From assembly GCA_028711415.1 (NCBI GenBank), contig JAQTSG010000001.1:1-55872 (forward strand): a stretch of 55,872 bases of DNA, in the 5' to 3' direction. This document shows positions 1 through 55,872 of the stretch, piece by piece. This DNA comes from Patescibacteria group bacterium (GTDB lineage: Bacteria; Patescibacteriota; Patescibacteriia; Patescibacteriales; JAQTRU01). How positions within the stretch are numbered: the first letter of the stretch is position 1; each line of letters opens with the position of its first letter. A model generated the notes under the pieces. That model was not told the origin of the DNA, ran no database searches, and worked only from the letters and a program-made list of their open reading frames with translations. The position numbers were made by a program, and so were the translations under genes.

Positions 1-2
1 AA

Positions 3-401
3 ATGAAAGCGAGTGAAGACATAGAAAATTTAAAAGACATTGAACGAGACAGAAAAAATTTAATATTTATAGGCAAAATTATTGAAAGATTCTATCTTGA
101 TGAACTGCCGCAACTTTTAAATGTTTTGGTTGGCGATTTAAGTTTAGTCGGTCCCAGGCCGGTTAACCCGAAAATCTATCAGGATATTTTAGCTAGAGGG
201 ATAGAAACCAAATCTTTCATTAGAGCCGGCTTAACTGGACCTTATCAGTCCCATAAAGGCGAGGCGGGTGTTAATCAGGATAAATTAGACAGAGAATATA
301 TTAATTTTTTCTTAAATAACCCGGGCTGGAAAATAGTTATGCTTGACATAAAAATAATTTTACGCACCTTTCTAATAATTTTTCGGGCCCAGGGAATTTA
401 A
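3..401 (+). CDS. Bacterial sugar transferase (polyprenyl-phosphate hexose-1-phosphate transferase family), C-terminal part; true N-terminus probably upstream of window
   Basis: ORF reaches the window edge; [21 protein letters not shown] motif is typical of the Bac_transf family. Confidence 0.8.
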
Positions 402-415
402 TTATCTTTGTAAAG

Positions 416-1657
416 ATGAAAAAGATAATCATTATATTTTTTTTATTTTTTAGCTGTTCCTTCTTAGCGGCGATTTTTCCTACTTCAGTCCGGGCGCAGG
501 GTCTTGGGGAGAAATTAGCCGGCCGGATTTTACTTAATGTGGAAGGCAAGGGCGAAGCCTGGTATGTCTATCCGGAAGACAATAAAAGATATTATCTGGG
601 TCGGCCAACGGACGCTTTTGCTGTTATGCGGGAATTGGGGCTGGGCATTTCCGAACTGGACTTTCAAAAAATCGCCCAGGCCGATATGCCCGTCGCCGGT
701 GATTTAGTCCTTGCTAAAAGATTGTCGGGAAGAATAATTTTACAGGCAGAAAGGAACGGCGAGGCCTGGTATATAAATCCTCTTAATTTAAAAAAATACT
801 ATCTTGGCCGGCCGGCGGACGCTTTCCGGATTATGAGAGATTTGTCTTTAGGCATCAGCCGAGAAGATTTAGCCGGGGTTCATAAATCAAGCTATAATGA
901 ATCTTTTAACGGATACAGTAAATACGAGCATAAAAAAATAATTTCTACTTTAGGTGGGGACTTTGCCGTTGATGTAGTGGAAATAGATTTAGCTGACCCT
1001 AATTTAGAAATTATTACTGATACGGCAGACGACGACGATTGTGAGAGCAATTGCCAAGCAAAATCTTTAGCTAAATTTGTTATAGCTAATAACGGTTTTG
1101 CCGGGATTAACGCTACTTATTTTTGCTCTGACAACGGTTGCGGGGCCGCTTATTACTATTTTTTCCCGGTTTTTAATTCCCGCTCAGGCAAACTGATAAA
1201 CGAGGACCAGCTAAAATATTGGACGACCGGGCCGATTATGGCCTTTGACGCTAACAACAAATTTTATTATTTTAAAGACAGCCGGGAATTCGGCGGGGTG
1301 GACATTTTTGAAAAAAAATACGGGGTAAAATTGCAGGCGGCAATCGGCAATAAACCGAGATTAATTGAAAATGGCTTAAATTTATTGATAGATTGGGAAG
1401 TAGATGAAAAACAATTAAAAACCAAAGCTTTGCGCAACGCCTTGGCCTATAAAGGCGGGAAAATATATCTGGTTGTCGCTCGGCAGGCAACCTTGCCGGA
1501 GTTGGCGCAAATTATGGAGGCGATGGAAGTGGAGTACGCTTTGAATTTAGACGGCGGCAATTCATCGGCTTTATTTTATAACGATGAATATATGATTGGC
1601 CCCGGGCGGGATATTCCTAATGCCATTATTTTTAAAGAAAAATTAAAATATTATTAA
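416..1657 (+). CDS. Secreted phosphodiester glycosidase-family (NAGPA/DUF2233-like) protein with two N-terminal ~50-aa repeats
   Basis: N-terminal signal peptide; C-terminal ALNLDGGNSSALF and RNALAYKGGKIYLVVA motifs; duplicated GRILL..GEAWY..YYLGRP.DAF module. Confidence 0.65.
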   Translation: MKKIIIIFFLFFSCSFLAAIFPTSVRAQGLGEKLAGRILLNVEGKGEAWYVYPEDNKRYYLGRPTDAFAVMRELGLGISELDFQKIAQADMPVAGDLVLAKRLSGRIILQAERNGEAWYINPLNLKKYYLGRPADAFRIMRDLSLGISREDLAGVHKSSYNESFNGYSKYEHKKIISTLGGDFAVDVVEIDLADPNLEIITDTADDDDCESNCQAKSLAKFVIANNGFAGINATYFCSDNGCGAAYYYFFPVFNSRSGKLINEDQLKYWTTGPIMAFDANNKFYYFKDSREFGGVDIFEKKYGVKLQAAIGNKPRLIENGLNLLIDWEVDEKQLKTKALRNALAYKGGKIYLVVARQATLPELAQIMEAMEVEYALNLDGGNSSALFYNDEYMIGPGRDIPNAIIFKEKLKYY

Positions 1658-1715
1658 TTCCCTCCCGTAAAAATGACCGTCTTAAGCGAATTTTTTGGGA
1701 GGCAAAAGGAAATAT

Positions 1716-2342
1716 ATGGAAATATTTAACGGGGTGAGAAGAAATTTATTTATCGTCTTTATTTTTATCGTGATTTTGGCCGTAGGTCTAGGTCTTGGTT
1801 GGTTTTTAGGTCAAGATAGGGGCGAGGACAATCTTAGCGCCGGGCAAAATAATATTGGCACAGGCGGGGCAGCCCAAGAGGACGAAATATTAAACAAAGA
1901 GGGATTTTCCGTAATAGTGCCTAGGGGGTGGAAGGAGGCGGTTGCTCCGACCGGCGTTTCCGCTATGGTGGTAAATACCGGCGAAGAAATTACTGACCCG
2001 GCCTTGCAAAAGATAAATTTTAAAAGTTATTATTCCGTTTCTTATGATACTTTAGGAGAAAGAACCCGCGGAGAGTATGTCGCTTATATAAAAGAAGTGG
2101 TAAAACAGTTTGCGCCGACGATTATTTTTTCCGCGGAAGAGGATTTAAAAATTAATGGCCGAGATGTTTATAAACTGGAAGCGGATATAACCCAACAAGG
2201 AGCGGATTTTAAAGTTCTTATTTTTTTGATTAGCGGCAAAGGCGATGATATCTGGAATATGTCTTTTAATTCCGGTTTGGCGAACTGGGATAAAAATAAG
2301 GAGTCATTTAACAGGATAATGGAGAGTTTCACCACTAAATAA
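1716..2342 (+). CDS. Membrane-anchored hypothetical protein (possible PsbP/DcrB-like fold)
   Basis: ATG at 1716 preceded by GGAGG/AAGGA; one N-terminal TM helix; FSVIVPRGW start of the soluble domain; function tentative. Confidence 0.5.
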   Translation: MEIFNGVRRNLFIVFIFIVILAVGLGLGWFLGQDRGEDNLSAGQNNIGTGGAAQEDEILNKEGFSVIVPRGWKEAVAPTGVSAMVVNTGEEITDPALQKINFKSYYSVSYDTLGERTRGEYVAYIKEVVKQFAPTIIFSAEEDLKINGRDVYKLEADITQQGADFKVLIFLISGKGDDIWNMSFNSGLANWDKNKESFNRIMESFTTK

Positions 2343-2349
2343 TTTTATT

Positions 2350-2616
2350 ATGTTGGTTGAATTTAAGAGAAAATTAGAAAACGGCAAAATTTTGTATTTA
2401 AGGATTAAAGCCAATCCAGGAATGGCCAAAACCGAGATTAAGCAAGTAATGGCGGACGGAACAATAAAAATAAATATCGCGGCGCCGGCGGAAAAAGGCA
2501 AAGCGAACCAAGCGCTCTTAAGTTTTTTAGTTAAAGAATTCGGCGTGAGCAAGGAAGGAATAAGCATAATAAGCGGAGCGGGAGAAAAATTAAAATTAGT
2601 TAAAATAATAAAATAA
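2350..2616 (+). CDS. DUF167 (YggU-like) family protein
   Basis: 88 aa; APAEKGKANQALLSFLVKEFGVSK and GEKLKLVKI motifs are characteristic of UPF0235/DUF167. Confidence 0.75.
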   Translation: MLVEFKRKLENGKILYLRIKANPGMAKTEIKQVMADGTIKINIAAPAEKGKANQALLSFLVKEFGVSKEGISIISGAGEKLKLVKIIK

Positions 2617-2639
2617 GTTGATGAAATAAATTTAAAAAT

Positions 2640-3278
2640 ATGAATTTAGAAAAACAAAGAAAAGAAAATTATTTTACCTTAAGAAATATTAACCCCGTGG
2701 TTAGATTTTTAACGATTTCCGATATTTTAATCTTGAGCGGATTTGGTTTAATCGCTCCGATTTTCGCGGTTTTTATCGTAGATATAATAAAAGGCGGTAA
2801 TTTGGAAGTGGTCGGGATTGCTTCGGCGGTCTATTTGCTAACCAGAAGTTTAATTCAGATTCCGGCGGCGGCCATGGTTGATAAGATAAGAGGAGAGAAA
2901 GACGACTTTTGGGCTTTACTAATCGGTTCTTTGGTGTTCAGTTTTGTGCCGCTGGCTTATCTTTTTGTTTCCACGCCGCTAGAATTATATTTTGTCCAAT
3001 TTATTTATGGTTTAGCTTCGGCTTTTACCTACCCTTCCTGGCTGGCTATTTTTACCCGCCATATAGACAAAGAGCACGAGGGGGTAGAATGGGGGATTTA
3101 CCAGACATTAGTTGATTTAGGCGGGGCGGCTTCAGCTTCTTTGGGCGGGTTTTTAGCTTATCAGTTCGGCTTTAATCTTTTATTTATTTTGGTAAGTCTT
3201 ATTTCTTTTATCGGTTCTTTTTTCCTGCTGGGTATTTATAGAAAAATGAGAGTTGGTTATATTATTTCAAAAAGATAG
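2640..3278 (+). CDS. Six-TM MFS-like half-size membrane protein
   Basis: 212 aa, ~6 hydrophobic helices; MVDKIRGEKD resembles MFS motif A between TM2 and TM3. Confidence 0.55.
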   Translation: MNLEKQRKENYFTLRNINPVVRFLTISDILILSGFGLIAPIFAVFIVDIIKGGNLEVVGIASAVYLLTRSLIQIPAAAMVDKIRGEKDDFWALLIGSLVFSFVPLAYLFVSTPLELYFVQFIYGLASAFTYPSWLAIFTRHIDKEHEGVEWGIYQTLVDLGGAASASLGGFLAYQFGFNLLFILVSLISFIGSFFLLGIYRKMRVGYIISKR

Positions 3279-3279
3279 T

Positions 3280-3990
3280 ATGGAGAAGATGGAAAATAAA
3301 AATATCCCCAAACATGTGGGAATTATTATGGATGGCAACCGGCGCTGGGCGCGGGAAAGGAACCTCTCAACTTTAGACGGTCATCTGGCCGGTTATGAAA
3401 AGATGCGGCAGGCGCCGGAGTGGTTTTTTTCAAGGGGGGTAGAAATCCTTTCCGTTTTCGCTTTTTCCGCGGAAAATTGGAATCGCGGCCAGGAAGAAGT
3501 TAATTATTTGATGAAACTGATAAAAAAAGCCGTTAATGAAGAGATAGAAGAAATAAATAAAAAAGGCCATAAAATTTTAATTAGCGGCCGGGTTGACGAA
3601 CTGCCCGGCGATCTGCCCGAAAGTTGCCAGGAAGCGATAAATAAAACTAAAAACAATACCAAGGGAATTTTAAATATCTGCCTGAATTACGGCGGACGGG
3701 CGGAAATCGCGGACGCGGTCAAAAAGATGATAAAAAATAAAATAGAGGCGGAGCAGGTGCACGAGGGTTTAATAAAAAAATATTTATATAATAGCGAATT
3801 GCCTGACCCTGACATAATCGTGCGGACTTCGGGAGAAGAGCGCCTTTCCAGTTTCCAGCTTTGGCAGAGCGCTTACAGTGAATTATTTTTTATGGAAAAA
3901 TACTGGCCGGAATTTGAAGAAAAAGATGTAGATTTAATTATAGAGGAATACGCTGGCCGGAAGAGGAGATTTGGGGGAGACGGAGAGTAA
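3280..3990 (+). CDS. uppS: Undecaprenyl (isoprenyl) diphosphate synthase
   Basis: HVGIIMDGNRRWA and FSAENWNR motifs; ATG at 3280 chosen over the upstream TTG that overlaps the previous gene. Confidence 0.9.
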   Translation: MEKMENKNIPKHVGIIMDGNRRWARERNLSTLDGHLAGYEKMRQAPEWFFSRGVEILSVFAFSAENWNRGQEEVNYLMKLIKKAVNEEIEEINKKGHKILISGRVDELPGDLPESCQEAINKTKNNTKGILNICLNYGGRAEIADAVKKMIKNKIEAEQVHEGLIKKYLYNSELPDPDIIVRTSGEERLSSFQLWQSAYSELFFMEKYWPEFEEKDVDLIIEEYAGRKRRFGGDGE

Positions 3991-4022
3991 AAATATAAAA
4001 TATAAAAAATAAAAGATAAAAA

Positions 4023-4051
4023 ATGCGCGGGGCTGTCTCCGCGCATTTTTT
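4023..4051 (+). terminator. Intrinsic terminator after uppS
   Basis: ATGCGCGG / CCGCGCAT stem followed by a T-run. Confidence 0.8.
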
Positions 4052-4100
4052 GTAGTGTTATGGGTTTGAAAATTATGTCTTTTTTTGCTAAGGTTAAGCT

Positions 4101-5345
4101 ATGGTAAACTCTAGTAAAAATACGCCCCTGGCTGATAGAATCAGGCCGGAAAAATTAGAGGATTTTTTAGGCCAGGACGAAATCGTGGGCAAAGGCAAGA
4201 TGCTTAGGCAGGCCATAGAATCTGACCGGCTGCCTTCAATAATTCTTTGGGGGCCGCCCGGGAGCGGTAAAACCACCCTGGCTTTTATTATCGCCAAGCA
4301 AACCAAGTCGGAATTCGTCCGGTTTAGCGCGGTGACAAGTGGAGTTAAAGAATTAAAAGAAGTGGTAAAGCGGGCGGAGGAAAGCAAGCGGCTGGGCCGG
4401 AATACTATTTTATTTATTGACGAAATTCATCGCTGGAATAAAGCCCAGCAGGACGCTTTATTGCCCCACATAGAAAGAGGCACCGTGATTTTAATCGGCG
4501 CCACGACCGAGAACCCGAGTTTTGAAGTGCGCGGGGCTTTGCTTTCCCGCTGCCGGGTTTTTGTTTTAAAGCAACTGGGGAAAGAGCAGATTATGGATAT
4601 TGTTTTAAGGGCGCTAAAAGATAAGGAAAACGGTTTAGGAAATCTAAAGGTTAAAATGGATAAAAAGGTAGTAGATGTTTTGGCCGGGATGAGTAACGGC
4701 GATGCCCGGGTAGCTTTGAATGTTTTGGAATATGCCACCTCACCCCTAACCCCTCTCCTAGACAGGAAAGGGGAAAAGAAAGAGAAATTAGTAACTTTAG
4801 AGATAATTAAGGAGGCGTTTCAGAAGTCGCATTTGTTTTACGATAAAGACGGAGAAGAGCATTACAATATTATTTCGGCTTTGCATAAATCTATGCGGGG
4901 CTCTGACCCGGACGCGGCTCTCTATTGGCTGGCCAGGATGCTTGAAGCCGGGGAAGACCCTTTGTACGTGGCGCGGCGTTTAGTGCGGTTTGCCTCGGAA
5001 GATATCGGCCTGGCTAATTCTAGGGCTTTAGAGCAGGCCGTAGCGGCCTACAATGCCTGCCATTTTATCGGGATGCCGGAATGTAACGTAATACTGGCCC
5101 AGGCCGTGGTTTATATGGCTAAATGCGAGAAATCCAATGATTTATATGTAGCTTATGGTAAAGCTGCTAAGGACGTTGAGGAACTCGGTAATCTGCCCGT
5201 GCCGCTTCATATCAGGAACGCGGAGACTGATTTAATGAAGAATTTAGGTTATGGCAAAGGGTATAAGTATTCGCCGAATTACGATTATAAAGAGAAACAA
5301 GATTATCTGCCAAAAGAACTAAAAGGAAGGAAATATTTGAAATAA
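4101..5345 (+). CDS. rarA: Replication-associated recombination protein A (AAA+ ATPase)
   Basis: GPPGSGKTT Walker [10 protein letters not shown] Walker B, C-terminal [24 protein letters not shown] MgsA domain. Confidence 0.9.
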
Positions 5346-5368
5346 TCTGTCTAAATCCTTATAAATCT

Positions 5369-5779
5369 ATGCAAAAAATGAAGGATTATGAGGGCAAATA
5401 TTTGGATATAACAGGAAAGATTATTAATGCGGCGATGGAGGTCCATAAAGTTCTTGGCGCTGGCTATCAGGAAATTATTTATCATAAAGCAATGATTATA
5501 GCTTTATCTGAAAGAGGATTAAGTTGTGAAAGTGAAAGAGAATTTTATATATTTTTTAAAAATAGAAATATTGGGGAATATAAGTTAGATTTGGTTGTGG
5601 AGGGGAAGGTTATTGTAGAATTAAAAGCCGTTATTGGTGAAATGCCGGAAGTGTTTAAAGCCCAGATAATATCATATTTGAAAGCAAGCGGGCTAGAGGT
5701 GGGATTGTTAATAAATTTTGGCAATGAAAGTTTGGATGTACGCCGGTTAGTGCGGTATAAAGATTATTTAAAGCATTGA
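5369..5779 (+). CDS. GxxExxY protein (PD-(D/E)XK nuclease superfamily)
   Basis: 136 aa; GAGYQEIIY matches the GxxExxY signature; D..VE.K core (LDLVVEGKVIVELK). Confidence 0.75.
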   Translation: MQKMKDYEGKYLDITGKIINAAMEVHKVLGAGYQEIIYHKAMIIALSERGLSCESEREFYIFFKNRNIGEYKLDLVVEGKVIVELKAVIGEMPEVFKAQIISYLKASGLEVGLLINFGNESLDVRRLVRYKDYLKH

Positions 5780-5805
5780 TTTATACAGATTTAAACAGAA
5801 AGATT

Positions 5806-6666
5806 ATGGATTTAAGCATTATTATTGTTTCCTGGAACATAAAAGAAAAGTTAAGACAAAATTTATTGGCTCTGGAGAAAAGCCAGGGTGATTTGGAATA
5901 CGAAATTTTTGTGGTGGACAATAATTCAGCTGACGGCTCGGCCGAGATGGTTGCTAAAGAATTTCCGGAAGTGAAGCTACTCGCCAATAGCGATAATTTG
6001 GGTTTTGCTAAAGCTAATAATCAAGCCATAAAGCAGGCAAGCGGCGATTTTATTTTACTTCTTAATCCGGATATGCGCGTTTTTCCTGACACGTTAAAAA
6101 ATATGCTGGAGTGGATGCGAGAAAATAGAGAGGCGGCGGTAGCGGGCTGCCAATTAGTTAATGAAAAAGGCGAGACCATAAAGCAGGCGCGTCGGTTTCC
6201 AAGATTTTGGGACCAGTTGATGGTTGCCTTAAAACTGCCGCATATTTTCCCGAGTGTCCTAAATAAGTATTTGCAGGTTGATTTTGATTACAAAAAATCC
6301 GCGCCAGTAGATTCTATCCGCGGTTCTTTTTTTATGATAAGAAGGGAAACCATTGAAAAAGCGGGGATGCTTGATGAAAGATATTTTATTTGGTTTGAAG
6401 AAGTTGATTATTGCCAAAGGGTAAAAAAAGCCGGCGGAGAGGTGTGGTACACGCCGGCGGCGAAATGTTTAGATTATGTCGGCCAGAGTTTTAATCAGCT
6501 GCCGCGGGGCAGGACGCAGAAATATTTTCGCGATTCAATGCTCACTTATTTTAAAAAATGGCAGCCGATTTGGCAATACTGGATTTTGAAACTGGCCTGG
6601 ATTCCGGGGATGTTTATGGCCTGGCTGGGTGATAGAATAAGGGTCAAGAAGAGAATAAGAACTTAG
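5806..6666 (+). CDS. Family 2 glycosyltransferase
   Basis: MDLSIIIVSWN start, VVDNNSADGS, LLLNPDM (DxD-like) motifs; ATG 5806 preferred over TTG 5776. Confidence 0.85.
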   Translation: MDLSIIIVSWNIKEKLRQNLLALEKSQGDLEYEIFVVDNNSADGSAEMVAKEFPEVKLLANSDNLGFAKANNQAIKQASGDFILLLNPDMRVFPDTLKNMLEWMRENREAAVAGCQLVNEKGETIKQARRFPRFWDQLMVALKLPHIFPSVLNKYLQVDFDYKKSAPVDSIRGSFFMIRRETIEKAGMLDERYFIWFEEVDYCQRVKKAGGEVWYTPAAKCLDYVGQSFNQLPRGRTQKYFRDSMLTYFKKWQPIWQYWILKLAWIPGMFMAWLGDRIRVKKRIRT

Positions 6667-6686
6667 TATCTCGTAGCCTTTTAAAA

Positions 6687-7070
6687 CTATTTAACCTCGC
6701 AAACTTTCCAGTTATCATCAACCCATAATCCTATTGCCTGGACTTTAAAACCCCACGATTTAACCGTTTTAACAGCCGATCGTATTTGCTTTAACTGGGT
6801 TTTCTCTTCTGTCGGGTTGCCGGCGCAATCATAATGCCCAACAACGGCAATCAGCCCGGAATTATGCTTATTCACGGAAATTTCAAGCCGTTTTTTTATT
6901 GAGGCCAATACTGGCTGGTTTTTGCCTTCGGCTAATATTTTGTTCGGGCCCGGTTCGGTGATTACATCCGCATAATCCACTCCGTATTTATTTTTTAACC
7001 ATTCAATTATCGGTATCTGAACTCTTCCGTCCATACAGTTAATGGCCGTGGCAAATTTTTTGCTGCTCAT
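6687..7070 (-). CDS. Small protein with beta-carbonic-anhydrase-like CxDxR / HxxC motifs
   Basis: 127 aa; NCMDGRV and VGHYDCAG resemble the two zinc-ligand motifs of beta-CA, but the protein is about half the usual length. Confidence 0.45.
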   Translation of the reverse strand: MSSKKFATAINCMDGRVQIPIIEWLKNKYGVDYADVITEPGPNKILAEGKNQPVLASIKKRLEISVNKHNSGLIAVVGHYDCAGNPTEEKTQLKQIRSAVKTVKSWGFKVQAIGLWVDDNWKVCEVK

Positions 7071-7113
7071 ATTTTATTATTAAAATTTTTCTAAAATTTT
7101 TTATTAAAATATA

Positions 7114-7142
7114 TTGACAGTTGAATTTTTTAATGATAATAT
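7114..7142 (+). promoter_or_regulatory. Sigma70-like promoter TTGACA-17-TAATAT
   Basis: Direct read: TTGACA 7114-7119, TAATAT 7137-7142. Confidence 0.6.
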
Positions 7143-7169
7143 AAAATTATAATATAAAAATGTTAGTTG

Positions 7170-7213
7170 AAAACCGTCTCCCGAGGGAATTCCCGGGGAA
7201 ACAGTTTTTTTTT
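7170..7213 (+). terminator. Imperfect GC-containing hairpin plus T9 run (intrinsic terminator) ~25 nt downstream of the 7114 promoter
   Basis: AAAACCGTCTCCCGAGGG AATT CCCGGGGAAACAGTTTTTTTTT. Confidence 0.6.
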
Positions 7214-7346
7214 AAAAAAGTTGTTCTTTCCAATAGTCAATAGCAGGGATGAGAAACGAATTACTTTGAGGATATAAAACAATAAGATAAAATTCAAAAA
7301 TCGTGTAAGTTAAACTTCAAGGCATGAAAGGAGCATTGGCAGCGAC

Positions 7347-7661
7347 ATGAATTTAAAACGCCTTTGGTCAGCTTTTACCTTTATTTATTTATGCTTTAGC
7401 GCTCTGTTCAGCGAAGAACCGCATAAAGAGATGGGTTTGAGTCCTGAACGCGCTAAAGAAATGTGTGACAAATCAACAGGCTATTTAGTTTCCTCTGGAA
7501 TTTTTGTGGTTTTTGCCGGTTTTATATGCTCGGTTCTAAAAATTCCCGGCATTTTCATCTTTCTGCTGGTAGTCGGATGGATTTTATTCGTTTCGGCTAT
7601 TTACTTTTTTGACGGCAAAATATTTTCTCCGTCTTTGAAAAAAGAGAAAGTCGAAGAATAA
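7347..7661 (+). CDS. Hypothetical small membrane protein
   Basis: 104 aa, 3 hydrophobic segments; AAGGAG 13 nt upstream. Confidence 0.5.
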   Translation: MNLKRLWSAFTFIYLCFSALFSEEPHKEMGLSPERAKEMCDKSTGYLVSSGIFVVFAGFICSVLKIPGIFIFLLVVGWILFVSAIYFFDGKIFSPSLKKEKVEE

Positions 7662-7691
7662 AAGAGCGCAAACAATCAGACCTCGTCTTCC

Positions 7692-7728
7692 GCCGCAGTC
7701 TTTACCTTTGGGCTGCGGCTATTTATTT
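7692..7728. terminator. Hairpin between convergent genes
   Basis: GCCGCAG / CTGCGGC stem followed by a T-rich tract. Confidence 0.55.
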
Positions 7729-8645
7729 ACAAAAAATTCAACTAAGACAAAAATTACCCAGAAGATAAAGAGAAGCTTACTTTCCTTTTTTGAAAGATTT
7801 CTGCCGGTGCGCATAAAATAAAAAAGGAGAAAAGAAGCGATAACCATAAACGTTCCGGTGATATAAATGATTTTCTGCGGGAAGAAAAACGGGCTAATTA
7901 TAGCTAAGAGGCCGACTACAATCGTGGCATCGGCCAGGGCAGTCCCTAAAATATCTCCGATGGCCAAAGAATCATCTTTTTTCTTTACTGATTTTAAAGA
8001 AAATAGCAATTCCGGCATAGTTGTGCCCAGTCCGACAATTAGCATGCCGATTAAAATCGGCGATATTCCTATGGCCGACGCTAAGTCTGTAGCCGAGGTA
8101 ACGGTAAAGTGCGAGCCGATTAATAGAGCTGCCATGCTCAAAATTAGAAACAGGAAATTTTTTCCGCGATTGCCTTCTTGGCCGCCAACTACTCTACAGG
8201 TGTTGTTTTTAAACACGAAATAATAAAAAATGAGGCCGGCAATAATAAGAGCCGCTCCTTCCGGACGGGAATAATGGCCGTTTATCCCTAAAGTTAGAGG
8301 GATGAGAAATAAAAACGGGTAAATAACGTTATTTTTTAATATTTTGCTTTCAATTTTAATGCTTTTCCCCGCGAAAAAGATAATGATGGCGAAAACCAAA
8401 GTAAGGTCCGCCACATTAGAGCCGAACAGAGTGCCCAGCCCGAACGCCGGAATTCCCTTCAGGGCGGAGTTGATGGAGATAAAAGCTTCCGGTAGAATTG
8501 AGATTACGGCGACAATCATAAAACCGACAATATATTTTGATAAGCAAAAATTCTCGGCGAGCCGGACAGAATATTTTGTCGCCAGAGTGGCGCTTTTGAC
8601 GACCAGTAATAATGAGACGACGAAGATGAATAAATTTTCAAACAT
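7719..8645 (-). CDS. Sodium/calcium exchanger (CaCA family) membrane protein
   Basis: Two alpha-repeat-like motifs (ILPEAFISINS..GSNVADLTLV and TTMPELLFSLKS..GTALADATIV), ~10 TM helices. Confidence 0.8.
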   Translation of the reverse strand: MFENLFIFVVSLLLVVKSATLATKYSVRLAENFCLSKYIVGFMIVAVISILPEAFISINSALKGIPAFGLGTLFGSNVADLTLVFAIIIFFAGKSIKIESKILKNNVIYPFLFLIPLTLGINGHYSRPEGAALIIAGLIFYYFVFKNNTCRVVGGQEGNRGKNFLFLILSMAALLIGSHFTVTSATDLASAIGISPILIGMLIVGLGTTMPELLFSLKSVKKKDDSLAIGDILGTALADATIVVGLLAIISPFFFPQKIIYITGTFMVIASFLLFYFMRTGRNLSKKESKLLFIFWVIFVLVEFFVNK

Positions 8646-8761
8646 AAAAAGTTAACGGTGTTATTATTTAACGCTTTTTACTAATATTTCAGCATAACGT
8701 ATCGCGATATCCGAAGTTATGTAGCAATTTTGGTGGAGCGAAGCGGAACCGTATATGCCGT

Positions 8762-8787
8762 GTTATACGATGGCCACTTTAATTTTT
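8762..8787. repeat. Left arm of a 26-bp perfect inverted repeat
   Basis: GTTATACGATGGCCACTTTAATTTTT is the exact reverse complement of 9056-9081. Confidence 0.95.
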
Positions 8788-9044
8788 TATTTCAGTAATT
8801 TCTGTCTTATAATAATTGAAACGCTGATTAATATTATTCCTAATATAATTGGAAATATGAAAAAATTGAAAAGTTGATATGGGCCACCGCCAAAATTGCT
8901 ATATGGTGCCGGACCATTTATGATCCAGATGTAACGTTCATAATTTCCGTGTATCCACCAATAAAAGAAAATCGGACTTAATAATGAGAGGCACCCCATC
9001 CCTAACAACAACGAACTAGATAAATCGAGTAGAAATTTTTTCAT
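8787..9044 (-). CDS. Hypothetical 85-aa two-TM protein bracketed by the inverted repeat
   Basis: ORF with two hydrophobic helices; no SD. Confidence 0.5.
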   Translation of the reverse strand: MKKFLLDLSSSLLLGMGCLSLLSPIFFYWWIHGNYERYIWIINGPAPYSNFGGGPYQLFNFFIFPIILGIILISVSIIIRQKLLK

Positions 9045-9055
9045 ATTTTTGCGTT

Positions 9056-9081
9056 AAAAATTAAAGTGGCCATCGTATAAC
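9056..9081. repeat. Right arm of the 26-bp perfect inverted repeat
   Basis: AAAAATTAAAGTGGCCATCGTATAAC. Confidence 0.95.
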
Positions 9082-9167
9082 GTTTAGGAATATCCGAAGC
9101 TCTTTTTGCCTTCGGCGATAAGAGTTTTGGATATTCCGTGTTAGGCGATGTTTTTAAAGTTAAAAAA

Positions 9168-9935
9168 TTAGCGTCTAAAAATTTCTACCACCGAATCATG
9201 TAAATTTTTATTAGTGGCAATTATTGACGTGGTATCTTTTGCTACTTCGTTTCCATTGATATCTGTAACTTTGCCACCAGCTTCTTCAACTATGATTTTT
9301 AAAGCGGCAAAATCCCATATTTTTGTTTCCGCCTCAATCATAATATCAATTTTCCCTTGGGCTAATAAGTGATAGCACCAAAAATCGCCAATTCCTCTAT
9401 GTCCGCTAGTTTGTTTAGAAAGCTCTAATAGTGAATTAAGGTGGCCATGCTTATGAAAATATTTTATACCACCGAAACAAAAATATGAATCTGCTAAATT
9501 TTGAATGTTTGAAACATTGATACGCTTTTCCTGAAAAAATGCTCCTCTGCCCTTTTCGGCGAAAATCATTTCATTCATCGCGGGTGCGTTAGAAACACCT
9601 AAAATAATCTCTCCGTCCTCTAATAAAGCAATTTGTGTAGCGAAGAGGGGTATTTTCCGTGTGTAGTTTTTTGTTCCATCAATTGGGTCAATAATCCATT
9701 GATACCCTGAATTAACATTGTCATTTCCCGATTCTTCGCCGAAAAAGGCATGGTCAGGAAAAGAGTTTTTGATTGTTTCTATGATAACTTTCTCAGCTTG
9801 TGTATCCGCAATAGTGATAGGCGATCGGTCAGACTTTTTTTGCCACGTCAAATCATCGGAATAATATTTCATGATAATTTCTTCCGCATTTTTTGCCGCT
9901 TTAATTGCAACTAATAAAAATTTACTTTTATCCAT
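9168..9935 (-). CDS. Inositol monophosphatase family protein (SuhB/HisN-like)
   Basis: FGEESG, WIIDPIDGTKNY and WDFAA motifs. Confidence 0.85.
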   Translation of the reverse strand: MDKSKFLLVAIKAAKNAEEIIMKYYSDDLTWQKKSDRSPITIADTQAEKVIIETIKNSFPDHAFFGEESGNDNVNSGYQWIIDPIDGTKNYTRKIPLFATQIALLEDGEIILGVSNAPAMNEMIFAEKGRGAFFQEKRINVSNIQNLADSYFCFGGIKYFHKHGHLNSLLELSKQTSGHRGIGDFWCYHLLAQGKIDIMIEAETKIWDFAALKIIVEEAGGKVTDINGNEVAKDTTSIIATNKNLHDSVVEIFRR

Positions 9936-9997
9936 CGAAGTGTTTTATTTTTTCTTTAAAATAAGGTAAAATATTTATATAAATATTATAGAATTAA

Positions 9998-11119
9998 ATG
10001 AGGTATATGTCAAAGAAAGTTGCCATAGTAATTAGCCCGAATTGGCGGGATTACGCGGAAAAATATCTAGCGGATTGTCTGGAAAGCTTAAGGAAGCAGA
10101 ATTGGGCTGGCGAGTCCAAGATTTTTTTGATTGATAATGAAACCGGCGAGGAAAGTTTTGGTTTATTAAAAAAAATTGTAGAGACGCAAAATCCCCCTGC
10201 CCCCCTCCTGTCTGCGCAGGCAGGTTATCAAGGGGGGGATGTTGAGATTATCAGGAATAAAAATAATGACGGGTTTGCCAAAGGCAATAACGGGGCGATA
10301 GAACTGGCTTTGGAGCAAGGTTTTGATTATGTCGTTTTATTTAACATGGACGCGATAGTTGAAAAAAACTGCGTGAGTGAATTGGTAAAAACCGCGGAAA
10401 GCGATGAAAGAATCGGAGCGGTGCAGGCGCGGCTGATGCTTTGGCCGGAGAAAGAAAAGATAAATAGTTTGGGGAATGCTACGCATTTTCTCGGTTTCGG
10501 CTATTGTATAGGTTATGGGGGAAAAATTGAAAATTTAAAATTGAAAATTGAAAATTCAATCTGCTATCCTTCGGGGGCGGCGGTGCTTTTTAAAGCTGAA
10601 ATTCTAAAGAAAGTTGGGTTATTTGACGAAGAATTCTGGATGTATAACGAAGACCAGGATTTGGGCTGGCGGATCTGGCTGGCTGGTTATAAATGCGTTT
10701 TGGCGCCCGAGGCCGTGGTTTACCACAAATACGAATTTGCCAAGTCTATCAGACAATATTATTGGATGGACAGAAACCGAATCTTGGCAATTTTGAAAAA
10801 TTATCGGCTGCCCACTTTGGTTTTAATTTTTCCGGCATTTTTGGTTATGGAGTTTGGCTTATTATTATTTTCAATAAAGACCGGTTGGTTCAAGGAGAAA
10901 TTGAAAATTTATAAATATTTTTTAACTCCGAAAAATTGGGCGTATATTTTAAAAGTGAGGCGAAAAACGCAAAGCTTGCGTAAGGTTAAAGACAGGGATA
11001 TAGTAAAGATGTTTACGGGGAAAATATGGTATCAGGAGATAGGGGATTGGAAGTTAAAATTAGTTAACCCAGTGTTTCAAGCTTATTGGTGGGCGATGAG
11101 GAAGATAATCTTTTGGTAA
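9998..11119 (+). CDS. Family 2 glycosyltransferase (rhamnosyltransferase-like) carrying two repeat-derived in-frame segments
   Basis: IDNETGE, NNDGFAKGNN, EDQDLGWR motifs; the start may be 10007 instead. Confidence 0.8.
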   Translation: MRYMSKKVAIVISPNWRDYAEKYLADCLESLRKQNWAGESKIFLIDNETGEESFGLLKKIVETQNPPAPLLSAQAGYQGGDVEIIRNKNNDGFAKGNNGAIELALEQGFDYVVLFNMDAIVEKNCVSELVKTAESDERIGAVQARLMLWPEKEKINSLGNATHFLGFGYCIGYGGKIENLKLKIENSICYPSGAAVLFKAEILKKVGLFDEEFWMYNEDQDLGWRIWLAGYKCVLAPEAVVYHKYEFAKSIRQYYWMDRNRILAILKNYRLPTLVLIFPAFLVMEFGLLLFSIKTGWFKEKLKIYKYFLTPKNWAYILKVRRKTQSLRKVKDRDIVKMFTGKIWYQEIGDWKLKLVNPVFQAYWWAMRKIIFW

Positions 11120-11207
11120 ATTTTCAATTAACAATTATCAATTTTCAAACAATTTTCAATGATTAAATTTTTAATTCTAAACGTACGGAATTGAAAATTA
11201 AAAATTG
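11119..11207. repeat. AT-rich heptamer-word inverted repeat (AAATTGA/TCAATTT word)
   Basis: TTTTCAATT...TTCAAACAATTTTCAAT ... GAATTGAAAATTAAAAATTG. Confidence 0.8.
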
Positions 11208-11212
11208 CCTTC

Positions 11213-12013
11213 ATGGATATAAGCATCATAATTTTAAACTATAAAAGCCGGGGGCTTACTTTAAACTGCGTTAAATCAATTAAGGAGGCGGATTTTAGCA
11301 ATTTAAGATATGAAATAATCGTCGTGGATAATAATTCTGATGATGGTATTGGTGAAATTTTGGCCTGGCAGTATCCGGAGATTAAATTTATTCAGAACAA
11401 GAAAAATTTAGGTATGGGCGCGGGTAATAATGTCGGCCTAAAAAAATCGGAAGGAAAATATATGGTGGTAATGAACCCAGACACGATAGCTTTTCCGGAT
11501 ACTTTCAGGAAGATGCATGAGTTTATGGAAGCTAACTCCGAAGTCGGCCTGGCCGGCCCGAAGCAGTTTTATCCGGACCGGTCTGTTCAAAATTCCTGCT
11601 ATCGGTGGTATAATTTACTTACACCGGTTTACCGACGCACGCCCTTAGGAAAGTTTAAGTTCGCGCGAAGAGATGTGGCCAGATTTTTAATGAAAGATTT
11701 TGATCACAATGAAAAGAGGGAAGTGGATTGGCTTTTGGGCTCATTTTTATTCTGCCGCCGGGCTTGCCTTGACCAGATTGGACTTTTTGACGAAAGGTTT
11801 TTTATGTATTTTGAAGATACTGATCTTTGCCGTCGGGCTTCAAGCCGGGGCTGGAAAGTGGTGTACTATCCGGAAAGCCAGATTATTCATAATCACAAAA
11901 GGGAAAGCGCGGAAACGCTCTGGTATAAATTTCTCTGGAATAAGACAAGCCGGACGCATATCATTTCCTGGCTGAAGTATTTGAAGAAATGGAGGAACGC
12001 GCATAACGCATAA
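11213..12013 (+). CDS. Family 2 glycosyltransferase
   Basis: MDISIIILNYK, VVDNNSDDG, VMNPDT, YFEDTDLC motifs; the stop codon lies inside the first GCATAAC repeats. Confidence 0.85.
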   Translation: MDISIIILNYKSRGLTLNCVKSIKEADFSNLRYEIIVVDNNSDDGIGEILAWQYPEIKFIQNKKNLGMGAGNNVGLKKSEGKYMVVMNPDTIAFPDTFRKMHEFMEANSEVGLAGPKQFYPDRSVQNSCYRWYNLLTPVYRRTPLGKFKFARRDVARFLMKDFDHNEKREVDWLLGSFLFCRRACLDQIGLFDERFFMYFEDTDLCRRASSRGWKVVYYPESQIIHNHKRESAETLWYKFLWNKTSRTHIISWLKYLKKWRNAHNA

Positions 12014-12128
12014 CGCATAACGCATAACGCATAACGCATAACGCATAACGCATAACGCATAACGCATAACGCATAACGCATAACGCATAACGCATAACGC
12101 ATAACGCATAACGCATAACGCATAACGC
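12001..12128 (+). repeat. Tandem heptanucleotide microsatellite (GCATAAC) x18
   Basis: Counted directly: 18 perfect units 12001-12126 plus a partial unit. Confidence 0.95.
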
Positions 12129-12202
12129 TCTTCTTCCTTAAAAGGTTTTTGAAAAAATAATTTTCTAATACCTATCATCTAACACCTAACATCTAAAAAA
12201 TT

Positions 12203-13066
12203 ATGCAAAAAATAAAAAAAGCCATTGTAGCGGTGGCTGGTTCAGGGACGCGTCTCCTGCCCGCCACTAAAACCATGCCTAAGGAAATGCTGCCGATTGT
12301 GGATAAACCAATTGTCCAGCTTGTGGTTGAGGAATTAGTGGCCGGTGGAATTGAGGATATAATTTTAATAACGAAATGGGATAAAAAACCTTTGGAAGAC
12401 CATTTTGACCATAGTTGGGCGCTTGAGCAGGATTTGGAGAAGTCGGGCAAAACTAAACTTTTAAAAGAGATTGTGAGACTGTCAGAAATGGCGAATTTTA
12501 TTTATGTTCGCCAAAAAGGTCCGTACGGAAATGGTACGCCGGTTTTGTCCGCCGCCAGTTTGGTGGATGATGAGCCGTTTATGTATGTCTGGGGAGATGA
12601 TTTGGTTGACGCAAAAGTGTCATTTACCAAGCAGATGATAAAAGATTATGAAAAAAGCGGGCACTTAATGATTGGCGTGCAGGAAGTGCCAAGAGAGGAA
12701 GTGTCCCGCTATGGCATTGTTAAATTAAAAGGTAAAACCATGCAGATAGAAGATATTATTGAAAAGCCGTCGGTTGAGGAAGCGCCCTCGCGGTTGGCTG
12801 ATTTCGGCCGCATGATTTTAGACCAGGATATAATAGACATTTTGCGAAAGACCCCGCTGGGCAAAGGCAATGAGCTTTGGATCGTTGACGCGATAAGGAA
12901 GTACGTAAAGGCGGGCGGGAAATTTTACGCTAAAAAAATCATGGACGGGGAGTGGCTTACTACCGGAGACCCGTTAAATTATTTCAAAGCGAATTTAAGA
13001 TATGGCCTGAAAGACAAAGAAATCGGGAAAGACTTAAAAGAATACATAAGAGGGCTGAAACTATAA
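12203..13066 (+). CDS. galU: UTP-glucose-1-phosphate uridylyltransferase
   Basis: AVAGSGTRLLPATKTMPKEMLPIVDKP N-terminal signature. Confidence 0.9.
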   Translation: MQKIKKAIVAVAGSGTRLLPATKTMPKEMLPIVDKPIVQLVVEELVAGGIEDIILITKWDKKPLEDHFDHSWALEQDLEKSGKTKLLKEIVRLSEMANFIYVRQKGPYGNGTPVLSAASLVDDEPFMYVWGDDLVDAKVSFTKQMIKDYEKSGHLMIGVQEVPREEVSRYGIVKLKGKTMQIEDIIEKPSVEEAPSRLADFGRMILDQDIIDILRKTPLGKGNELWIVDAIRKYVKAGGKFYAKKIMDGEWLTTGDPLNYFKANLRYGLKDKEIGKDLKEYIRGLKL

Positions 13067-13140
13067 TTTATATCGCATATCACCAATCGCATAATCATAA
13101 CAAAAAAGGCGTCCCAAAAGGATGCTCTTTTTTAATTTAA

Positions 13141-13262
13141 AATTTCTAATTTTAAATTTTCAAACAATTTTCAATTTTTTAATTTTCAAAACTTGGGGAA
13201 ATTTAAAAATTAGAAATTGAGTCATTAAAAATTGTTTAGAAATTGAAAATTGTAAATTAGAA
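13141..13262. repeat. AT-rich heptamer-word inverted repeat (AAATTGA word)
   Basis: Left arm ...TTTTCAAACAATTTTCAAT..., right arm ...ATTGTTTAGAAATTGAAAATTG... Confidence 0.8.
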
Positions 13263-13281
13263 GTTATTTGCCATATGGCGA

Positions 13282-14718
13282 TTATTGTATCTCCAGTTTA
13301 TATAGTCCTTCCTGGTTTCCGATTTTGGCGCCGAAATAGAGGATTTCTCCTTCCGGGTCAAGGGAGAGGGAATAAATTTTTTCCACTTTTATCAGTTCGG
13401 TTGTATTTCTTTTTTCCCTCTCATCAAGCTCAATCATATTGATAGTTTTGTCCGTAGAATAAATTACATAATTTTTACTGGGATGCCAGAGCACATCAGC
13501 AATCGTTTCGCTGATTCTGGTTAGGATTTTTTTATTGGCTTTACCCAAGAGAGAAGCGCTTGAGTCCATATCAAGAAGCCAGATTTCAAAGTCATTGGCG
13601 TAAAGGAGCTTGTTGTCGTCAAGCCACTCGGAATATTTTAAATTATTTACGATTTCTTTTATGGGGTTGATGAGGGCGAAAGGGTCAATTAAATAAAGAA
13701 GCTCGTGGTCGCTGTCATAGAGATTAATAAGGTTATGGCCGGGATTTATCAGGCGGTAGGCGGCGGAGAAAGGAAGGTTTATTTCTTTTGTCACTTCCTT
13801 ATTTTTTAAAGAAATTCCTTTTAATTTTAAAGTTCGGTTTATTCCGGAAATGGAGAAAATATAATCATTCTTTACCAGATAATCATAATAATCTTCCCCC
13901 TCGGCCAGAATTTTTCTGATTTTAGTGTTTAAATCAAGGTAGCCGATGGAGTTGGCGGATTGATAGTAAATAGTATTGCTATCCGCCCCCCATTTAAAAT
14001 TATTTACCTGTTTGCCGAGAAGATCATTTAAGTAAATTGTTTTGTCTCCATTTTTTAAATCAAAAATAACTCTTCCGGCAATAATTTTGGCGCTGTCCGG
14101 CGACCAGATAATCGGCGAGGTTGGTTCAAATCTTACTTTGAGGGAAGAGAGATCAACAAAGGAGAGAATATTGCCGCCGGTTTCCGCGATAGAAATTTTT
14201 TTCTCATTGAGAATGAAAAAGTATCTTTTGTTCGGCGATTGTTCGACCCTTCTTAGGGGCAGGCGGGAAAAGTTATCTTCTTCCGGAATAAGGTTAGCTA
14301 TTTGCAGAGGCAGGTCTTTTTTAAATAAATAAACGTCTTCGGCGTAAGTCGCCTGGCCCGGCTCAACCGTCAATTTTTTCTCCCACGGCCAGTAGCCGGG
14401 AAGTTCCAGTCTTATATTATATTCCCCAGGCAGGAAATTTTTTATTTTAGCCGGTGTTTTTATGTAGCTTTGCTCTTTGTTGAAAAATTTTTTAAAAAAT
14501 AATTGGCTGGGTTTGTTATCTATAAAAATTTTCGCGCCGCGCGGAGAAGTATCAAAAATAAACATTCCGGTTTTCTGCAGGGAATTGCTAAAACTAGGCG
14601 GCCAGCCTAATTTTATTTTGTAGCCGGACGCGTAAAGGATAAGCCAGGGGGTAGCGACAAAAAAGATGATAACAAAAAAAAGAAAAAGAATTCGACGTAT
14701 TCTAAGAGTCATAAGCAT
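13282..14718 (-). CDS. Membrane-anchored PEGA-domain / beta-propeller-like protein
   Basis: N-terminal TM; PEGA-like TSPRGAKIFIDNKP...LPGEYNIRLELPGYWPWEKKLTVEPGQ; the remainder is repeat-like beta-rich sequence. Confidence 0.65.
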   Translation of the reverse strand: MLMTLRIRRILFLFFVIIFFVATPWLILYASGYKIKLGWPPSFSNSLQKTGMFIFDTSPRGAKIFIDNKPSQLFFKKFFNKEQSYIKTPAKIKNFLPGEYNIRLELPGYWPWEKKLTVEPGQATYAEDVYLFKKDLPLQIANLIPEEDNFSRLPLRRVEQSPNKRYFFILNEKKISIAETGGNILSFVDLSSLKVRFEPTSPIIWSPDSAKIIAGRVIFDLKNGDKTIYLNDLLGKQVNNFKWGADSNTIYYQSANSIGYLDLNTKIRKILAEGEDYYDYLVKNDYIFSISGINRTLKLKGISLKNKEVTKEINLPFSAAYRLINPGHNLINLYDSDHELLYLIDPFALINPIKEIVNNLKYSEWLDDNKLLYANDFEIWLLDMDSSASLLGKANKKILTRISETIADVLWHPSKNYVIYSTDKTINMIELDEREKRNTTELIKVEKIYSLSLDPEGEILYFGAKIGNQEGLYKLEIQ

Positions 14719-14724
14719 TTTAAA

Positions 14725-14910
14725 CTCTAAATCCTAATATCTAAATTCTAAACAAATCCAAAATTCTCACCGCCTCGGCGGGATCCCGCCCCCCTATAAA
14801 TTTTATAGTAATGTGGCGGGAAAATTACCAAATTTTCAAAAAAATTTTTGGATTTTTGTCATTTGAGAATTTGATATTGTTTAGGATTTAGGATTTAGGG
14901 CTTAGGATTT
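14725..14910. repeat. Long imperfect inverted repeat (AAATCCT word) enclosing a GC-rich double hairpin
   Basis: Left arm CTCTAAATCCTAATATCTAAATTCTAAACAAATCCAAAATTCTC; right arm GAGAATTTGATATTGTTTAGGATTTAGGATTTAGGGCTTAGGATTT. Confidence 0.85.
14768..14825 (+). repeat. CACCGC-hairpin element, copy a
   Basis: CACCGCCTCGGCGGGATCCCGCC-N22-GTGGCGGGAAAAT. Confidence 0.85.
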
Positions 14911-16180
14911 ACAAATTGAGGGTTCCAATTCTTTTAATATCGGCACCAAGGGCGCGCAGCCGTCCGTCAATATCTTCATAGCCCCGGTCTATCTGGTAAA
15001 TGTTGTCAATTTCCGTCTGGCCGGAAGCGATCAAAGCGGCGATTAAGATGCCGATGCCGGCCCGCAAATCCGGGCTGGTAAGTTTTTTCCCGAAAAGTCT
15101 GGCCGGGCCGTTAACAACCACGCGGTGCGGGTCGCACATCATAATATCAGCGCCCATCTGCGTAAGGTTATCAACGTAAAGGAGGCGGCGGTCATAAATC
15201 GTTTCATGGATCAGGCAGGAACCGGCCGCTTGCGTCATAAGAACCGTATAAGGCGGCTGCAGGTCGGTCGGGAAACCGGGGTATTCATGAGTTTTAATGC
15301 TATAAGGTTTTATTTTCTTAGCTTCTTTAATTTTCAAAAAGTCTTTGCCAATCTCAAAAGGCACGCCGATTTTATCAAAAATAGAAAGAAGCGCCCGCAC
15401 ATGTTCCGGTTCGCAATCGGTAATGGTAATATTGGATTTAGTGGCCGCGGCCATGATAGCAAAAGAGCCGGTTTCAATGCGGTCTGGGATTATTTTAAAA
15501 TCGCCGGCGCTGATTTTTTCCACTCCTTCTACGGTAATAGTCGGCGTGCCCGCGCCTTTAATTTTTGCTCCTTGTCCATTCAGGTAATCAGCCAGCGCCT
15601 TAATTTCCGGTTCCATAGCGCAGTTTTTTAAGACCGTGGTGCCTTGAGCTAAAACCGCTGTCATCATTAGACTTTCCGTGGCCGTCACGCTTATAATCGG
15701 AAAGAAAGAATTACAACCCTTTAATTTTTTCGCTTTCAGGTGATAATAATTGTCGCTTACTTCAATTTCAGCGCCTAAACATTTAAAGCCGTCCAAAAAC
15801 AAATCAATCGGCCGGCCGCCGGCGCCGATAACGCAGCCGCCGGGATGGGGAAACCTTACCTCGCCGAACCTGGCTAAAATCGGGCCGACAAACATTATTG
15901 AAGCCCTGAATTTATTGGCAAATTCCGGGTTAAGCTCAAATTTGTTAATATTGGCAGTAGAAATTTCCAGACGGTCTCCCTGCCAGTCTGTTTCCGCGCC
16001 CAGGTCAAGAAGAAGATGCAGGGCTTTATCTATATCCTCAATCTTAGGCAGGTTGGAGATGGAGATTTTTTCCCTGGAAAGAATGGCCGCGGGAATAATC
16101 TTCAGAGCGGCATTTTTAGCTCCTTTTACCCTTATGGCTCCGGCTAATTTTTTTCTTCCTTCAATTATGAATTTTGACAT
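14909..16180 (-). CDS. murA: UDP-N-acetylglucosamine 1-carboxyvinyltransferase
   Basis: 423 aa; KNAALKI, active-site loop HPGGCVIGAGGRPID, C-terminal YEDIDGRLRALGA. Confidence 0.95.
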   Translation of the reverse strand: MSKFIIEGRKKLAGAIRVKGAKNAALKIIPAAILSREKISISNLPKIEDIDKALHLLLDLGAETDWQGDRLEISTANINKFELNPEFANKFRASIMFVGPILARFGEVRFPHPGGCVIGAGGRPIDLFLDGFKCLGAEIEVSDNYYHLKAKKLKGCNSFFPIISVTATESLMMTAVLAQGTTVLKNCAMEPEIKALADYLNGQGAKIKGAGTPTITVEGVEKISAGDFKIIPDRIETGSFAIMAAATKSNITITDCEPEHVRALLSIFDKIGVPFEIGKDFLKIKEAKKIKPYSIKTHEYPGFPTDLQPPYTVLMTQAAGSCLIHETIYDRRLLYVDNLTQMGADIMMCDPHRVVVNGPARLFGKKLTSPDLRAGIGILIAALIASGQTEIDNIYQIDRGYEDIDGRLRALGADIKRIGTLNL

Positions 16181-16192
16181 ATTTTAAAAATA

Positions 16193-16246
16193 TCACCGCT
16201 TCAGCGGGATCCCGCCTTCATAAGTTTAATATAGTGGCGGGAAAAT
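16193..16246 (+). repeat. CACCGC-hairpin element, copy b
   Basis: TCACCGCTTCAGCGGGATCCCGCC-N18-GTGGCGGGAAAAT. Confidence 0.85.
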
Positions 16247-16397
16247 AATAAAATAACAAAAAATTATGTTTATATCATAGCTCATATTTAATAAAATTTC
16301 AACTTGTTGTCAATTTTGTTCGTTGGGAGTAAAATATAGAAGAATTATTAATATAGATAATTTGTAAATTTGTGATGAATTTGTAATTTGTAATGTT

Positions 16398-17249
16398 ATG
16401 TTTATAGATACTCATGCCCATGTTAATTTTAGCGCTTTTAGCCAAGATGCCGATGAGGTAATCCGCCGCTCTTTGGCTGGCGATACCTGGATGATTTTGG
16501 CCGGGTCGGAGTATAAAACTTCAAGGAAGGGTCTGGACTATGCTAATAAATATGAAAAAGGAGTTTATGCCGCGGTCGGTTTGCATCCGATTCACCTTGA
16601 TGATCTGATGGTTGAGAATGACGATGAAAATGGAGAATACAGCTTTCGGGCAAAAGCCGAGGAATTTAATTATGACAATTATGAAAAATTGGCTAAATTT
16701 GAAAAAGTGGTGGCGATCGGCGAAATCGGTCTGGATTATTACCATATAAATTTAGCCGGTGATGTTTCCGCCATAAAGAAAAAGCAGCGGGAGATTTTTA
16801 AAGAGCAGCTGGTCCTTGCCCAAAATCTCGGTTTGCCGGTTATTATTCATTGCCGCCAGGCCCATGACGATATGCTTTCCGTTTTATCCGATTTTAAAAA
16901 GGAACATAAGGATATGGTTCCGTCCGGCCGGCCTTGGGGAGTAATGCATTGTTTTTCCGGGGACGAAGACCTGGCCTGGAAATATTTTTCTCTCGGCCTG
17001 ATTATTTCTTTTACCGGCTTAATAACTTTTAGCAAGCGTTGGGATGATTTAATCCGAAAAATGCCGCCGGAAAAATTTATGATAGAAACCGATTGCCCTT
17101 ATATGACCCCGGAGCCCTACCGCGGGAAGCGCAATGAGCCGCTTTTGGTTAAATATGTAGCGGGCAGGATCGGAGAGATAAGAAATATAAGTTCGGAGCG
17201 GGTAGGGGAAATTACGACGGAAAACGCGAGAGAATTTTTTAATATCTGA
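16398..17249 (+). CDS. TatD family metal-dependent hydrolase
   Basis: FIDTHAHVNF start, GEIGLDYY, VIIHCR, ETDCPYMTP motifs. Confidence 0.9.
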   Translation: MFIDTHAHVNFSAFSQDADEVIRRSLAGDTWMILAGSEYKTSRKGLDYANKYEKGVYAAVGLHPIHLDDLMVENDDENGEYSFRAKAEEFNYDNYEKLAKFEKVVAIGEIGLDYYHINLAGDVSAIKKKQREIFKEQLVLAQNLGLPVIIHCRQAHDDMLSVLSDFKKEHKDMVPSGRPWGVMHCFSGDEDLAWKYFSLGLIISFTGLITFSKRWDDLIRKMPPEKFMIETDCPYMTPEPYRGKRNEPLLVKYVAGRIGEIRNISSERVGEITTENAREFFNI

Positions 17250-17284
17250 TTAGCAATATGAATTATTTGTTATAGATTCGTTTT

Positions 17285-17380
17285 ATTACAAATCTACAAA
17301 TTATTTCACAAATTCACAAATACCGAGTAGATTCTTTTTGCTAGAATTTGTATATTTGTAATAGATTTGTAATTTGTAAT
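17285..17380. repeat. AT-rich heptamer-word inverted repeat (TTTGTAA word)
   Basis: ATTACAAATCTACAAATTATTTCACAAATTCACAAATA ... AATTTGTATATTTGTAATAGATTTGTAATTTGTAAT. Confidence 0.85.
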
Positions 17381-17382
17381 CA

Positions 17383-17568
17383 TTGTGGATATCTGATGTT
17401 GACTTAAAAAATTTTGTTTGTTAAGATATGATTGATTCTGGAAGAAATCGTATAAATTAAATAAAAACAGTTTTTTGTTTCCTTGTCATACCTCTTAGCC
17501 GGATTATGTCCGGAATAACTAGGGGGTTAATTTTTGTTTTTAAGAAAAATATTTTTTTGTGGGTGGGG
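17383..17568 (+). repeat. Direct repeat copy 1 (atp promoter + leader)
   Basis: Near-identical to 17987-18175, offset 604 bp. Confidence 0.9.
17399..17427 (+). promoter_or_regulatory. Promoter TTGACT-17-TAAGAT (atp P1)
   Basis: Direct read inside repeat copy 1. Confidence 0.65.
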
Positions 17569-17701
17569 GGATGGTTATAAAGCATTAACCCCGTCAGAAA
17601 TTTCTTAATTAGTTAGCTAGAAAAAATAATAAAATAATTAATTCTATAATTCTCGATTTTTTAAAAATAATCGAAAATTAAGAATTGAAAATTAATTTAA
17701 T

Positions 17702-17929
17702 ATGGACGCAGAAACTTTGAGACATTTATCCGCCGCGGTTGCCATCGGTCTCGGTGCCATCGGCCCCGGTATCGGAGAAGGTAATGTGGCTAGCCGGGCC
17801 TTAGAAGCTATTGGTCGCAATCCGGAAGCGGCTAGTAAAATTACGCCCGTGACATTCATTACTATGGCTATTATTGAATCGGTTGCTATTTATGCCTTAG
17901 TCGTTGCTTTGATTATTCTTTTTTCTTAG
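17702..17929 (+). CDS. atpE: F0F1 ATP synthase subunit c, paralogue 1
   Basis: 75 aa hairpin protein; GRNPEA loop, ion-binding Glu in AIIESVAIY. Confidence 0.9.
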   Translation: MDAETLRHLSAAVAIGLGAIGPGIGEGNVASRALEAIGRNPEAASKITPVTFITMAIIESVAIYALVVALIILFS

Positions 17930-17986
17930 AAGATAGAGTTATAAAGGGATTTTTGGCCGGTAAAATATCCGTAGTTTGTAGCCCAG

Positions 17987-18175
17987 TTGTGGATATCTGA
18001 TGTTGACTTAAAAAATTTTGTTTGTTAAGATATGATTGATTCTGGAAGAAATCGTATAAATTAAATAAAAACAGTTTTTTGTTTCCTTGTCATACCTCTT
18101 AGCCGGATTATGTCCGGGATAATTAGGGGGTTAATTTTTGTTTTTAAAAAAAAGAAATATTTTTTGTGGGTGGGG
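17987..18175 (+). repeat. Direct repeat copy 2 (atp promoter + leader)
   Basis: Near-identical to 17383-17568. Confidence 0.9.
18003..18031 (+). promoter_or_regulatory. Promoter TTGACT-17-TAAGAT (atp P2)
   Basis: Direct read inside repeat copy 2. Confidence 0.65.
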
Positions 18176-18208
18176 TATAGTATAAATTGTAAGGCGGAGA
18201 GAAAGAAT

Positions 18209-18526
18209 ATGAAAGAAGATTTTTTAGACAAATATAAAAATATAAGGCAATTATCCTGGGCTCTGGCTTTTTATAGCAGCACCTCTATTTTTGGTCCCCT
18301 TTTGATAATCGGCGGAGCCGGCTGGTATCTGGACAGGGTTCTTGGCACTCGCCCCTGGCTTTTAGCTATAAGTATTTTTATCGCCTTTATCGTTACGAAT
18401 ATTTTACTTTTTAAAAAAGTGGTTGCTTTGACTAGATGGATCAGTCGCCAGAAAGAATTAAGGAAGAAAGATGAGGCGGGCAAAACGGTTGGGCTAGGAG
18501 AAGAAAATGCTAAAGATATTTTTTAG
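18209..18526 (+). CDS. AtpZ/AtpI family protein
   Basis: IIGGAGWYLDRVLGTRPW motif, two TM helices; ATG 18209 preceded by GGAGAG; the upstream part of the ORF lies in the duplicated leader. Confidence 0.7.
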   Translation: MKEDFLDKYKNIRQLSWALAFYSSTSIFGPLLIIGGAGWYLDRVLGTRPWLLAISIFIAFIVTNILLFKKVVALTRWISRQKELRKKDEAGKTVGLGEENAKDIF

Positions 18527-18534
18527 TTAAACAT

Positions 18535-19293
18535 ATGGAATTAAGCGTAAGTTTAGCACCGGACATTTTATTTTTTATCGGCGGTTTTCCCGTAACCAAT
18601 ACTTTTTTTTGGTCTCTATTCATCAGTTTATTTTTGATTATTCTCATCCTTTTTGTCCGGTCCAGGTTAAAATTAATCCCAGGGGGGTTGCAGAATATTG
18701 TTGAGCTTCTTTTGGAGGGCGGTTATTCTTTTGTTAAATCCATTGCCGGCACGGAAAAGAAAGCGAAGCGGCTTTTCCCTTTGGTTTTTACCATGTTTGT
18801 TTTTATTTTAGTGGCTAATTTAGCTACTTATATTCCCGGCCAATCCGCCGTAACTTTGCATAAAGAAGAAGGAGTGGTTTCGGTTTTTCGGGCGGTGATA
18901 GCCGATTATGGCATGGTGTTTGTCATGACCCTCATTACCTTTTTGATTACGCAGATTGTTATGATAGCAGCTAACGGTCCTTTCGGCTATTTAGGCAAGT
19001 TTATTAATTTTAAAGGCCCCATGCAATTTTTTCTAGGGCTGATGGACTTAGTCGGAGAGTTGGCAAAAGTAATTTCTTTGTCCTTCCGTTTATTTGGCAA
19101 TATTTTCGCCGGGGAGATTTTAGGGGCGGTAATGCTGTTTTTGGCTCCATTTTTTGTCCCTTTGCCCTTTATGTTTTTGGGGCTGGTGACGGCTGTCGTC
19201 CAGGCTTTCGTTTTTGCCGTTTTAACTTTAGTATTTATAACTATGGCTTCGGAAATTCCGGAAAGTGAGGTAAGCAAAAGTGAGCCAGTTTAA
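18535..19293 (+). CDS. atpB: F0F1 ATP synthase subunit a
   Basis: SLSFRLFGNIFAGE motif with the essential Arg. Confidence 0.9.
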   Translation: MELSVSLAPDILFFIGGFPVTNTFFWSLFISLFLIILILFVRSRLKLIPGGLQNIVELLLEGGYSFVKSIAGTEKKAKRLFPLVFTMFVFILVANLATYIPGQSAVTLHKEEGVVSVFRAVIADYGMVFVMTLITFLITQIVMIAANGPFGYLGKFINFKGPMQFFLGLMDLVGELAKVISLSFRLFGNIFAGEILGAVMLFLAPFFVPLPFMFLGLVTAVVQAFVFAVLTLVFITMASEIPESEVSKSEPV

Positions 19294-19310
19294 AAAATTT
19301 TAAAATAATA

Positions 19311-19357
19311 TCCGCCAGAGGCGGACCCGCAATATAAAAATTTATGTGGCGGGAAAT
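19311..19357 (+). repeat. CACCGC-hairpin element, copy c (variant)
   Basis: TCCGCCAGAGGCGGACCCGC-N16-GTGGCGGGAAAT. Confidence 0.7.
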
Positions 19358-19372
19358 AATAAATTAAATTTT

Positions 19373-19600
19373 ATGGAAACAGAAGCTATAAAAGCCCTTG
19401 CCGCCGGTATTGCCATGGGATTTGGGGCTATCGGTCCGGCTGTGGGAGAAGGTTATGTGGCGGGTAGAGCCCTGGAAGCCATTGGTCGCAACCCGGAGGC
19501 GGCTGACAAAATTACACCTCTGATGTTCGTAACTATGGCTATTTGCGAATCTACCGGTATTTATTCCCTGGTAATCGCCCTGATTGTCATTTTTGGTTAG
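19373..19600 (+). CDS. atpE: F0F1 ATP synthase subunit c, paralogue 2
   Basis: 75 aa from ATG 19373; GRNPEA loop; AICESTGIYSLVIAL. Confidence 0.9.
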   Translation: METEAIKALAAGIAMGFGAIGPAVGEGYVAGRALEAIGRNPEAADKITPLMFVTMAICESTGIYSLVIALIVIFG

Positions 19601-19666
19601 AAAATAGAGCCCGTCCCGCTTTTTCAAAAAAATGGCGGGATGCCCTTATTTTTTAATTTTTTCCAT

Positions 19667-20161
19667 ATGAAGCTATTAGAAGCTTTAGGCCTGGATTTAA
19701 GAATTTTGATTGCCCAATTAATTAATTTCGCGATCTTGGTTTTGGTTTTGTGGAAATTCGGCTATAAGCCGATCCTAAAATTTTTGAATGACCGCAAGGA
19801 AAAAATAGAAAAAGGCGTGGAAGATGCCAGACGGGCTTCGGAAAAACTGGAGGAAATGGAGCAGAGAGAAGCCGAGCTGGTCAAAGCGGCAAAAAAGGAA
19901 GCAGCCAAGATTTTAGAAGAAGCCAAAAAACAGGGCGAAATTAACCGCCAGAAAACTGTTGACAAGGCCAAGGAAGAAATCGGCCAGATTATTAATCAGG
20001 AAAAAGCTAAAATGGAAGCGGAAAAAGGGGAAACTTTAAGAGAGATAAAAAGGGAAGTGGGTGATTTGATTGTTTCTTCTTTGGAGAAGATTTTAGGGGA
20101 AAAGATGACTGACAAGAAAGACGAAGAGCTTATAAAAAAAATTGTAAAGAATTTAAAATAA
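19667..20161 (+). CDS. atpF: F0F1 ATP synthase subunit b
   Basis: N-terminal TM, then a long charged helix; position in operon; 19640 is an alternative start. Confidence 0.85.
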   Translation: MKLLEALGLDLRILIAQLINFAILVLVLWKFGYKPILKFLNDRKEKIEKGVEDARRASEKLEEMEQREAELVKAAKKEAAKILEEAKKQGEINRQKTVDKAKEEIGQIINQEKAKMEAEKGETLREIKREVGDLIVSSLEKILGEKMTDKKDEELIKKIVKNLK

Positions 20162-20166
20162 TATGA

Positions 20167-20196
20167 ACCCCGTTAGAAATCAATTTCTAACGGGGT
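20167..20196. repeat. Perfect 14-bp-arm palindrome ACCCCGTTAGAAAT / ATTTCTAACGGGGT
   Basis: Direct read between atpF and atpH; a third half-site lies at 20212-20225. Confidence 0.9.
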
Positions 20197-20225
20197 AAGC
20201 AGATAATAATTAAATTTCTAACGGG

Positions 20226-20627
20226 ATGAAAATTACCGCTAAACAATACGCCAAGGCCTTGTTTGAATCAGTAAGCGCCGCCCCTAGCGACAAAGTTGGG
20301 GAAGTGGTGAAGAATTTTTGCCGGGCGCTTAAGGCTAATAACCAAACCTCCCAACTCGGGAAAATTATCGGGCAATTTGAGCAGATTTGGGATAAAAAAA
20401 ATAATATAGTCAAGGCGGAAATTATAAGCGCTTTAAAACTAAACTCGGAAACGGAAAAAATTATTGAGCAGTATCTAAAAAAAACCGTCGGGGCTAAAGA
20501 AATAGAATTAAGCCGGAAGGTTGATAAAAACATCTTGGGTGGGGTAATTATTAAATATGGAGATAGAATTTTAGACGAGAGCCTAAGGACGAGATTAGCC
20601 GAATTTTCACAGACGTTAAAGGGATAA
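20226..20627 (+). CDS. atpH: F0F1 ATP synthase subunit delta (short form)
   Basis: ITAKQYAKALFE start, operon position, 133 aa. Confidence 0.7.
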   Translation: MKITAKQYAKALFESVSAAPSDKVGEVVKNFCRALKANNQTSQLGKIIGQFEQIWDKKNNIVKAEIISALKLNSETEKIIEQYLKKTVGAKEIELSRKVDKNILGGVIIKYGDRILDESLRTRLAEFSQTLKG

Positions 20628-20831
20628 CAGCGGGATTCTTGGGATTTTTAAGATTCTTAGGACTCTTTTGGAAAATACTTTTAACTTCATCTATATGAAC
20701 CCCGTTAGAAATTTGGCTGGGAATAATAATAAGATTTCTAACAAGGTGAACGCCATTATAAATTTGAGTAGCCAGAAAAAATGAATAATTTTTAGCAAGA
20801 AGAAGATATTTAAAAATAATTAAAATATTAT

Positions 20832-22409
20832 ATGGAAAAAGAAAACAAAAAAATTTCTAACGGGGTGAACAATACTAAAGACTTTATTGTTGAGCAAATA
20901 AAAGAGCAGATAAGCGGATTTAAAGCGGAGGCGGAAGAAAAAACTTTCGGCCAGGTAACTGAAGTCGGCGACGGCATTGCCCGGGTTTCCGGCCTGTCCG
21001 ACGCTATGATGTCGGAAATGCTTGAATTTAAAACAGCCAGCGGGCCGGCTTATGGCGTAGTCCTTAACCTGGAAGAAGACAGCGTGGGCGCTATTATTTT
21101 GGGCGACGCTTCTTCAATTAAGGAAGGCGACGAGGTAATCGCTTTAAAGAGGATTTTGGAGGTTCCGGTCGGGGATGAACTGGTCGGCCGGGTAGTTAAT
21201 CCCCTAGGGAAGGCTTTAGACGGAAAAGGGGATTTAAAGACGAAAAAGTCCTATCCGATTGAAAAAATCGCTCCCGGAGTAATCGCCCGCGAATCAGTCA
21301 ACCAGCCGGTCCAGACCGGGATTAAGGCCGTTGATGCCATGATTCCAATCGGTCGGGGCCAAAGAGAACTGATAATCGGCGACCGCCAGATTGGTAAAAC
21401 CGCGATTGCCATTGACGCGATTATCAACCAGAAGGGTCAGCATATGAAATGCATTTACGTGGCGATCGGGCAGAAAGAGTCAAAAGTCGCTTCTATCGTA
21501 GCGCGCCTGGAGAAATTCGGCGCCATGAAATACACGACCGTGGTGATGGCCGGCGCTTCTGATCCGGCTCCGCTTCTTTATATCGCCCCTTACGCCGGTT
21601 GCGCTATGGCTGAATATTTTTTGGACAAAGGCGAAGATGTCTTAATAATTTATGATGATTTGTCAAAACACGCGGTGTCTTACCGCGAGGTTTCTTTGTT
21701 ACTTCGCCGGCCGCCGGGACGCGAAGCTTTTCCGGGAGACGTTTTTTATCTCCATTCCCGTTTGTTGGAAAGGGCTTGCAAATTAAATAAAGATTACGGC
21801 GGCGGCTCCATTACGGCTTTACCTTTAATTGAAACTCAGGCCGGAGACGTTTCCGCTTATATTCCAACCAATGTCATTTCCATAACTGACGGCCAAATTT
21901 ATCTGGAATCAGACCTTTTTTACAAAGGCAACCGCCCGGCTATAAATGCCGGTTTGTCCGTTTCCCGCGTCGGTAACAAAGCGCAAATCAAGGCTATGAA
22001 AAAAGTCGCTGGCCGGATGCGGTTAGAGGCGGCCCAATACAGGGAACTTGAAGCTTTTGCCCAGTTCGGCTCGGATCTAGACAAAGAAACGAAAGAAAAA
22101 CTGGAAAGGGGCCGGCGTATGATTGAAGTCTTAAAGCAGGACCAATACGTGCCGATGCCGGTAGGTCAGCAGGTAGTTATTTTCTTTGCTTTGATTTCCG
22201 GATTTTTAGATAATGTGCCGGTAGAAAAGGTCAAAGATTTTGAAGCTGGTCTCCTGGAGTATGTCCAGGACGTGAATTCTGATTTAGTAAAAGAAATAGA
22301 AAAAACCGGAGAATTAACTGAAAGCGAAGAAAAAAAGCTGGAAAAAACTATTAAAGATTATAAAGATACGCTGGATTATTTAGAGAGTGATAAAGTTAAA
22401 AGTTCATAA
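20832..22409 (+). CDS. atpA: F0F1 ATP synthase subunit alpha
   Basis: GDRQIGKT Walker A, ~15-aa N-terminal extension containing a repeat half-site. Confidence 0.95.
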
Positions 22410-22464
22410 AGTTATAAAGTTAAATACTTTAAGACTTTTTACTTTTAACTTTATAAACTAAGAG

Positions 22465-23439
22465 ATGGCTAAGACAAAAGAAATCCAAAGAAGAATAAAA
22501 TCCATAGGCAACACGAAAAAAATTACGCGGGCTATGGAAATGGTGGCGGCTTCAAAGATGAAAAAGGCGGTGGAGTCGGTTTTGCGCACCCGGACTTATG
22601 CTAATTTAAGCTGGACTACGATTTTAAATCTTTCCGCCGCGGTTGATTCCGGCAGAAATCTTCATCCGCTTCTTTCGGCCAGGAAAGAAATAAAAAAAGT
22701 GGGAATAATTTTATTTTCTTCAAACCGCGGCCTTTGTGGCGGGTTTAACGCCGCGATTGTCAATAAAGCGGTTGATTCAGCAAAAAAGCACGAGAAAAAC
22801 GAGAAGGGAGATAAAATAGAAAATGAATTTATTATAGTCGGGAAAAAAGGCCGGTCGGTTTATTCCCGTTTTGGCTATAAAATCTCGGCGGCTTTTGAAA
22901 AGCAGGATACTTGCACCGAGGTTAGGGAAGTAAGCTCACTGGCTCGTTTAATAATTGATGATTTTTTAGCCGGCAAATGCGATAAAATAATGGTGGCTTA
23001 TTCGGACTTCGTGAGCGCTACCCGGCAAGTGCCCCGGGTTAAGCAGCTTCTTCCTATAGACATATCGGCTCATGAAGAGTTTTTGGGCGTAGTCGGGGAA
23101 GATAGCCGGGTTGGGGCGGATAGGCAATATCTTAAAGGCAAAGAAGATAAATATTTACATGATGAGAAAAAAAATAAATATATTTTTACCTATGAGCCAG
23201 GTCCGGAAGAAGTTTTAAATGAGATGCTGCCTAGAGTTTTGGAAATCCAGCTTTTTCAGGCTTTGTTGGAGTCCAACGCTTCCGAGCACAGCGCCCGCAT
23301 GGCGGCTATGCATCAGGCCACGGACGCGGCCGGGGATTTAGTTGATGAGCTTACCTTATTTTACAATAAAGCCAGGCAGGCCGCGATTACCTCGGAGATA
23401 GCGGAAATATCGGCGGGAGCAAATGCGTTGAAAGGTTAA
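22465..23439 (+). CDS. atpG: F0F1 ATP synthase subunit gamma
   Basis: IKSIGNTKKITRAMEMVAASKM start, C-terminal ITSEIAEISAGANAL. Confidence 0.9.
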   Translation: MAKTKEIQRRIKSIGNTKKITRAMEMVAASKMKKAVESVLRTRTYANLSWTTILNLSAAVDSGRNLHPLLSARKEIKKVGIILFSSNRGLCGGFNAAIVNKAVDSAKKHEKNEKGDKIENEFIIVGKKGRSVYSRFGYKISAAFEKQDTCTEVREVSSLARLIIDDFLAGKCDKIMVAYSDFVSATRQVPRVKQLLPIDISAHEEFLGVVGEDSRVGADRQYLKGKEDKYLHDEKKNKYIFTYEPGPEEVLNEMLPRVLEIQLFQALLESNASEHSARMAAMHQATDAAGDLVDELTLFYNKARQAAITSEIAEISAGANALKG

Positions 23440-23572
23440 AATAAAAAATAATAAAATAAAAAAATAATATAAAAATTAAAATAATTTAAGTATTCTTCCT
23501 GACTTTAGTCAGAGTTAAGAAGATGAATTAAAACATTTTAACTCCCACTAAATTGGGGTAGAAATAGAGAAT

Positions 23573-23606
23573 AAAAAAAGCCACCCCTGAAGTTGATTGG
23601 GGTGGC
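23573..23606 (-). terminator. Intrinsic terminator of the antisense orphan gene
   Basis: On the minus strand GCCACCCC-N11-GGGGTGGC followed by T7. Confidence 0.75.
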
Positions 23607-23639
23607 GCGAATGAAGGAAGCGGAGAGTTGTTTATTCAC

Positions 23640-23933
23640 TTAAAATGAATGAAGCTCTGCCTGATGGATTTTTTCCGGATATTTCTCGGCCTCTGCGGGG
23701 AGGTTAATATCAGCAAATCCGAGGATTTCCGCGGCTCGTTGAAAAGTACGAAGGATGTTTGCGTCAATGCGCGCTCGGTCGAAGTGAATTACCCCTGGGT
23801 TTCCCATGGTTGTTTCTATAAACCAGCAGATAAGAGCATCTCTTCGATTTTTTTCTTCCGATTTCCGGATAATTTTCACAATATCATCAACAATTTTGAT
23901 GAACTTTGGGTCTTCAAATTGGTTACCCGACAT
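23640..23933 (-). CDS. Orphan 97-aa protein encoded antisense inside the atp operon
   Basis: ATG 23933 preceded by AAGGAGAG 9 nt upstream; own promoter and terminator; no family recognised. Confidence 0.6.
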   Translation of the reverse strand: MSGNQFEDPKFIKIVDDIVKIIRKSEEKNRRDALICWFIETTMGNPGVIHFDRARIDANILRTFQRAAEILGFADINLPAEAEKYPEKIHQAELHSF

Positions 23934-24013
23934 GGTGGCACTCTCCTTTTCTAAGAAATGAACAAAGATATTATTGTTATCATGAATAAAAAATAGTTTA
24001 TTATTAATAAGAA

Positions 24014-24042
24014 AATATATCATAAGATTAATAATTTGTCAA
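24014..24042 (-). promoter_or_regulatory. Promoter TTGACA-17-TATATT on the minus strand
   Basis: Reverse complement of 24014-24042. Confidence 0.6.
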
Positions 24043-24062
24043 TTCTTAAAAATTAAAGATAA

Positions 24063-25517
<1,455 letters not shown>

Positions 25518-25525
25518 TTAGTCAA

Positions 25526-25610
25526 CTAGTTAAAAGTTTGTAAAGTTTATAAAGTTGAAAGTCCTCCTATTCGGACTTTATAACTTTTAACTTTATGACT
25601 TTATAACTAG
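25526..25610. repeat. AT-rich heptamer-word inverted repeat (AAGTTAT/ATAACTT word)
   Basis: CTAGTTAAAAGTTTGTAAAGTTTATAAAGTTGAAAGTCC ... GGACTTTATAACTTTTAACTTTATGACTTTATAACTAG. Confidence 0.85.
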
Positions 25611-25620
25611 CTGTTGAACT

Positions 25621-26058
25621 ATGTTTGAAAGCGATAAGACAATTAAATTTGAAGTGGTAACGCCGGAAAGGGTGGTTTTAAAAGAAAATATTCATCAGGT
25701 GACGGTACCGACTCGGTCCGGGGAAATCACGGTCCTGCCTAACCATACGCCCTTAATCTCGATTTTAAAGCCGGGCGTAATTGAGTTAAAGAAAGAAAAC
25801 GGCGAAGTGGAAATCATGTCTGTCTCCGGCGGGTTTATTGAGGTCTTAAAAAATAAGGTGGTAATTTTAGCGGATACGGCCGAACGAGCCGAGGAGCTTG
25901 ACTTGAAGAGAGCCGAGGAAGCGAGAATAAGAGCGGAGAAGATAAAAGAGGAAACCAGACATGAAGACGCGGAAAGCTTTGCCGCGATTACCGCTCAACT
26001 GGAGAAGGAATTAGCCAGAACCAAGGCGGTGAGGAGATGGAAGAATTTAAAAAGATAA
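25621..26058 (+). CDS. atpC: F0F1 ATP synthase subunit epsilon
   Basis: FEVVTPERVV start, C-terminal helical hairpin, operon position. Confidence 0.85.
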   Translation: MFESDKTIKFEVVTPERVVLKENIHQVTVPTRSGEITVLPNHTPLISILKPGVIELKKENGEVEIMSVSGGFIEVLKNKVVILADTAERAEELDLKRAEEARIRAEKIKEETRHEDAESFAAITAQLEKELARTKAVRRWKNLKR

Positions 26059-26091
26059 GAGGTTGTTATATTTATTAAAACCGGATATTTA

Positions 26092-26181
26092 GTTCCCCTC
26101 CTTAATTGAGGAGGGGACAGGGGTGGTGGGGCTGGTGATAAAATCAGACCACCCCCAACCCCTCCTTGTCTAAGGAGGGGA
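26092..26181. repeat. GC-rich composite element, copy A (module order permuted)
   Basis: CCCCTCCTTAATTGAGGAGGGG, CAGGGGTGGTGG ... ACCACCCCC, CCCCTCCTTGTCTAAGGAGGGG. Confidence 0.85.
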
Positions 26182-26230
26182 GTATATTCATATTCGCCTT
26201 GAATAGTTAGTTATTATTTGGTAATAAAAA

Positions 26231-26252
26231 ACGGGGGAAAGCCCGTTTTTTG
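26231..26252 (+). terminator. Weak intrinsic terminator after the atp operon
   Basis: ACGGG GGAAAG CCCGT followed by T6. Confidence 0.5.
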
Positions 26253-26278
26253 GTTAGTCTGGCTGTCTTTTATAACTC

Positions 26279-26306
26279 TTGACAAGTTTTTTAAAAGTGT
26301 TAAAAT
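26279..26306 (+). promoter_or_regulatory. groESL promoter TTGACA-16-TAAAAT
   Basis: Direct read. Confidence 0.7.
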
Positions 26307-26317
26307 AGCTATAAGAT

Positions 26318-26344
26318 TTAGCACTCTAAGGTCCTAAGTGCTAA
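26318..26344 (+). promoter_or_regulatory. CIRCE operator (HrcA binding site)
   Basis: TTAGCACTC-N9-AAGTGCTAA versus consensus TTAGCACTC-N9-GAGTGCTAA; located just downstream of the promoter. Confidence 0.85.
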
Positions 26345-26397
26345 TAATTAGCAAGCTAATAATTTATACGTCATAACCATATTTATAACCTTTAGCG

Positions 26398-26447
26398 CCT
26401 GTCTGCGCAGGCAGGTTATGCGATATGCGTTATGCGATATGCGTTAT
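26398..26447 (+). repeat. CCTGTCTGCGCAGGCAGG palindrome followed by (GTTATGCGATATGC)x2.3, abutting the groES ATG
   Basis: Direct read; the first 22 nt are identical to 10207-10228. Confidence 0.9.
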
Positions 26448-26732
26448 ATGATAAAACCAATTCATGACAATGTGGTCATTAAACCGATCGCGGAAAATGA
26501 AACGACTAAATCCGGCATAGTTTTACCCGATACGGTAGACAAAGAAAAGCCGGAAAAAGGCGAAGTTTTGGCTATTGGCGAAGGCAAACTCTTAGATAAC
26601 GGCCAAAGGGCGCCGATGTCTGTTAAAGTCGGAGATAAAGTTATGTTTAAAAAATATTCTCCAGACGAAATAAAAGTTGACGGCCAAAATTATTTAGTAA
26701 TTTCTGAAGGTGATATTATAGCGATTATTTAA
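26448..26732 (+). CDS. groES: Co-chaperonin GroES
   Basis: MIKPIHDNVVIKP start; the upstream MRYALC residues are translated repeat. Confidence 0.9.
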   Translation: MIKPIHDNVVIKPIAENETTKSGIVLPDTVDKEKPEKGEVLAIGEGKLLDNGQRAPMSVKVGDKVMFKKYSPDEIKVDGQNYLVISEGDIIAII

Positions 26733-26770
26733 AATTAATATAAATAAATTTTTCGCATCCCGCGTTTCTC

Positions 26771-28448
<1,678 letters not shown>

Positions 28449-28518
28449 TTAAAATAATATCACCGCCGAGGCGGGACAAGTAAAAATAAAATAACAAAAT
28501 AATAAAATAAAAAGAAGA

Positions 28519-28550
28519 AGAGGGTGGAGAAATTATCCACCCTCTTTATT
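28519..28550 (+). terminator. Intrinsic terminator after groEL
   Basis: GAGGGTGGA-N7-TCCACCCTC followed by a T-rich tract. Confidence 0.75.
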
Positions 28551-28608
28551 ATTGGCTTTTTTTGTGGTAAAATAGTAGCAGAAGATATTAACAATTAACC
28601 CCAAACTT

Positions 28609-31068
28609 ATGTCAAAACTAAAAATTTTTTTAAGGTTAGCAACTATTTTCAGCCTTGCTTTAACCTTAAATCTGGGTACAGCCCTGGCACAGGAAGAACC
28701 AACAACCTCGGTCGGAGATGAATCCGCGATCACGGCCGAAGAAGAGTCGGCAACTGTAGCTGAAGAGATATTTACCGCGGAGCCGGAAACGCTGGCAGTG
28801 GAATCAGCCGCGGCAACCGAGGACAACGATTTAAGCGCGGAAGTTTTAGGGGTGGACGAGCCGAAATTACTTCCCAGTTCCCCTTTTTATTTCTTTAAAG
28901 AAATCGGGCGGACTATGAGTAATACTTTTACTTTCTCGGCGGAAAAGAAAGCGGAAAAGAGATTGGAGCAGGCGGCCGAGCGTTTAGCCGAAGCTAAAGT
29001 CATGCTTTCCGAAACTAGTTCAGGAGACAGCGGCAAAAACAAAAAAGTTGTTAATGCTTTGATAAAATACCAGCAAGATATGGAAAAAGCGGAAGTAAAT
29101 TTAGCTAAGATAAATAAAGATTCAGATGCTTATAATAATTTACTGGATAAAGCCGTGGATAAATATTCGGCTTTCGCTAAGGTGATGGCCGTGGATGAAG
29201 ATTTGGCTCTGGATATTGATAGGGATATCGCGAAGGAAATATACAAAAGCAAGGAAGGCGTTTTAAATAATCTTGCCGGCCTGATAGAAAAATTGCCTGA
29301 TCCGGCTAAATTAGAAGAAGTTTTACAAAATCAGCCGGGTTCGGATTTTAAAGAATTCAGAAATTTAGAAGTTTTGGGCGAACTGGCAGATAAGCTTCCG
29401 GAAAAGGCGGCGCAGGCGGTAAAAGAAGCCCAGGAGAAAATAAGAGCGAAGATGGAAGAAAAATTAGCGGCAGCGACCGAAGGTAAAACCGGAGAGGATT
29501 TTGCCAATTACGTTATAACTTTGAAAGGCAATCAGGCCGAGCATATGGCTATTTTAGATGAACTGGCTAAGAGCGAAGATTTGCCGGACGAAGTGGTAGA
29601 TGGATTCAGGAAAGCCAAGGACGCGGCCGCTATAAATTTTTCTAAAAAAATGATAAATCATCCGGCCGCAGACCAGATGATGGAGGAAATCTCTTCCGGG
29701 GATATTGATAAGCTGCGGGTTTTGGAAGATTTAGCTGACGCTTTGCCGGATTATAGCGAAGTTAAAGATGAGTTAGAAAAAGCGCGGCAGAAAGGCATTG
29801 ACCGGGCCGTTCTAAAAATGAGCCAGATAGAATCGGTTGATGATAAAATAAATTTTTTAATCAGGGACGGAGTGCCGGACGCGAAAAGTTTTGTTATTTT
29901 AGATGAGCTTCAGGCCAAGTTTACTCCGGAGCAGCAGGAACAAGCGAAAGCCGTAAGGAATAAAGCTTTCCAGATTTTTTCCGATATTGTGGATGACGCG
30001 GAAAATAGCGATAAACTCCTAGAAAGACTGGCAGGCGATAATCCCGATGATGTGGGGTTAATTGCGGCTATCAGGCAGAATCTGCCCGTGGCGATAGCTC
30101 CGAAATTTGACACTTTAGTTAAAAAACAATTGGAAAAGGTGGAAGAGCGTTTGCTTAAAGAAGAAAACCTTGAAAAATTAATTGATTTAAGGGCAAAAAT
30201 GGATGCTTCGCCGGAAGCCCAAGATTTGATAAACAGGGTAAGGCCGCAGTTAATGGAAAAAATAAATGAAAATCAGGTAGACAGGATTTCTCGAGCTTTT
30301 GAGAACGCGGCGGACCCGAGCCGGGTGGTGGAAATTGCCAATAAATATAACGAGCTTTTAGAAAAATATCCGGCCGTAGCCGAAATTTTAAAGAAAGTTA
30401 ATCCTGGTTTGGTGAAAAATTTAATTGAAGTCCAGACGAAGAAGATTGAGGAGCAGATTGCCGAAATCACCGATCCGGAAGAAATGCAAGCAACTTTAGA
30501 AAAATTAGAAGCTTCTGGCATGGAAAAATTTAAAGACCAAATTGGGGCAGCCGCTAAAGAAAGAATAACTAATAAAATTATCAACCAGCAAAAAGAAGTG
30601 GAGAAGAATAAATTCATAGAGCAGATAAAGCAGGAAGCCGGAGGAGAAATCAATCAGCGAGAAATGGAAAGGATATTTGAAGGCAGCATTGGCGATTTAA
30701 TTGAATCATCAGCCGGCCGGCCGAATGCGGAAATAAAACAGGAAGCGGGAAAAGTGATAAGAGAGAGAGTGGAAGCAATTATCCGGGAGCAAAAGACGCA
30801 GGCGGAAATACAAAGACAAACCGAAGCAGGTTCATCTGGCGGAGGGCAGACTGGCGGAGGAATGGGAATTGAAGGAGAATATAATCTGCCGACCAAAGAA
30901 ATAAACGCGCCGCTTCCCTTAAAAGAGATAAATCGGATAAGAGAAGAAGCGGAAGAGGCAGCGGAACAAAAAGCCAGACAGGAAGCGACCAGCCAGATAC
31001 AAACCGGACCAACGCCAGAGCAAATCCAACAAATCCAGCAGGCGCCTATTCAGCCGATGCCAAGATAA
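28609..31068 (+). CDS. Large secreted helical, acidic protein with DUF5667-like N-terminal domain
   Basis: Signal peptide; LLPSSPFYFFKEIGR motif; 819 aa, Glu/Lys-rich, C-terminal Gln/Pro-rich tail. Confidence 0.65.
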   Translation: MSKLKIFLRLATIFSLALTLNLGTALAQEEPTTSVGDESAITAEEESATVAEEIFTAEPETLAVESAAATEDNDLSAEVLGVDEPKLLPSSPFYFFKEIGRTMSNTFTFSAEKKAEKRLEQAAERLAEAKVMLSETSSGDSGKNKKVVNALIKYQQDMEKAEVNLAKINKDSDAYNNLLDKAVDKYSAFAKVMAVDEDLALDIDRDIAKEIYKSKEGVLNNLAGLIEKLPDPAKLEEVLQNQPGSDFKEFRNLEVLGELADKLPEKAAQAVKEAQEKIRAKMEEKLAAATEGKTGEDFANYVITLKGNQAEHMAILDELAKSEDLPDEVVDGFRKAKDAAAINFSKKMINHPAADQMMEEISSGDIDKLRVLEDLADALPDYSEVKDELEKARQKGIDRAVLKMSQIESVDDKINFLIRDGVPDAKSFVILDELQAKFTPEQQEQAKAVRNKAFQIFSDIVDDAENSDKLLERLAGDNPDDVGLIAAIRQNLPVAIAPKFDTLVKKQLEKVEERLLKEENLEKLIDLRAKMDASPEAQDLINRVRPQLMEKINENQVDRISRAFENAADPSRVVEIANKYNELLEKYPAVAEILKKVNPGLVKNLIEVQTKKIEEQIAEITDPEEMQATLEKLEASGMEKFKDQIGAAAKERITNKIINQQKEVEKNKFIEQIKQEAGGEINQREMERIFEGSIGDLIESSAGRPNAEIKQEAGKVIRERVEAIIREQKTQAEIQRQTEAGSSGGGQTGGGMGIEGEYNLPTKEINAPLPLKEINRIREEAEEAAEQKARQEATSQIQTGPTPEQIQQIQQAPIQPMPR

Positions 31069-31076
31069 AATAAAAA

Positions 31077-31106
31077 CCCCGCTCTTTAGACAAGAGCGGG
31101 GTTTTT
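31077..31106. terminator. Strong bidirectional terminator between convergent genes
   Basis: CCCCGCTCTT TAGA CAAGAGCGGGG flanked by A-run and T-run. Confidence 0.85.
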
Positions 31107-31123
31107 GAAAAGGTGAAGTTTAT

Positions 31124-31993
31124 TTAAGTTAGTCTGGATAAATTAGAAAAGCAGGAAAAGTAAATATAGGAGAGGAAAAAGAGGAGCAAGATGGAGCCAG
31201 TTAAGTTTAAATATTTAATTAAACCCAGTAAGTTATACTGTATAAAAAAGTTGTTCAATTGGCTTTGAACGGTATTTTCCGAATAATCCGTCTTATAATA
31301 ATTATCGGCTTTAAGGAAAGAAGAAGAAAAAGTTAATTCATTGCTTACCGAATGAGTTAAAAATTTTTCCCGGGGCAGGGAATTTAAAGACGAAGGAAGA
31401 GAGAAAGGAGAACTTATGTTATAGTCGGTAAAATAATTTCCTAATTCTTCTCCGGCGACCCGCGGTTGAGCCACGCCCAGGGGTGGCGTGCCGAAAATTT
31501 GCACGACCAAAGTTGTGTTTTGGCCGTCAAAGTTGCCTTGACTTACCGCTACCCCGATTTCCTGGTAATAGGAATTTAAGATATTTTTTTTGTGGGTGGG
31601 TGAAGCGAGCCAGGCATCAAGCACGCCTTCGCTCGTAATAAAGTCAATCGCTAGATTTTCTCCGACATAAGAATACTCATAGCCAGTTTCTCTCACCCAG
31701 TCGGAAAATTTTCTTCCGCCGATGTTATGCTGGAACTGGTTGCTTTCTAAAATGGCTTGAGATTTTTCCGCTGCCGCTTGCGCCAGGATTTGATTAGCAT
31801 TTAAGACATTAAGATCATTTTCCATTCTTTCCTTATTTGTAAGCTCAATTATTTTCTCCGGAGTTATAGAAGAAAGATAAGCGGTTTTTGGCCACAAAAA
31901 AATCCCTAAAAGAATTACCAATAGAGATCCTAAATATTTAAAATAATAGATTTTTGCCCAATAAAATAAAGGGCCTTTGTTTTTAGCTAGCAT
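31124..31993 (-). CDS. CAP (SCP/PR1-like, YkwD-type) domain protein
   Basis: N-terminal TM; NKERMENDL..., GENLA, WLASPTHKKNIL motifs. Confidence 0.75.
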   Translation of the reverse strand: MLAKNKGPLFYWAKIYYFKYLGSLLVILLGIFLWPKTAYLSSITPEKIIELTNKERMENDLNVLNANQILAQAAAEKSQAILESNQFQHNIGGRKFSDWVRETGYEYSYVGENLAIDFITSEGVLDAWLASPTHKKNILNSYYQEIGVAVSQGNFDGQNTTLVVQIFGTPPLGVAQPRVAGEELGNYFTDYNISSPFSLPSSLNSLPREKFLTHSVSNELTFSSSFLKADNYYKTDYSENTVQSQLNNFFIQYNLLGLIKYLNLTGSILLLFFLSYIYFSCFSNLSRLT

Positions 31994-32165
31994 TTTTTAT
32001 TTTTATCTTTATTTTTGTTTTTGTCAACCCCAATCAAACCTTTTTAAGCTTATAATACTATTATAGCACAGATAGCAAAAAAAAGCAAGCAAGACGCAAA
32101 TACAAACAATGAGCAGCAAAGATAGTTAATTCCATTAAAAATAGTTCACCCGGGCATTTAAATTC

Positions 32166-32273
32166 AGTTTAAAGTTTGTAAAGTTATAAAGTTTATAAGG
32201 TTGGAGGTTTATAAAGTTATTAGAAAATTGTTTCCCCCGACTTTATAACTTTATAAACTTTTTACTTTTAACT
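32166..32273. repeat. AT-rich heptamer-word inverted repeat (AAGTTAT word)
   Basis: AGTTTAAAGTTTGTAAAGTTATAAAGTTTATAAGG... / GACTTTATAACTTTATAAACTTTTTACTTTTAACT. Confidence 0.85.
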
Positions 32274-32319
32274 AAATTATTTTCTTGCCCTTCTTTAATT
32301 CCTGTATTATAATATTTCT

Positions 32320-32949
32320 ATGTCTTTGACTGATGATTTAATTGAAATCGGGTATTTAAAAACTCCGGCCATAGTTGAGGCCTTTCGAAAAATTAAACGG
32401 AGAAATTTTTTAGTTTCTAAAGATAAAGAAAAGGCGGAAATTAACGCTCCGGTAGCAATCGGTTTTGGTCAGACTATTTCCCAGCCCGCTACGGTAGCGT
32501 TTATGTTTGAGCTACTTTCGCCAAAGCGAGGTGAAAAAATTCTTGATGTGGGCAGCGGCTCGGGCTGGACTTGCGGCCTGCTAGCCCAAATCGTCGGCGA
32601 GAAAGGAAAAGTTTACGGGGTGGAAAGAATAAAGCGACTGAAAGAGATGGCGGAAAGTAATTTAGATAAATACGATTTCATAAAAAAGGGCATTGTACAA
32701 ATATTTTATTCAGATGGAACAAGGGGTTTGCCAACCTTTTCTCCTTTTGATAGGATTATCGTAGCGGCCGCGGCCGAAGAAATTCCGGAAGCATTACTCA
32801 AGCAATTAAAAATTGGCGGCCGGTTAGTTATTCCGGTCGGCAAGCAATTTGAAGCGCAGGAGATGGTAGTGGTTGATAAGGTAGGTGAAAATAATTTTAA
32901 GAAAAAAATATTTCCGGGGTTTATTTTCGTGCCTCTAATAAAAGATTAA
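32320..32949 (+). CDS. pcm: Protein-L-isoaspartate O-methyltransferase
   Basis: QTISQPATVAFMFELL and LDVGSGSGW motifs. Confidence 0.85.
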   Translation: MSLTDDLIEIGYLKTPAIVEAFRKIKRRNFLVSKDKEKAEINAPVAIGFGQTISQPATVAFMFELLSPKRGEKILDVGSGSGWTCGLLAQIVGEKGKVYGVERIKRLKEMAESNLDKYDFIKKGIVQIFYSDGTRGLPTFSPFDRIIVAAAAEEIPEALLKQLKIGGRLVIPVGKQFEAQEMVVVDKVGENNFKKKIFPGFIFVPLIKD

Positions 32950-33122
32950 AAAACGATTATGAACCCCGTTAGAAATCTTGCCAGAAATAAACGGGTAAAA
33001 AATATTAGCCAGAGACTCCATGCTAGAGGCAGACAGGGATCAACCTCCCCGGCCTCGCCAACCCCGCCTTGGCGGGAGGGGCGGACTGGAGAAAATATTA
33101 AAAAATAAATTAGTATATTATT

Positions 33123-34196
33123 ATGGAGAAAAAAAGTAATATAATTTCTGACGGGATGAAATTAATTATTTTTGCCGGCGGCATCGGTACGCGCCTTTGG
33201 CCCTTGTCGCGGCAGAATTCCCCAAAACAATTTGATAAATTTTTCTCCGGCAAGTCGACTCTGGAGTTAGCCGTGGCTCGGGTAGCGCCGGTTTTTGGCT
33301 TGCCTAATATTTTTATCCAGACCGTAGAAAAATATAAGGACATTGTTAAACAGCAGATTCCCGGCTTGCCGGAGGGTAATATTATAATTGAGCCGGCGCG
33401 CCGGAATTTAGGTCCGGCCGTCTGCTTGGCTATGATGGAAATGGAGAAGCGCGGATTTTCCGGCGCGGTAGCAATTCTCTGGTCTGACCAGCTGATTGAA
33501 AAGGAGAAAGATTTTACTAGCAAGTTGGAACTTGGGGAAAAGTTGATAAAGGAGAATCCTGGCCGACTTATATTTTTAGCGGAGAAGCCCCGCTTTGCCA
33601 ATAATAATTTGGGCTGGATGAAAATCGGAGAGAAAGCGGGAGAAATTGAAGGGACTGACTTTTTCCGATTTGCCGGCTGGAAATACCGGCCGGAAATCGG
33701 GGAATGCAACCGGATGTATGAGTCCGGCGAGTATTTTTGGAATCCCGGCTATTTTATAACCTCGGTTGAATTTTTGCTTGAGCAGTACAAGAATTTGTCG
33801 CCGCAGATATACGAGAACGTGAAAAAAGAAACTTATGAGCAAGCCGAGGCGATTCATTTTGACGAAGCGATTTTAGAGAAGGTTGATCTGTCAAAGGCCG
33901 TAATTTTAAAAACTGACATGGGCTGGAGCGATCCCGGAACTTTGTATGCTCTGAAAGAAGCGCTGGAAAAGAGCAGCGAGGCCAATGTAATTCAGGGTGA
34001 GGTAACGACTCTTAACGTCCGTGATAGCTTATTGTATAATTTAGAGAAAGATAAAATAGTAGCTGTCTTGGGAATGGAGGGGGTTATAGTTGTCAATATG
34101 CCGGACGCTTTAATTATTGTTCCTAAAGATGAGGTGGTAAACATTACGAAGTTAATTGACAAAATGAAAGGGGAGGGTTTGGAAAAATATTTATAG
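33123..34196 (+). CDS. Mannose-1-phosphate guanylyltransferase-type nucleotidyltransferase
   Basis: IFAGGIGTRLWPLSR N-terminal signature; WSDPG motif. Confidence 0.8.
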   Translation: MEKKSNIISDGMKLIIFAGGIGTRLWPLSRQNSPKQFDKFFSGKSTLELAVARVAPVFGLPNIFIQTVEKYKDIVKQQIPGLPEGNIIIEPARRNLGPAVCLAMMEMEKRGFSGAVAILWSDQLIEKEKDFTSKLELGEKLIKENPGRLIFLAEKPRFANNNLGWMKIGEKAGEIEGTDFFRFAGWKYRPEIGECNRMYESGEYFWNPGYFITSVEFLLEQYKNLSPQIYENVKKETYEQAEAIHFDEAILEKVDLSKAVILKTDMGWSDPGTLYALKEALEKSSEANVIQGEVTTLNVRDSLLYNLEKDKIVAVLGMEGVIVVNMPDALIIVPKDEVVNITKLIDKMKGEGLEKYL

Positions 34197-34216
34197 ATTA
34201 GATTATTTAATAATCA

Positions 34217-34322
34217 AACCACCCCTAGCCCCTCCTTATCTAAGGAGGGGGAAATATAACAAAACATTTTTTCTAGTTCCCCTCCTCGGTTGAGGAGGGG
34301 GCAGGGGTGGTGGGTGGGTGGT
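34217..34322 (+). repeat. GC-rich composite element, copy B
   Basis: ACCACCCCT, CCCCTCCTTATCTAAGGAGGGG, spacer, CCCCTCCTCGGTTGAGGAGGGG, CAGGGGTGGTGG. Confidence 0.9.
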
Positions 34323-34336
34323 AAATTTTCATAATC

Positions 34337-34687
34337 ATGCGGGCTGTCCATAATCTAACAATTCAAAAAAAGACAAGACAGTATTTACGGAATAATGCTA
34401 CTAAAGCGGAAAAGATATTCTGGCAGGAATTAAGAAATAACAAAATAGGTGTTAAATTCAGAAGGCAGCATGGAATTAAGGGATATGTTGTTGATTTTTA
34501 CTGCCCAAAATTGAAATTAATAATAGAATTAGACGGGGTAGTTCATGATTTTAGAAAACAACGAGAAAGAGATTATTTAAAAGAAAAGGAATTAGAAAAA
34601 TTGAATTTTAAAGTCATAAGATATAATAATTTTGATATTATGGAAAATATCGGCGAAGTAATGAAAGATTTAAGAAAATATTTATAA
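34337..34687 (+). CDS. DUF559 endonuclease-domain protein (Vsr-like fold)
   Basis: KFRRQHGIKGYVVDFYCPKLKLIIELDG motif. Confidence 0.8.
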   Translation: MRAVHNLTIQKKTRQYLRNNATKAEKIFWQELRNNKIGVKFRRQHGIKGYVVDFYCPKLKLIIELDGVVHDFRKQRERDYLKEKELEKLNFKVIRYNNFDIMENIGEVMKDLRKYL

Positions 34688-34690
34688 CAT

Positions 34691-35743
34691 ATGAGACTTA
34701 TAAAAAGTACAATCATTTTAATTATTATTTTGCTTGTTTCAGGCGGCACTTTTTACTGGCGGGGAATAAATTCAGTCGCGGATAAAAACGGGCAAGATGT
34801 CCAATTTTTAATTTCTTCAGGCGAAAGCGTTAAGCAGATAGGAAAAAATTTAACTGAAGCAAAACTGGTTAAGTCGGAATTTTATTTTAAGGCTTATGTC
34901 TGGAAAAATGAACTGGAAGCGAAATTTCAGGCCGGCGAGTATGTTTTAAATCCGAGTTTTTCTATTAAGAAAATCGTTAAAATCTTAACCGGCGGAGAGG
35001 CCCAAAGCAAGGAAAGAACCATAAAAATTATTGAGGGCTGGAATATTCGGGAAATTTCGCAGTATTTTGAAAAAGAAGGAATGTTTCAGTCTGAAGAATT
35101 ATTAGAGCTAGTTGGTTTTCCCCAAGTTGATTACCGGACCAATAAGGAAATGCCTAACCCTAAAAATTATGCTTCCCAATTTGATTTTTTAGCGGACAAG
35201 CCGGCTTATTATGGCCTGGAAGGTTATTTATTTCCGGATACTTACCGGATTTTTAAAGACGCGACTTTGGACGACATAGTTTTAAAGATGCTTGATAATT
35301 TTGATAAAAAATTAACGCCGGAAATGCGCGCCGAAATTGCCAGACAGGGTAAAACAATTTATGAAATTATTACGATGGCGTCTTTAGTGGAAAAAGAGGT
35401 GCGCGCGGAAGACGATATGAAAATAGTTTCCGGGATTTTCTGGGACAGGATAAAAAATAAGCAGGCGCTTGAATCCTGCGCCACTTTAGCTTATGTTTTA
35501 GCCGTTAATAAGCCGCAATATACGGCGGAAGACACTAAAATTGATTCGCCCTACAATACTTACCAGAACAGGGGACTACCGCCCGGCCCGATTTCTAATC
35601 CGGGATTAAAAGCGATTAAAGCCGCGATTTATCCTACTTACACCGATTATAATTATTTCTTAAGCCGGCCAGATACGGGCGAAACGGTTTTTGCCAAGAC
35701 CTATGAAGAGCATGTAAGAAATAAGGCGAAATATTTAAAATAA
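34691..35743 (+). CDS. mltG: Endolytic murein transglycosylase MltG (YceG-like)
   Basis: N-terminal TM; ASLVEKE and YNTYQNRGLPPGPISNPG motifs. Confidence 0.9.
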   Translation: MRLIKSTIILIIILLVSGGTFYWRGINSVADKNGQDVQFLISSGESVKQIGKNLTEAKLVKSEFYFKAYVWKNELEAKFQAGEYVLNPSFSIKKIVKILTGGEAQSKERTIKIIEGWNIREISQYFEKEGMFQSEELLELVGFPQVDYRTNKEMPNPKNYASQFDFLADKPAYYGLEGYLFPDTYRIFKDATLDDIVLKMLDNFDKKLTPEMRAEIARQGKTIYEIITMASLVEKEVRAEDDMKIVSGIFWDRIKNKQALESCATLAYVLAVNKPQYTAEDTKIDSPYNTYQNRGLPPGPISNPGLKAIKAAIYPTYTDYNYFLSRPDTGETVFAKTYEEHVRNKAKYLK

Positions 35744-35752
35744 AGCAAAAAA

Positions 35753-35781
35753 CAGCCCCGAGTGCTCGGGACTGTTTTTTT
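35753..35781 (+). terminator. Intrinsic terminator after mltG
   Basis: CAGCCCCGAG TG CTCGGGACTG followed by T7. Confidence 0.8.
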
Positions 35782-35797
35782 GTTTGGCCATGAGTCC

Positions 35798-35825
35798 TTG
35801 ACAAGCTTTTTTAATATGTTAATAT
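35798..35825 (+). promoter_or_regulatory. Promoter TTGACA-16-TAATAT upstream of the Rrf2/Fe-S cluster
   Basis: Direct read. Confidence 0.65.
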
Positions 35826-35910
35826 ATAAATACCTACTAAAATAGTGTGTATTAGATACCTCGCCCTAATCCCCCCAACCCCCTTTATCAGGGGGGGGGC
35901 AAAAAAATGT

Positions 35911-36315
35911 ATGAATTTTTCTACCAGGACAACTTACGGGCTTCGGGCCATGATTAGATTGGCGGGGCGCAAAGGCCCGGAATCTCTGTCTCTTCCCAAT
36001 ATCGCCAAAGCGGAAAATATTTCTTTGGGCTATTTGGAAAGATTATTTTCTGATTTGAAAAAAGGCGGTTTAGTTCAATCGGGCAAGGGCGTCAAGGGCG
36101 GCTATAAACTAGCAAAGCCAGCTGAAAGAATAGAGGTTTATGAAATAGTTAAATCTTTGGAGGGCAAGATGTCTCCATTCCATTGTCTGGACGAAGGTGG
36201 TAAAATTTATTGTAAGGTCAGCTGCCGATGCGGAGCGACCAAAGTTTTAATTAAAGTTCAAGAGGCCGTTAAAAAGACTTTGAAAGGAATAAAATTGAGC
36301 GACTTAGTCGCATAA
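35911..36315 (+). CDS. Rrf2 family transcriptional regulator (IscR-like)
   Basis: MNFSTRTTYGLRAMIRLA wHTH start; C-terminal Cys cluster HCLDEGGKIYCKVSCRCG; ATG 35911 preferred over the repeat-encoded extension. Confidence 0.85.
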   Translation: MNFSTRTTYGLRAMIRLAGRKGPESLSLPNIAKAENISLGYLERLFSDLKKGGLVQSGKGVKGGYKLAKPAERIEVYEIVKSLEGKMSPFHCLDEGGKIYCKVSCRCGATKVLIKVQEAVKKTLKGIKLSDLVA

Positions 36316-36334
36316 CGCATAACGAGAAGGTCTT

Positions 36335-37168
36335 ATGAGAAATAAAATCCCCTCAACCCCCTTTATCCCATTGACTCCAGCCGGCTGGCGGATTTGGCGG
36401 ATAAGCAAGGGGGAGCAAAGAAATATTTATTTATTGTTATTTTTTATATTCTATTTTTTATTTTTTAATTTTGCCCCGGTCTCGGCCGGCGGTTTGCCGG
36501 ATTTTGACGGTGATGGCGTTTCGGATAAAGATGAAACAGAGATTTATAAAACCAATATAAAACTGGCTGATACGGACGGAGACGGTTATACGGATTGGGT
36601 AGAATTAAATACAGGATACTCGCCGCTTAATCCGAAGAGGGTGAAACTAGAAGACAATGATTATGACGGCGATGGCCTGTCTGACAGAATGGAATTAAAT
36701 TTTCATACGGATTTAACTAATCCGGACACAGACGCTGACGGCCACTCGGACGGAGAAGAAATAAAGGACGGTTATAATCCACTTCTTGGCGAAGAGGCAA
36801 AATTAGAAAAACGGATAGAAGTTAATACCAAAGTGCAGGTTTTAAGTTATTTCTTGGGTGGTGTTCGTTTGGGCAGTTTTTCGGTTTCCACCGGCAAAGC
36901 GAGCATGCCGACGCCAAAAGGCCATTTTAAAATTTATAATAAGTTTCCCAAGGCCTGGTCAAGCTATGGCTTATGGATGCCGTATTGGCTGGGGATGCAA
37001 TTTGGGCGGTTCGGGATTCATGAACTACCGGTCTGGCCAAGCGGCTATAAAGAAGGGGAAGATCATTTAGGCACGCCGGTTTCGCATGGCTGTATCCGTT
37101 TAGGGACAGGCCCGGCCAAGCTTATTTATGACTGGACGCCGGTCGGGACCCCGGTATTTATTTACTAA
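36335..37168 (+). CDS. L,D-transpeptidase (YkuD domain) with N-terminal DxDxDG calcium-binding-type repeats
   Basis: SHGCIRL catalytic motif; DTDGDGYTD, DYDGDGLSD, DTDADGHSD repeats; exact start uncertain. Confidence 0.85.
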   Translation: MRNKIPSTPFIPLTPAGWRIWRISKGEQRNIYLLLFFIFYFLFFNFAPVSAGGLPDFDGDGVSDKDETEIYKTNIKLADTDGDGYTDWVELNTGYSPLNPKRVKLEDNDYDGDGLSDRMELNFHTDLTNPDTDADGHSDGEEIKDGYNPLLGEEAKLEKRIEVNTKVQVLSYFLGGVRLGSFSVSTGKASMPTPKGHFKIYNKFPKAWSSYGLWMPYWLGMQFGRFGIHELPVWPSGYKEGEDHLGTPVSHGCIRLGTGPAKLIYDWTPVGTPVFIY

Positions 37169-37215
37169 TTTCGCATAACGCGTAACGCACAATGCATAAC
37201 ATGGTGCATAAAAAT

Positions 37216-37584
37216 ATGTCTTATTCCAAGAAAGTTTTAGAGCATTTTAAAAATCCCCATAACCAGGGCGTGATTAAGAATGCGGACGCGATCGGCAAGG
37301 TCGGAAATCCTACTTGCGGAGACGTCATGAAAATTTACATAAAAGTCAAAGATAATAAGATAAAAGATATAAAATTTGAGACTCTCGGTTGTGCCGCGGC
37401 CATTGCGGTGTCTTCGGCCCTGACCGATATGGTAAAGGGCAAAACCATAGAAGAAGCTCTAAAAGTAACAAAAGATAAAATTGTAAAAGATTTAGGCGGC
37501 CTGCCTCCGGTAAAAGTCCATTGTTCAATGCTCGGAGTTGAGGCCTTGCACGAAGCGATAAAGAATTACGAATCCAGTAATTAG
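37216..37584 (+). CDS. iscU: Fe-S cluster scaffold protein IscU/NifU N-terminal type
   Basis: GNPTCGDVM, LGCAAAIA, VHCS cysteine motifs. Confidence 0.9.
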   Translation: MSYSKKVLEHFKNPHNQGVIKNADAIGKVGNPTCGDVMKIYIKVKDNKIKDIKFETLGCAAAIAVSSALTDMVKGKTIEEALKVTKDKIVKDLGGLPPVKVHCSMLGVEALHEAIKNYESSN

Positions 37585-37652
37585 TAATTGGAAATTTGTA
37601 ATTTGGAAATTGTTTAAAAATTTAAAATTTAAAATTTAAAATTAATAAGAAT

Positions 37653-38219
37653 ATGGCAGAAGTAAAAATTTTAATGAGGGGCTATACTTCGGCTGAAGAA
37701 GTGGAGGTAGCCGGAGAAGAAAGAACCTGCCCGACTATTAGTTTAGTGAGGGACGGAGGGAAAACCATAATTGTTGACCCGGGAGTTTTAAGAAACCCGG
37801 ATGACCTAAGGGAAAAATTAAGGGAAGACGGCTTAACGACGGATGATATAGATTTTATTTTTTTAACCCATTCCCATCTTGACCATTACCGCAATACCGG
37901 TATGTTCGCCAAGGCAAAAGTTATAGAATATTTCGGGATTTGGGACGGGAATAAATGCGATGATTGGCAGGAACAGTTTAGCGAAGATATCAAAATTATA
38001 AAAACGCCCGGGCATGATTCCAGTTCTTTGACTCTTTTGGTGGAGACGGCTAAGGGAACAGTAGCGGTTTGCGGGGACGTTTTTTGGAAAGAAAATTATC
38101 CGGAAAACGACCCTTACGCTTCGGATCCGGCTAAACTAGCCGAGAGCCGGAAAAAAGTTTTAGAATCTGCTGATTTTGTCATTCCCGGGCACGGAAGTAT
38201 GTTTAAAACTAAAAAGTAA
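37653..38219 (+). CDS. MBL-fold metallo-hydrolase
   Basis: LTHSHLDH (HxHxDH) motif, TPGHD, IPGHG. Confidence 0.8.
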   Translation: MAEVKILMRGYTSAEEVEVAGEERTCPTISLVRDGGKTIIVDPGVLRNPDDLREKLREDGLTTDDIDFIFLTHSHLDHYRNTGMFAKAKVIEYFGIWDGNKCDDWQEQFSEDIKIIKTPGHDSSSLTLLVETAKGTVAVCGDVFWKENYPENDPYASDPAKLAESRKKVLESADFVIPGHGSMFKTKK

Positions 38220-38264
38220 TACCTGCCTGCCGGCAGGCAGGAAATAATAAAATAATATAAAAAT

Positions 38265-38537
38265 ATGAAAAAAGTTAAAAATTTAGAGGATAAACCCTCC
38301 TCTGCTAAAGCTACGGAGGACAAGATTAAAAAAGTTATAGAGAAAGTCCGGCCAAGTTTACAAGCCGACGGCGGCGATATTAGGTTTGTCGGCTGGTATC
38401 CGGAAACCGGAATCGTTCAGGTGAGTTTAGTCGGCCACTGCGCGCATTGCCCGATGTCGCAGATGACTTTAAAGCAGGGAATCGAGGCGGAAATTAAGAA
38501 GGTGGTACCCGAGGTTAAAGAAGTGATAAACACTTAA
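38265..38537 (+). CDS. NifU C-terminal (Nfu-type) domain protein
   Basis: VRPSLQADGGDI and GHCAHCPMSQMTLK (CxxC) motifs. Confidence 0.85.
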   Translation: MKKVKNLEDKPSSAKATEDKIKKVIEKVRPSLQADGGDIRFVGWYPETGIVQVSLVGHCAHCPMSQMTLKQGIEAEIKKVVPEVKEVINT

Positions 38538-38634
38538 TTTTCAATTATCAATTTTTAAACAATTTTCAATGTATTAATTTCCAAACTACGAACTTTGTTG
38601 TTCATTGAAAATTAGAAATTGAAAATTGTAAATT
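38537..38634. repeat. AT-rich heptamer-word inverted repeat (AAATTGA word)
   Basis: TTTTCAATTATCAATTTTTAAACAATTTTCAATG ... CATTGAAAATTAGAAATTGAAAATTGTAAATT. Confidence 0.85.
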
Positions 38635-38635
38635 T

Positions 38636-39928
38636 ATGAAAATATATTTTGACCACAGCGCTACCACGCCAATAGACAAAAAAGTGCTAAAAGAAATGAC
38701 GCCGTATTTTGGCGAGAAGTTCGGCAATCCTTCGTCAATCCATAGTTTTGGCCAGGCGGCCGTAGCCGGGGTTGATAAAGCCAGGGAACAAGTAGCTAAG
38801 TTTTTAAATTGCGAGCCGGGAGAAGTTATCTTCACTTCCGGAGCGACTGAGTCTGATAATCTGGCTTTGCGGGGCGTTATTGGCGCCATAAAAAGACAGG
38901 GCATAGCCAAGCCGCATGTCATCACGACTTTAATTGAACATGATGCTGTGCTTGCCCCCTGCTTAGAGATGGAAAGAGAAGGAGTGGAAATTACTTTTTT
39001 ACCGGTTAAACCCAATGGGGTAGTGGATTTAGAAAAATTAAAGAAAGCTATAAAAGAAAATACGGTCTTGGTTTCCGTAATGTACGTTAACAGCGAAGTC
39101 GGCAGTATCCAACCGATCAGGGAAATCGGAAAAATTATAGAAAAGATAAATAAAGATAAGTTGAATGAATGGAAAAAGGCAAGAACCAAAGACCGGGGAG
39201 AGAAACCCCGACCGATTTATTTTCACACGGACGCGACCCAGGCCCTGAATTTCCTGCCTGCCGATACGAAATATCTGCATGTTGATCTATTAAGTTTGTC
39301 CGGGCATAAAATTTACGGGCCAAAAGGCATAGGGGCGCTCTATGTTAAAAATGGCGTTCCGCTTAAGGCAATCCAGCTAGGCGGGCATCATGAGAAAAAT
39401 CTCCGTAGTGGCACGTTAAATGTTCCCGGAATAGTTGGGTTAGGCGCGGCAGTAAGTCTGCTAGACAAAAAAACAAGAAAACCCCACTACGCCGAGGCTT
39501 CGAGGGGCAAGCAAGAAAACAAAAAAACATGGGAAGGTACGAATAAGAAAATTGCTCGGTTAAGGGACATGTTGGTTGATGGGGTTATGAAGAATATCCC
39601 AGACGTTATCCTGAATACTGACCGGGAGAATTCTACTCCGGCGCACGCCCATTTTTCCTTTTTAGGCGTGGAAGGGGAGTCAATTTTAATCGCCCTTGAT
39701 TTAGAAGGAATTGCGGTTTCTACGGGTTCGGCCTGCGCTTCCGGTTCGCTTAAAGCTTCGCATGTTTTAATCGCCATGGGCATAAAAAAGGAAATTGCTC
39801 ATAATTCCATCCGTTTCAGCTTAGGCAATAATAATACGGAAGCGGAAATAAAAAGAGTGATAAAGGTTTTGCCGCCGATTATAAAGAAGTTAAGAGGCAT
39901 GAATCCGGACTACGGTCAAGAAAACTAA
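38636..39928 (+). CDS. Cysteine desulfurase (NifS/IscS class) with two low-complexity insertions
   Basis: SGHKIYGPKG PLP-lysine motif; STGSACASG active-site Cys loop. Confidence 0.9.
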   Translation: MKIYFDHSATTPIDKKVLKEMTPYFGEKFGNPSSIHSFGQAAVAGVDKAREQVAKFLNCEPGEVIFTSGATESDNLALRGVIGAIKRQGIAKPHVITTLIEHDAVLAPCLEMEREGVEITFLPVKPNGVVDLEKLKKAIKENTVLVSVMYVNSEVGSIQPIREIGKIIEKINKDKLNEWKKARTKDRGEKPRPIYFHTDATQALNFLPADTKYLHVDLLSLSGHKIYGPKGIGALYVKNGVPLKAIQLGGHHEKNLRSGTLNVPGIVGLGAAVSLLDKKTRKPHYAEASRGKQENKKTWEGTNKKIARLRDMLVDGVMKNIPDVILNTDRENSTPAHAHFSFLGVEGESILIALDLEGIAVSTGSACASGSLKASHVLIAMGIKKEIAHNSIRFSLGNNNTEAEIKRVIKVLPPIIKKLRGMNPDYGQEN

Positions 39929-39952
39929 AAAGCAAAAAAGCAAGAAAACAAA

Positions 39953-39986
39953 GGGGTTCGACCCCCAAGCTTGGGGGTCGAACCCC
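39953..39986. repeat. Palindrome GGGGTTCGACCCCC-AAGCTT-GGGGGTCGAACCCC (probable terminator)
   Basis: Direct read; a second copy lies inside miaA at 49117-49149. Confidence 0.9.
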
Positions 39987-40026
39987 TATTATATATTTTG
40001 CTAAAATAAGCTATATTTTTTAACGC

Positions 40027-40055
40027 TTGACTTTTTTTAAAAAAACTGCTAAAAT
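40027..40055 (+). promoter_or_regulatory. Promoter TTGACT-17-TAAAAT
   Basis: Direct read, followed by the small hairpin TTCTCTTA AAA TAAGAGAA. Confidence 0.65.
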
Positions 40056-40123
40056 ATTTTATTCTCTTAAAATAAGAGAAACTTTGCCTCAAGAAGAGGT
40101 GATAATTCACAAAATGGAGGGTG

Positions 40124-41017
40124 ATGACGATGGACACATCGATCACGCCAAATGCGAGTTCTGCACGGGGGCCCATAACGCCCATAACTCCGGAACAACA
40201 GCTTCGAATTATGGAAATGGCAGCAGATGCGGCCAGGGCAGCAGTGAGAGAAGCTCTCGCCGACGTTTCAATACCTAAAGATGTAGCTCAGGTAGAAATT
40301 ATCGAAGCAGGAAAAAGGTGGGTGCACGGTGTGCAAGAAGCGGTAGAAAGAAGGGTGTACAGAATGGCTGCCGAAGGTGTGTTAGGTTGTAGATTAAGAT
40401 TATTTTATCCCCCTTTTAATGGGGGAGGCGAGCACTTTGATAATTCTTATTTTCGAGAGAGACTTGCATACTGGACGGGATTCTGGAAAAACCTCGGTAT
40501 CGCCGATCCTGACTTTGAGGGTATCCGACCTTTCGATGATTATCCCGGTTACTGGAACTGCATTATGGCGGGGAATGAACAAATCACTGCACAATGGATG
40601 TTTGAAAAATGTTGCGAGTTATTTCCTTGTAAGGAGGAAGGAGACTGTATTATTTCTAAAAGCGGACCGCGTGATGATATTAGGGGCTTAGGGTTTATCA
40701 GGGCTTATCCCGTTTGGTTTCTCAATTCGCAGGAAGCAGATCCGCCATTGAGGGGATTGTCGAGGTTTGAAAATCTTAAAGGCTGGGTGGTTGGGATTAA
40801 TCTTATTGAGAGACTGATGTTGGAAATTGATTATTTTAAACGTACCGGTCTTCACCTCGATCAAGAAACTGAAACCGTATGTCCAGGGTGGCATCATGGT
40901 TACCACACACCTATAGTCAAATTCCGAAATGGGGTAATAGTTATAACGGGGGGATATGGTGCTCCTGAAAGTGCTGTTAGGGAGGCATTCTTCGATTATT
41001 ATGTGAGTTCACATTAA
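40124..41017 (+). CDS. Orphan ~297-aa protein, no recognisable family
   Basis: GGAGGG at 40116; candidate starts GTG 40121, ATG 40124, ATG 40130; Trp/Cys/His-rich (CPGWHHGYH). Confidence 0.6.
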   Translation: MTMDTSITPNASSARGPITPITPEQQLRIMEMAADAARAAVREALADVSIPKDVAQVEIIEAGKRWVHGVQEAVERRVYRMAAEGVLGCRLRLFYPPFNGGGEHFDNSYFRERLAYWTGFWKNLGIADPDFEGIRPFDDYPGYWNCIMAGNEQITAQWMFEKCCELFPCKEEGDCIISKSGPRDDIRGLGFIRAYPVWFLNSQEADPPLRGLSRFENLKGWVVGINLIERLMLEIDYFKRTGLHLDQETETVCPGWHHGYHTPIVKFRNGVIVITGGYGAPESAVREAFFDYYVSSH

Positions 41018-41036
41018 AGCACATTGTACATTCAAA

Positions 41037-41068
41037 AGAGCGGGTAGATGTTTTACCCGCTCTTTTTT
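41037..41068 (+). terminator. Intrinsic terminator after the orphan gene
   Basis: AGAGCGGGTA-N7-TACCCGCTCT followed by T6. Confidence 0.85.
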
Positions 41069-41112
41069 CTTGCCCAAGATTCCATATTAAAAAATAATAT
41101 AAAAAAATAAGT

Positions 41113-41159
41113 AAAAACCCCGAAGATGAAATTAATCATCTCGGGGTTTTTATTTTTTT
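41113..41159. terminator. Bidirectional terminator
   Basis: CCCCGAAGATGA-N6-TCATCTCGGGG flanked by A-run and T-run. Confidence 0.8.
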
Positions 41160-41160
41160 G

Positions 41161-41643
41161 TCAGAGTTTGAAATATTCCGCGATCTCGTTCCAGGATTTG
41201 ACGATTTTGGCTCGTTTGGCGACTTCGGGATATTCTAACATTTTTTCCGAAATAGGATTAAAAGCTATTAGCTCAATTCCTTCCGGAAAAAATTTTAGGG
41301 TTTTTGGGCTGTCATCAATCATATAAGTGAATCCTAGCCCATTGGCAATCGACCCTTTTTCTTCACCCTTCTCGCAGATAAATACATTACTCCAAAGCAT
41401 GCCGGTTCTTTGCAGTATTTGGTTTCTTTCAAGCCAGATCCCGGCGGCGAACGCTTGCCGGGAGGGAAACTGCGTAGAGAGAATAAAGATGTTTTCCGCG
41501 CCAAAACGTTTTACCATCTTTATTAAGACTTCAACAGCCCCTTCCGTTACTGGGAAAGAGGGGTAGTTTTCCCGGATATAATCCTTGCCCTCCCTATCCC
41601 GCCAAGCTAAAACATGGCCAATATCCACGCCAATTCTCGCCAT
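41161..41643 (-). CDS. HAD-superfamily, 5'(3')-deoxyribonucleotidase (NT5C)-like protein with atypical motif I
   Basis: RIGVDIGHVLA (DxG instead of DxD), FILST, MIDDSPK; AAGGAG 7 nt upstream of the ATG. Confidence 0.5.
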   Translation of the reverse strand: MARIGVDIGHVLAWRDREGKDYIRENYPSFPVTEGAVEVLIKMVKRFGAENIFILSTQFPSRQAFAAGIWLERNQILQRTGMLWSNVFICEKGEEKGSIANGLGFTYMIDDSPKTLKFFPEGIELIAFNPISEKMLEYPEVAKRAKIVKSWNEIAEYFKL

Positions 41644-41670
41644 TTCTTTTCTCCTTGAGTTTTAAGGTGC

Positions 41671-41756
41671 AAAAAATCCGCAATAATCTAAAGTGATAGG
41701 TTGCGGATTGTCAATGATCTGGGGAAAAGATAGTTTAATCTTTTGGATTCAGCCAT
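41671..41756 (-). promoter_or_regulatory. Candidate leader ORF (22 codons, 41756-41688) overlapping a terminator-like hairpin (41709-41675 plus T-run)
   Basis: GGAG-5nt-ATG; MAESKRLNYLFPRSLTIRNLSL; AATCCGCAA-N17-TTGCGGATT followed by TTTT. Confidence 0.3.
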
Positions 41757-41794
41757 CTTTTCTCCAGAACAAAGGTATATTTAGTTTTCATTTT

Positions 41795-41823
41795 ATAGTA
41801 GCATACTTATAATATTTTGTCAA
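41795..41823 (-). promoter_or_regulatory. Promoter TTGACA-17-TACTAT on the minus strand
   Basis: Reverse complement of 41795-41823. Confidence 0.6.
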
Positions 41824-41940
41824 TAGATAAAAAATTGGCTAAAAATAAATAAAATTTATCAATTTTAATCTCCGAATATGCTTCATGAAGGGTCTAAAGT
41901 TCCGGAATTTTATAATTAGGCCCTCTTTTTCACGAAATTA

Positions 41941-41969
41941 TTGACAAGAGTTTTTTATCGTGTTAGTAT
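41941..41969 (+). promoter_or_regulatory. Promoter TTGACA-17-TAGTAT
   Basis: Direct read. Confidence 0.65.
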
Positions 41970-41986
41970 ACTAATGTAATAAAAAA

Positions 41987-42028
41987 TAAAACCCCCGAAA
42001 CAATTTTGCTTCAGGGATTTTATTTTTT
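41987..42028 (+). terminator. Terminator-like hairpin ~15 nt after the predicted TSS
   Basis: AAAACCCCCGAA-N10-TTCAGGGATTTT followed by ATTTTTT. Confidence 0.5.
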
Positions 42029-42121
42029 GCCATTTAATTTTTTTCGCTCATTGGAAAAAATATTATTTTTCGTTTTAGAGCCTAGACAATATCAAAAAAA
42101 ACAACAAAGGGGAGGAGAAGG

Positions 42122-42292
42122 ATGTCTGACGCAACAAGTTCGGAAACCCGTTTGAGTTTTTTTGAAAGGGAAAGAGACAGATACAGGCGGTTAAAAGAAG
42201 AAATGGCTGCTTTGTTAAGGGACTTGCAAAAGAGAAGGGGTCTCGTCTCAGCAGAAGTCCCAGCAGAAGTCAGAGAAACCGGCGATAAATAA
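42122..42292 (+). CDS. Unlisted small ORF, 56 aa, charged/helical
   Basis: GGGGAGGAGAAGG immediately upstream of ATG 42122; MSDATSSETRLSFFERERDRYRRLKEEMAALLRDLQKRRGLVSAEVPAEVRETGDK; terminator follows; below the ORF-track length cutoff. Confidence 0.45.
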   Translation: MSDATSSETRLSFFERERDRYRRLKEEMAALLRDLQKRRGLVSAEVPAEVRETGDK

Positions 42293-42312
42293 TCGTCGAA
42301 AAGAATAAAAAT

Positions 42313-42346
42313 AACCGCCAAGGCGCTTAAGCCAAGGCGGTTTTTT
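42313..42346. terminator. Bidirectional terminator
   Basis: AACCGCCAAGGC GCTTAA GCCAAGGCGGTT followed by T6. Confidence 0.7.
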
Positions 42347-42358
42347 CTTTGTTTTAAT

Positions 42359-44341
42359 TTATTTTGAGTATTTGAAAATATAAATTTCTCCATCTCCGAT
42401 TTCGGTCCAGGAATCTGCTTCTAATTTAGCTTCAGCCAGAATTTTTGGGAAAGCCCACCAATATTTATTTAAGACAAAATAGCTTTGGCTGACGCCGGCA
42501 AAGTCCATGGCCGCGGCCATTGTATCATGGCCTGGTTTTTTATAAACCATATCCAGATAATATTGGTAAAGCTGACCACCGGTGGGGATGGGATAAAAAT
42601 AGACATTATCTGAATCCCCCTCGCCCTCTTTATCAGGGGGGTAATAATGGCTAAAGCCGAATTCGCGCAGGGCGGCGGCGCTTACCTGCTGGTTAGCCAG
42701 CGCGATATAATCGCCTCCAGCATCGTTTTCTATCCAATGAACCGCCTCTATATCATTTTGCCCCGTAGAATAACCATGAGAATTAAAATAGCGGTCAAAA
42801 CGAGGATAAGAGAGATAAAGAGAAGAGGTAATTAAAATGGCGGTAAAGATGAGAAAAGGTATTTTTAGGCTTTTCTTCCGCTCTAAGATTTTTTCAAGCA
42901 GGCCGTAAAGAGGAATAATAACAAAGGGAAGAAGAAAGATGACAATCAGGGAAAGAATTCTTTCCGAGTAATCGCCTCTTTCATAAGAGATTAAAAAATT
43001 AAAAGGAAGTTTATTGGTTAAGACATAAGCGATTATTAAAGAAGCCGCGATAATCAAATTGGGAAAGTAAATTTTACAATTTTGACGGTGGCGGTAAGCG
43101 ATGAATAAACCGATCAGGATAAGAACGGCGATTAAAGTTCTTAAATTGAAGGCGTAAAGATAAATAAAATTCAGGATAAAATTTTCCTTTCCGGGAATAG
43201 TAATTTTTTCTAAAATATCAGGGCTGATTGCGGCTTCAGCCGGATCGGCAACTCCGTTATTTTTATTAACGAAATAAAAAGCCAAAGGCAAAGAAATGCT
43301 GGAAAAAATAAAAATTAAGAGATAAAAATATTTTTTTAATTTATCTTGATTACTGTGGTAAGCGGTTAAAGCCAAAGCAAAAAAAAGCGCGGGTAAACCG
43401 GCTAAAGGATGGCAAGCTAATCCGGCTAAAGCAAAAATATAAACAATAGCCAATTCTTTTTGGGAGGAGCAGGTAAGTCCGTAAAGGATGGTAAGAAAGA
43501 GAAAAAGATAAGCTAAATTTTGCGGAGTGGTGATAATAAAAATGGAAAAAGGCAGGATTAAAATGGCGAGGGGCAATAAAAGATTAACTTTTTCCTGACT
43601 GAAACATTTTTTTAAGAACTGGAAAATGGCGCCGGGGAGAAATAAGGCCGCCAAAGCCGGCACTAGCAATTTATCAAGACAAACAATCGACAAAGTAGTA
43701 ATTTTATGTAAAATGACAATTAAGCCGTATTGGCCAAGATAATAAAAGGGCTTAGGATAAACCGCGCCGGTTTTATCGATTAATTCGGCCGTGGCCTGAT
43801 GAATAAAAGGGTCAAAGCCATAACCGATTTTATAGATAATTACGGCCGCGGAGAAAGAAAGAAAATAATGCAAACTGATAAGGGCAAGAAAAATTTTTCT
43901 TTGCGGTTGAGAAAAGGCGATGGTAAAAATAAGAATAAGAGTGGCAAGGCCGTAGAAAGCGAAAAAATAAGGTGAAACTACTTCCCATGGGGAAATCAGA
44001 GCCCCGCTGGTCCTGGCTTTAAATAGAGTATAAGCGGTTAAGCAAAAAAGGAGACCATAGAAAAAAAGAGAAACCACCGCCAAAGCGGGGCGGGCAAAAA
44101 ATAAATAGTTATTTTTTTTCTGCTCCGCTTTCGGGTATCTTGTTTCATGGCTGTAGCCATGGCTTTTGTTTTTTAATTTATAGAGGATAAAAGTAAAACA
44201 AAGGCCGGACAGAACAAGGCTGGCAGCCGCGCCAAGATTGTCTAGGCGGTAAAAGCGATAGATAGCCGCTCCGAAAAAAGAAATCAGGCCGACTAGGACA
44301 GCTAAAAAATATAAGTAATTTTTCCCGAAATATTTTTCCAT
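42359..44341 (-). CDS. Large polytopic membrane protein with C-terminal extracytoplasmic domain (possible GT-C-like)
   Basis: 660 aa, >12 predicted TM helices; no confident family assignment. Confidence 0.65.
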   Translation of the reverse strand: MEKYFGKNYLYFLAVLVGLISFFGAAIYRFYRLDNLGAAASLVLSGLCFTFILYKLKNKSHGYSHETRYPKAEQKKNNYLFFARPALAVVSLFFYGLLFCLTAYTLFKARTSGALISPWEVVSPYFFAFYGLATLILIFTIAFSQPQRKIFLALISLHYFLSFSAAVIIYKIGYGFDPFIHQATAELIDKTGAVYPKPFYYLGQYGLIVILHKITTLSIVCLDKLLVPALAALFLPGAIFQFLKKCFSQEKVNLLLPLAILILPFSIFIITTPQNLAYLFLFLTILYGLTCSSQKELAIVYIFALAGLACHPLAGLPALFFALALTAYHSNQDKLKKYFYLLIFIFSSISLPLAFYFVNKNNGVADPAEAAISPDILEKITIPGKENFILNFIYLYAFNLRTLIAVLILIGLFIAYRHRQNCKIYFPNLIIAASLIIAYVLTNKLPFNFLISYERGDYSERILSLIVIFLLPFVIIPLYGLLEKILERKKSLKIPFLIFTAILITSSLYLSYPRFDRYFNSHGYSTGQNDIEAVHWIENDAGGDYIALANQQVSAAALREFGFSHYYPPDKEGEGDSDNVYFYPIPTGGQLYQYYLDMVYKKPGHDTMAAAMDFAGVSQSYFVLNKYWWAFPKILAEAKLEADSWTEIGDGEIYIFKYSK

Positions 44342-44457
44342 TGTTTAATAATATTATCGGCTGGCGGTTCGGAATGGCAATTTTTAAATAGGTCTACTTC
44401 TATCATAGCAAATTTCAAATTTCCTTGCCATTATTGATATTTTTTGCTAAGATAAGG

Positions 44458-44542
44458 GCACAAAACGAACACAAAAGCACAAAAACACTAAAACACTCTG
44501 TTTCTGTGTTTTGAGGCCGAAGGCCGTGTGTTTTTGTGTTTT
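44458..44542. repeat. Heptamer-word inverted repeat (CACAAAA word) with central GGCCGAAGGCC hairpin
   Basis: GCACAAAACGAACACAAAAGCACAAAAACACTAAAACAC ... GTGTTTTGAGGCCGAAGGCCGTGTGTTTTTGTGTTTT. Confidence 0.85.
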
Positions 44543-44574
44543 CTATTTAAGATGTCCTTAGTTTAAAAGTTAAT

Positions 44575-46404
44575 ATGGAAATTGCACAAAAAATCAAGAT
44601 TTGGCTCAAAGGTCAATGGCCCCTGTTGGCGGTTATTTTTGTGTCTGTCTGTTTTTTCTTTGGCGCTTCCAGCTATAACTATTTAACCCAGGCAGGCGGG
44701 TTTACTAAATGGGCTTCGCCGGACGAGACGGCTAACTATACTTTTTCTAAACTTTACGGCCAGACCGGAGAAATGGCCATATTTGAAGAGTATAATTTAG
44801 TAGGTGAAGATATAATCCATCCCAGAAGTTTTGGGAGTATTGACGGCAATCTTAAGCCCGTTAGTTTTTTAGGGATTATTCTAATTTATGGTTGGTTGGT
44901 AGGCCTAACGACTTATAAGATATTGCCGTTTTTAACTCCGGCCTTAGCCGCTTTAGGAATTATATTTTTCTATCTTTTTATAAAAAAAATTTTTGGGCCG
45001 CGCAACGGCCTGATTTCGACGTTTCTTTTAGCATCTTTTCCGCCTTATCTTTACTACTCGGCCAGGAGTATGTTTCATAATGTTTTATTTGTCGCTCTTT
45101 TGATTTTTGGTTTGTATTTTGGCTTGCTTATGGCCGGGAAAAAATACGAGTGGAAGAATTTGGATTTAGCCAATTGGCTTTTTGCCGCTTTATCCGGATT
45201 TTTTTTCGGCTTGGCCATTATAACGAGGACTTCGGAATTGCTCTGGCTAGCTCCGGCGCTTCTTATTCTTTGGCTTTTTAATTTAAGAAAAATCGGTTTT
45301 ACGAAATTAGTAATTTTTTTATCATCTTTGTTTCTGGCAATTTTACCCGTCCTGTATTGGAACCAAATTTTATACGGCTCGCCTTTATCCGGCGGCTATC
45401 CGGAGATGAACCAGTCGGTTGAAACTTTAGTTGAGTCAAGCGGCGATTTAATAAAATCAACCGCGGCCGGTAATTTAACCTATAGCCGCGAGATGCTTAA
45501 TAAAATAAAAGGGACGATTTTTTATTTCGGCTTTGCCCCGAAGCAGTCAGTGAGGATGTTTTATTATTATTTCACTGATATGTTCCCCTGGCTTTTTTGG
45601 CCGGCGGTTTTCGGCGGCCTTTTGTTTCTTCAGAGGGTCCTTAAATGGAGAAAAAAACATCTGGTCTATTTAATAGTTTACGGATTTATTTCTACTATTT
45701 TGCTTTTTTACTATGGCAGCTGGCTGTTTCATGATAATCCTGACCCGAGAAGTTTTACGATCGGCAATTCTTATACTCGTTATTGGCTGCCGATTTATCT
45801 TGGCGCCCTGCCTTTTACCAGTTTATTTATAATAAAGCTCACCAGGGCGATGTTTCCTCGTTTAGCGAAAATCGCGCCCGAGGAAGCGGAAGGAAAAGTT
45901 TTAGTAAAGAAGGCGATTTTTCCCATGGCGGGCAACTTTATAAAAAAGGAGTTTAAGCGCCTAAAAAGAACTTTCTTTATAAGCTGCAGCCGGGCCGTGC
46001 TTCTTATTTTAATTTATTTTATTTCCATTTCTTTTGTCTTGTTCGGTTCGGAAGAAGGCCTGATTTATTCTATAGAGAACCAGAAAAAATCAAGGTATGA
46101 ACTGGAGAAGATTTTAGAGTTAACCGAGTCTGACGCTGTTATTATTACCCGCTATCACGATAAAGTTTTTTTCCCGGAAAGGAAAGTGATTGTCGGCTTA
46201 TTTGAAGATGATAAGATGAACGTCCGCTACGCAAAGTTAATAAATTATCTGCCGGTTTATTATTATAATTTTACTTTGCCGGAGAAGGATTTTAATTATT
46301 TGAATGGCGAGAAACTGAAAGCGGCGGGCTTACAAATAGCGCCGGTTGAAAAGATTACTGGAGATTTTAGTTTGTACAAGCTGGTAAAGAATCAGGAATT
46401 ATGA
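44575..46404 (+). CDS. GT-C fold glycosyltransferase (family 39 / ArnT-PMT-like)
   Basis: 609 aa polytopic; SPDETANY acidic motif in the first extracytoplasmic loop. Confidence 0.6.
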   Translation: MEIAQKIKIWLKGQWPLLAVIFVSVCFFFGASSYNYLTQAGGFTKWASPDETANYTFSKLYGQTGEMAIFEEYNLVGEDIIHPRSFGSIDGNLKPVSFLGIILIYGWLVGLTTYKILPFLTPALAALGIIFFYLFIKKIFGPRNGLISTFLLASFPPYLYYSARSMFHNVLFVALLIFGLYFGLLMAGKKYEWKNLDLANWLFAALSGFFFGLAIITRTSELLWLAPALLILWLFNLRKIGFTKLVIFLSSLFLAILPVLYWNQILYGSPLSGGYPEMNQSVETLVESSGDLIKSTAAGNLTYSREMLNKIKGTIFYFGFAPKQSVRMFYYYFTDMFPWLFWPAVFGGLLFLQRVLKWRKKHLVYLIVYGFISTILLFYYGSWLFHDNPDPRSFTIGNSYTRYWLPIYLGALPFTSLFIIKLTRAMFPRLAKIAPEEAEGKVLVKKAIFPMAGNFIKKEFKRLKRTFFISCSRAVLLILIYFISISFVLFGSEEGLIYSIENQKKSRYELEKILELTESDAVIITRYHDKVFFPERKVIVGLFEDDKMNVRYAKLINYLPVYYYNFTLPEKDFNYLNGEKLKAAGLQIAPVEKITGDFSLYKLVKNQEL

Positions 46405-46428
46405 ATTAAGATTTAAGATTTAAGATTT

Positions 46429-47820
46429 ATGAAATATAAGAAGACATATTACATAATCACCATCGGCTGCCAGATGAACAAGTCAGATAGTGAGAGAGTG
46501 GCGGCTTACTTAGAAAAGCATGGATACAGTTTAGCCAAGAGCGAAACTAAGGCGGATTTAATCGTGTTAACGACCTGCGGGGTCAGGCAGGCGGCCGAAG
46601 ACCGAGTTTATGGTTTGGTAGGAAAAATCAAGAAAAAAAATCCGAAGGGGAAATTAATTTTGACCGGCTGTTTAAGCGAACGGGAAGATGTTCGCCAGAG
46701 GTTAGGGGATAAAGTGGATCTGTGGCTACCAATATCACAAATTTTAAATTTTAAATTTCAAATTTTAAAGAAAGCCCGAAACCCGAAACCCGAAACCCGA
46801 AACTGCGATTATCTAGGGATAAAACCTAAATATAGTTCTAAATTTTCCGCTTTTGTGCCGATTGGCAACGGCTGTAATAATTTTTGCGCTTATTGCGTCG
46901 TGCCTTATGCTAGGGGGCGGGAAGTTTACCGGTCGGCCGAGGAGATTTTAGCCGAGGTGAGAGATCTAGTGGCGAGAGGTTATAAAGAAATTGTGTTGAT
47001 TGCGCAGAACGTTAACAGTTATAAAGTCAAAAGTCAAAAGTCAAAAGTCAAAAGAATTAATTTTTCTAGATTATTAAGGATGATAAGTGGTATTTCTGGG
47101 GATTTCTGGATAAGATTCGCCACCAGCCATCCGAAGGATATGAGCGATGAATTGATAAAGACCATTGCCGAATGCGATAAGGTTTGTAAACATATTCATT
47201 TGCCCGTGCAGGCCGGAGATGACGAAGTGCTTAAAAAAATGAATAGAGGATATACGAGGGAAGATTATATAAAATTGGTAAAGAAGATAAGAAATAGTTT
47301 GGAAATCCTAAATCCTAAATCCGAAATCCTAAACAAATTCAAAATTCAAAATTCAAAACCGGAGAGATTTAATCCTGTTTCGATAACAACTGATGTAATT
47401 GTCGGGTTTCCGGGCGAGACGAAAAAACAGTTTGCTAATACTGTAAAATTATTTAAAGAAGTAAAGTTTGATATGGCTTATATTGCCCGCTATAGCGGGA
47501 GGCCGGGAACAGCCGCTTATAAACTAAAAGATGATGTTTCGCTTGCTGAAAAAAAGAGAAGAGAAGAGGAATTAATAAAAATTTTACGTCGGACCGCGCT
47601 GGAAAATAATAAAAAGTATTTGGGGAAAACGGTGGAGGTGTTGGTTGTTGGGAAAAGCAGGAAGGGGGAGTGGTATGGATATACGGAGACGAATAAGAAT
47701 ACGGGAATTAAGATTTATGATTTAAGAATTAAGAATATTATTGGGAAGTTTGTAAAAGTTAAAATAATTAAAGCGAGAGATTTTGGGTTGGAAGGAGTGT
47801 ATACGAAAGAAACGAAATAA
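46429..47820 (+). CDS. miaB: tRNA methylthiotransferase MiaB (radical SAM) with three repeat-derived insertions
   Basis: GCQMNKSDSE, TTCGV, TGC N-domain cysteines; GCNNFCAYCVVPYARGRE radical-SAM motif; C-terminal TRAM. Confidence 0.9.
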   Translation: MKYKKTYYIITIGCQMNKSDSERVAAYLEKHGYSLAKSETKADLIVLTTCGVRQAAEDRVYGLVGKIKKKNPKGKLILTGCLSEREDVRQRLGDKVDLWLPISQILNFKFQILKKARNPKPETRNCDYLGIKPKYSSKFSAFVPIGNGCNNFCAYCVVPYARGREVYRSAEEILAEVRDLVARGYKEIVLIAQNVNSYKVKSQKSKVKRINFSRLLRMISGISGDFWIRFATSHPKDMSDELIKTIAECDKVCKHIHLPVQAGDDEVLKKMNRGYTREDYIKLVKKIRNSLEILNPKSEILNKFKIQNSKPERFNPVSITTDVIVGFPGETKKQFANTVKLFKEVKFDMAYIARYSGRPGTAAYKLKDDVSLAEKKRREEELIKILRRTALENNKKYLGKTVEVLVVGKSRKGEWYGYTETNKNTGIKIYDLRIKNIIGKFVKVKIIKARDFGLEGVYTKETK

Positions 47821-48006
47821 AACGAAAAAGACGAACTCAATTCTGTGGATAGCCGTTTAAATCCCCGGCCAGCTCCGCTAGCGGGGCAGGCTGTTTAAAT
47901 CTATGCTTTTATTTTTTGCCTTGATTTATATAGATTTAAACTGATTTGTGTCAAAAAGAAAACCCCGGAGGTGAAGTCCGAGGTTTGGAAAAATGATTGG
48001 CTGAAC

Positions 48007-48447
48007 TTATAGTATTATAGGACCATAATAAATTGTAGCCAGATTCAGGATGATAGCTAAAATTGCAATCACGGTCCTTACGACTTTATTTTGGTCGAAC
48101 TTTCCACATAGCTCCCGGAATGCGGCGTCTAATCTAGCCGCCTCATCTATAACCACAGCCGCACATACAAACGTAAGAGTCGCATTAAACATAATAGTTA
48201 TCATACTCGTCGCACCCAGAGTGGCAGTTATAAATACAAGTCCGCCCAAACCCAAAGCCATAACTGGGTATTTGCCTATACGAAATAGTACCGGCGTTAC
48301 AGCCGCGGTTGCCATCGCGACCGCAAGCATAATTGCCAATCTTTGGCCGTTATCTCCCGTCCCTTTAGTGAGGGTAGAGATTCCGACAGTAAGGGCAATA
48401 ACTGTTATTACAGCAACAGCATGACTGCAAAGTAATAACTTTTTCAT
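48007..48447 (-). CDS. Orphan 146-aa four-TM membrane protein
   Basis: AGGAGG 5 nt upstream of the ATG; Ala/Thr/Val-rich helices; minus-strand hairpin terminator near 47964-47990. Confidence 0.6.
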   Translation of the reverse strand: MKKLLLCSHAVAVITVIALTVGISTLTKGTGDNGQRLAIMLAVAMATAAVTPVLFRIGKYPVMALGLGGLVFITATLGATSMITIMFNATLTFVCAAVVIDEAARLDAAFRELCGKFDQNKVVRTVIAILAIILNLATIYYGPIIL

Positions 48448-48543
48448 TTCAGCCTCCTAAAAACTGAAGAGTTGAAAGTATAGTGGGAATGCCAAACTAT
48501 GAAAGATCAAATTGATAGATAACCATATCATAAAATAATTATT

Positions 48544-49518
48544 ATGTCAATATCCAATCACCGCCTTAATTATTATGGCGGGACAGGCAAAATTATTGTA
48601 ATTTTAGGACCGACATCTTCTGGCAAAACCAAGCTGGGGGTTGATTTAGCGTCTAAATTTAACGGGGAAGTTATTAGCGCGGATTCAAGGCAGGTTTATA
48701 AGGGAATGGATGTGGGAACCGGCAAAGACCTGGATGAATATAAAATAAAAGATAAAAAATCAAAAATAAAAAATATTGAATATCATCTGATTGACGTGGT
48801 TAATCCTAACACCAGATTTAGTTTGGCTAAATATCAGAAACTGGCGTTTGGGGCGATAGAGGATATTTTAAAACGAGAAAAGACGCCGATTATAGTGGGC
48901 GGAACCGGGCTTTATTTGCAGGCCGTGGTGGATAATTATAATTTAAGCGGGGTTAGGCCGGATAAGAAGCTACGGGAAGAATTAGAGAAAAAAACGGTTG
49001 AAGATTTATTTTTGGCGCTTAAAAAAATAAATTCTAAATTTGCTGAGCGATTGAACGATAGTGAGAAAAAAAACAAGAGAAGGTTAATTCGTTATCTTGA
49101 GATAATGCAGAGCGAAGGGGTTCGACCCCCTATAGGGGGTCGAACCCCCAAAGCTGGCTATGACTTTCTTTTACTTGGTTTAACCTGGCCTAAGGAAGTT
49201 CTGAAAGAGAGAATTTATAAAAGATTGATAGAAAGATTAGAAAAAGAAAATATGGTTGAGGAAGTGAAAAAATTACACGAAGAAGGCGTGAGCTGGAAGC
49301 GGCTGGAAAGTTTTGGCTTGGAATATAAATATATTTCTTTATATTTGCAGGAGAAATTGGTTTATGAAGAAATGGTGGAAAAGTTATTTATCGCCACTCG
49401 GCAATTCGCCAAGAAGCAGATGACTTGGTTTAAGCGCTGGGAAAAGCAGGGGAGAAAGATTTATTGGGTTAAGGATAAAGAAGAAGCGGAAAAACTGGTA
49501 GAAAAATTTTTAAAATAA
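48544..49518 (+). CDS. miaA: tRNA dimethylallyltransferase
   Basis: GPTSSGKT P-loop, ISADSRQVYKGMDVGTGK motif. Confidence 0.9.
   Translation: MSISNHRLNYYGGTGKIIVILGPTSSGKTKLGVDLASKFNGEVISADSRQVYKGMDVGTGKDLDEYKIKDKKSKIKNIEYHLIDVVNPNTRFSLAKYQKLAFGAIEDILKREKTPIIVGGTGLYLQAVVDNYNLSGVRPDKKLREELEKKTVEDLFLALKKINSKFAERLNDSEKKNKRRLIRYLEIMQSEGVRPPIGGRTPKAGYDFLLLGLTWPKEVLKERIYKRLIERLEKENMVEEVKKLHEEGVSWKRLESFGLEYKYISLYLQEKLVYEEMVEKLFIATRQFAKKQMTWFKRWEKQGRKIYWVKDKEEAEKLVEKFLK
49117..49149. repeat. Palindrome GGGGTTCGACCCCC-TATA-GGGGGTCGAACCCCC inside the miaA reading frame
   Basis: Direct read; encodes GVRPPIGGRTP. Confidence 0.9.
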
Positions 49519-49520
49519 AG

Positions 49521-49556
49521 AAGGGTTAATGCCATAATACGACATTAACCCTTTTG
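49521..49556. terminator. Bidirectional terminator between convergent genes
   Basis: AAGGGTTAATG-N11-CATTAACCCTT. Confidence 0.75.
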
Positions 49557-49559
49557 TTT

Positions 49560-49991
49560 CTAGACAGCTACCTTTTCGGCTGTAGCTATGCTTTTCCCTC
49601 TTTCGGCTTTTTGGATTTTTATAGCTTCGATCACGGTGAGGCCAGCCTTTTCTAAATCTTCGGCTGACATTTTGGAACGACTGCCTTCAAAATTGTGTTT
49701 TGCGACTTCGGCAACGGTATCCTGGGCAATTTTACATAGGACGCAGTCATCACCGTTATGGCAGGCAAATTTTAGCGGCAAGAAAGGCAGTAGCTGGGGG
49801 ACGTGACATTTTTTGTTTGTTCCCCCGACTTTTTCCATTATTGGACAATTTTGGTTGGCGCGTTTTTGTCTTTCTGCAGTCTCGCTACATCCCGCCATTT
49901 CGTTTATGGTGCAGCTTATGGTGCCCATCCCACAATTGCCTAAAAAAAGGCAGGGCGGATTTTCCCCAACTGCTAATACGTCCTTTAACAT
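49560..49991 (-). CDS. Orphan 143-aa protein with nine cysteines
   Basis: Cys at CLFLGNC, SC, GC, NC, KCH, ACHNGDDCVLC; no family recognised. Confidence 0.55.
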   Translation of the reverse strand: MLKDVLAVGENPPCLFLGNCGMGTISCTINEMAGCSETAERQKRANQNCPIMEKVGGTNKKCHVPQLLPFLPLKFACHNGDDCVLCKIAQDTVAEVAKHNFEGSRSKMSAEDLEKAGLTVIEAIKIQKAERGKSIATAEKVAV

Positions 49992-50041
49992 TTTCCGTAT
50001 CCTTTCTTTAAGTTTTTATTGCAAAGATCGATTTTTCGCCT

Positions 50042-50076
50042 AAAAAAATATCCCGTCCACTGGACGGGATATTTTT
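50042..50076. terminator. Perfect 12-bp-arm hairpin flanked by A7 and T5
   Basis: ATATCCCGTCCA C TGGACGGGATAT. Confidence 0.8.
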
Positions 50077-50186
50077 AGAAAATAGTATTCCCACAAGGTG
50101 AGGTCACCTCGCGGAAAGGATATTTTAGATTTTTTTTATTAATATAGTTATCCACAAGGTCTGTAAATAATAGTCAAATTAATAAC

Positions 50187-50215
50187 AGTATAAGGCAGAA
50201 TTTTAAATTTGTCAA
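50187..50215 (-). promoter_or_regulatory. Promoter TTGACA-17-TATACT on the minus strand
   Basis: Reverse complement of 50187-50215. Confidence 0.65.
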
Positions 50216-50263
50216 AAATTTTTAAAATGAGGATAAAAATTTTGCCAATATTAAACAAATTTA

Positions 50264-50623
50264 TTAAACTGCCTTAGGAATTTCCGAAACGTTTTTGTCT
50301 TTTCCATGAATTTTTTCCTCTATTTCACCAAATTCTCCCATGGTTTTTAAAACCCTTTCTTTTATTCTTGCCTCTGCTTTTTTTATGATTATTATTCTTA
50401 TTTTTTCCTCCAGGGTTGTTAAAAAACCTTCTTTTGAAATGGAAGAGTCTTTAGGCAAGTGATTAAACTCGTCAATAAGAGAAGCAGTTATTTTTTCTTC
50501 GTCTATGTCTTCGGGATTATAATCTCTGTCTTTTTTGATTGATCCAAGAATGTCTGAAATTTTTTCACGAATTTCCAGATCTTCAAGATCGCCTTTTATT
50601 ACTTCGGGTTTTTCTCGGTTCAT
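50264..50623 (-). CDS. Hypothetical acidic 119-aa protein
   Basis: ORF only; Glu/Lys/Ile-rich. Confidence 0.45.
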   Translation of the reverse strand: MNREKPEVIKGDLEDLEIREKISDILGSIKKDRDYNPEDIDEEKITASLIDEFNHLPKDSSISKEGFLTTLEEKIRIIIIKKAEARIKERVLKTMGEFGEIEEKIHGKDKNVSEIPKAV

Positions 50624-50643
50624 GTTGATTTTAGTTAGATTAA

Positions 50644-50862
50644 TTAAGCCGCTAATTCTTTTTTTTCTTCGTCCGGATTTTTTTCTTCGTCCAAGCCCGC
50701 CTCTTCAAGAGCTCTTTTTAGACTTGCCCGGGCCTCTGCGCCCTGCTTTCTTAACCCGGCCTCTCTGGCCGCTGCCAATCGTCTCTCTGCGTCAGGATTT
50801 TCTTTTTTAAACTCTGGTTTAACGCCAGGGCTGCCGAAACCAAGTTGTTCAAATTTTGGCAT
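50644..50862 (-). CDS. Hypothetical 72-aa charged protein
   Basis: Start set at MPKFEQ (50862) because the 58-nt element shared with the atpD upstream region ends at the same spacing from this ATG. Confidence 0.45.
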   Translation of the reverse strand: MPKFEQLGFGSPGVKPEFKKENPDAERRLAAAREAGLRKQGAEARASLKRALEEAGLDEEKNPDEEKKELAA

Positions 50863-50877
50863 ATTTTTCAAACAAAG

Positions 50878-50935
50878 TTAAAGATAAAAAATAAAATATA
50901 AAAAATAACGTGATCTATCTTTAATTTTCTATTTT
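50878..50935 (-). repeat. 58-nt AT-rich element (inverted partner of 24063-24120)
   Basis: Reverse complement matches 24063-24120 with 2 mismatches. Confidence 0.85.
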
Positions 50936-51028
50936 CTTTCTTTATTTTTTTAAGCGGTTCCATAACAATTTTAGGATTTGTCCCGCCCGCCCCGCTCCTG
51001 CGGTGGCCTTGGCCGGATTTCGCTTCGC

Positions 51029-52537
51029 TCAACTTTTCAATAATCTTTTAAGGATATCTATAACAATTTTCGGGTTGGCCTTGCCTTTTGTGGCTGACAT
51101 AACTTGCCCGACAAAAAATTGTAGGACATTTTCCTTGCCACGTCTATACTCTCTGGCCTGCTTTTCGTTTTTCGCTATTATAGATTTTACTATCTTTTCT
51201 AACTCGGCCTCATCATCAATCTGCTCTAATCCTAAATCAGCCATAATGTTGGTGGGATCGCCGCCCTTTTTATACATTATTTCCATTATTTTTTGAGCCG
51301 CCGTGGAGTTTATTTTATCTTGGTAAATAAGAGCAACAAGTTCAGCAAAGTTTTCCGGAGTGATTTTTACCTCGGTAATGGATTTTCCGTCTTTGTTAAG
51401 ATGCTTAAATAATTCGCTAAGAAGCCAATTGCCCGTAATCTTGGCCAGCTTATTTTTTTGCCTTTCCCAATCGTCTCCGGTTGAACATATCCAGGCCCGC
51501 AGTTCGGAAATTACTTTTTCCGTGTAGTCGGCTAAGTTTTTATCGCTTACCAAAATTTCCGCCGCGGCTTCGTCAAAATTATATTCGGCTTTAAAACGTT
51601 TCTTTTTCTCCGGCGGCAATTCAATTAATCCGGCTTTTATTTCTTCCAACCATTGCCCGCCAATTTTTATGGGCGGAATATCCGGCTCCGGAAAATAGCG
51701 GTAATCGGAAGAAGTTTCTTTTATTCTTTGCCTTACAGTCTTATTTTTATTTTCGTCCCAGCCCCGCGTTTCCTGGACTAATTTTTCTCCCGTCTCCAGG
51801 GCCTTAATCTGCCTTTTTATTTCATAATCAATAGCTTTTTCAATAGCGCGGAAAGAATTTATGTTTTTTAATTCCGCTTTTGGATTTAGCTTGTATTTGC
51901 CAATCGGTTTTATCTCGCAATTACCTTCGTATTTCCATTTGCCTTTTTCCTGCACGCTCACATTAGCTTCGCAGCGCATCTCGCCTTTTTCCATATCCGC
52001 GTTGGAGATATTTAAATAGCGAAGAATCTGCTGAAAAATCTGGCAGAATTTTTTCGCCTCGGTCGCGTCTTTAATTACCGGTTCGGTTACCATTTCAATT
52101 AAAGGGGTGCCGGCGCGGTTAAAATCAAGCAGAGTATAATTTTTTTCGGTTGGGTGTGTGGACTTTCCCGTATCTTCTTCTAAATGCAGGCGGGTTATTT
52201 TTATATCCCGATCATTAACTTCAAGATGCCCGCCGTAGCAGAAAGGCAGGTCATACTGGGAAATTTGGTAACCCTTGGGCAGGTCCGGGTAAAAATAATT
52301 TTTTCGGTCAAACTTAGAAAGCGTCCTTACTTTGCAGTTTAGAGCCAAACCAGCCAAAATCGCCCATTCTATGGCCTGCTTATTAGGAGTAGGCAGAGTG
52401 CCGGGATGGCCTAAGCAAATCGGGCAAACAGTCGTATTGGGTTTTTCCCCCAAAGAGTCATTATTACAGGAGCAGAACATTTTTGACTTGGTTTTTAGCT
52501 CGGCGTGAATTTCTAAGCCGATAATTACGTCGTACAT
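51029..52537 (-). CDS. gatB: Asp-tRNA(Asn)/Glu-tRNA(Gln) amidotransferase subunit B
   Basis: IGLEIHAEL, CPICLGHPGTLP motifs; C-terminal GatB/YqeY domain. Confidence 0.95.
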   Translation of the reverse strand: MYDVIIGLEIHAELKTKSKMFCSCNNDSLGEKPNTTVCPICLGHPGTLPTPNKQAIEWAILAGLALNCKVRTLSKFDRKNYFYPDLPKGYQISQYDLPFCYGGHLEVNDRDIKITRLHLEEDTGKSTHPTEKNYTLLDFNRAGTPLIEMVTEPVIKDATEAKKFCQIFQQILRYLNISNADMEKGEMRCEANVSVQEKGKWKYEGNCEIKPIGKYKLNPKAELKNINSFRAIEKAIDYEIKRQIKALETGEKLVQETRGWDENKNKTVRQRIKETSSDYRYFPEPDIPPIKIGGQWLEEIKAGLIELPPEKKKRFKAEYNFDEAAAEILVSDKNLADYTEKVISELRAWICSTGDDWERQKNKLAKITGNWLLSELFKHLNKDGKSITEVKITPENFAELVALIYQDKINSTAAQKIMEIMYKKGGDPTNIMADLGLEQIDDEAELEKIVKSIIAKNEKQAREYRRGKENVLQFFVGQVMSATKGKANPKIVIDILKRLLKS

Positions 52538-52650
52538 ATTTAAGTAATTGGTAATTTGTAATTAGAAATTTGGATTTGGATTTCTATGTTTATTTTATCG
52601 CTAAATGGCGGAAAAAGCAACCGGCGTTTGCCTAACCAAAATAATAATCA

Positions 52651-52685
52651 AAAAGCCGCATCAAATTCATAGATGCGGCCTTTTT
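52651..52685. terminator. Bidirectional terminator
   Basis: GCCGCATC-N9-GATGCGGC flanked by A-run and T-run. Confidence 0.75.
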
Positions 52686-52884
52686 AGAGGTGGGGCCAGC
52701 CAAAATCCCAGGCCCGGCTGACCGGAGTTCTGACAACGTAAGTATAAGAAGATTTTTCCCCGCAATCAGGACAAATAGATTCAATGGTAGAAGAAATTTT
52801 ACCATCAGCATGTTCACACCTGATTTTTGCGCTGTCCATTTGCGCTGGAAACGGTTTTTGGCAAGTTTCGCAGAAGATTTTCAT
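52684..52884 (-). CDS. Orphan 66-aa zinc-ribbon protein
   Basis: CETC ... CPDC pairs; GGGAGG 5 nt upstream of the ATG. Confidence 0.55.
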   Translation of the reverse strand: MKIFCETCQKPFPAQMDSAKIRCEHADGKISSTIESICPDCGEKSSYTYVVRTPVSRAWDFGWPHL

Positions 52885-52961
52885 TGTTTCCTCCCGGTTA
52901 ATAGGGGATAAGAAAAGAACGATTTATAGCATCTTAAATCGTCCTTTTCTTTCTGTCAAGT

Positions 52962-54116
52962 CTAAAAAAGTCCGGAACTGCCAAAGCCGTTATCATTCCG
53001 GCTGGTTTGGTCGTCAATTTTTTCTTCTTTTATTTCCAGATTTGGCGCGGGCTGGATTAAAATCTGGGCGATTTTTTGCCCGGGCGCGATATTATAAATG
53101 TCCTCGCTCAAGTTTACCATATTGACTAAAATTTCGCCGCGATAGCCGGAATCAATTACGCCGGCGGTGGTATGAATGCCGGATTTAGCTATGCCGCTTT
53201 TGTCCCAGATTAAACCGGCGTAGCCAGCCGGAATGGCCATTTTAATTCCGGTACCGATAGTTATGCTGTCTCCGGGAAATAGGGAATAATAATCAGCGGA
53301 AAATAAATCAAGCCCGGCATCGCCTTTATGAGCCCTTTGCGGCAGTTTGGCGTTTGATTTTATTTTTTCTATTTTAATTACCAGACCGGCAGCGCTTTCC
53401 GTCTCAAGAGGCAGGAGAGACTTATTATTTTCATTGATCAGTTTTATTACTTCTTGCCAGACTAAATTATGGATTTCTTGGCGCGTCATAATCTGGCCGT
53501 CTCTCGTGCACTCAATTAAAGTGAAGTCAGGAAAAGTTTTGGCGATTTCCAAATAAACCTGCTCGGCCCGCTTTAAATGGTTAATGTCCGCTTCGTGAAG
53601 GTCTCTTTTTGTCCCGTTTATATAATCGCGATGGCCTTTTTGGTCAACCAATTTCTGGGCTAAGCCGGCTTCAACATGAAGAATAATATTTAAATCCGGC
53701 TTAGGAATATTAAAAATTTCGTATTCAAGCTCGTAGAGCCAGGAAAAATAATTTTTTCTTTCTAAGGGGTTAGCGATTTTTCCGCCCTGATGGCCCATAT
53801 TGGCGGTGACGTAGCGGTTAGCGATGACAATTTTACCCGCTTCCAGCCATTTTTTTATTTTAAAACTCGCGTCATAGCGGTCGCAGGCGTAAAAAATTGA
53901 AGCCCGATAAGGCCCGACTTCTTCGGCCGGCCCGTATTCTCCGTTTAAATATTTTTCTACCAAGCCGGCTGACTTTTCGCCGTACTGGGGAAAATCAACC
54001 ATCGCCACCGCCAAGCCCAAGCTTTCCAGCCGAGCCACAAGCATTTGCGTCTGGGTGGCCTTGCCCGAGCCGTCCGTGCCGTCAATGACAATAAATTTGC
54101 CTGTTTTGTTGTTCAT
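52962..54116 (-). CDS. Fusion protein: thymidylate kinase (N-terminal) + dUTP diphosphatase (C-terminal)
   Basis: N-terminal FIVIDGTDGSGKATQ P-loop and DRY motif; C-terminal GDAGLDL, GVIDSGYRGE, GQKIAQ, GFGSSG dUTPase motifs. Confidence 0.85.
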   Translation of the reverse strand: MNNKTGKFIVIDGTDGSGKATQTQMLVARLESLGLAVAMVDFPQYGEKSAGLVEKYLNGEYGPAEEVGPYRASIFYACDRYDASFKIKKWLEAGKIVIANRYVTANMGHQGGKIANPLERKNYFSWLYELEYEIFNIPKPDLNIILHVEAGLAQKLVDQKGHRDYINGTKRDLHEADINHLKRAEQVYLEIAKTFPDFTLIECTRDGQIMTRQEIHNLVWQEVIKLINENNKSLLPLETESAAGLVIKIEKIKSNAKLPQRAHKGDAGLDLFSADYYSLFPGDSITIGTGIKMAIPAGYAGLIWDKSGIAKSGIHTTAGVIDSGYRGEILVNMVNLSEDIYNIAPGQKIAQILIQPAPNLEIKEEKIDDQTSRNDNGFGSSGLF

Positions 54117-54135
54117 AATTATAATATTTAATTCA

Positions 54136-54267
54136 GACCACCCCTAGCCCCTCCTTATCTAAGGAGGGGGAAATATAATAAAACATTTTTTCTAGTTCCC
54201 CTCCTCGGTTGAGGAGGGGTCAGCTCGTCTCGCCCATAGGCGTCAGCCGAGGCGGAGGGTGGTGGGT
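54136..54267 (+). repeat. GC-rich composite element, copy C (about 85 bp nearly identical to copy B, plus a ~36-nt insertion)
   Basis: Direct read; one mismatch to 34219-34300 by eye. Confidence 0.9.
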
Positions 54268-54346
54268 GTAAGGAATGGCACTTTTACTATAATTGGAATT
54301 TTTAGACAAGAAAAGAGTGCTCCTTGCACCCCCTTGTGATTAAATA

Positions 54347-54487
54347 AAATGACAAATGTCAAAATCCAAATGACAAATCAATGACAAATGTCAAAATCCA
54401 AAAATATTTTTGACATTTGGATTTTGCCTGCCTGCCGGCAAGGCAGGGATTTTATTTGACATTTGAGCTTTGACATTTTGGTTTTTT
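54347..54487. repeat. Heptamer-word inverted repeat (TGACAAA/GTCAAAA word) with central CCTGCCTGCCGGCAAGGCAGGG palindrome
   Basis: Direct read. Confidence 0.85.
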
Positions 54488-54494
54488 AGCAGAT

Positions 54495-55130
54495 CTATCT
54501 TCCAAAAATCTTTGCTATCTGCTCTGTTACTTCCGGTATCGCCGGCATGCCGTCTATTTTTTCATAAACGCCTTTATTTTTATAATAATCAAGCAACGGT
54601 TTGGTTTCTTTGTGGTATAGTTTTAATCTTCTTTTAATTGTGGCCGGCCTGTCATCTTCCCTTATCACTAATTTTTGCCCGCACCCATCGCAAGTTTCCT
54701 CGTTTTTCGGCGGGTTGTAAATTAGATGATAAACCTTTTGGCATTTAAGGCAGGTTCTTCTCTGGCTTATCCTTTTTATGGCTTCCTCGTCGCTGATCCA
54801 GACTTCTAAAACCAGGCCTATTTCTTTTACTTTATCTAAAAATTCCGCCTGGGGCAAGTTGCGGGGAAAGCCGTCAAGCACAAAGCCGTTTTTAGCGTCT
54901 TCTTTTTCTAACCTTTGCTTAATAACCTCATTCGTTATCTCGTCCGGCACTAATTCTCCGGTCTTGACTATTTTTTCTATTTTTTTTCCCAAGGCCGTTT
55001 TTCCTTTGATATGCTCCCTAAAAATGTCACCGGTAGAGATATGAGGGACGCCGAGTTTTTGGCTTAAAATATCGGCCTGCGTGCCCTTGCCAGAACCTTG
55101 CGGGCCCATAATGATTATATTTTTTGTCAT
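54495..55130 (-). CDS. adk: Adenylate kinase (zinc-binding LID type)
   Basis: GPQGSGKGTQ P-loop; CLKC...CDGC LID. Confidence 0.95.
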   Translation of the reverse strand: MTKNIIIMGPQGSGKGTQADILSQKLGVPHISTGDIFREHIKGKTALGKKIEKIVKTGELVPDEITNEVIKQRLEKEDAKNGFVLDGFPRNLPQAEFLDKVKEIGLVLEVWISDEEAIKRISQRRTCLKCQKVYHLIYNPPKNEETCDGCGQKLVIREDDRPATIKRRLKLYHKETKPLLDYYKNKGVYEKIDGMPAIPEVTEQIAKIFGR

Positions 55131-55133
55131 AGT

Positions 55134-55685
55134 TTATTTTTTTATTAACTCATCAATCTGCCGGTACAATTCTTCCAGGGTGGAATTATTATTAATGGCC
55201 AGCTGGGCATGCTCCATTACTTTTGGGATTTCTAATTCCGCTTCCCCTTGCTCATCCTTCATAAATTCTTCGTAAGTTTTTTCCTGGTCATCCTGGTTTT
55301 CCGAGCGGGCAATGAGCCGCTGGTATCTTATTTCAGGGTCAGTTTCTATTCTGATCAGTTTAAATCCCGGCAGTTCCTGCAAATATTTTATATCATCAAG
55401 TCTTCTTACCCCGTCAATTACCAGGAGTTTTCCCGGATCGGACTTAATATCATTAGCCATTGCTTTAGCCAATAAGTCTTCACCGAATTTCTGCCTTAGA
55501 CATTCCGACATCGATTGCATATTGAAACGGTTCACTTCTAGGTGCAGTCTCTCTAAGATATCTCTAAGCATAGTGGAGAAGCGATAAGTGTTGGCGTTAT
55601 AATTATTTTTTAAATAGAGGGCGACCGTCCCTTTTCCGGCCGCTATTTTACCGGCCAGGCCGATAATTATTTTTTTGTCAGGCAT
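55134..55685 (-). CDS. P-loop nucleotide/nucleoside kinase-like protein (CoaE/dNMP kinase-like)
   Basis: IGLAGKIAAGKGT Walker A; 183 aa; specificity not assignable. Confidence 0.55.
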   Translation of the reverse strand: MPDKKIIIGLAGKIAAGKGTVALYLKNNYNANTYRFSTMLRDILERLHLEVNRFNMQSMSECLRQKFGEDLLAKAMANDIKSDPGKLLVIDGVRRLDDIKYLQELPGFKLIRIETDPEIRYQRLIARSENQDDQEKTYEEFMKDEQGEAELEIPKVMEHAQLAINNNSTLEELYRQIDELIKK

Positions 55686-55687
55686 AA

Positions 55688-55872
55688 TTAATAAATTACT
55701 TTGTATTTTACCATTATGGCGTTATCGTTTATTTTTTCCATTTCTTTAAGTTCAAGGTTAACATCAAAATCTTTATTAAAAAGAGAAAGGCCGTCGCCGA
55801 ATATCTTCGGTTCTATGGTCAAAATTATTTCAGAAATTAATTTTTTTTCTAAAAATAAAGAATTGATGAAGG
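55688..55872 (-). CDS. C-terminal fragment of a dihydrofolate reductase/RibD_C-family protein (continues beyond window)
   Basis: Manual minus-strand translation: ...LISEIILTIEPKIFGDGLSLFNKDFDVNLELKEMEKINDNAIMVKYKVIY*; not in the ORF track. Confidence 0.45.
   Translation of the reverse strand, partial: FINSLFLEKKLISEIILTIEPKIFGDGLSLFNKDFDVNLELKEMEKINDNAIMVKYKVIY

Follow-up and report, generated by a model that had tools for sequence, protein, structure and literature searches.

An antisense unit between atpG and atpD of a Patescibacteria ATP synthase cluster: a regulatory frame conserved in sequence around exchanged coding cargo

Why should a gene with its own promoter and terminator lie back to front between two genes of an ATP synthase operon? 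The question is raised by a stretch of 55,872 nucleotides (the window) belonging to a genome of 1.1 Mb in 68 contigs that is 97% complete (G000). In the window atpB, E, F, H, A, G, D and C form a canonical F-type cluster, with strong Pfam matches for all of these genes. A sequence-only reading had proposed that the gap of about 700 bp between atpG and atpD holds a self-contained transcription unit on the minus strand, antisense to these two co-directional plus-strand genes for F1 subunits. The gap measures 695 bp (23439 is the last base of atpG and 24135 the first of atpD), and the unit lies within it just where it had been placed. Its parts and their surroundings are listed here in window coordinates.

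22465-23439, plus strand: atpG (F1 gamma subunit; PF00231, E 4.8e-90), the upstream flank of the slot
23440-23572, no strand assigned: AT-rich spacer from the atpG stop to the antisense terminator, without counterpart in relatives and without a sense-strand intrinsic terminator
23573-23606, minus strand: intrinsic terminator, GCCACCCC, an 11-nt loop, GGGGTGGC and then T7; part of the conserved frame
23640-23933, minus strand: orf97, the cargo, 97 aa plus stop, by translation
23941-23948, minus strand: Shine-Dalgarno sequence (SD) AAGGAGAG, 7 nt upstream of the ATG at 23933, as read from the sequence
23934-24007, minus strand: AT-rich 5' leader of about 74 nt from an inferred transcription start; part of the frame, with the conserved block TTTGTTCATTTCTTA
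24014-24042, minus strand: sigma-70-type promoter TTGACA-17 bp-TG-n-TATATT (extended -10); part of the conserved frame
24045-24134, no strand assigned: AT-rich palindromic repeat that separates the antisense promoter from the atpD ATG; dispersed, outside the frame
24135-25517, plus strand: atpD (F1 beta subunit; PF00006, PF02874), the downstream flank of the slot
26231-26246, both strands: bidirectional intrinsic terminator after atpC, from our own terminator scan; the likely end of the atp transcript

The promoter, described earlier as TTGACA-17-TATATT, has its -35 element TTGACA at 24042-24037, and its TATATT ends at 24014. It matches at 11 of 12 positions, carries the TG, and is the top-scoring site within 4.5 kb, a region where the count of promoter-like sites is not above that of shuffled sequences. 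The leader, at first put at about 70 nt, comes to 74 nt, and the SD and the 97-aa ORF at 23933-23640 were borne out by sequence and translation. The terminator, with an 8-bp GC stem in a hairpin at 23606-23580 and a T7 that reaches 23573, is as clean as had been claimed: its folding energy is -20.7 kcal/mol (z = -4.45), a value matched by 0 of 200 shuffles. GC content is 0.42-0.50 in orf97, matching the other genes of the window, against 0.20-0.28 in its flanks. A search of 23300-24300 against Rfam gave sub-threshold chance matches only. Other readings of the region were rejected: an extended ORF of 127 aa would start inside the -10 element, a 101-aa shadow ORF on the plus strand is broken in contigs L002 and L043, and a 10-codon upstream ORF in the leader of the window is absent from the other frames, so that none is conserved.

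It had been noted that the encoded protein resembles no recognisable family, and the searches agreed. Pfam (including its inhibitor families), NCBIfam and PADLOC gave zero matches, PHROGs gave none that was significant, and structure searches also ended without a family match. Relatives were sought among 5.8 billion proteins by a word-indexed search and among 1.84 billion cluster representatives by an exhaustive HMMER search. With about 15 billion proteins searched, the family has three known members: orf97, P0003 (97 aa, 79% identity to orf97, on the 945-bp contig L002) and P0004 (140 aa, 49% identity over 81 residues, on the 2-kb contig L043). A further match, the TPR-repeat protein P0005, was set aside as spurious, and a cytochrome c555 construct that matched marginally in a PDB sequence profile search was disregarded. 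The dN/dS between orf97 and P0003 is 0.38. Between orf97 and P0004, protein identity stands at about 47-51% while the 4-fold sites, at an identity of 0.28, are saturated, and this points to selection on orf97 at the protein level. On these comparisons orf97 is a real gene. Its AlphaFold (AF2) model has four helices and a disordered N-terminus (pLDDT 71.6), from which a soluble four-helix protein without a membrane segment is predicted. No significant fold match was found for the model in the PDB and viral structure libraries, and tblastn of orf97 against phage and plasmid records found nothing.

The context of P0004 is not an atp cluster. Since this only distant relative adjoins an IS256-type transposase on an unrelated contig, orf97 looks to have been acquired laterally and not to be an ATP synthase subunit. 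The earlier claim that it is not a conserved atp accessory subunit is likewise upheld by its distribution, the orf97 family being present in one of 316 genomes of the order. The P0004 gene itself (L043 1447-2021) encodes a 58-aa N-terminal extension and diverges from the transposase gene (Transposase_mut), and a lysine-rich small ORF begins 14 nt after it. P0004 and this small partner may constitute a two-gene mobile module; a homologue of the partner gene was sought in G000 and none was found.

Alignment with related genomes shows that the regulatory frame, consisting of promoter, leader and terminator, is orthologous among them, and that the coding cargo within it has been replaced. The frame recurs in the genus relatives G002 and G003 and in the metagenome contigs L002 and L087, and in G002, G003 and L087 it stands at the atpG-atpD junction. 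(The atpG of the window is 89-94% identical to that of its genus relatives.) The same promoter is present in these four, the terminator is conserved in all of them, and the AAAGGAG of the SD is kept in five of five frames. At the G002 junction the same promoter, leader with TTTGTTCATTTCTTA, SD, first codons (ATG TCN GA) and terminator surround the gene for a protein of 133 aa that bears a membrane helix at its N-terminus. The G003 junction has a GIY-YIG gene and GC-rich repeats, followed by the same frame, which here encloses the ORF of a 34-aa hydrophobic peptide, while L087 reads atpG, repeats and a frame with a 145-aa cargo, with atpD only 37 nt beyond the -35. The 145-aa cargo is a homologue of the 133-aa protein of G002 (49% identity); its structural model (TM-145, pLDDT 59.6) gave weak OB-fold-like matches only and was not used. 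Among the three types of cargo, that is orf97, the 133/145-aa protein and the 34-aa peptide, tblastx found no similarity in any reading frame, which rules out that they are frame-shifted versions of each other. When the frames are aligned, the exchange spans about codon 3 to the stop codon.

Homology between the window and L002 extends from just before the -35 to the T-run of the terminator and no further, the flanks being unrelated, and the terminator stem has undergone a compensatory C-G to T-A change (GCCACCCC/GGGGTGGC in the window against GCCACCTC/GAGGTGGC in L002). The promoter and terminator motifs occur once each in G000, so the frame is not a dispersed repeat. A promoter-pattern scan of public genome and metagenome collections, in which the matches were mostly chance ones in AT-rich Firmicutes, identified only L061 (which is G002) and L087 as carriers. 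In G001, the nearest relative when judged by atpG, the atpG-atpD junction measures 92 bp and lacks the unit, which is therefore dispensable. The term "orphan cassette", which had been applied to the locus, is right about the protein, but the unit is not a one-off: it is a conserved frame which relatives fill with unrelated ORFs.

How strongly the frame is held can be judged from G002 and L087, two lineages in which synonymous sites have reached saturation, the atpG of L087 having 72-74% protein identity to that of the genus. The values for this pair are as follows.

G002 against L087, 4-fold sites of atpG: identity 0.40
G002 against L087, 4-fold sites of the shared cargo: identity 0.35
G002 against L087, promoter plus leader: identity 0.87

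The difference between 0.87 and the two lower values indicates that the frame, which is non-coding, evolves more slowly than neutral sites and than its own cargo protein. Across the frames, promoter plus leader are 70-87% identical, and the 4-fold sites of atpG 40-67%. A promoter spacer is normally free to vary. Here the spacer is conserved, its sense strand having TATAAT in L002, G002, G003 and L087 and TAAGAT in the window. The five leaders that were compared have no conserved RNA fold, and no Rfam family was found to account for the constraint.

Divergence between orf97 and its counterpart at L002 173-466 is mosaic. The dS is about 1.75 for codons 1-29 and about 0.14 for codons 30-97, the latter being 93% identical at the nucleotide level. 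In the leader, the window and L002 share 74% identity, and the 3' part of orf97 is more conserved than the leader and 3' UTR which flank it. This mosaic is suggestive of a recent exchange involving the 3' two-thirds of the ORF.

The locus had been considered unusual on the premise that atp operons are normally uninterrupted. In this order the premise fails. The atpG/atpD junction was resolved in 68 genomes, a non-random sample, of which 43 have compact junctions (126 bp or less) and 25 have expanded ones (185 bp to more than 1.2 kb). A strict intrinsic terminator is present on the antisense strand in 19 of the 25 expanded junctions, against two with a terminator on the sense strand, both of them weak. 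In at least 14 of the 25, no more than about 140 nt separate the atpD ATG from a consensus promoter that faces away from atpD, and in G013, G022, G025 and G027, which represent four families, the antisense -35 is just 4 nt from that ATG. Several terminators of the order have a GCCACC...GGTGGC core in common. The cargo may be lacking altogether, may be a hydrophobic peptide of 19-34 aa, or may be a soluble or membrane protein of 65-154 aa. As far as can be judged from these junctions, antisense units are common between the gamma and beta subunit genes across the order, and the slot exemplifies an order-wide tendency to keep a unit of this kind, from antisense promoter to terminator, at that junction. 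No description of antisense units at the atpG-atpD junction was found in a literature search. For annotation the lesson is one of caution: a long gap in a CPR atp operon will usually contain real antisense genes, with many very small ones among them.

Some junctions differ in their content. That of G023 (L010 1260-1400) has an antisense promoter followed after about 75 nt by a terminator, with no ORF between them, and may represent either a frame with no cargo or the gene for a small antisense RNA. In G020 (L028) a sense-strand ORF of 337 aa lies between atpG and atpD, and has cysteine motifs that resemble, by eye only, those of a radical-SAM enzyme. Other occupants include a GIY-YIG gene and a DUF559-like fragment.

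What happens when atp transcription meets a unit of this kind? Whether the unit would collide with read-through from atpG to atpD had been asked at the outset, and the question is an apt one: terminator scans detected no intrinsic terminator on the sense strand between the two genes, and a search of G000 with the rho model matched atpD and atpA only, which leaves the genome without Rho. Operon ends in the window bear intrinsic terminators, at 26231-26246 after atpC and at 28522-28542 after groEL, and from the presence of the one after atpC it appears that such terminators are in use in G000. (The groES promoter, at 26279-26306, lies beyond the first of them.) Because the gap has no sense-strand terminator and the genome has no Rho, the atp transcript most likely reads through the unit. 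It would then pass into atpD-atpC and end at 26231-26246. Given such read-through, the orf97 mRNA would be fully complementary to the operon mRNA, and each could repress the other through head-on collision of polymerases and cleavage of the duplex by RNase III, a gene for which is present in G000 (237.9 bits against a cut-off of 166). The antisense terminator would bar the counter-transcript from atpG.

Taken as a whole, the locus is in our view best explained as a frame with swappable cargo, combined with atp read-through and mutual repression as in a noncontiguous operon, an explanation in which belief and doubt are for us evenly balanced. A wider and decidedly speculative version, which we consider rather improbable, would make the frame a built-in module for counter-transcription between the gamma and beta genes of the atp operon in Rho-less Patescibacteria. 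The expression of the cargo would run inverse to atp transcription, the frame would perhaps guide RNase III in separating atpD-atpC from the genes upstream, and it would be a landing pad for small genes. The proposal regarding the landing pad, or nursery, is that a permanently active and insulated expression site would favour the capture, swap and loss of such genes.

The surroundings of the unit are rich in repeats. The atpD ATG, before which no SD could be read in the sequence, is separated from the antisense promoter by the palindromic repeat of about 90 bp, a 90% identical copy of which is located at 50865-50950, about 26.7 kb away. Partial copies are found on both strands at many loci of G000 and also in G002 and G003. 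The repeat is absent from L087, which has 37 nt at that position, and from G001. It precedes another SD-less gene as well, and upstream of atpD it may carry start signals. On the other side of the unit, the position of the spacer 23440-23572 is occupied in G002, G003 and L087 by other repeats or by the GIY-YIG gene. GC-rich repeats of the TTTCTGGATCCCCGTTTYCACGGGGATGACGAAA and CCCGCGCAGGCGGGAAT types flank both the cassette and the GIY-YIG gene (L002 1-34 and 618-651; L006 gap), and this gene, for a nuclease of 89-100 aa, has 63%-identical copies on two other contigs of G000, C58 and C59. In G003 a multi-copy insertion element is present between the antisense promoter and the atpD-proximal repeat (L006 1-130, L035 1590-1713). 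Five contig ends bear the 125-bp end of this element, whose terminal inverted repeats, GGGTATAC..GTGGAACA.GAG, are imperfect and which is flanked by a 9-bp direct repeat, CTAAAAAAT, the target duplication.

The foremost alternative, which we regard as less probable, is that the operon is split in two, free of regulatory coupling. In this case atpD-atpC would have a promoter of their own, either bidirectional in the frame or within the palindrome at 24045-24134, and the antisense unit would be a tolerated by-product of a promoter region in which genes settle. The TATAAT on the sense strand of the conserved spacer in four frames, with TAAGAT in its place in the window, might be an atpD promoter and is in keeping with this, but near atpD no sense promoter reached the scan threshold save one 9/12 site. 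In the four families with only 4 nt between the antisense -35 and the ATG of atpD, any sense start must still overlap the unit. The occurrence of the palindromic element upstream of a second SD-less gene also favours an internal start, but the element is missing from L087 and G001. G003, with its insertion element between the unit and atpD, and G020, with its sense-strand gene at the junction, both hint that expression of atpD-atpC need not depend on an unbroken connection to atpG. However, with a sense terminator in only two of 25 gaps and with no Rho, transcription from upstream must still pass. Read-through and an internal promoter are compatible with each other and need not be mutually exclusive.

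A toxin-like role, in which a harmful small cargo would be silenced by the complementary atp transcript and would rise when atp transcription falls, seems to us very unlikely. Many cargos of relatives are indeed small hydrophobic peptides or membrane proteins (19, 30, 34, 69, 72, 74, 118 and 133/145 aa) with strong promoters and SDs, and RNase III is at hand. Against this, orf97 is predicted to be soluble with no membrane segment in its 97 aa, other cargos (71, 103 and 154 aa) are soluble too, the frame of G023 has no ORF at all, and PADLOC returned zero matches.

Its position inside the atp cluster invites the thought that orf97 is an accessory or inhibitory protein of ATP synthase encoded beside its target genes, in the manner of the zeta subunit, IF1 or AtpTheta, and the AF2 model shows a small helical protein whose N-terminus is disordered. 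We would give this little credence. The family is confined to one of 316 genomes, the frames of genus relatives hold unrelated ORFs or nothing, there is no Pfam match to inhibitor or other families and no fold or sequence match in the PDB, and the distant homologue P0004 adjoins a transposase and not atp genes. An ATP synthase subunit or known inhibitor was accordingly rejected on three grounds: the absence of a family or fold match, the lack of conservation, and the different cargos of other frames.

That orf97 is spurious, and the unit a source only of non-coding antisense RNA acting on the atp mRNA, is barely credible, for although G023 has a promoter and then a terminator after about 75 nt without an ORF, and the frame is more conserved than any cargo, orf97 has protein identity of 47-51% to P0004 despite 4-fold sites at 0.28, a strong and conserved SD at the correct spacing, a coding-like GC content against AT-rich flanks and a dN/dS of 0.38.

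The preferred reading, a conserved frame with exchangeable cargo traversed by the atp transcript, has likenesses to several known systems. The integron cassette shares with it a fixed expression platform, exchangeable single-ORF cargo and a hairpin 3' of the cargo. In integrons the hairpin belongs to the cargo, whereas here, as read from the sequence, the same hairpin serves different cargos and is followed by a T-run, which identifies it as a terminator and not as a cargo-specific attC. By the same kind of reading, no integrase or attI is evident beside the slot, and there is one slot and not an array.

Phage morons are autonomous insertions into phage operons, placed between genes and composed of a promoter, an ORF and a terminator. 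The unit described here is like them in being autonomous, in lying between genes which are adjacent in relatives (it is absent from the same junction of G001), in having cargo with no link to the function of its neighbours, and in varying in presence between close relatives. It differs in being flanked by chromosomal atp genes and not by those of a phage or prophage. Morons, moreover, are described as coming and going in their entirety, whereas here the signals stay, conserved above neutral expectation, and only the ORF changes. A phage moron in the strict sense was rejected for these reasons, the chromosomal site and the exchange of the ORF alone. A type I toxin is a small hydrophobic peptide, usually of fewer than 60 aa. 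Some cargos of relatives would fit this size and hydrophobicity, but orf97 does not, and at 97 aa and predicted soluble it was rejected as a toxin of this type.

The closest likeness, in our preferred explanation, is to the noncontiguous operon (Saenz-Lahoya et al. 2019; PMC11034616) and to the excludon concept (PMC7154746), in which a gene on the opposite strand likewise lies between co-directional genes of one operon. In noncontiguous operons the overlapping transcripts repress each other, and in those of S. aureus many of the counter-oriented genes encode small peptides (PMC11034616). The class is defined by co-transcription across the antisense gene, which is not computationally predictable and needs RNA data (PMC11034616). 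The antisense gene described here has its own promoter and terminator, and full overlap of the mRNAs would follow from the read-through that we infer. If the read-through is true, an uncultured lineage with tiny genomes and no Rho would have a noncontiguous operon, and this within an operon that ranks with the most conserved in biology. The locus might then serve as a system for studying how orphan small genes come by expression signals that are already in place, how the stoichiometry of ATP synthase subunits is tuned in CPR bacteria, and whether operon mRNAs can regulate embedded cargo by antisense action. It would also bring a feature undescribed for noncontiguous operons, namely expression signals more conserved than neutral sites that drive a gene which is itself exchanged. 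In the noncontiguous operons described so far the antisense gene is fixed, whereas here it is the frame that is conserved and the gene inside it that is exchanged, in a host without Rho.

What the first reader, a model, noticed from the sequence alone, without database searches (positions are those of the whole stretch)
46740..47358. Three heptamer-repeat modules are embedded in frame in the radical-SAM enzyme MiaB
MiaB contains three repeat segments. The first is (AATTTTA)n-AAAGAAAG-(CCCGAAA)x4 at 46740-46802, encoding ILNFKFQILKKARNPKPETRN. The second is (GTCAAAA)x4 at 47026-47053, encoding KVKSQKSKVKR. The third is (AAATCCT)x4-AAACAA-(ATTCAAA)x3 at 47303-47358, encoding EILNPKSEILNKFKIQNSKPE. 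The third module is visibly the same kind of element as the intergenic arm at 14725-14768. All three fall in linker or loop positions: between the N-domain and the CxxxCxxC motif, after QNVNSY, and before the DVIVGFPGET strand. The frame is preserved. This resembles the in-frame colonisation of genes by Rickettsia palindromic elements, but with heptamer tandem arrays.
Basis: partly seen in the sequence, partly recalled or inferred. Interest (0 to 1): 0.65.

Follow-up and report, generated by a model that had tools for sequence, protein, structure and literature searches.

The report
In-frame 7-bp microsatellites inside MiaB
A tRNA-modifying enzyme gene (miaB) of an uncultured Patescibacteria bacterium carries six short tandem arrays of 7-bp units that are translated as loops and linkers, and in close relatives the same arrays slip and break the gene, so non-triplet microsatellites both build and endanger protein sequence in this lineage.

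Summary
A sixth, weaker array lies in the TRAM domain (47705-47736). A seventh spans the upstream stop codon and the miaB start (46387-46433). Dinucleotide shuffles give none.

Orthologue alignments show four indel hot spots:
- Module 3 is a clean +23 aa insertion.
- Module 2 is +7 aa (21 nt, three units) relative to short Patescibacteria forms.
- Module 1 is not a net insertion; it overwrites the ancestral interdomain linker.

Relatives carry period-7 arrays at the same four sites, but with different units. All 33 arrays found in 79 metagenomic MiaBs lie at these sites.

The arrays behave as microsatellites:
- Orthologous arrays differ by the same base in every copy.
- Units that would create a stop codon carry exactly one substitution, in that codon.
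- Two natural alleles are frameshifted by clean deletions inside an array (-7 nt and -32 nt).

They are not Rickettsia-palindromic-element-like mobile palindromes. However, 30-nt GC-rich mini-palindromes do insert in frame in relatives.

Closest known kinds are cyanobacterial STRR heptamer repeats and long heptanucleotide SSRs. I found no description of this in Patescibacteria. Verdict: real, a new variant of a known kind.

The parts
46429..47820 (+). miaB coding sequence (463 aa): tRNA (i6A37-C2)-methylthiotransferase, intact
   Evidence: ORF. Pfam UPF0004 7-88, Radical_SAM 143-290, TRAM 395-456. Model matches PDB 7MJZ with TM 0.79-0.84. Closest homologues are Patescibacteria/Falkowbacteria MiaB.
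46387..46433 (+). Array 0: (GAATTAA/GATTTAA) x6.7. It fills the whole spacer. The upstream PMT_2-like gene's stop (TGA 46402-46404) and the miaB ATG (46429) both lie in unit variants. Same unit family as array 4.
   Evidence: TRF, sequence, 96% over 23 nt to 47705-47727. Absent from the orthologous spacers of L081 and L084.
46739..46769 (+). Module 1a: (AAATTTT) x4.4, encodes QILNFKFQIL (modelled as a helix, pLDDT about 69). One T>C change turns a would-be in-frame TAA into CAA.
   Evidence: The same unit forms an intergenic array at 37617-37643.
46770..46803 (+). Module 1b: (GAAACCC)/(CCCGAAA) x4.7, encodes ARNPKPETRN (pLDDT below 50). The orthologous array in L081 is (TCCGAAA)x4, differing by the same base in every copy.
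47023..47054 (+). Module 2: (AAAGTCA) x4.6, perfect, encodes KVKSQKSKVKR (modelled as a beta-hairpin, pLDDT about 68). It is +21 nt relative to short forms (KDGKIN). The orthologous array in L095 uses AAAGTCG.
47303..47333 (+). Module 3a: (AAATCCT) x4.4, encodes EILNPKSEIL. One T>G change turns a would-be TAA into GAA.
   Evidence: pLDDT is below 50 for residues 295-312.
47335..47358 (+). Module 3b: (AAATTCA) x3.4, perfect, encodes KFKIQNSK. It is joined to 3a by the recurrent AAAYAAAT junction. The orthologous stretch in L095 and L093 is degenerate, so homogenisation here is recent.
47705..47736 (+). Module 4: (GAATTAA)-type x4.6, 84% matches, encodes GIKIYDLRIKNI in a TRAM-domain strand and loop (pLDDT 84-92). 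Relatives carry (GAATTAC)x4.6 (L081) or (GAATTAT)-type arrays (L084, L101) at this position.
14725..14768 (+). Intergenic arm of the same unit family and architecture as module 3: (AAATCCT)-like units, then AAACAA, then (ATCCAAA)-like units.
14877..14915 (-). Inverted partner arm, (TTTAGGA)n. This is the best within-window match to module 3.
48737..48775 (+). Weak heptamer array (AATAAAA) x5.6 in the neighbouring miaA gene (IKDKKSKIKNI). Relatives carry clearer arrays at this position.

Best explanation
The modules are heptanucleotide microsatellites, comparable to STRR repeats or long SSRs. They pervade the genomes of one Patescibacteria (Falkowbacteria-related) clade.

The proposed mechanism has five steps:
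1. Arrays are created and continually remodelled at the DNA level by slipped-strand mispairing or unequal exchange. Copies of one unit spread and replace their neighbours.
2. In coding DNA, arrays survive only where the protein tolerates almost any flexible, hydrophilic peptide. In MiaB there are four such segments: the interdomain linker, the hairpin after NVNSY, the loop before the SITTD strand, and a TRAM loop.
3. Because 7 and 3 share no factor, three units (21 nt) encode a 7-residue period and every unit is read in all three frames.
4. Selection then filters for an open frame, for the A-rich strand as the sense strand, and for stop-free units or a single patching substitution.
5. A slip that is not a multiple of 3 nt destroys or splits the gene, and such alleles occur in nature.

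Shown here: the arrays, their insertion or replacement status, their translation, concerted evolution, and slippage alleles. Inferred: slippage as the generating force, the cause of the 7-bp preference, and tolerance due to MiaB being dispensable.
For: Lineage-wide 7-bp excess:
- Period-7 arrays occur at 2.65 per 10 kb in the window's clade against 0.02 per 10 kb in 77 non-Patescibacteria miaB loci. More distant Patescibacteria loci have none.

Same sites, different units:
- Eight relatives carry arrays at the same sites with different units.
- All 33 arrays found in 79 metagenomic MiaB genes map to the four sites. None occur in the 39 genes that are at most 57% identical to the window's protein.

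Concerted evolution:
- Window (CCCGAAA)x4 against L081 (TCCGAAA)x4.
- Window (AAAGTCA) against L095 (AAAGTCG).
- Window (ATTCAAA)x3, perfect, where L095 and L093 have diverged units at constant length.

Translation and selection:
- Of 15 arrays with stop-free units, 12 are perfect.
- All 6 arrays whose ideal unit would give an in-frame stop carry a substitution in exactly that codon. That accounts for 6 of 11 mismatches against 0.7 expected.
- In 187 kb, the sense strand is A-rich in 32 of 41 CDS arrays and T-rich in 8.
- The sense-strand unit is stop-free in 31 of 41, against 0.555 expected from base composition and 14 of 41 for the antisense strand.
- Copy number in CDS never exceeds 6.0, against up to 18.4 outside.

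Direct slippage:
- L091 differs from L083 by loss of exactly one AAATTGG unit (-7 nt). This splits miaB into 142-aa and 362-aa ORFs.
- L092 differs from L101 by a clean 32-nt deletion of one higher-order repeat, with 0 mismatches in 340 nt.

Structure:
- pLDDT is below 50 at residues 115-125 and 295-312, while the catalytic core is confident.

Literature:
- Heptanucleotide repeats are the most abundant long SSR class in many bacteria, with polymerase slippage proposed as the cause (Mrazek 2007, as summarised in PMC4692102 and PMC4679880).
Against: - The same few units recur at different sites, genes and species. GAATTAC appears at site 1 in L095, site 2 in L084 and site 4 in L081. AAATTCA appears at sites 1 and 3 and in miaA. 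CGCATAA appears at five window loci. This is far more often than base composition predicts. Pure local slippage does not explain it; copying between loci, or strong convergent bias, is needed.
- A recurrent AAAYAAAT junction between paired arrays is unexplained.
- The stop-patch statistic is partly forced, because the ORF is open by definition.
- Long and short site-3 forms co-vary with the upstream helix (YTREDYIKLV against YTVAHYKNLI). The patchy distribution on the tree may therefore reflect recombination of old alleles rather than repeated gain and loss.
- No read data exist for the window itself.
- Why miaB holds 5 of the window's 7 in-CDS arrays, in about 3% of its coding DNA, is not explained.
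Confidence: 0.7

Rival explanations
1. Mobile or templated-copy element. The arrays, or the two-array composites joined by AAAYAAAT, are dispersed copies of a small non-autonomous element that inserts into genes, as Rickettsia palindromic elements or cyanobacterial small dispersed repeats do. Local slippage acts only afterwards.
For: - Identical units occur at several loci within one genome: AAATCCT at 14725, 14880 and 47303; AAATTTT at 37617 and 46739; GAATTAA-type at 46396 and 47705; CGCATAA at five loci.
- The same units occur at different MiaB sites in different species.
- Site 1 has the same length but completely different arrays in the window and in L095, as if it had been overwritten.
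- The same composite architecture appears in genes and in intergenic DNA.
- This lineage demonstrably has in-frame mobile mini-elements: a 30-nt GC-rich palindrome in miaB and in gatB of L089 that is absent from L088.
Against: - No terminal inverted repeats, target duplications or conserved element body flank the arrays.
- The short and long site-3 forms show no clean empty-site relationship, because their flanks differ.
- Orthologous arrays differ by concerted single-base unit changes, and alleles differ by whole units. That is microsatellite behaviour.
- No transposase-like partner is evident.
Confidence: 0.15
2. Contingency locus. The non-triplet arrays are maintained because unit slippage reversibly switches MiaB (and MiaA) off and on, or splits the enzyme at a domain boundary. 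This would toggle ms2i6A37 tRNA modification and hence translational behaviour within a population.
For: - The unit length is not a multiple of 3.
- Natural frameshift alleles lie exactly in arrays in 2 of 10 clusters of 90%-identical proteins examined, both on long contigs from sibling samples.
- The -7 allele splits the gene at the interdomain linker into two ORFs, each with a start codon.
- miaB holds 5 of the window's 7 in-CDS arrays, and miaA is also a recurrent host.
Against: - Arrays are short, 3.4-4.7 copies, whereas classical contingency tracts are longer.
- There are four or five arrays per gene rather than one near the 5' end.
- The window's allele and most database alleles are in frame.
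- MiaB is a housekeeping enzyme, not a surface or host-interaction protein.
- Frameshift alleles are equally expected from a neutral mutational hazard in a dispensable gene.
- Reversibility has not been shown.
Confidence: 0.1
3. Adaptive peptide. The encoded Lys/Asn/Gln/Ser/Pro-rich 7-residue periods are selected for what they do in the protein, for example extra RNA-binding or disordered loops on a tRNA enzyme, as proposed for amino-acid tandem repeats of Borg elements.
For: - Inserts persist at the same sites across many species.
- Module 2 is strongly basic (KVKSQKSKVKR).
- Array-coded segments are modelled as a helix, a hairpin and a strand at sites 1a, 2 and 4.
- Long site-3 forms keep a conserved non-array anchor, (W/F/L)xxPVSI.
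- The Borg precedent is described in PMC9879509.
Against: - The peptide sequence at each site is not conserved among relatives, only its low complexity.
- Many orthologues within the clade lack the inserts.
- Composition follows the A-rich DNA unit rather than any motif.
- The same arrays occur in intergenic DNA.
Confidence: 0.05

Closest known systems
STRR (short tandemly repeated repetitive) heptanucleotide sequences of heterocystous cyanobacteria, and heptanucleotide long SSRs in general (Mrazek et al. 2007)
   Same: - Tandem arrays of 7-bp units are strongly over-represented relative to other periods.
- A few unit families are dispersed over many loci.
- Arrays are often found as inverted pairs in intergenic DNA.
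- Length and sequence vary between close relatives (PMC4692102, PMC4679880).
- From my own knowledge: STRRs also occur inside a functional gene (cyanobacterial RNase P RNA, Vioque 1997), and small dispersed repeats nest inside heptamer arrays in Nostoc (Elhai et al. 2008; the citation was seen, but the paper could not be read).
   Different: - The phylum and the units differ: A/T-rich AAATnnn-type units in Patescibacteria.
- Here most arrays by count lie inside conserved protein-coding genes (41 of 57 in 187 kb). They are translated in frame at recurrent structural sites.
- Published surveys describe heptamers as mainly intergenic and report that SSRs with units in multiples of three dominate in coding DNA.
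Rickettsia palindromic elements (RPE) inserted in frame in protein genes
   Same: The outcome is the same: extra, in-frame, tolerated peptide segments in surface or linker positions of conserved housekeeping proteins, recurring across a lineage.
   Different: RPEs are 100-150-bp palindromic mobile elements with a conserved sequence (my own knowledge). The MiaB modules are 24-34-nt tandem arrays without palindromy or a conserved body, and they change by unit slippage. The 30-nt GC-rich palindrome in miaB and gatB of L089 is the more RPE-like object in this lineage.
Amino-acid tandem repeats of Borg elements (Schoelmerich et al. 2023, PMC9879509)
   Same: Fast-evolving, near-perfect nucleotide tandem repeats inside ORFs create low-complexity or disordered protein segments. 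Intergenic and genic arrays coexist and show an A bias.
   Different: All Borg in-ORF repeats have unit lengths divisible by three. Here the unit is 7 nt, so the frame cycles, a 21-nt super-period arises, and a single-unit slip is a frameshift.
SSR contingency loci (phase variation) of Haemophilus, Neisseria and Helicobacter
   Same: A non-triplet repeat lies inside a coding sequence, and natural alleles differ by whole units that shift the frame.
   Different: The arrays are short, there are several per gene, the host is a housekeeping tRNA-modification gene, and there is no evidence of reversible high-rate switching.

Membership tests
Heptanucleotide long SSR / STRR-type repeats | Head-to-tail arrays of a 7-bp unit, longer and more frequent than chance | tested here: met
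   TRF rows. Seven perfect arrays of at least 3 copies against 0.0 in shuffles. Twelve period-7 arrays against none for periods 8-12.
Heptanucleotide long SSR / STRR-type repeats | Genome- and lineage-wide excess of period 7, with the same units dispersed over many loci | tested here: met
   2.65 against 0.02 arrays per 10 kb. Units are shared between loci. Only 55.9 kb plus about 130 kb of relatives were sampled, not whole genomes.
Heptanucleotide long SSR / STRR-type repeats | Copy-number change by whole units between close relatives (slippage) | tested here: met
   L083 against L091: one AAATTGG unit lost. L088 against L089: arrays present or absent. Concerted unit differences. Not tested for the window's own population.
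Heptanucleotide long SSR / STRR-type repeats | Cyanobacterial host and the canonical STRR1-3 units (strict STRR definition) | tested here: not met
   Homologues are Patescibacteria/Falkowbacteria. The units are AAATTTT, CCCGAAA, AAAGTCA, AAATCCT and AAATTCA.
Rickettsia palindromic element-like in-frame mobile element | Palindromic (hairpin-forming) element body of about 100-150 bp | tested here: not met
   The modules are 24-65 nt of direct repeats. The inverted-repeat scan finds no arms within them. Only AAATTTT is trivially self-complementary.
Rickettsia palindromic element-like in-frame mobile element | Copies at different loci share a conserved full-length sequence | tested here: not met
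   Within-window matches are limited to shared units or about 40 nt. Orthologous sites carry unrelated units.
Rickettsia palindromic element-like in-frame mobile element | In-frame insertion into conserved proteins at permissive surface positions | tested here: met
   Site 3 is +23 aa and site 2 is +7 aa, and both are loops. Site 1 is a replacement, not a net insertion.
SSR contingency (phase-variation) locus | Non-triplet repeat within the coding sequence, with population alleles that shift the frame | tested here: met
   -7 nt and -32 nt alleles lie in arrays of two relatives. This was not observed for the window's own gene.
SSR contingency (phase-variation) locus | High-rate, reversible on/off switching with phenotypic consequence | not testable with these tools
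   This needs read-level population data or culture assays.
MiaB (tRNA ms2i6A37 methylthiotransferase) | UPF0004/MTTase N domain with three Cys, radical-SAM CxxxCxxC motif and a C-terminal TRAM domain | tested here: met
   Pfam. C50, C81, C149, C153 and C156 are invariant, and GC14Q is conserved. The model matches 7MJZ. miaA lies next door.

The most novel reading that the evidence does not exclude
The heptamer arrays are not passive microsatellites but members of an actively copied, dispersed family, spread by some unknown templated or conversion mechanism that writes a small repertoire of AAATnnn-type units into permissive DNA. Their concentration in miaB and miaA would make the ms2i6A37 tRNA-modification pathway a slippage-controlled switch, or a split/fused enzyme, in these ultra-small bacteria.
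Probability: 0.12. Interest if true: 0.8.

Novelty: new variant of a known kind. Interest (0 to 1): 0.6.

Why it matters
It shows a route by which non-triplet microsatellites write new protein sequence into conserved enzymes. A 7-bp unit read in all three frames yields a 7-residue period that can serve as a linker, hairpin, strand or disordered loop.

The same arrays expose the gene to frameshift and fission, and such alleles were seen in natural populations.

There are three practical or broader consequences:
- It explains the odd low-complexity peptides (KSQIPNP, ITNYELR, IFNFQFS and similar) that litter Patescibacteria protein alignments, and the length heterogeneity of their orthologues. 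This matters for annotation, alignment trimming and phylogenomics of the Candidate Phyla Radiation.
- It extends the unexplained preference for heptanucleotide repeats, known from cyanobacteria, Xanthomonas and Beggiatoaceae, to a new phylum. Here comparative data are rich enough to test slippage against copying models.
- If the switching reading were true, it would link genome instability to control of tRNA modification.

Tried and rejected
- Rfam scan of the whole window: no family at gathering score, so the arrays are not part of a known RNA.
I used these as an outgroup instead.
- Parsimony mapping of expanded against short states on a neighbour-joining tree of 116 MiaBs gave nearly as many changes as shuffled states (26/31, 25/30, 29/37, 16/17). 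I do not read this as repeated insertion. Long and short site-3 forms co-vary with the preceding helix, and close relatives are mosaic, so recombination or a weak single-gene tree may produce the pattern.
- Insert lengths among 116 proteins show no clean modulo-7-aa series.
- Peptide period 7 is only modestly enriched, 0.13-0.15 against about 0.08, because most arrays are short or decayed.
- The mini-palindromes of L088 and L089 were searched for in the window and gave only chance-level matches.
- The split gene in cluster 7 (P0169/P0170) breaks outside any array. The short members of cluster 5 are unrelated peptides.
- Elhai et al. 2008 could not be read.
- Four literature searches found no paper on heptamer repeats in Patescibacteria or CPR. 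Absence from this library is not proof of absence.
- Splicing or bypassing of the segments was considered and rejected, because stop-creating units are patched exactly where translation would require it.
Full report
**1. What is there**

The ORF 46429-47820 (+) encodes a 463-aa protein. Pfam finds UPF0004, Radical_SAM and TRAM domains. Its best homologues are MiaB proteins of uncultured Patescibacteria, including Candidatus Falkowbacteria, at no more than 75% identity. An AlphaFold model (mean pLDDT 81.5) superposes on Bacteroides uniformis MiaB structures 7MJZ/7MJV with TM 0.79-0.84. The cluster cysteines are invariant in an alignment of 29 relatives. The gene lies between a PMT_2-like membrane glycosyltransferase gene and, after a small reverse-strand ORF, miaA. 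This synteny is shared with relatives. The gene is therefore an intact miaB.

**2. The observation**

- (AAATTTT) x4.4 at 46739-46769
- (GAAACCC) x4.7 at 46770-46803
- (AAAGTCA) x4.6 at 47023-47054
- (AAATCCT) x4.4 at 47303-47333
- (AAATTCA) x3.4 at 47335-47358

The quoted peptides are correct. Two more arrays belong to the picture:
- A degenerate (GAATTAA) x4.6 array at 47705-47736 in the TRAM domain.
- An array of the same unit family at 46387-46433. It fills the whole spacer upstream and contains both the preceding gene's TGA and the miaB ATG.

Perfect arrays of at least 3 copies with period 7 number 7 in the window against 0.0 in dinucleotide shuffles. Periods 6 and 8-12 have none. A tolerant census gives 12 period-7 arrays and none for periods 8-12. 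Of the 7 arrays that lie fully inside ORFs in the window, 5 are in miaB, which is about 3% of the coding DNA.

**3. Insertions or ancestral sequence?**

Four segments of MiaB are length-hypervariable among 116 Patescibacteria homologues. The table compares them with 76 non-Patescibacteria MiaBs used as an outgroup.

| Site | Outgroup | Window | Reading |
|---|---|---|---|
| 3 | 9 aa in 73 of 76 | 32 aa | clean insertion of about 23 aa; also seen against 7MJZ |
| 2 | median 9 aa (6 aa in short Patescibacteria forms, KDGKIN) | 13 aa | +7 aa = 21 nt = three units |
| 4 | 13 aa | 17 aa | small expansion |
| 1 | linker, median 33 aa | 28 aa | not a net insertion; the arrays replaced the ancestral linker |

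The model gives pLDDT below 50 for residues 115-125 and 295-312. These correspond to the second half of module 1 and to module 3. Module 1a is modelled as a helix (pLDDT about 69). Module 2 is modelled as a beta-hairpin (about 68). Module 4 is part of a confident TRAM strand and loop (84-92). Array-coded peptide therefore serves as loop, linker and even regular secondary structure.

**4. Relatives**

I fetched the DNA of ten relatives and 80 metagenomic loci. At the same four sites relatives carry period-7 arrays built from other units. Examples:
- Site 1: AAATTGG (L083), AAAATTC (L085), AATTTTC (L087), GAATTAC (L095).
- Site 2: GAATTAC (L084), AAATTAC (L088).
- Site 3: AAAATCC (L082), AAAACCC (L086).
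- Site 4: GAATTAC (L081).

In 79 metagenomic MiaB genes, all 33 arrays detected map to these four sites (15, 7, 6 and 5) and none map elsewhere. Seventeen of the 40 genes that are at least 58% identical to the window's protein have arrays. None of the 39 genes at 57% or below do.

Period-7 arrays occur at 2.65 per 10 kb in this clade's loci, against 0.02 per 10 kb in 77 non-Patescibacteria loci. Three more distant Patescibacteria loci have none. This is a clade-wide genomic trait, not a peculiarity of one gene copy or an assembly artefact.

**5. How the arrays behave**

(a) Concerted evolution. The window's (CCCGAAA)x4 corresponds to (TCCGAAA)x4 in L081, with the same base changed in every copy. 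(AAAGTCA) corresponds to (AAAGTCG) in L095. The window's perfect (ATTCAAA)x3 corresponds to diverged units in L095 and L093 at nearly the same total length.

(b) Translation under selection. I examined 21 arrays in nine genes. Fifteen have units that are stop-free in all frames, and 12 of those are perfect. All six whose ideal unit would give an in-frame stop carry a substitution in exactly that codon. In the window these are T>C at module 1a (TAA to CAA) and T>G at module 3a (TAA to GAA). That accounts for 6 of 11 mismatches against 0.7 expected. This result is partly forced because the ORF is open. It still shows that the segments are read by the ribosome and are otherwise kept homogeneous.

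Across 187 kb:
- 41 arrays lie inside ORFs and 16 do not lie fully inside one. Density is 2.5 against 6.3 per 10 kb.
- The sense strand is the A-rich one in 32 cases and the T-rich one in 8.
- The sense-strand unit is stop-free in 31 of 41, against 0.555 expected and 14 of 41 for the antisense strand.
- Copy number inside ORFs never exceeds 6.0, while intergenic arrays reach 18.4.

(c) Slippage alleles. Among members of ten clusters of 90%-identical proteins, two contain split genes on long contigs.
- L091 is identical to L083 except that the site-1 array has three instead of four AAATTGG units. This 7-nt loss splits miaB into a 142-aa N-domain ORF and an overlapping 362-aa radical-SAM+TRAM ORF.
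- L092 differs from L101 by a clean 32-nt deletion of one copy of a higher-order repeat (four heptamers plus a 4-nt partial unit) in the site-2 array. There are no mismatches in 340 nt of flanks.

(d) Birth and death. L088 and L089 are 90% identical and mosaic. Between them, heptamer arrays are present in one and absent in the other, both in spacers and in the Tmk-Dcd interdomain linker.

**6. Explanation**

The best reading is that these are heptanucleotide microsatellites, generated and homogenised by slipped-strand mispairing or unequal exchange. Selection filters them for open frame, sense-strand A-richness and structural permissiveness.

Three units make 21 nt and a 7-residue period, and each unit is read in all three frames. 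The peptide therefore depends only on the unit, which explains the recurrent KSQIPNP, ITNYELR and IFNFQFS motifs in relatives. Single-unit slips are frameshifts, which makes the arrays a mutational hazard. MiaB is dispensable in model bacteria (established knowledge), which may be why it tolerates so many arrays. That last step is inference.

**7. What this does not explain**

- The same few units recur at different sites, genes and species, and at several loci of the window, much more often than base composition predicts.
- Paired arrays are often joined by an AAAYAAAT junction, in genes and in the intergenic arm at 14725-14768 alike.
- Site 1 has the same length but unrelated arrays in the window and in L095.

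These points leave room for copying between loci, by ectopic conversion or an unknown templated process. I rate that at about 0.15.

A contingency-switch role is compatible with the frameshift alleles and with miaA also being a recurrent host. However, the arrays are short and multiple, and reversibility is untested; I rate it at about 0.1.

Selection for the peptides themselves is unlikely because their sequences are not conserved.

**8. Comparison with known systems**

Heptanucleotide repeats are the most abundant long SSR class in many bacteria. They have been described as mainly intergenic in Xanthomonas, Nostoc, Calothrix (STRR), Microcystis and Beggiatoaceae. Polymerase slippage is the proposed cause, and SSRs with units in multiples of three are reported as the ones found in coding DNA (PMC4692102, PMC4679880). 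Borg tandem repeats create disordered protein regions, but always with unit lengths divisible by three (PMC9879509).

The MiaB modules fit the heptamer-SSR kind. They differ in host phylum, in units, and in being translated in frame at recurrent structural sites of conserved enzymes.

They fail the defining features of Rickettsia palindromic elements, namely a palindromic body and a conserved sequence. They resemble RPEs only in outcome. A truly RPE-like object does exist in this lineage: a 30-nt GC-rich palindrome inserted in frame inside the site-2 heptamer array of L089 miaB, with a sister copy in gatB, both absent from L088. From my own recollection, this echoes the small dispersed repeats nested in heptamer arrays of Nostoc (Elhai et al. 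2008). That paper was not readable here.

Four searches of the paper library found nothing on heptamer repeats in Patescibacteria.

**9. Verdict**

The feature is a new variant of a known kind. Interest is moderate to high for genome evolution and for annotation of Candidate Phyla Radiation proteins. The mechanism of 7-bp preference and of unit sharing remains open.

Noticed in passing
window 12000-12128, 36309-36324, 37172-37200; reverse orientation at 26417-26447 and 26770-26799: A second heptamer family, (CGCATAA)n/(TTATGCG)n, sits at gene junctions. The 18-copy array supplies the stop of a GT2 glycosyltransferase gene (11213..12013). The reverse arrays overlap the start codons of groES (26418) and groEL (26781). 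The unit gives TAA in every frame one way and ATG in every frame the other way.
   Followed up: partly
window 47864-47892 (flanking repeats at 47855-47863 and 47893-47901): A 29-nt GC-rich palindromic insert, CCCGGCCAGCTCCGCTAGCGGGGCAGGCT, is flanked by a 9-nt direct repeat, GTTTAAATC, just downstream of miaB. The otherwise conserved spacer of relative L084 lacks it. It looks like a mini mobile element with a target duplication.
   Followed up: partly
window 26094-26181 and 34218-34311: Two intergenic GC-rich nested palindromes of about 88 nt belong to one family and lie in opposite orientations (CCCCTCCTTA..TAAGGAGGGG plus ACCACCCC arms). Peptides such as SPLTPLLIRRGELKGRG in the MiaB loops of relatives look like translated copies of such elements.
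   Followed up: no
window 22386-22452, 25533-25608, 32166-32273; also L084 and L085 upstream of miaB: Intergenic hairpins have arms that are themselves tandem 8-mer arrays, (AGTTATAA)n facing (ACTTTATA)n. They may be terminators built from repeats, and the family is shared with relatives.
   Followed up: no
L089 4704-4733 and 9187-9216, compared with L088: A 30-nt GC-rich palindromic element (CCCGCTTCGCC...GGCGAGGCGAG ends) is inserted in frame inside the (AAATTAC) array of miaB and, in reverse orientation, in gatB. Both copies are absent from the 90%-identical L088. A 12-nt palindrome, GCCAGCTGGCGG, is an indel in miaA of L088 (position 4866).
   Followed up: partly
L091 (against L083) and L092 (against L101): Natural frameshift alleles of miaB are caused by clean deletions inside heptamer arrays (-7 nt at site 1, -32 nt at site 2). 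The first splits the enzyme at the domain boundary into two ORFs, each with a start codon.
   Followed up: yes
window 48737-48775; L081 11517-11548, L083 1731-1782 and 2115-2146, L087 11622-11679, L088 4448-4521, L089 6651-6724: The neighbouring miaA gene also hosts heptamer arrays in most relatives, often two adjacent arrays. Both enzymes of the ms2i6A37 pathway are therefore preferred hosts.
   Followed up: partly
L088 against L089 (whole loci); P0002 against P0015; cluster of P0004: Close relatives are mosaics of 100%-identical and strongly diverged blocks. Long and short forms of the site-3 loop co-vary with the preceding helix (YTREDYIKLV against YTVAHYKNLI). This suggests frequent homologous recombination between lineages.
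   Followed up: partly
L084, about 9870-10000: A partial duplication of the miaB 5' end (…TYYIITIGC…) is interrupted by a GC-rich insert, directly upstream of the intact copy.
   Followed up: no
window 10523-10556: An in-frame (AAAATTG) x4.9 array encodes KIENLKLKIENS in a family-2 glycosyltransferase gene (9998..11119). It is the only clear in-CDS heptamer array in the window outside miaB and miaA.
   Followed up: no
window 39952-39987: A perfect 36-nt palindrome, AGGGGTTCGACCCCCAAG/CTTGGGGGTCGAACCCCT, lies after the ORF 38636..39928.
   Followed up: no

What the first reader, a model, noticed from the sequence alone, without database searches (positions are those of the whole stretch)
52962..54116. 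Thymidylate kinase fused to dUTPase in one 384-aa polypeptide
The N-terminal ~215 aa have Tmk features (FIVIDGTDGSGKATQ P-loop, DRY, LID region). After a short linker, the C-terminal ~150 aa carry all five dUTPase motifs (GDAGLDL, WDKSGIAKSG, GVIDSGYRGE, GQKIAQ, GFGSSG). The two enzymes act on either side of thymidylate synthase in dTTP synthesis. The gene lies in a string of nucleotide-metabolism genes (DHFR/RibD_C-like fragment, P-loop kinase, adk). I do not know this fusion as a characterised architecture. It may reflect channelling or coordinated uracil exclusion in a salvage-dependent organism.
Basis: partly seen in the sequence, partly recalled or inferred. Interest (0 to 1): 0.6.

Follow-up and report, generated by a model that had tools for sequence, protein, structure and literature searches.

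The report
Thymidylate kinase–dUTPase fusion in Patescibacteria
One real gene in a tiny-genome (Patescibacteria) bacterium encodes two dTTP-pathway enzymes, thymidylate kinase and dUTPase, on a single chain; this fusion is common in its lineage, sits unremarked in public databases, and has been described in insect baculoviruses, so it is a solid but fairly ordinary finding.

Summary
A single 384-aa ORF on the minus strand (52962..54116) carries an N-terminal thymidylate kinase (Tmk, about residues 5-228), a roughly 20-aa disordered linker, and a complete trimeric-type dUTPase (about 247-384) with all five motifs.

It is not an assembly artefact. An independently built contig from the likely source metagenome covers the junction without differences. 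The same fusion also occurs in about 67 of 201 sampled genomes of the same order (13 of 26 families) and in many metagenome proteins.

It is the only tmk and the only dut in this 1.1-Mb, 97%-complete genome. The genome also has class III ribonucleotide reductase, dCMP deaminase and a canonical ThyA. The two domains therefore catalyse the steps on either side of ThyA in a working dTTP route, not only in salvage.

The fusion probably arose by loss of the stop codon between adjacent tmk and dut genes. One genome from another class shows exactly that one-stop-codon state.

The architecture is not new. Baculoviruses carry tmk-dut fusions in the same order (PMC4895240). Falkowbacteria homologues have public accessions under generic names.

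Earlier readers in this scan flagged the same fusion in other genomes.

The parts
52962..54116 (-). tmk::dut fusion ORF, 384 aa plus stop
   Evidence: ORF listing and translation. Two Pfam domains. It is the sole PF02223 hit and the sole PF00692 hit in the genome.
53433..54104 (-). Thymidylate kinase domain (residues about 5-228), M. tuberculosis-like subtype. It has the P-loop G13-T21 and catalytic-motif position N100-R101-Y102. D172 and E175 match the Mtb Mg site.
   Evidence: PDB phmmer hit to 1g3u/4unp, E 3e-20, with alignment. Conservation in 120 homologues. Foldseek match to Mtb Tmk, TM-score on target 0.78.
53379..53432 (-). Inter-domain linker (residues about 229-246), poorly conserved and predicted to be disordered
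   Evidence: AlphaFold pLDDT is below 50 at residues 233-243. The stretch matching residues 222-256 ranges from 23 to 92 residues in 120 homologues. A Logan contig spans it without differences.
52965..53378 (-). Trimeric-type dUTPase domain (residues about 247-384) with motifs I-V, including the C-terminal Gly-rich arm
   Evidence: Pfam and NCBIfam scores above cut-off. PDB hits at E 1e-26 to Mtb and FIV dUTPases. Motif conservation. Foldseek TM-score on target 0.85-0.92.
54117..54494 (-). 378-nt structured spacer between adk and tmk::dut. It contains TTGACATTTGTCA-type repeats and two GC-rich hairpins.
   Evidence: Sequence. RNA fold z-score -7.6. Repeat copies. Word depth is about 100 times that of the flanks in metagenome contigs.
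54495..55130 (-). adenylate kinase (adk), 211 aa
   Evidence: Pfam ADK, E 7.7e-48. It lies between the P-loop kinase and tmk::dut only in the window's own family.
55134..55685 (-). UPF0200/AdkA-like P-loop kinase, 183 aa. It is the conserved upstream partner of tmk across the phylum.
   Evidence: Pfam AAA_18/AAA_17. PDB 3lw7/3h0k, E 8e-13. Synteny in loci L005-L009 and L015-L023. It is 60% identical to the N-terminal domain of the triple fusion P0038.
55688..55872 (-). C-terminal fragment of a RibD_C (DHFR-like reductase) gene, cut off by the contig end
   Evidence: Pfam RibD_C, 24.6 bits. Homologues at the same position in L015 and L018.
52684..52884 (-). 66-aa zinc-ribbon-like ORF downstream of the fusion
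   Evidence: Weak Pfam Zn_ribbon hits below cut-off. Conserved in L015 and L016 at 51-64% identity.
51029..52537 (-). gatB, 502 aa, a conserved downstream neighbour
   Evidence: Pfam GatB_N and GatB_Yqey. Synteny in L011, L012, L015-L018 and L022.

Best explanation
The gene encodes a bifunctional enzyme.

The C-terminal domain is a standard homotrimeric dUTPase that hydrolyses dUTP to dUMP and PPi. The N-terminal domain is an M. tuberculosis-like thymidylate kinase that phosphorylates dTMP to dTDP.

In this organism dUTP is expected to come directly from UTP, because class III ribonucleotide reductase acts on triphosphates. ThyA then turns dUMP into dTMP. The two fused activities are therefore obligatory steps n and n+2 of the same dTTP route and carry equal flux.

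The fusion arose when the stop codon between adjacent tmk and dut genes was lost. It was kept because it guarantees 1:1 co-expression and co-localisation in a small genome.

Physically I infer a dUTPase trimer core with three kinase domains hanging from the subunit N-termini on flexible 20-90-residue tethers. That arrangement leaves the C-terminal motif-V arm free to close over the neighbouring active site.

Shown here: a real ORF, both domains, conserved catalytic residues, sole copies in the genome, pathway context, lineage-wide conservation, and a one-stop-codon unfused state in a genome of another class (taken here as the precursor form; direction not rooted). Inferred: both activities, the oligomeric arrangement, and the selective reason for the fusion.
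For: ORF and domains.

dUTPase domain: all five motifs are 95-100% conserved at key residues. These include catalytic D322, Y/F325, Q351, R373 and F378. Lys replaces Arg in motifs II and IV, as in the active FIV enzyme.

Tmk domain: P-loop D15/K19, Y45, Y76, R80, R101, D172 and E175 align with M. tuberculosis D9/K13, Y39, F70, R74, R95, D163 and E166. D15, K19, Y45, R80, R101 and D172 are 99-100% conserved in 120 homologues; Y76 is Y or F and E175 is E (87) or Q (33).

Structure: the AlphaFold model has mean pLDDT 86.4 with two well-folded domains. The linker (233-243) has low confidence and pTM is 0.58. Foldseek matches dUTPases at TM 0.85-0.92 and Mtb Tmk at 0.78.

Genome context: it is the only Tmk and the only dUTPase hit in a 96.9%-complete genome. 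ThyA has the catalytic Cys and the dUMP-specifying Asn ('PFNIAS'), and dCMP deaminase lies directly upstream of it. NrdD is present. No class I/II RNR and no ThyX were found.

Spread: the junction is confirmed by an independently assembled contig. About 67 of about 83 full-length dUTPase hits in 201 genomes of the order lie in open frames of 347-474 aa, across 13 family codes. Full-length single matches at 50-85% identity occur in 26 genomes.

Origin: G211, from another class, has tmk-TAG-ATG-dut in the same frame, beside glyA and folD. Adjacent unfused tmk/dut pairs occur in both orders elsewhere in the phylum.
Against: No enzymology, expression data or quaternary structure exists for any bacterial member.

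The Tmk domain has Asn instead of Asp at the first position of the DR(Y/H) motif and His instead of Tyr at the Mtb Y103 position. It also falls below both NCBIfam dTMP-kinase equivalog cut-offs (71.8 against 83.25, and 120.6 against 193). Altered kinetics or specificity therefore cannot be excluded.

Tmk enzymes are normally dimers and dUTPases trimers, so the assembly state is unclear.

A reverse-order fusion (P0133, Dut then Tmk) exists. The 'free C-terminal arm' argument is therefore not absolute.

No NDK was found, so the last step to dTTP is unassigned.
Confidence: 0.85

Rival explanations
1. The fusion builds a substrate-channelling or higher-order 'thymidylate complex'. In this view dUTPase trimers are cross-linked by dimerising Tmk domains, possibly recruit ThyA and the UPF0200-like kinase, and pass dUMP, dTMP and dTDP between sites.
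For: Tmk of this subfamily is repeatedly fused to other dTTP-pathway enzymes. Examples are ThyX (a clade of about 90 representative proteins), thymidine kinase (P0131), dUTPase in both orders (P0133), and the UPF0200-like kinase in a triple fusion (P0038). The UPF0200-like kinase is the conserved upstream neighbour of tmk. The combination of a dimer-forming and a trimer-forming domain could in principle give hexamers or larger assemblies (inference).
Against: The two fused enzymes do not catalyse consecutive reactions, because ThyA lies between them and is encoded on another contig. The linker is disordered and its length varies from about 23 to 92 residues. pTM 0.58 gives no sign of a fixed domain interface. 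No interaction data exist.
Confidence: 0.12
2. One of the two domains is catalytically dead or repurposed. The kinase might act on another dNMP or serve as a regulatory nucleotide sensor, or the dUTPase might be a scaffold or signalling module as in some phage dUTPases.
For: The DRY-to-NRY and Tyr-to-His changes are invariant in the family. NCBIfam Tmk equivalog cut-offs are not reached. Related lineages carry Tmk fused to truncated dUTPase-like domains that lack motif V (P0138, P0127, and g323 genomes whose matches end near residue 355). A second fusion type in the same order has EDY at the DRY position.
Against: In this protein every dUTPase motif is intact and conserved. NRY/NRF also appears to be widespread in stand-alone Tmks of the same subfamily (regex tally, which can also pick up the upstream DRY-like motif). 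This gene is the only Tmk and the only dUTPase candidate in a genome that has ThyA and must make dTTP.
Confidence: 0.08
3. Assembly or gene-calling artefact: two separate genes were merged by a missed stop or frameshift.
For: Separate adjacent tmk and dut genes exist elsewhere in the phylum. A few genomes of the order show a stop between the parts, for example G500 and G550.
Against: An independent Logan contig spans the junction with no differences, and no indels were reported. Four relatives in the same genus or family, and dozens in the order, have the same uninterrupted frame. The top 120 database homologues all carry both domains, on contigs of up to 400 kb.
Confidence: 0.01

Closest known systems
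Baculovirus tmk-dut fusion genes (PeluSNPV pelu112, ErelGV erel005, OpMNPV op031; PMC4895240)
   Same: The domain order is the same: Tmk at the N-terminus and trimeric dUTPase with five motifs at the C-terminus. Both active sites are predicted to be intact. The authors' homology model likewise has the N-termini of the dUTPase trimer projecting outward to carry the kinase.
   Different: They are viral auxiliary genes that the authors judged to have been acquired independently several times. Here the gene is a chromosomal, sole-copy housekeeping gene of a bacterial lineage. Sequence relatedness to the viral fusions was not tested. No tailed-phage record in the phage collection searched holds a full-length match.
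Uncharacterised Tmk-dUTPase proteins of Candidatus Falkowbacteria / Patescibacteria MAGs (e.g. PIX10975.1, PIV50455.1, MDD5290866.1, UniRef100_A0A2M7DL07)
   Same: Same family, with 63-87% identity over the full length and the same two Pfam domains.
   Different: None of substance. The window's protein is a new sequence in this family. The database names ('dUTP diphosphatase', 'dTMP kinase', 'hypothetical protein') hide the bifunctional architecture.
Mycobacterium tuberculosis thymidylate kinase (PDB 1g3u) and stand-alone trimeric dUTPases (Mtb 1six, FIV 1dut)
   Same: These are the best solved relatives of each half. Substrate-binding and catalytic residues are shared, and so are the folds.
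   Different: They are separate proteins. The window's kinase has N100 for D94, H109 for Y103 and A20 for R14. Its dUTPase has the retrovirus-like Lys in motifs II and IV.
Other kinase fusions with dUTPase/DCD-superfamily domains (anti-phage dCTP deaminase with N-terminal kinase, NF041025; DCD plus guanylate-kinase clusters)
   Same: A P-loop nucleotide kinase sits N-terminal to a domain of the dUTPase/Dcd fold.
   Different: Those carry a dCTP-deaminase-type domain and work in defence by depleting dCTP. Here the C-terminal domain scores as a true dUTPase (99 bits against 38 bits for DCD) and the kinase is a Tmk.

Membership tests
Trimeric dUTPase (Pfam PF00692; NCBIfam TIGR00576 / NF001862) | Profile score above the curated cut-offs | tested here: met
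   Pfam 99.4 bits against 22. TIGR00576 117 against 102.55. NF001862 117 against 103.
Trimeric dUTPase (Pfam PF00692; NCBIfam TIGR00576 / NF001862) | Five conserved motifs, including the catalytic Asp of motif III and the Gly-rich C-terminal motif V | tested here: met
   Motifs lie at 265-271, 304-313, 319-328, 346-351 and 373-382. D322, R326, G327, Q351, R373, F378 and G379 are 92-100% conserved in 120 homologues.
Trimeric dUTPase (Pfam PF00692; NCBIfam TIGR00576 / NF001862) | Jelly-roll beta fold of solved dUTPases | tested here: met
   Foldseek E about 1e-14, TM-score on target 0.85-0.92 to the human, Mtb, H. pylori and E. histolytica enzymes.
Trimeric dUTPase (Pfam PF00692; NCBIfam TIGR00576 / NF001862) | Homotrimer with active sites shared between subunits; dUTP-specific hydrolysis | not testable with these tools
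   Needs biochemistry or a multimer structure.
Thymidylate kinase (Pfam PF02223; NCBIfam TIGR00041 / NF005923) | Profile score above the curated cut-offs | tested here: inconclusive
   The Pfam cut-off is passed (73.4 against 27). Both NCBIfam equivalog cut-offs are missed (71.8 against 83.25, and 120.6 against 193).
Thymidylate kinase (Pfam PF02223; NCBIfam TIGR00041 / NF005923) | P-loop GxxxxGK(S/T) with the Asp that contacts the dTMP sugar | tested here: met
   G13-T-D15-G-S-G-K19-A-T21 aligns with Mtb G-V-D9-G-A-G-K13-R-T. D and K are present in 119 of 120 homologues.
Thymidylate kinase (Pfam PF02223; NCBIfam TIGR00041 / NF005923) | DR(Y/H/F) motif | tested here: not met
   The motif reads N100-R101-Y102. 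The Arg and Tyr are kept, and the Asp is replaced by Asn in 120 of 120 homologues. A regex tally suggests NR(Y/F) is also common in stand-alone Tmks of the same subfamily, though the pattern also matches the upstream DRY-like motif.
Thymidylate kinase (Pfam PF02223; NCBIfam TIGR00041 / NF005923) | dTMP-binding residues (Mtb Y39, F70, R74) and LID/Mg-site residues (Mtb R160, D163, E166) | tested here: met
   Y45, Y76, R80, R171, D172 and E175 align with these positions and are conserved.
Thymidylate kinase (Pfam PF02223; NCBIfam TIGR00041 / NF005923) | dTMP-specific phosphotransfer activity | not testable with these tools
   Indirect support only: it is the sole Tmk-family hit in a 96.9%-complete genome that has ThyA.
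Tmk-dUTPase fusion architecture (as in baculovirus pelu112) | One uninterrupted reading frame with Tmk N-terminal to dUTPase | tested here: met
   Conserved in relatives.
Tmk-dUTPase fusion architecture (as in baculovirus pelu112) | Common descent with the viral fusions | not tested
   No baculovirus sequence was compared here. Independent origin is likely, because the bacterial fusion can be traced to adjacent bacterial tmk and dut genes.

The most novel reading that the evidence does not exclude
The fusion may be one visible piece of a hard-wired dTTP-synthesis assembly in Patescibacteria. In this reading Tmk acts as a hub that lineages have fused in turn to dUTPase (both orders), ThyX, thymidine kinase and a UPF0200/AdkA-like kinase. 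The dimer-plus-trimer geometry would give defined higher-order particles. The conserved UPF0200-like kinase directly upstream would be the missing dTDP-to-dTTP (NDK-replacing) or dUMP/dCMP-handling kinase.
Probability: 0.15. Interest if true: 0.55.

Novelty: new member of a known kind. Interest (0 to 1): 0.3.

Why it matters
The finding gives a clean Rosetta-stone link between dUTP sanitation and dTMP phosphorylation. Together with the sister fusions (Tmk-ThyX, Tmk-TK, UPF0200-kinase-Tmk-Dut), it shows how ultra-small genomes consolidate the dTTP branch.

Three practical consequences follow:
- Automatic annotation currently names these proteins after only one of their two functions, which distorts metabolic reconstructions of Patescibacteria. 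tmk or dut can appear to be 'missing'.
- The fusion nominates the uncharacterised UPF0200-like kinase as a dTTP-pathway enzyme.
- The protein is a natural dimer-domain plus trimer-domain fusion whose assembly state would be simple to determine.

None of this overturns current understanding. The architecture has precedent in baculoviruses and the family is already in the databases.

Tried and rejected
- **Assembly or frameshift artefact: rejected.** A Logan contig spans the junction and the frame is conserved in relatives.
- **Alternative genetic code: not needed.** The frame is open under table 11.
- **C-terminal domain as a dCTP deaminase: rejected.** DCD scores 38 bits against 99 for dUTPase, and motif V is present.
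- **Second tmk or dut elsewhere in the genome: none found**.
- **Organism lacks thymidylate synthase, so the enzymes serve pure salvage: rejected.** ThyA is present on contig C22.
- **ThyA-like enzyme methylates cytosine nucleotides.** This was a lead from an earlier scan note on another genome. It is rejected for this genome, because the dUMP-specifying Asn ('PFNIAS') and the catalytic Cys are present.
- **Phage origin or a phage counterpart: none found.** No phage record covers 80% or more of the query.
- **Rfam and tRNA scans of 50-55.9 kb (Rfam) / 48-55.9 kb (tRNA):** nothing above noise.
- **Promoter and terminator scan:** not informative.
- **Literature search for the fusion in CPR/Patescibacteria:** nothing in the held library.
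- **First Atlas call failed** and was repeated successfully.
- **Single origin of the fusion: not supported as stated.** 28 of 30 fused representatives fall in one group of 32 rows, which has only 85% SH-aLRT support. Well-supported branches force at least 4 changes, and one reverse-order fusion exists.
Full report
**1. Observation**

The coordinates 52962..54116 delimit an ORF on the minus strand. It has an ATG start, 384 codons and a stop. The plus-strand reading is riddled with stops.

Pfam places Thymidylate_kin at residues 11-197 (E 2.6e-20) and dUTPase at 255-382 (E 1.7e-28). A weaker overlapping DCD hit is expected for the shared fold. NCBIfam's dUTPase models are passed. Its two dTMP-kinase equivalog models are hit but fall below their cut-offs. 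That explains why public pipelines call homologues just 'dUTP diphosphatase'.

**2. Not an artefact**

Run X1, a landfill metagenome and probably the source sample, holds 95% of the sampled words. A 903-nt contig from it, built by a different assembler, covers 53264-54166 with no differences or gaps. That stretch includes the whole linker and the kinase domain. None of the four runs shows an indel.

The stronger argument is conservation. The top 120 hits of the 5.8-billion-protein search all carry both Pfam domains. They are 370-460 aa long (two reach about 600 aa), 54-88% identical, and sit on contigs of up to 400 kb.

**3. The two halves**

*dUTPase.* The best solved relatives are the M. tuberculosis and FIV dUTPases (E about 1e-26). 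In an alignment of 120 homologues the catalytic Asp (D322), R326, G327, Q351, R373 and the motif-V Phe/Gly/Ser residues are 92-100% conserved. Y325 is Tyr or Phe. Motifs II and IV carry Lys where most dUTPases have Arg, as does the FIV enzyme in the alignment.

*Kinase.* The best solved relative is M. tuberculosis Tmk (E 3e-20). The following residues align:

| Window protein | M. tuberculosis Tmk |
|---|---|
| D15 / K19 | D9 / K13 |
| Y45 | Y39 |
| Y76 | F70 |
| R80 | R74 |
| R101 | R95 |
| R171 / D172 / E175 | R160 / D163 / E166 |

The catalytic and substrate-binding positions among them (D15, K19, Y45, R80, R101, D172) are 99-100% conserved; Y76 is Y or F, R171 is Arg in 89 of 120 and E175 is E (87) or Q (33).

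There are three differences from the Mtb enzyme:
- N100 replaces D94 of the DRY motif. The Asn is invariant in 120 of 120 homologues.
- H109 replaces Y103.
- A20 replaces R14.

A regex tally suggests NR(Y/F) is also common in stand-alone Tmks of the same subfamily (the pattern also catches the upstream motif), so it looks like a subfamily trait rather than a sign of decay.

*Model.* An AlphaFold model built on a 60-sequence alignment has mean pLDDT 86.4. Confidence is low only at the termini, the LID (163-169) and the linker (233-243). pTM is 0.58, which is consistent with two domains that have no fixed mutual orientation. Foldseek recovers dUTPases (TM on target 0.85-0.92) and Mtb Tmk (0.78).

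**4. Genome context**

The window is contig 9 of a 1.10-Mb, 68-contig genome that is 96.9% complete. Its size and its relatives mark it as Patescibacteria.

| Gene or family | Result |
|---|---|
| Tmk and dUTPase | The fusion is the only hit for each |
| ThyA | Present, with the catalytic Cys and the dUMP-specifying Asn |
| dCMP deaminase | Present, directly upstream of ThyA |
| Class III RNR (NrdD) | Present, split across two contig ends |
| ThyX, class I/II RNR, NDK | Not found |

Class III reductases act on nucleoside triphosphates (established knowledge). UTP would therefore give dUTP directly, and dUTPase would be a biosynthetic step as well as a sanitising one. The inferred route is UTP, dUTP (NrdD), dUMP (Dut domain), dTMP (ThyA), dTDP (Tmk domain). 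The organism is thus not merely 'salvage-dependent' for thymidylate.

**5. Spread and origin**

*Across the phylum.* In 400 genomes sampled across the phylum, none of them from the window's own order, tmk and dut are almost always separate. They are often adjacent, in either order. G154 in that sample is flagged as unpublished. It only adds one to the tallies, and no specific claim rests on it.

G211, from another class, has tmk, a single TAG, then ATG-dut in the same frame. It lies between glyA and folD. That is the state one stop codon away from a fusion.

*Within the window's order.* In the 201 sampled genomes, about 83 have a full-length dUTPase hit. About 67 of those hits lie in open frames of 347-474 aa, across 13 of 26 family codes. 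Twenty-six genomes give a single full-length match to the query at 50-85% identity. Many others give two matches in one frame because their linkers are longer.

Atlas clusters and named NCBI entries identify the lineage as Candidatus Falkowbacteria or a close relative.

*Tree of kinase domains.* A quick maximum-likelihood tree puts 28 of 30 fused representatives in one group of 32 rows, with 85% SH-aLRT support, which is not strong. Two further fused proteins and one reverse-order fusion (P0133, Dut-Tmk) lie outside it. Well-supported branches force at least four changes. The best reading is one main origin plus a few independent events or fissions.

**6. Variants seen on the way**

- Some lineages carry Tmk fused to a truncated dUTPase-like domain without motif V. 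Examples are P0138, P0127 and genus g323, where matches end near residue 355.
- In 20 of 20 further long frames examined from six families of the order, an orthologous dUTPase is preceded by a different kinase. It is eukaryote-like, with best PDB hits to Plasmodium and human Tmk. In the six sequences inspected its P-loop reads G-I/V-N-N-L-G-K and it has E-D-Y at the DRY position. In 3 of 5 such genomes it is the only Tmk-family hit.
- The closest non-dUTPase relatives of the kinase form a large, well-supported clade of Tmk-ThyX fusions of 500-780 aa. A Tmk-thymidine-kinase fusion also exists.
- P0038 is a triple fusion whose first domain is 60% identical to the window's upstream P-loop kinase.
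- That kinase (UPF0200/AdkA-like; PDB 3lw7 and 3h0k, E 8e-13) lies directly upstream of tmk or tmk::dut across the phylum. In the window's own family adk has been inserted between them.

**7. Comparison with what is known**

Full-text searches found no paper describing the fusion in bacteria.

A 2016 study describes tmk-dut fusions in the same order in three baculoviruses. It models both halves as active and shows that inserting the fusion into AcMNPV speeds viral DNA replication (PMC4895240). No tailed-phage record in the collection searched carries a full-length match.

Public bacterial homologues carry the names 'hypothetical protein', 'Thymidylate kinase' or 'dUTP diphosphatase'.

Earlier first-stage readers of this scan flagged the same fusion in other genomes, and also the truncated variant. 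Those notes are unchecked, and I used them only as leads.

**8. Verdict**

The ORF is a real, conserved, almost certainly bifunctional Tmk-dUTPase. It most likely came from read-through of adjacent genes. It was retained for stoichiometric co-expression of two equal-flux steps of dTTP synthesis, on a flexible tether that leaves the dUTPase C-terminal arm free.

Channelling or a higher-order complex is possible but unsupported.

Novelty is low to moderate. It is a new member of an architecture already in the literature for viruses and in the databases for bacteria. The more interesting leads are peripheral: the family of Tmk-centred fusions and the syntenic UPF0200-like kinase.

Noticed in passing
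window 55134-55685 (-); loci L005-L009, L015-L023; protein P0038: A UPF0200/AdkA-like P-loop kinase (PDB 3lw7/3h0k relatives) lies directly upstream of tmk or tmk::dut across the phylum. In P0038 it is fused to Tmk-dUTPase as a 606-aa triple fusion, and that domain is 60% identical to the window's copy. No NDK was found in the genome, so this kinase is a candidate for an unassigned step of dTTP synthesis.
   Followed up: partly
proteins P0146, P0150, P0169, P0197 and about 90 other representatives: A large, well-supported sister clade consists of Tmk fused to ThyX (Thy1) domains, at 500-780 aa. P0131 is a Tmk-thymidine kinase fusion. An Atlas cluster shows Tmk plus nucleoside deoxyribosyltransferase. 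Tmk appears to be a recurrent fusion hub in Patescibacteria.
   Followed up: partly
loci L027-L046 (e.g. L037:657-1790:+, L042:92-1315:-): Other families of the same order have an orthologous dUTPase fused to a different, eukaryote-like Tmk subtype. Its P-loop reads G-I-N-N-L-G-K and it has E-D-Y where DRY should be, so the motif Arg is lost. In 3 of 5 genomes checked it is the only Tmk-family hit.
   Followed up: partly
genomes G402, G458, G495, G541, G573 (order sample); proteins P0138, P0127, P0129: Here Tmk is fused to a truncated or degenerate dUTPase-like domain that ends before motif V. These genomes often also carry a separate protein of about 185-225 aa that weakly matches the central part of the dUTPase profile and is probably Dcd-like (family not checked).
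   Followed up: no
L004 (G211:C5), 1471-2592: tmk (231 aa) and dut (140 aa) are separated only by TAG followed directly by ATG, in the same frame. They are flanked by glyA (SHMT) and folD. This is a one-codon-from-fusion state in a folate/thymidylate neighbourhood.
   Followed up: yes
window 54117-54494: The 378-nt adk / tmk::dut spacer is strongly structured (RNA fold z -7.6). It has TTGACATTTGTCA-type inverted repeats and two similar GC-rich hairpins (CCCCTCCTC...GAGGAGGGG). The 54345-54400 part has about 100 times the contig word depth of its flanks in landfill and sediment metagenomes. A few related copies occur elsewhere in the genome (C15, C29, C51).
   Followed up: partly
G000 contigs C50:9-1037 and C18:4-1004: The class III ribonucleotide reductase gene (nrdD) is split across two contig ends. 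No class I/II RNR, ThyX or NDK was detected in the 96.9%-complete genome.
   Followed up: no
genomes G519, G484, G544 (family code f160): These larger genomes (1.6-1.8 Mb) carry both a Tmk-dUTPase fusion and a second, stand-alone Tmk (about 258-272 aa; 63%, 57% and 47% identical to the query in G519, G484 and G544) a few hundred bases away on the same contig.
   Followed up: no
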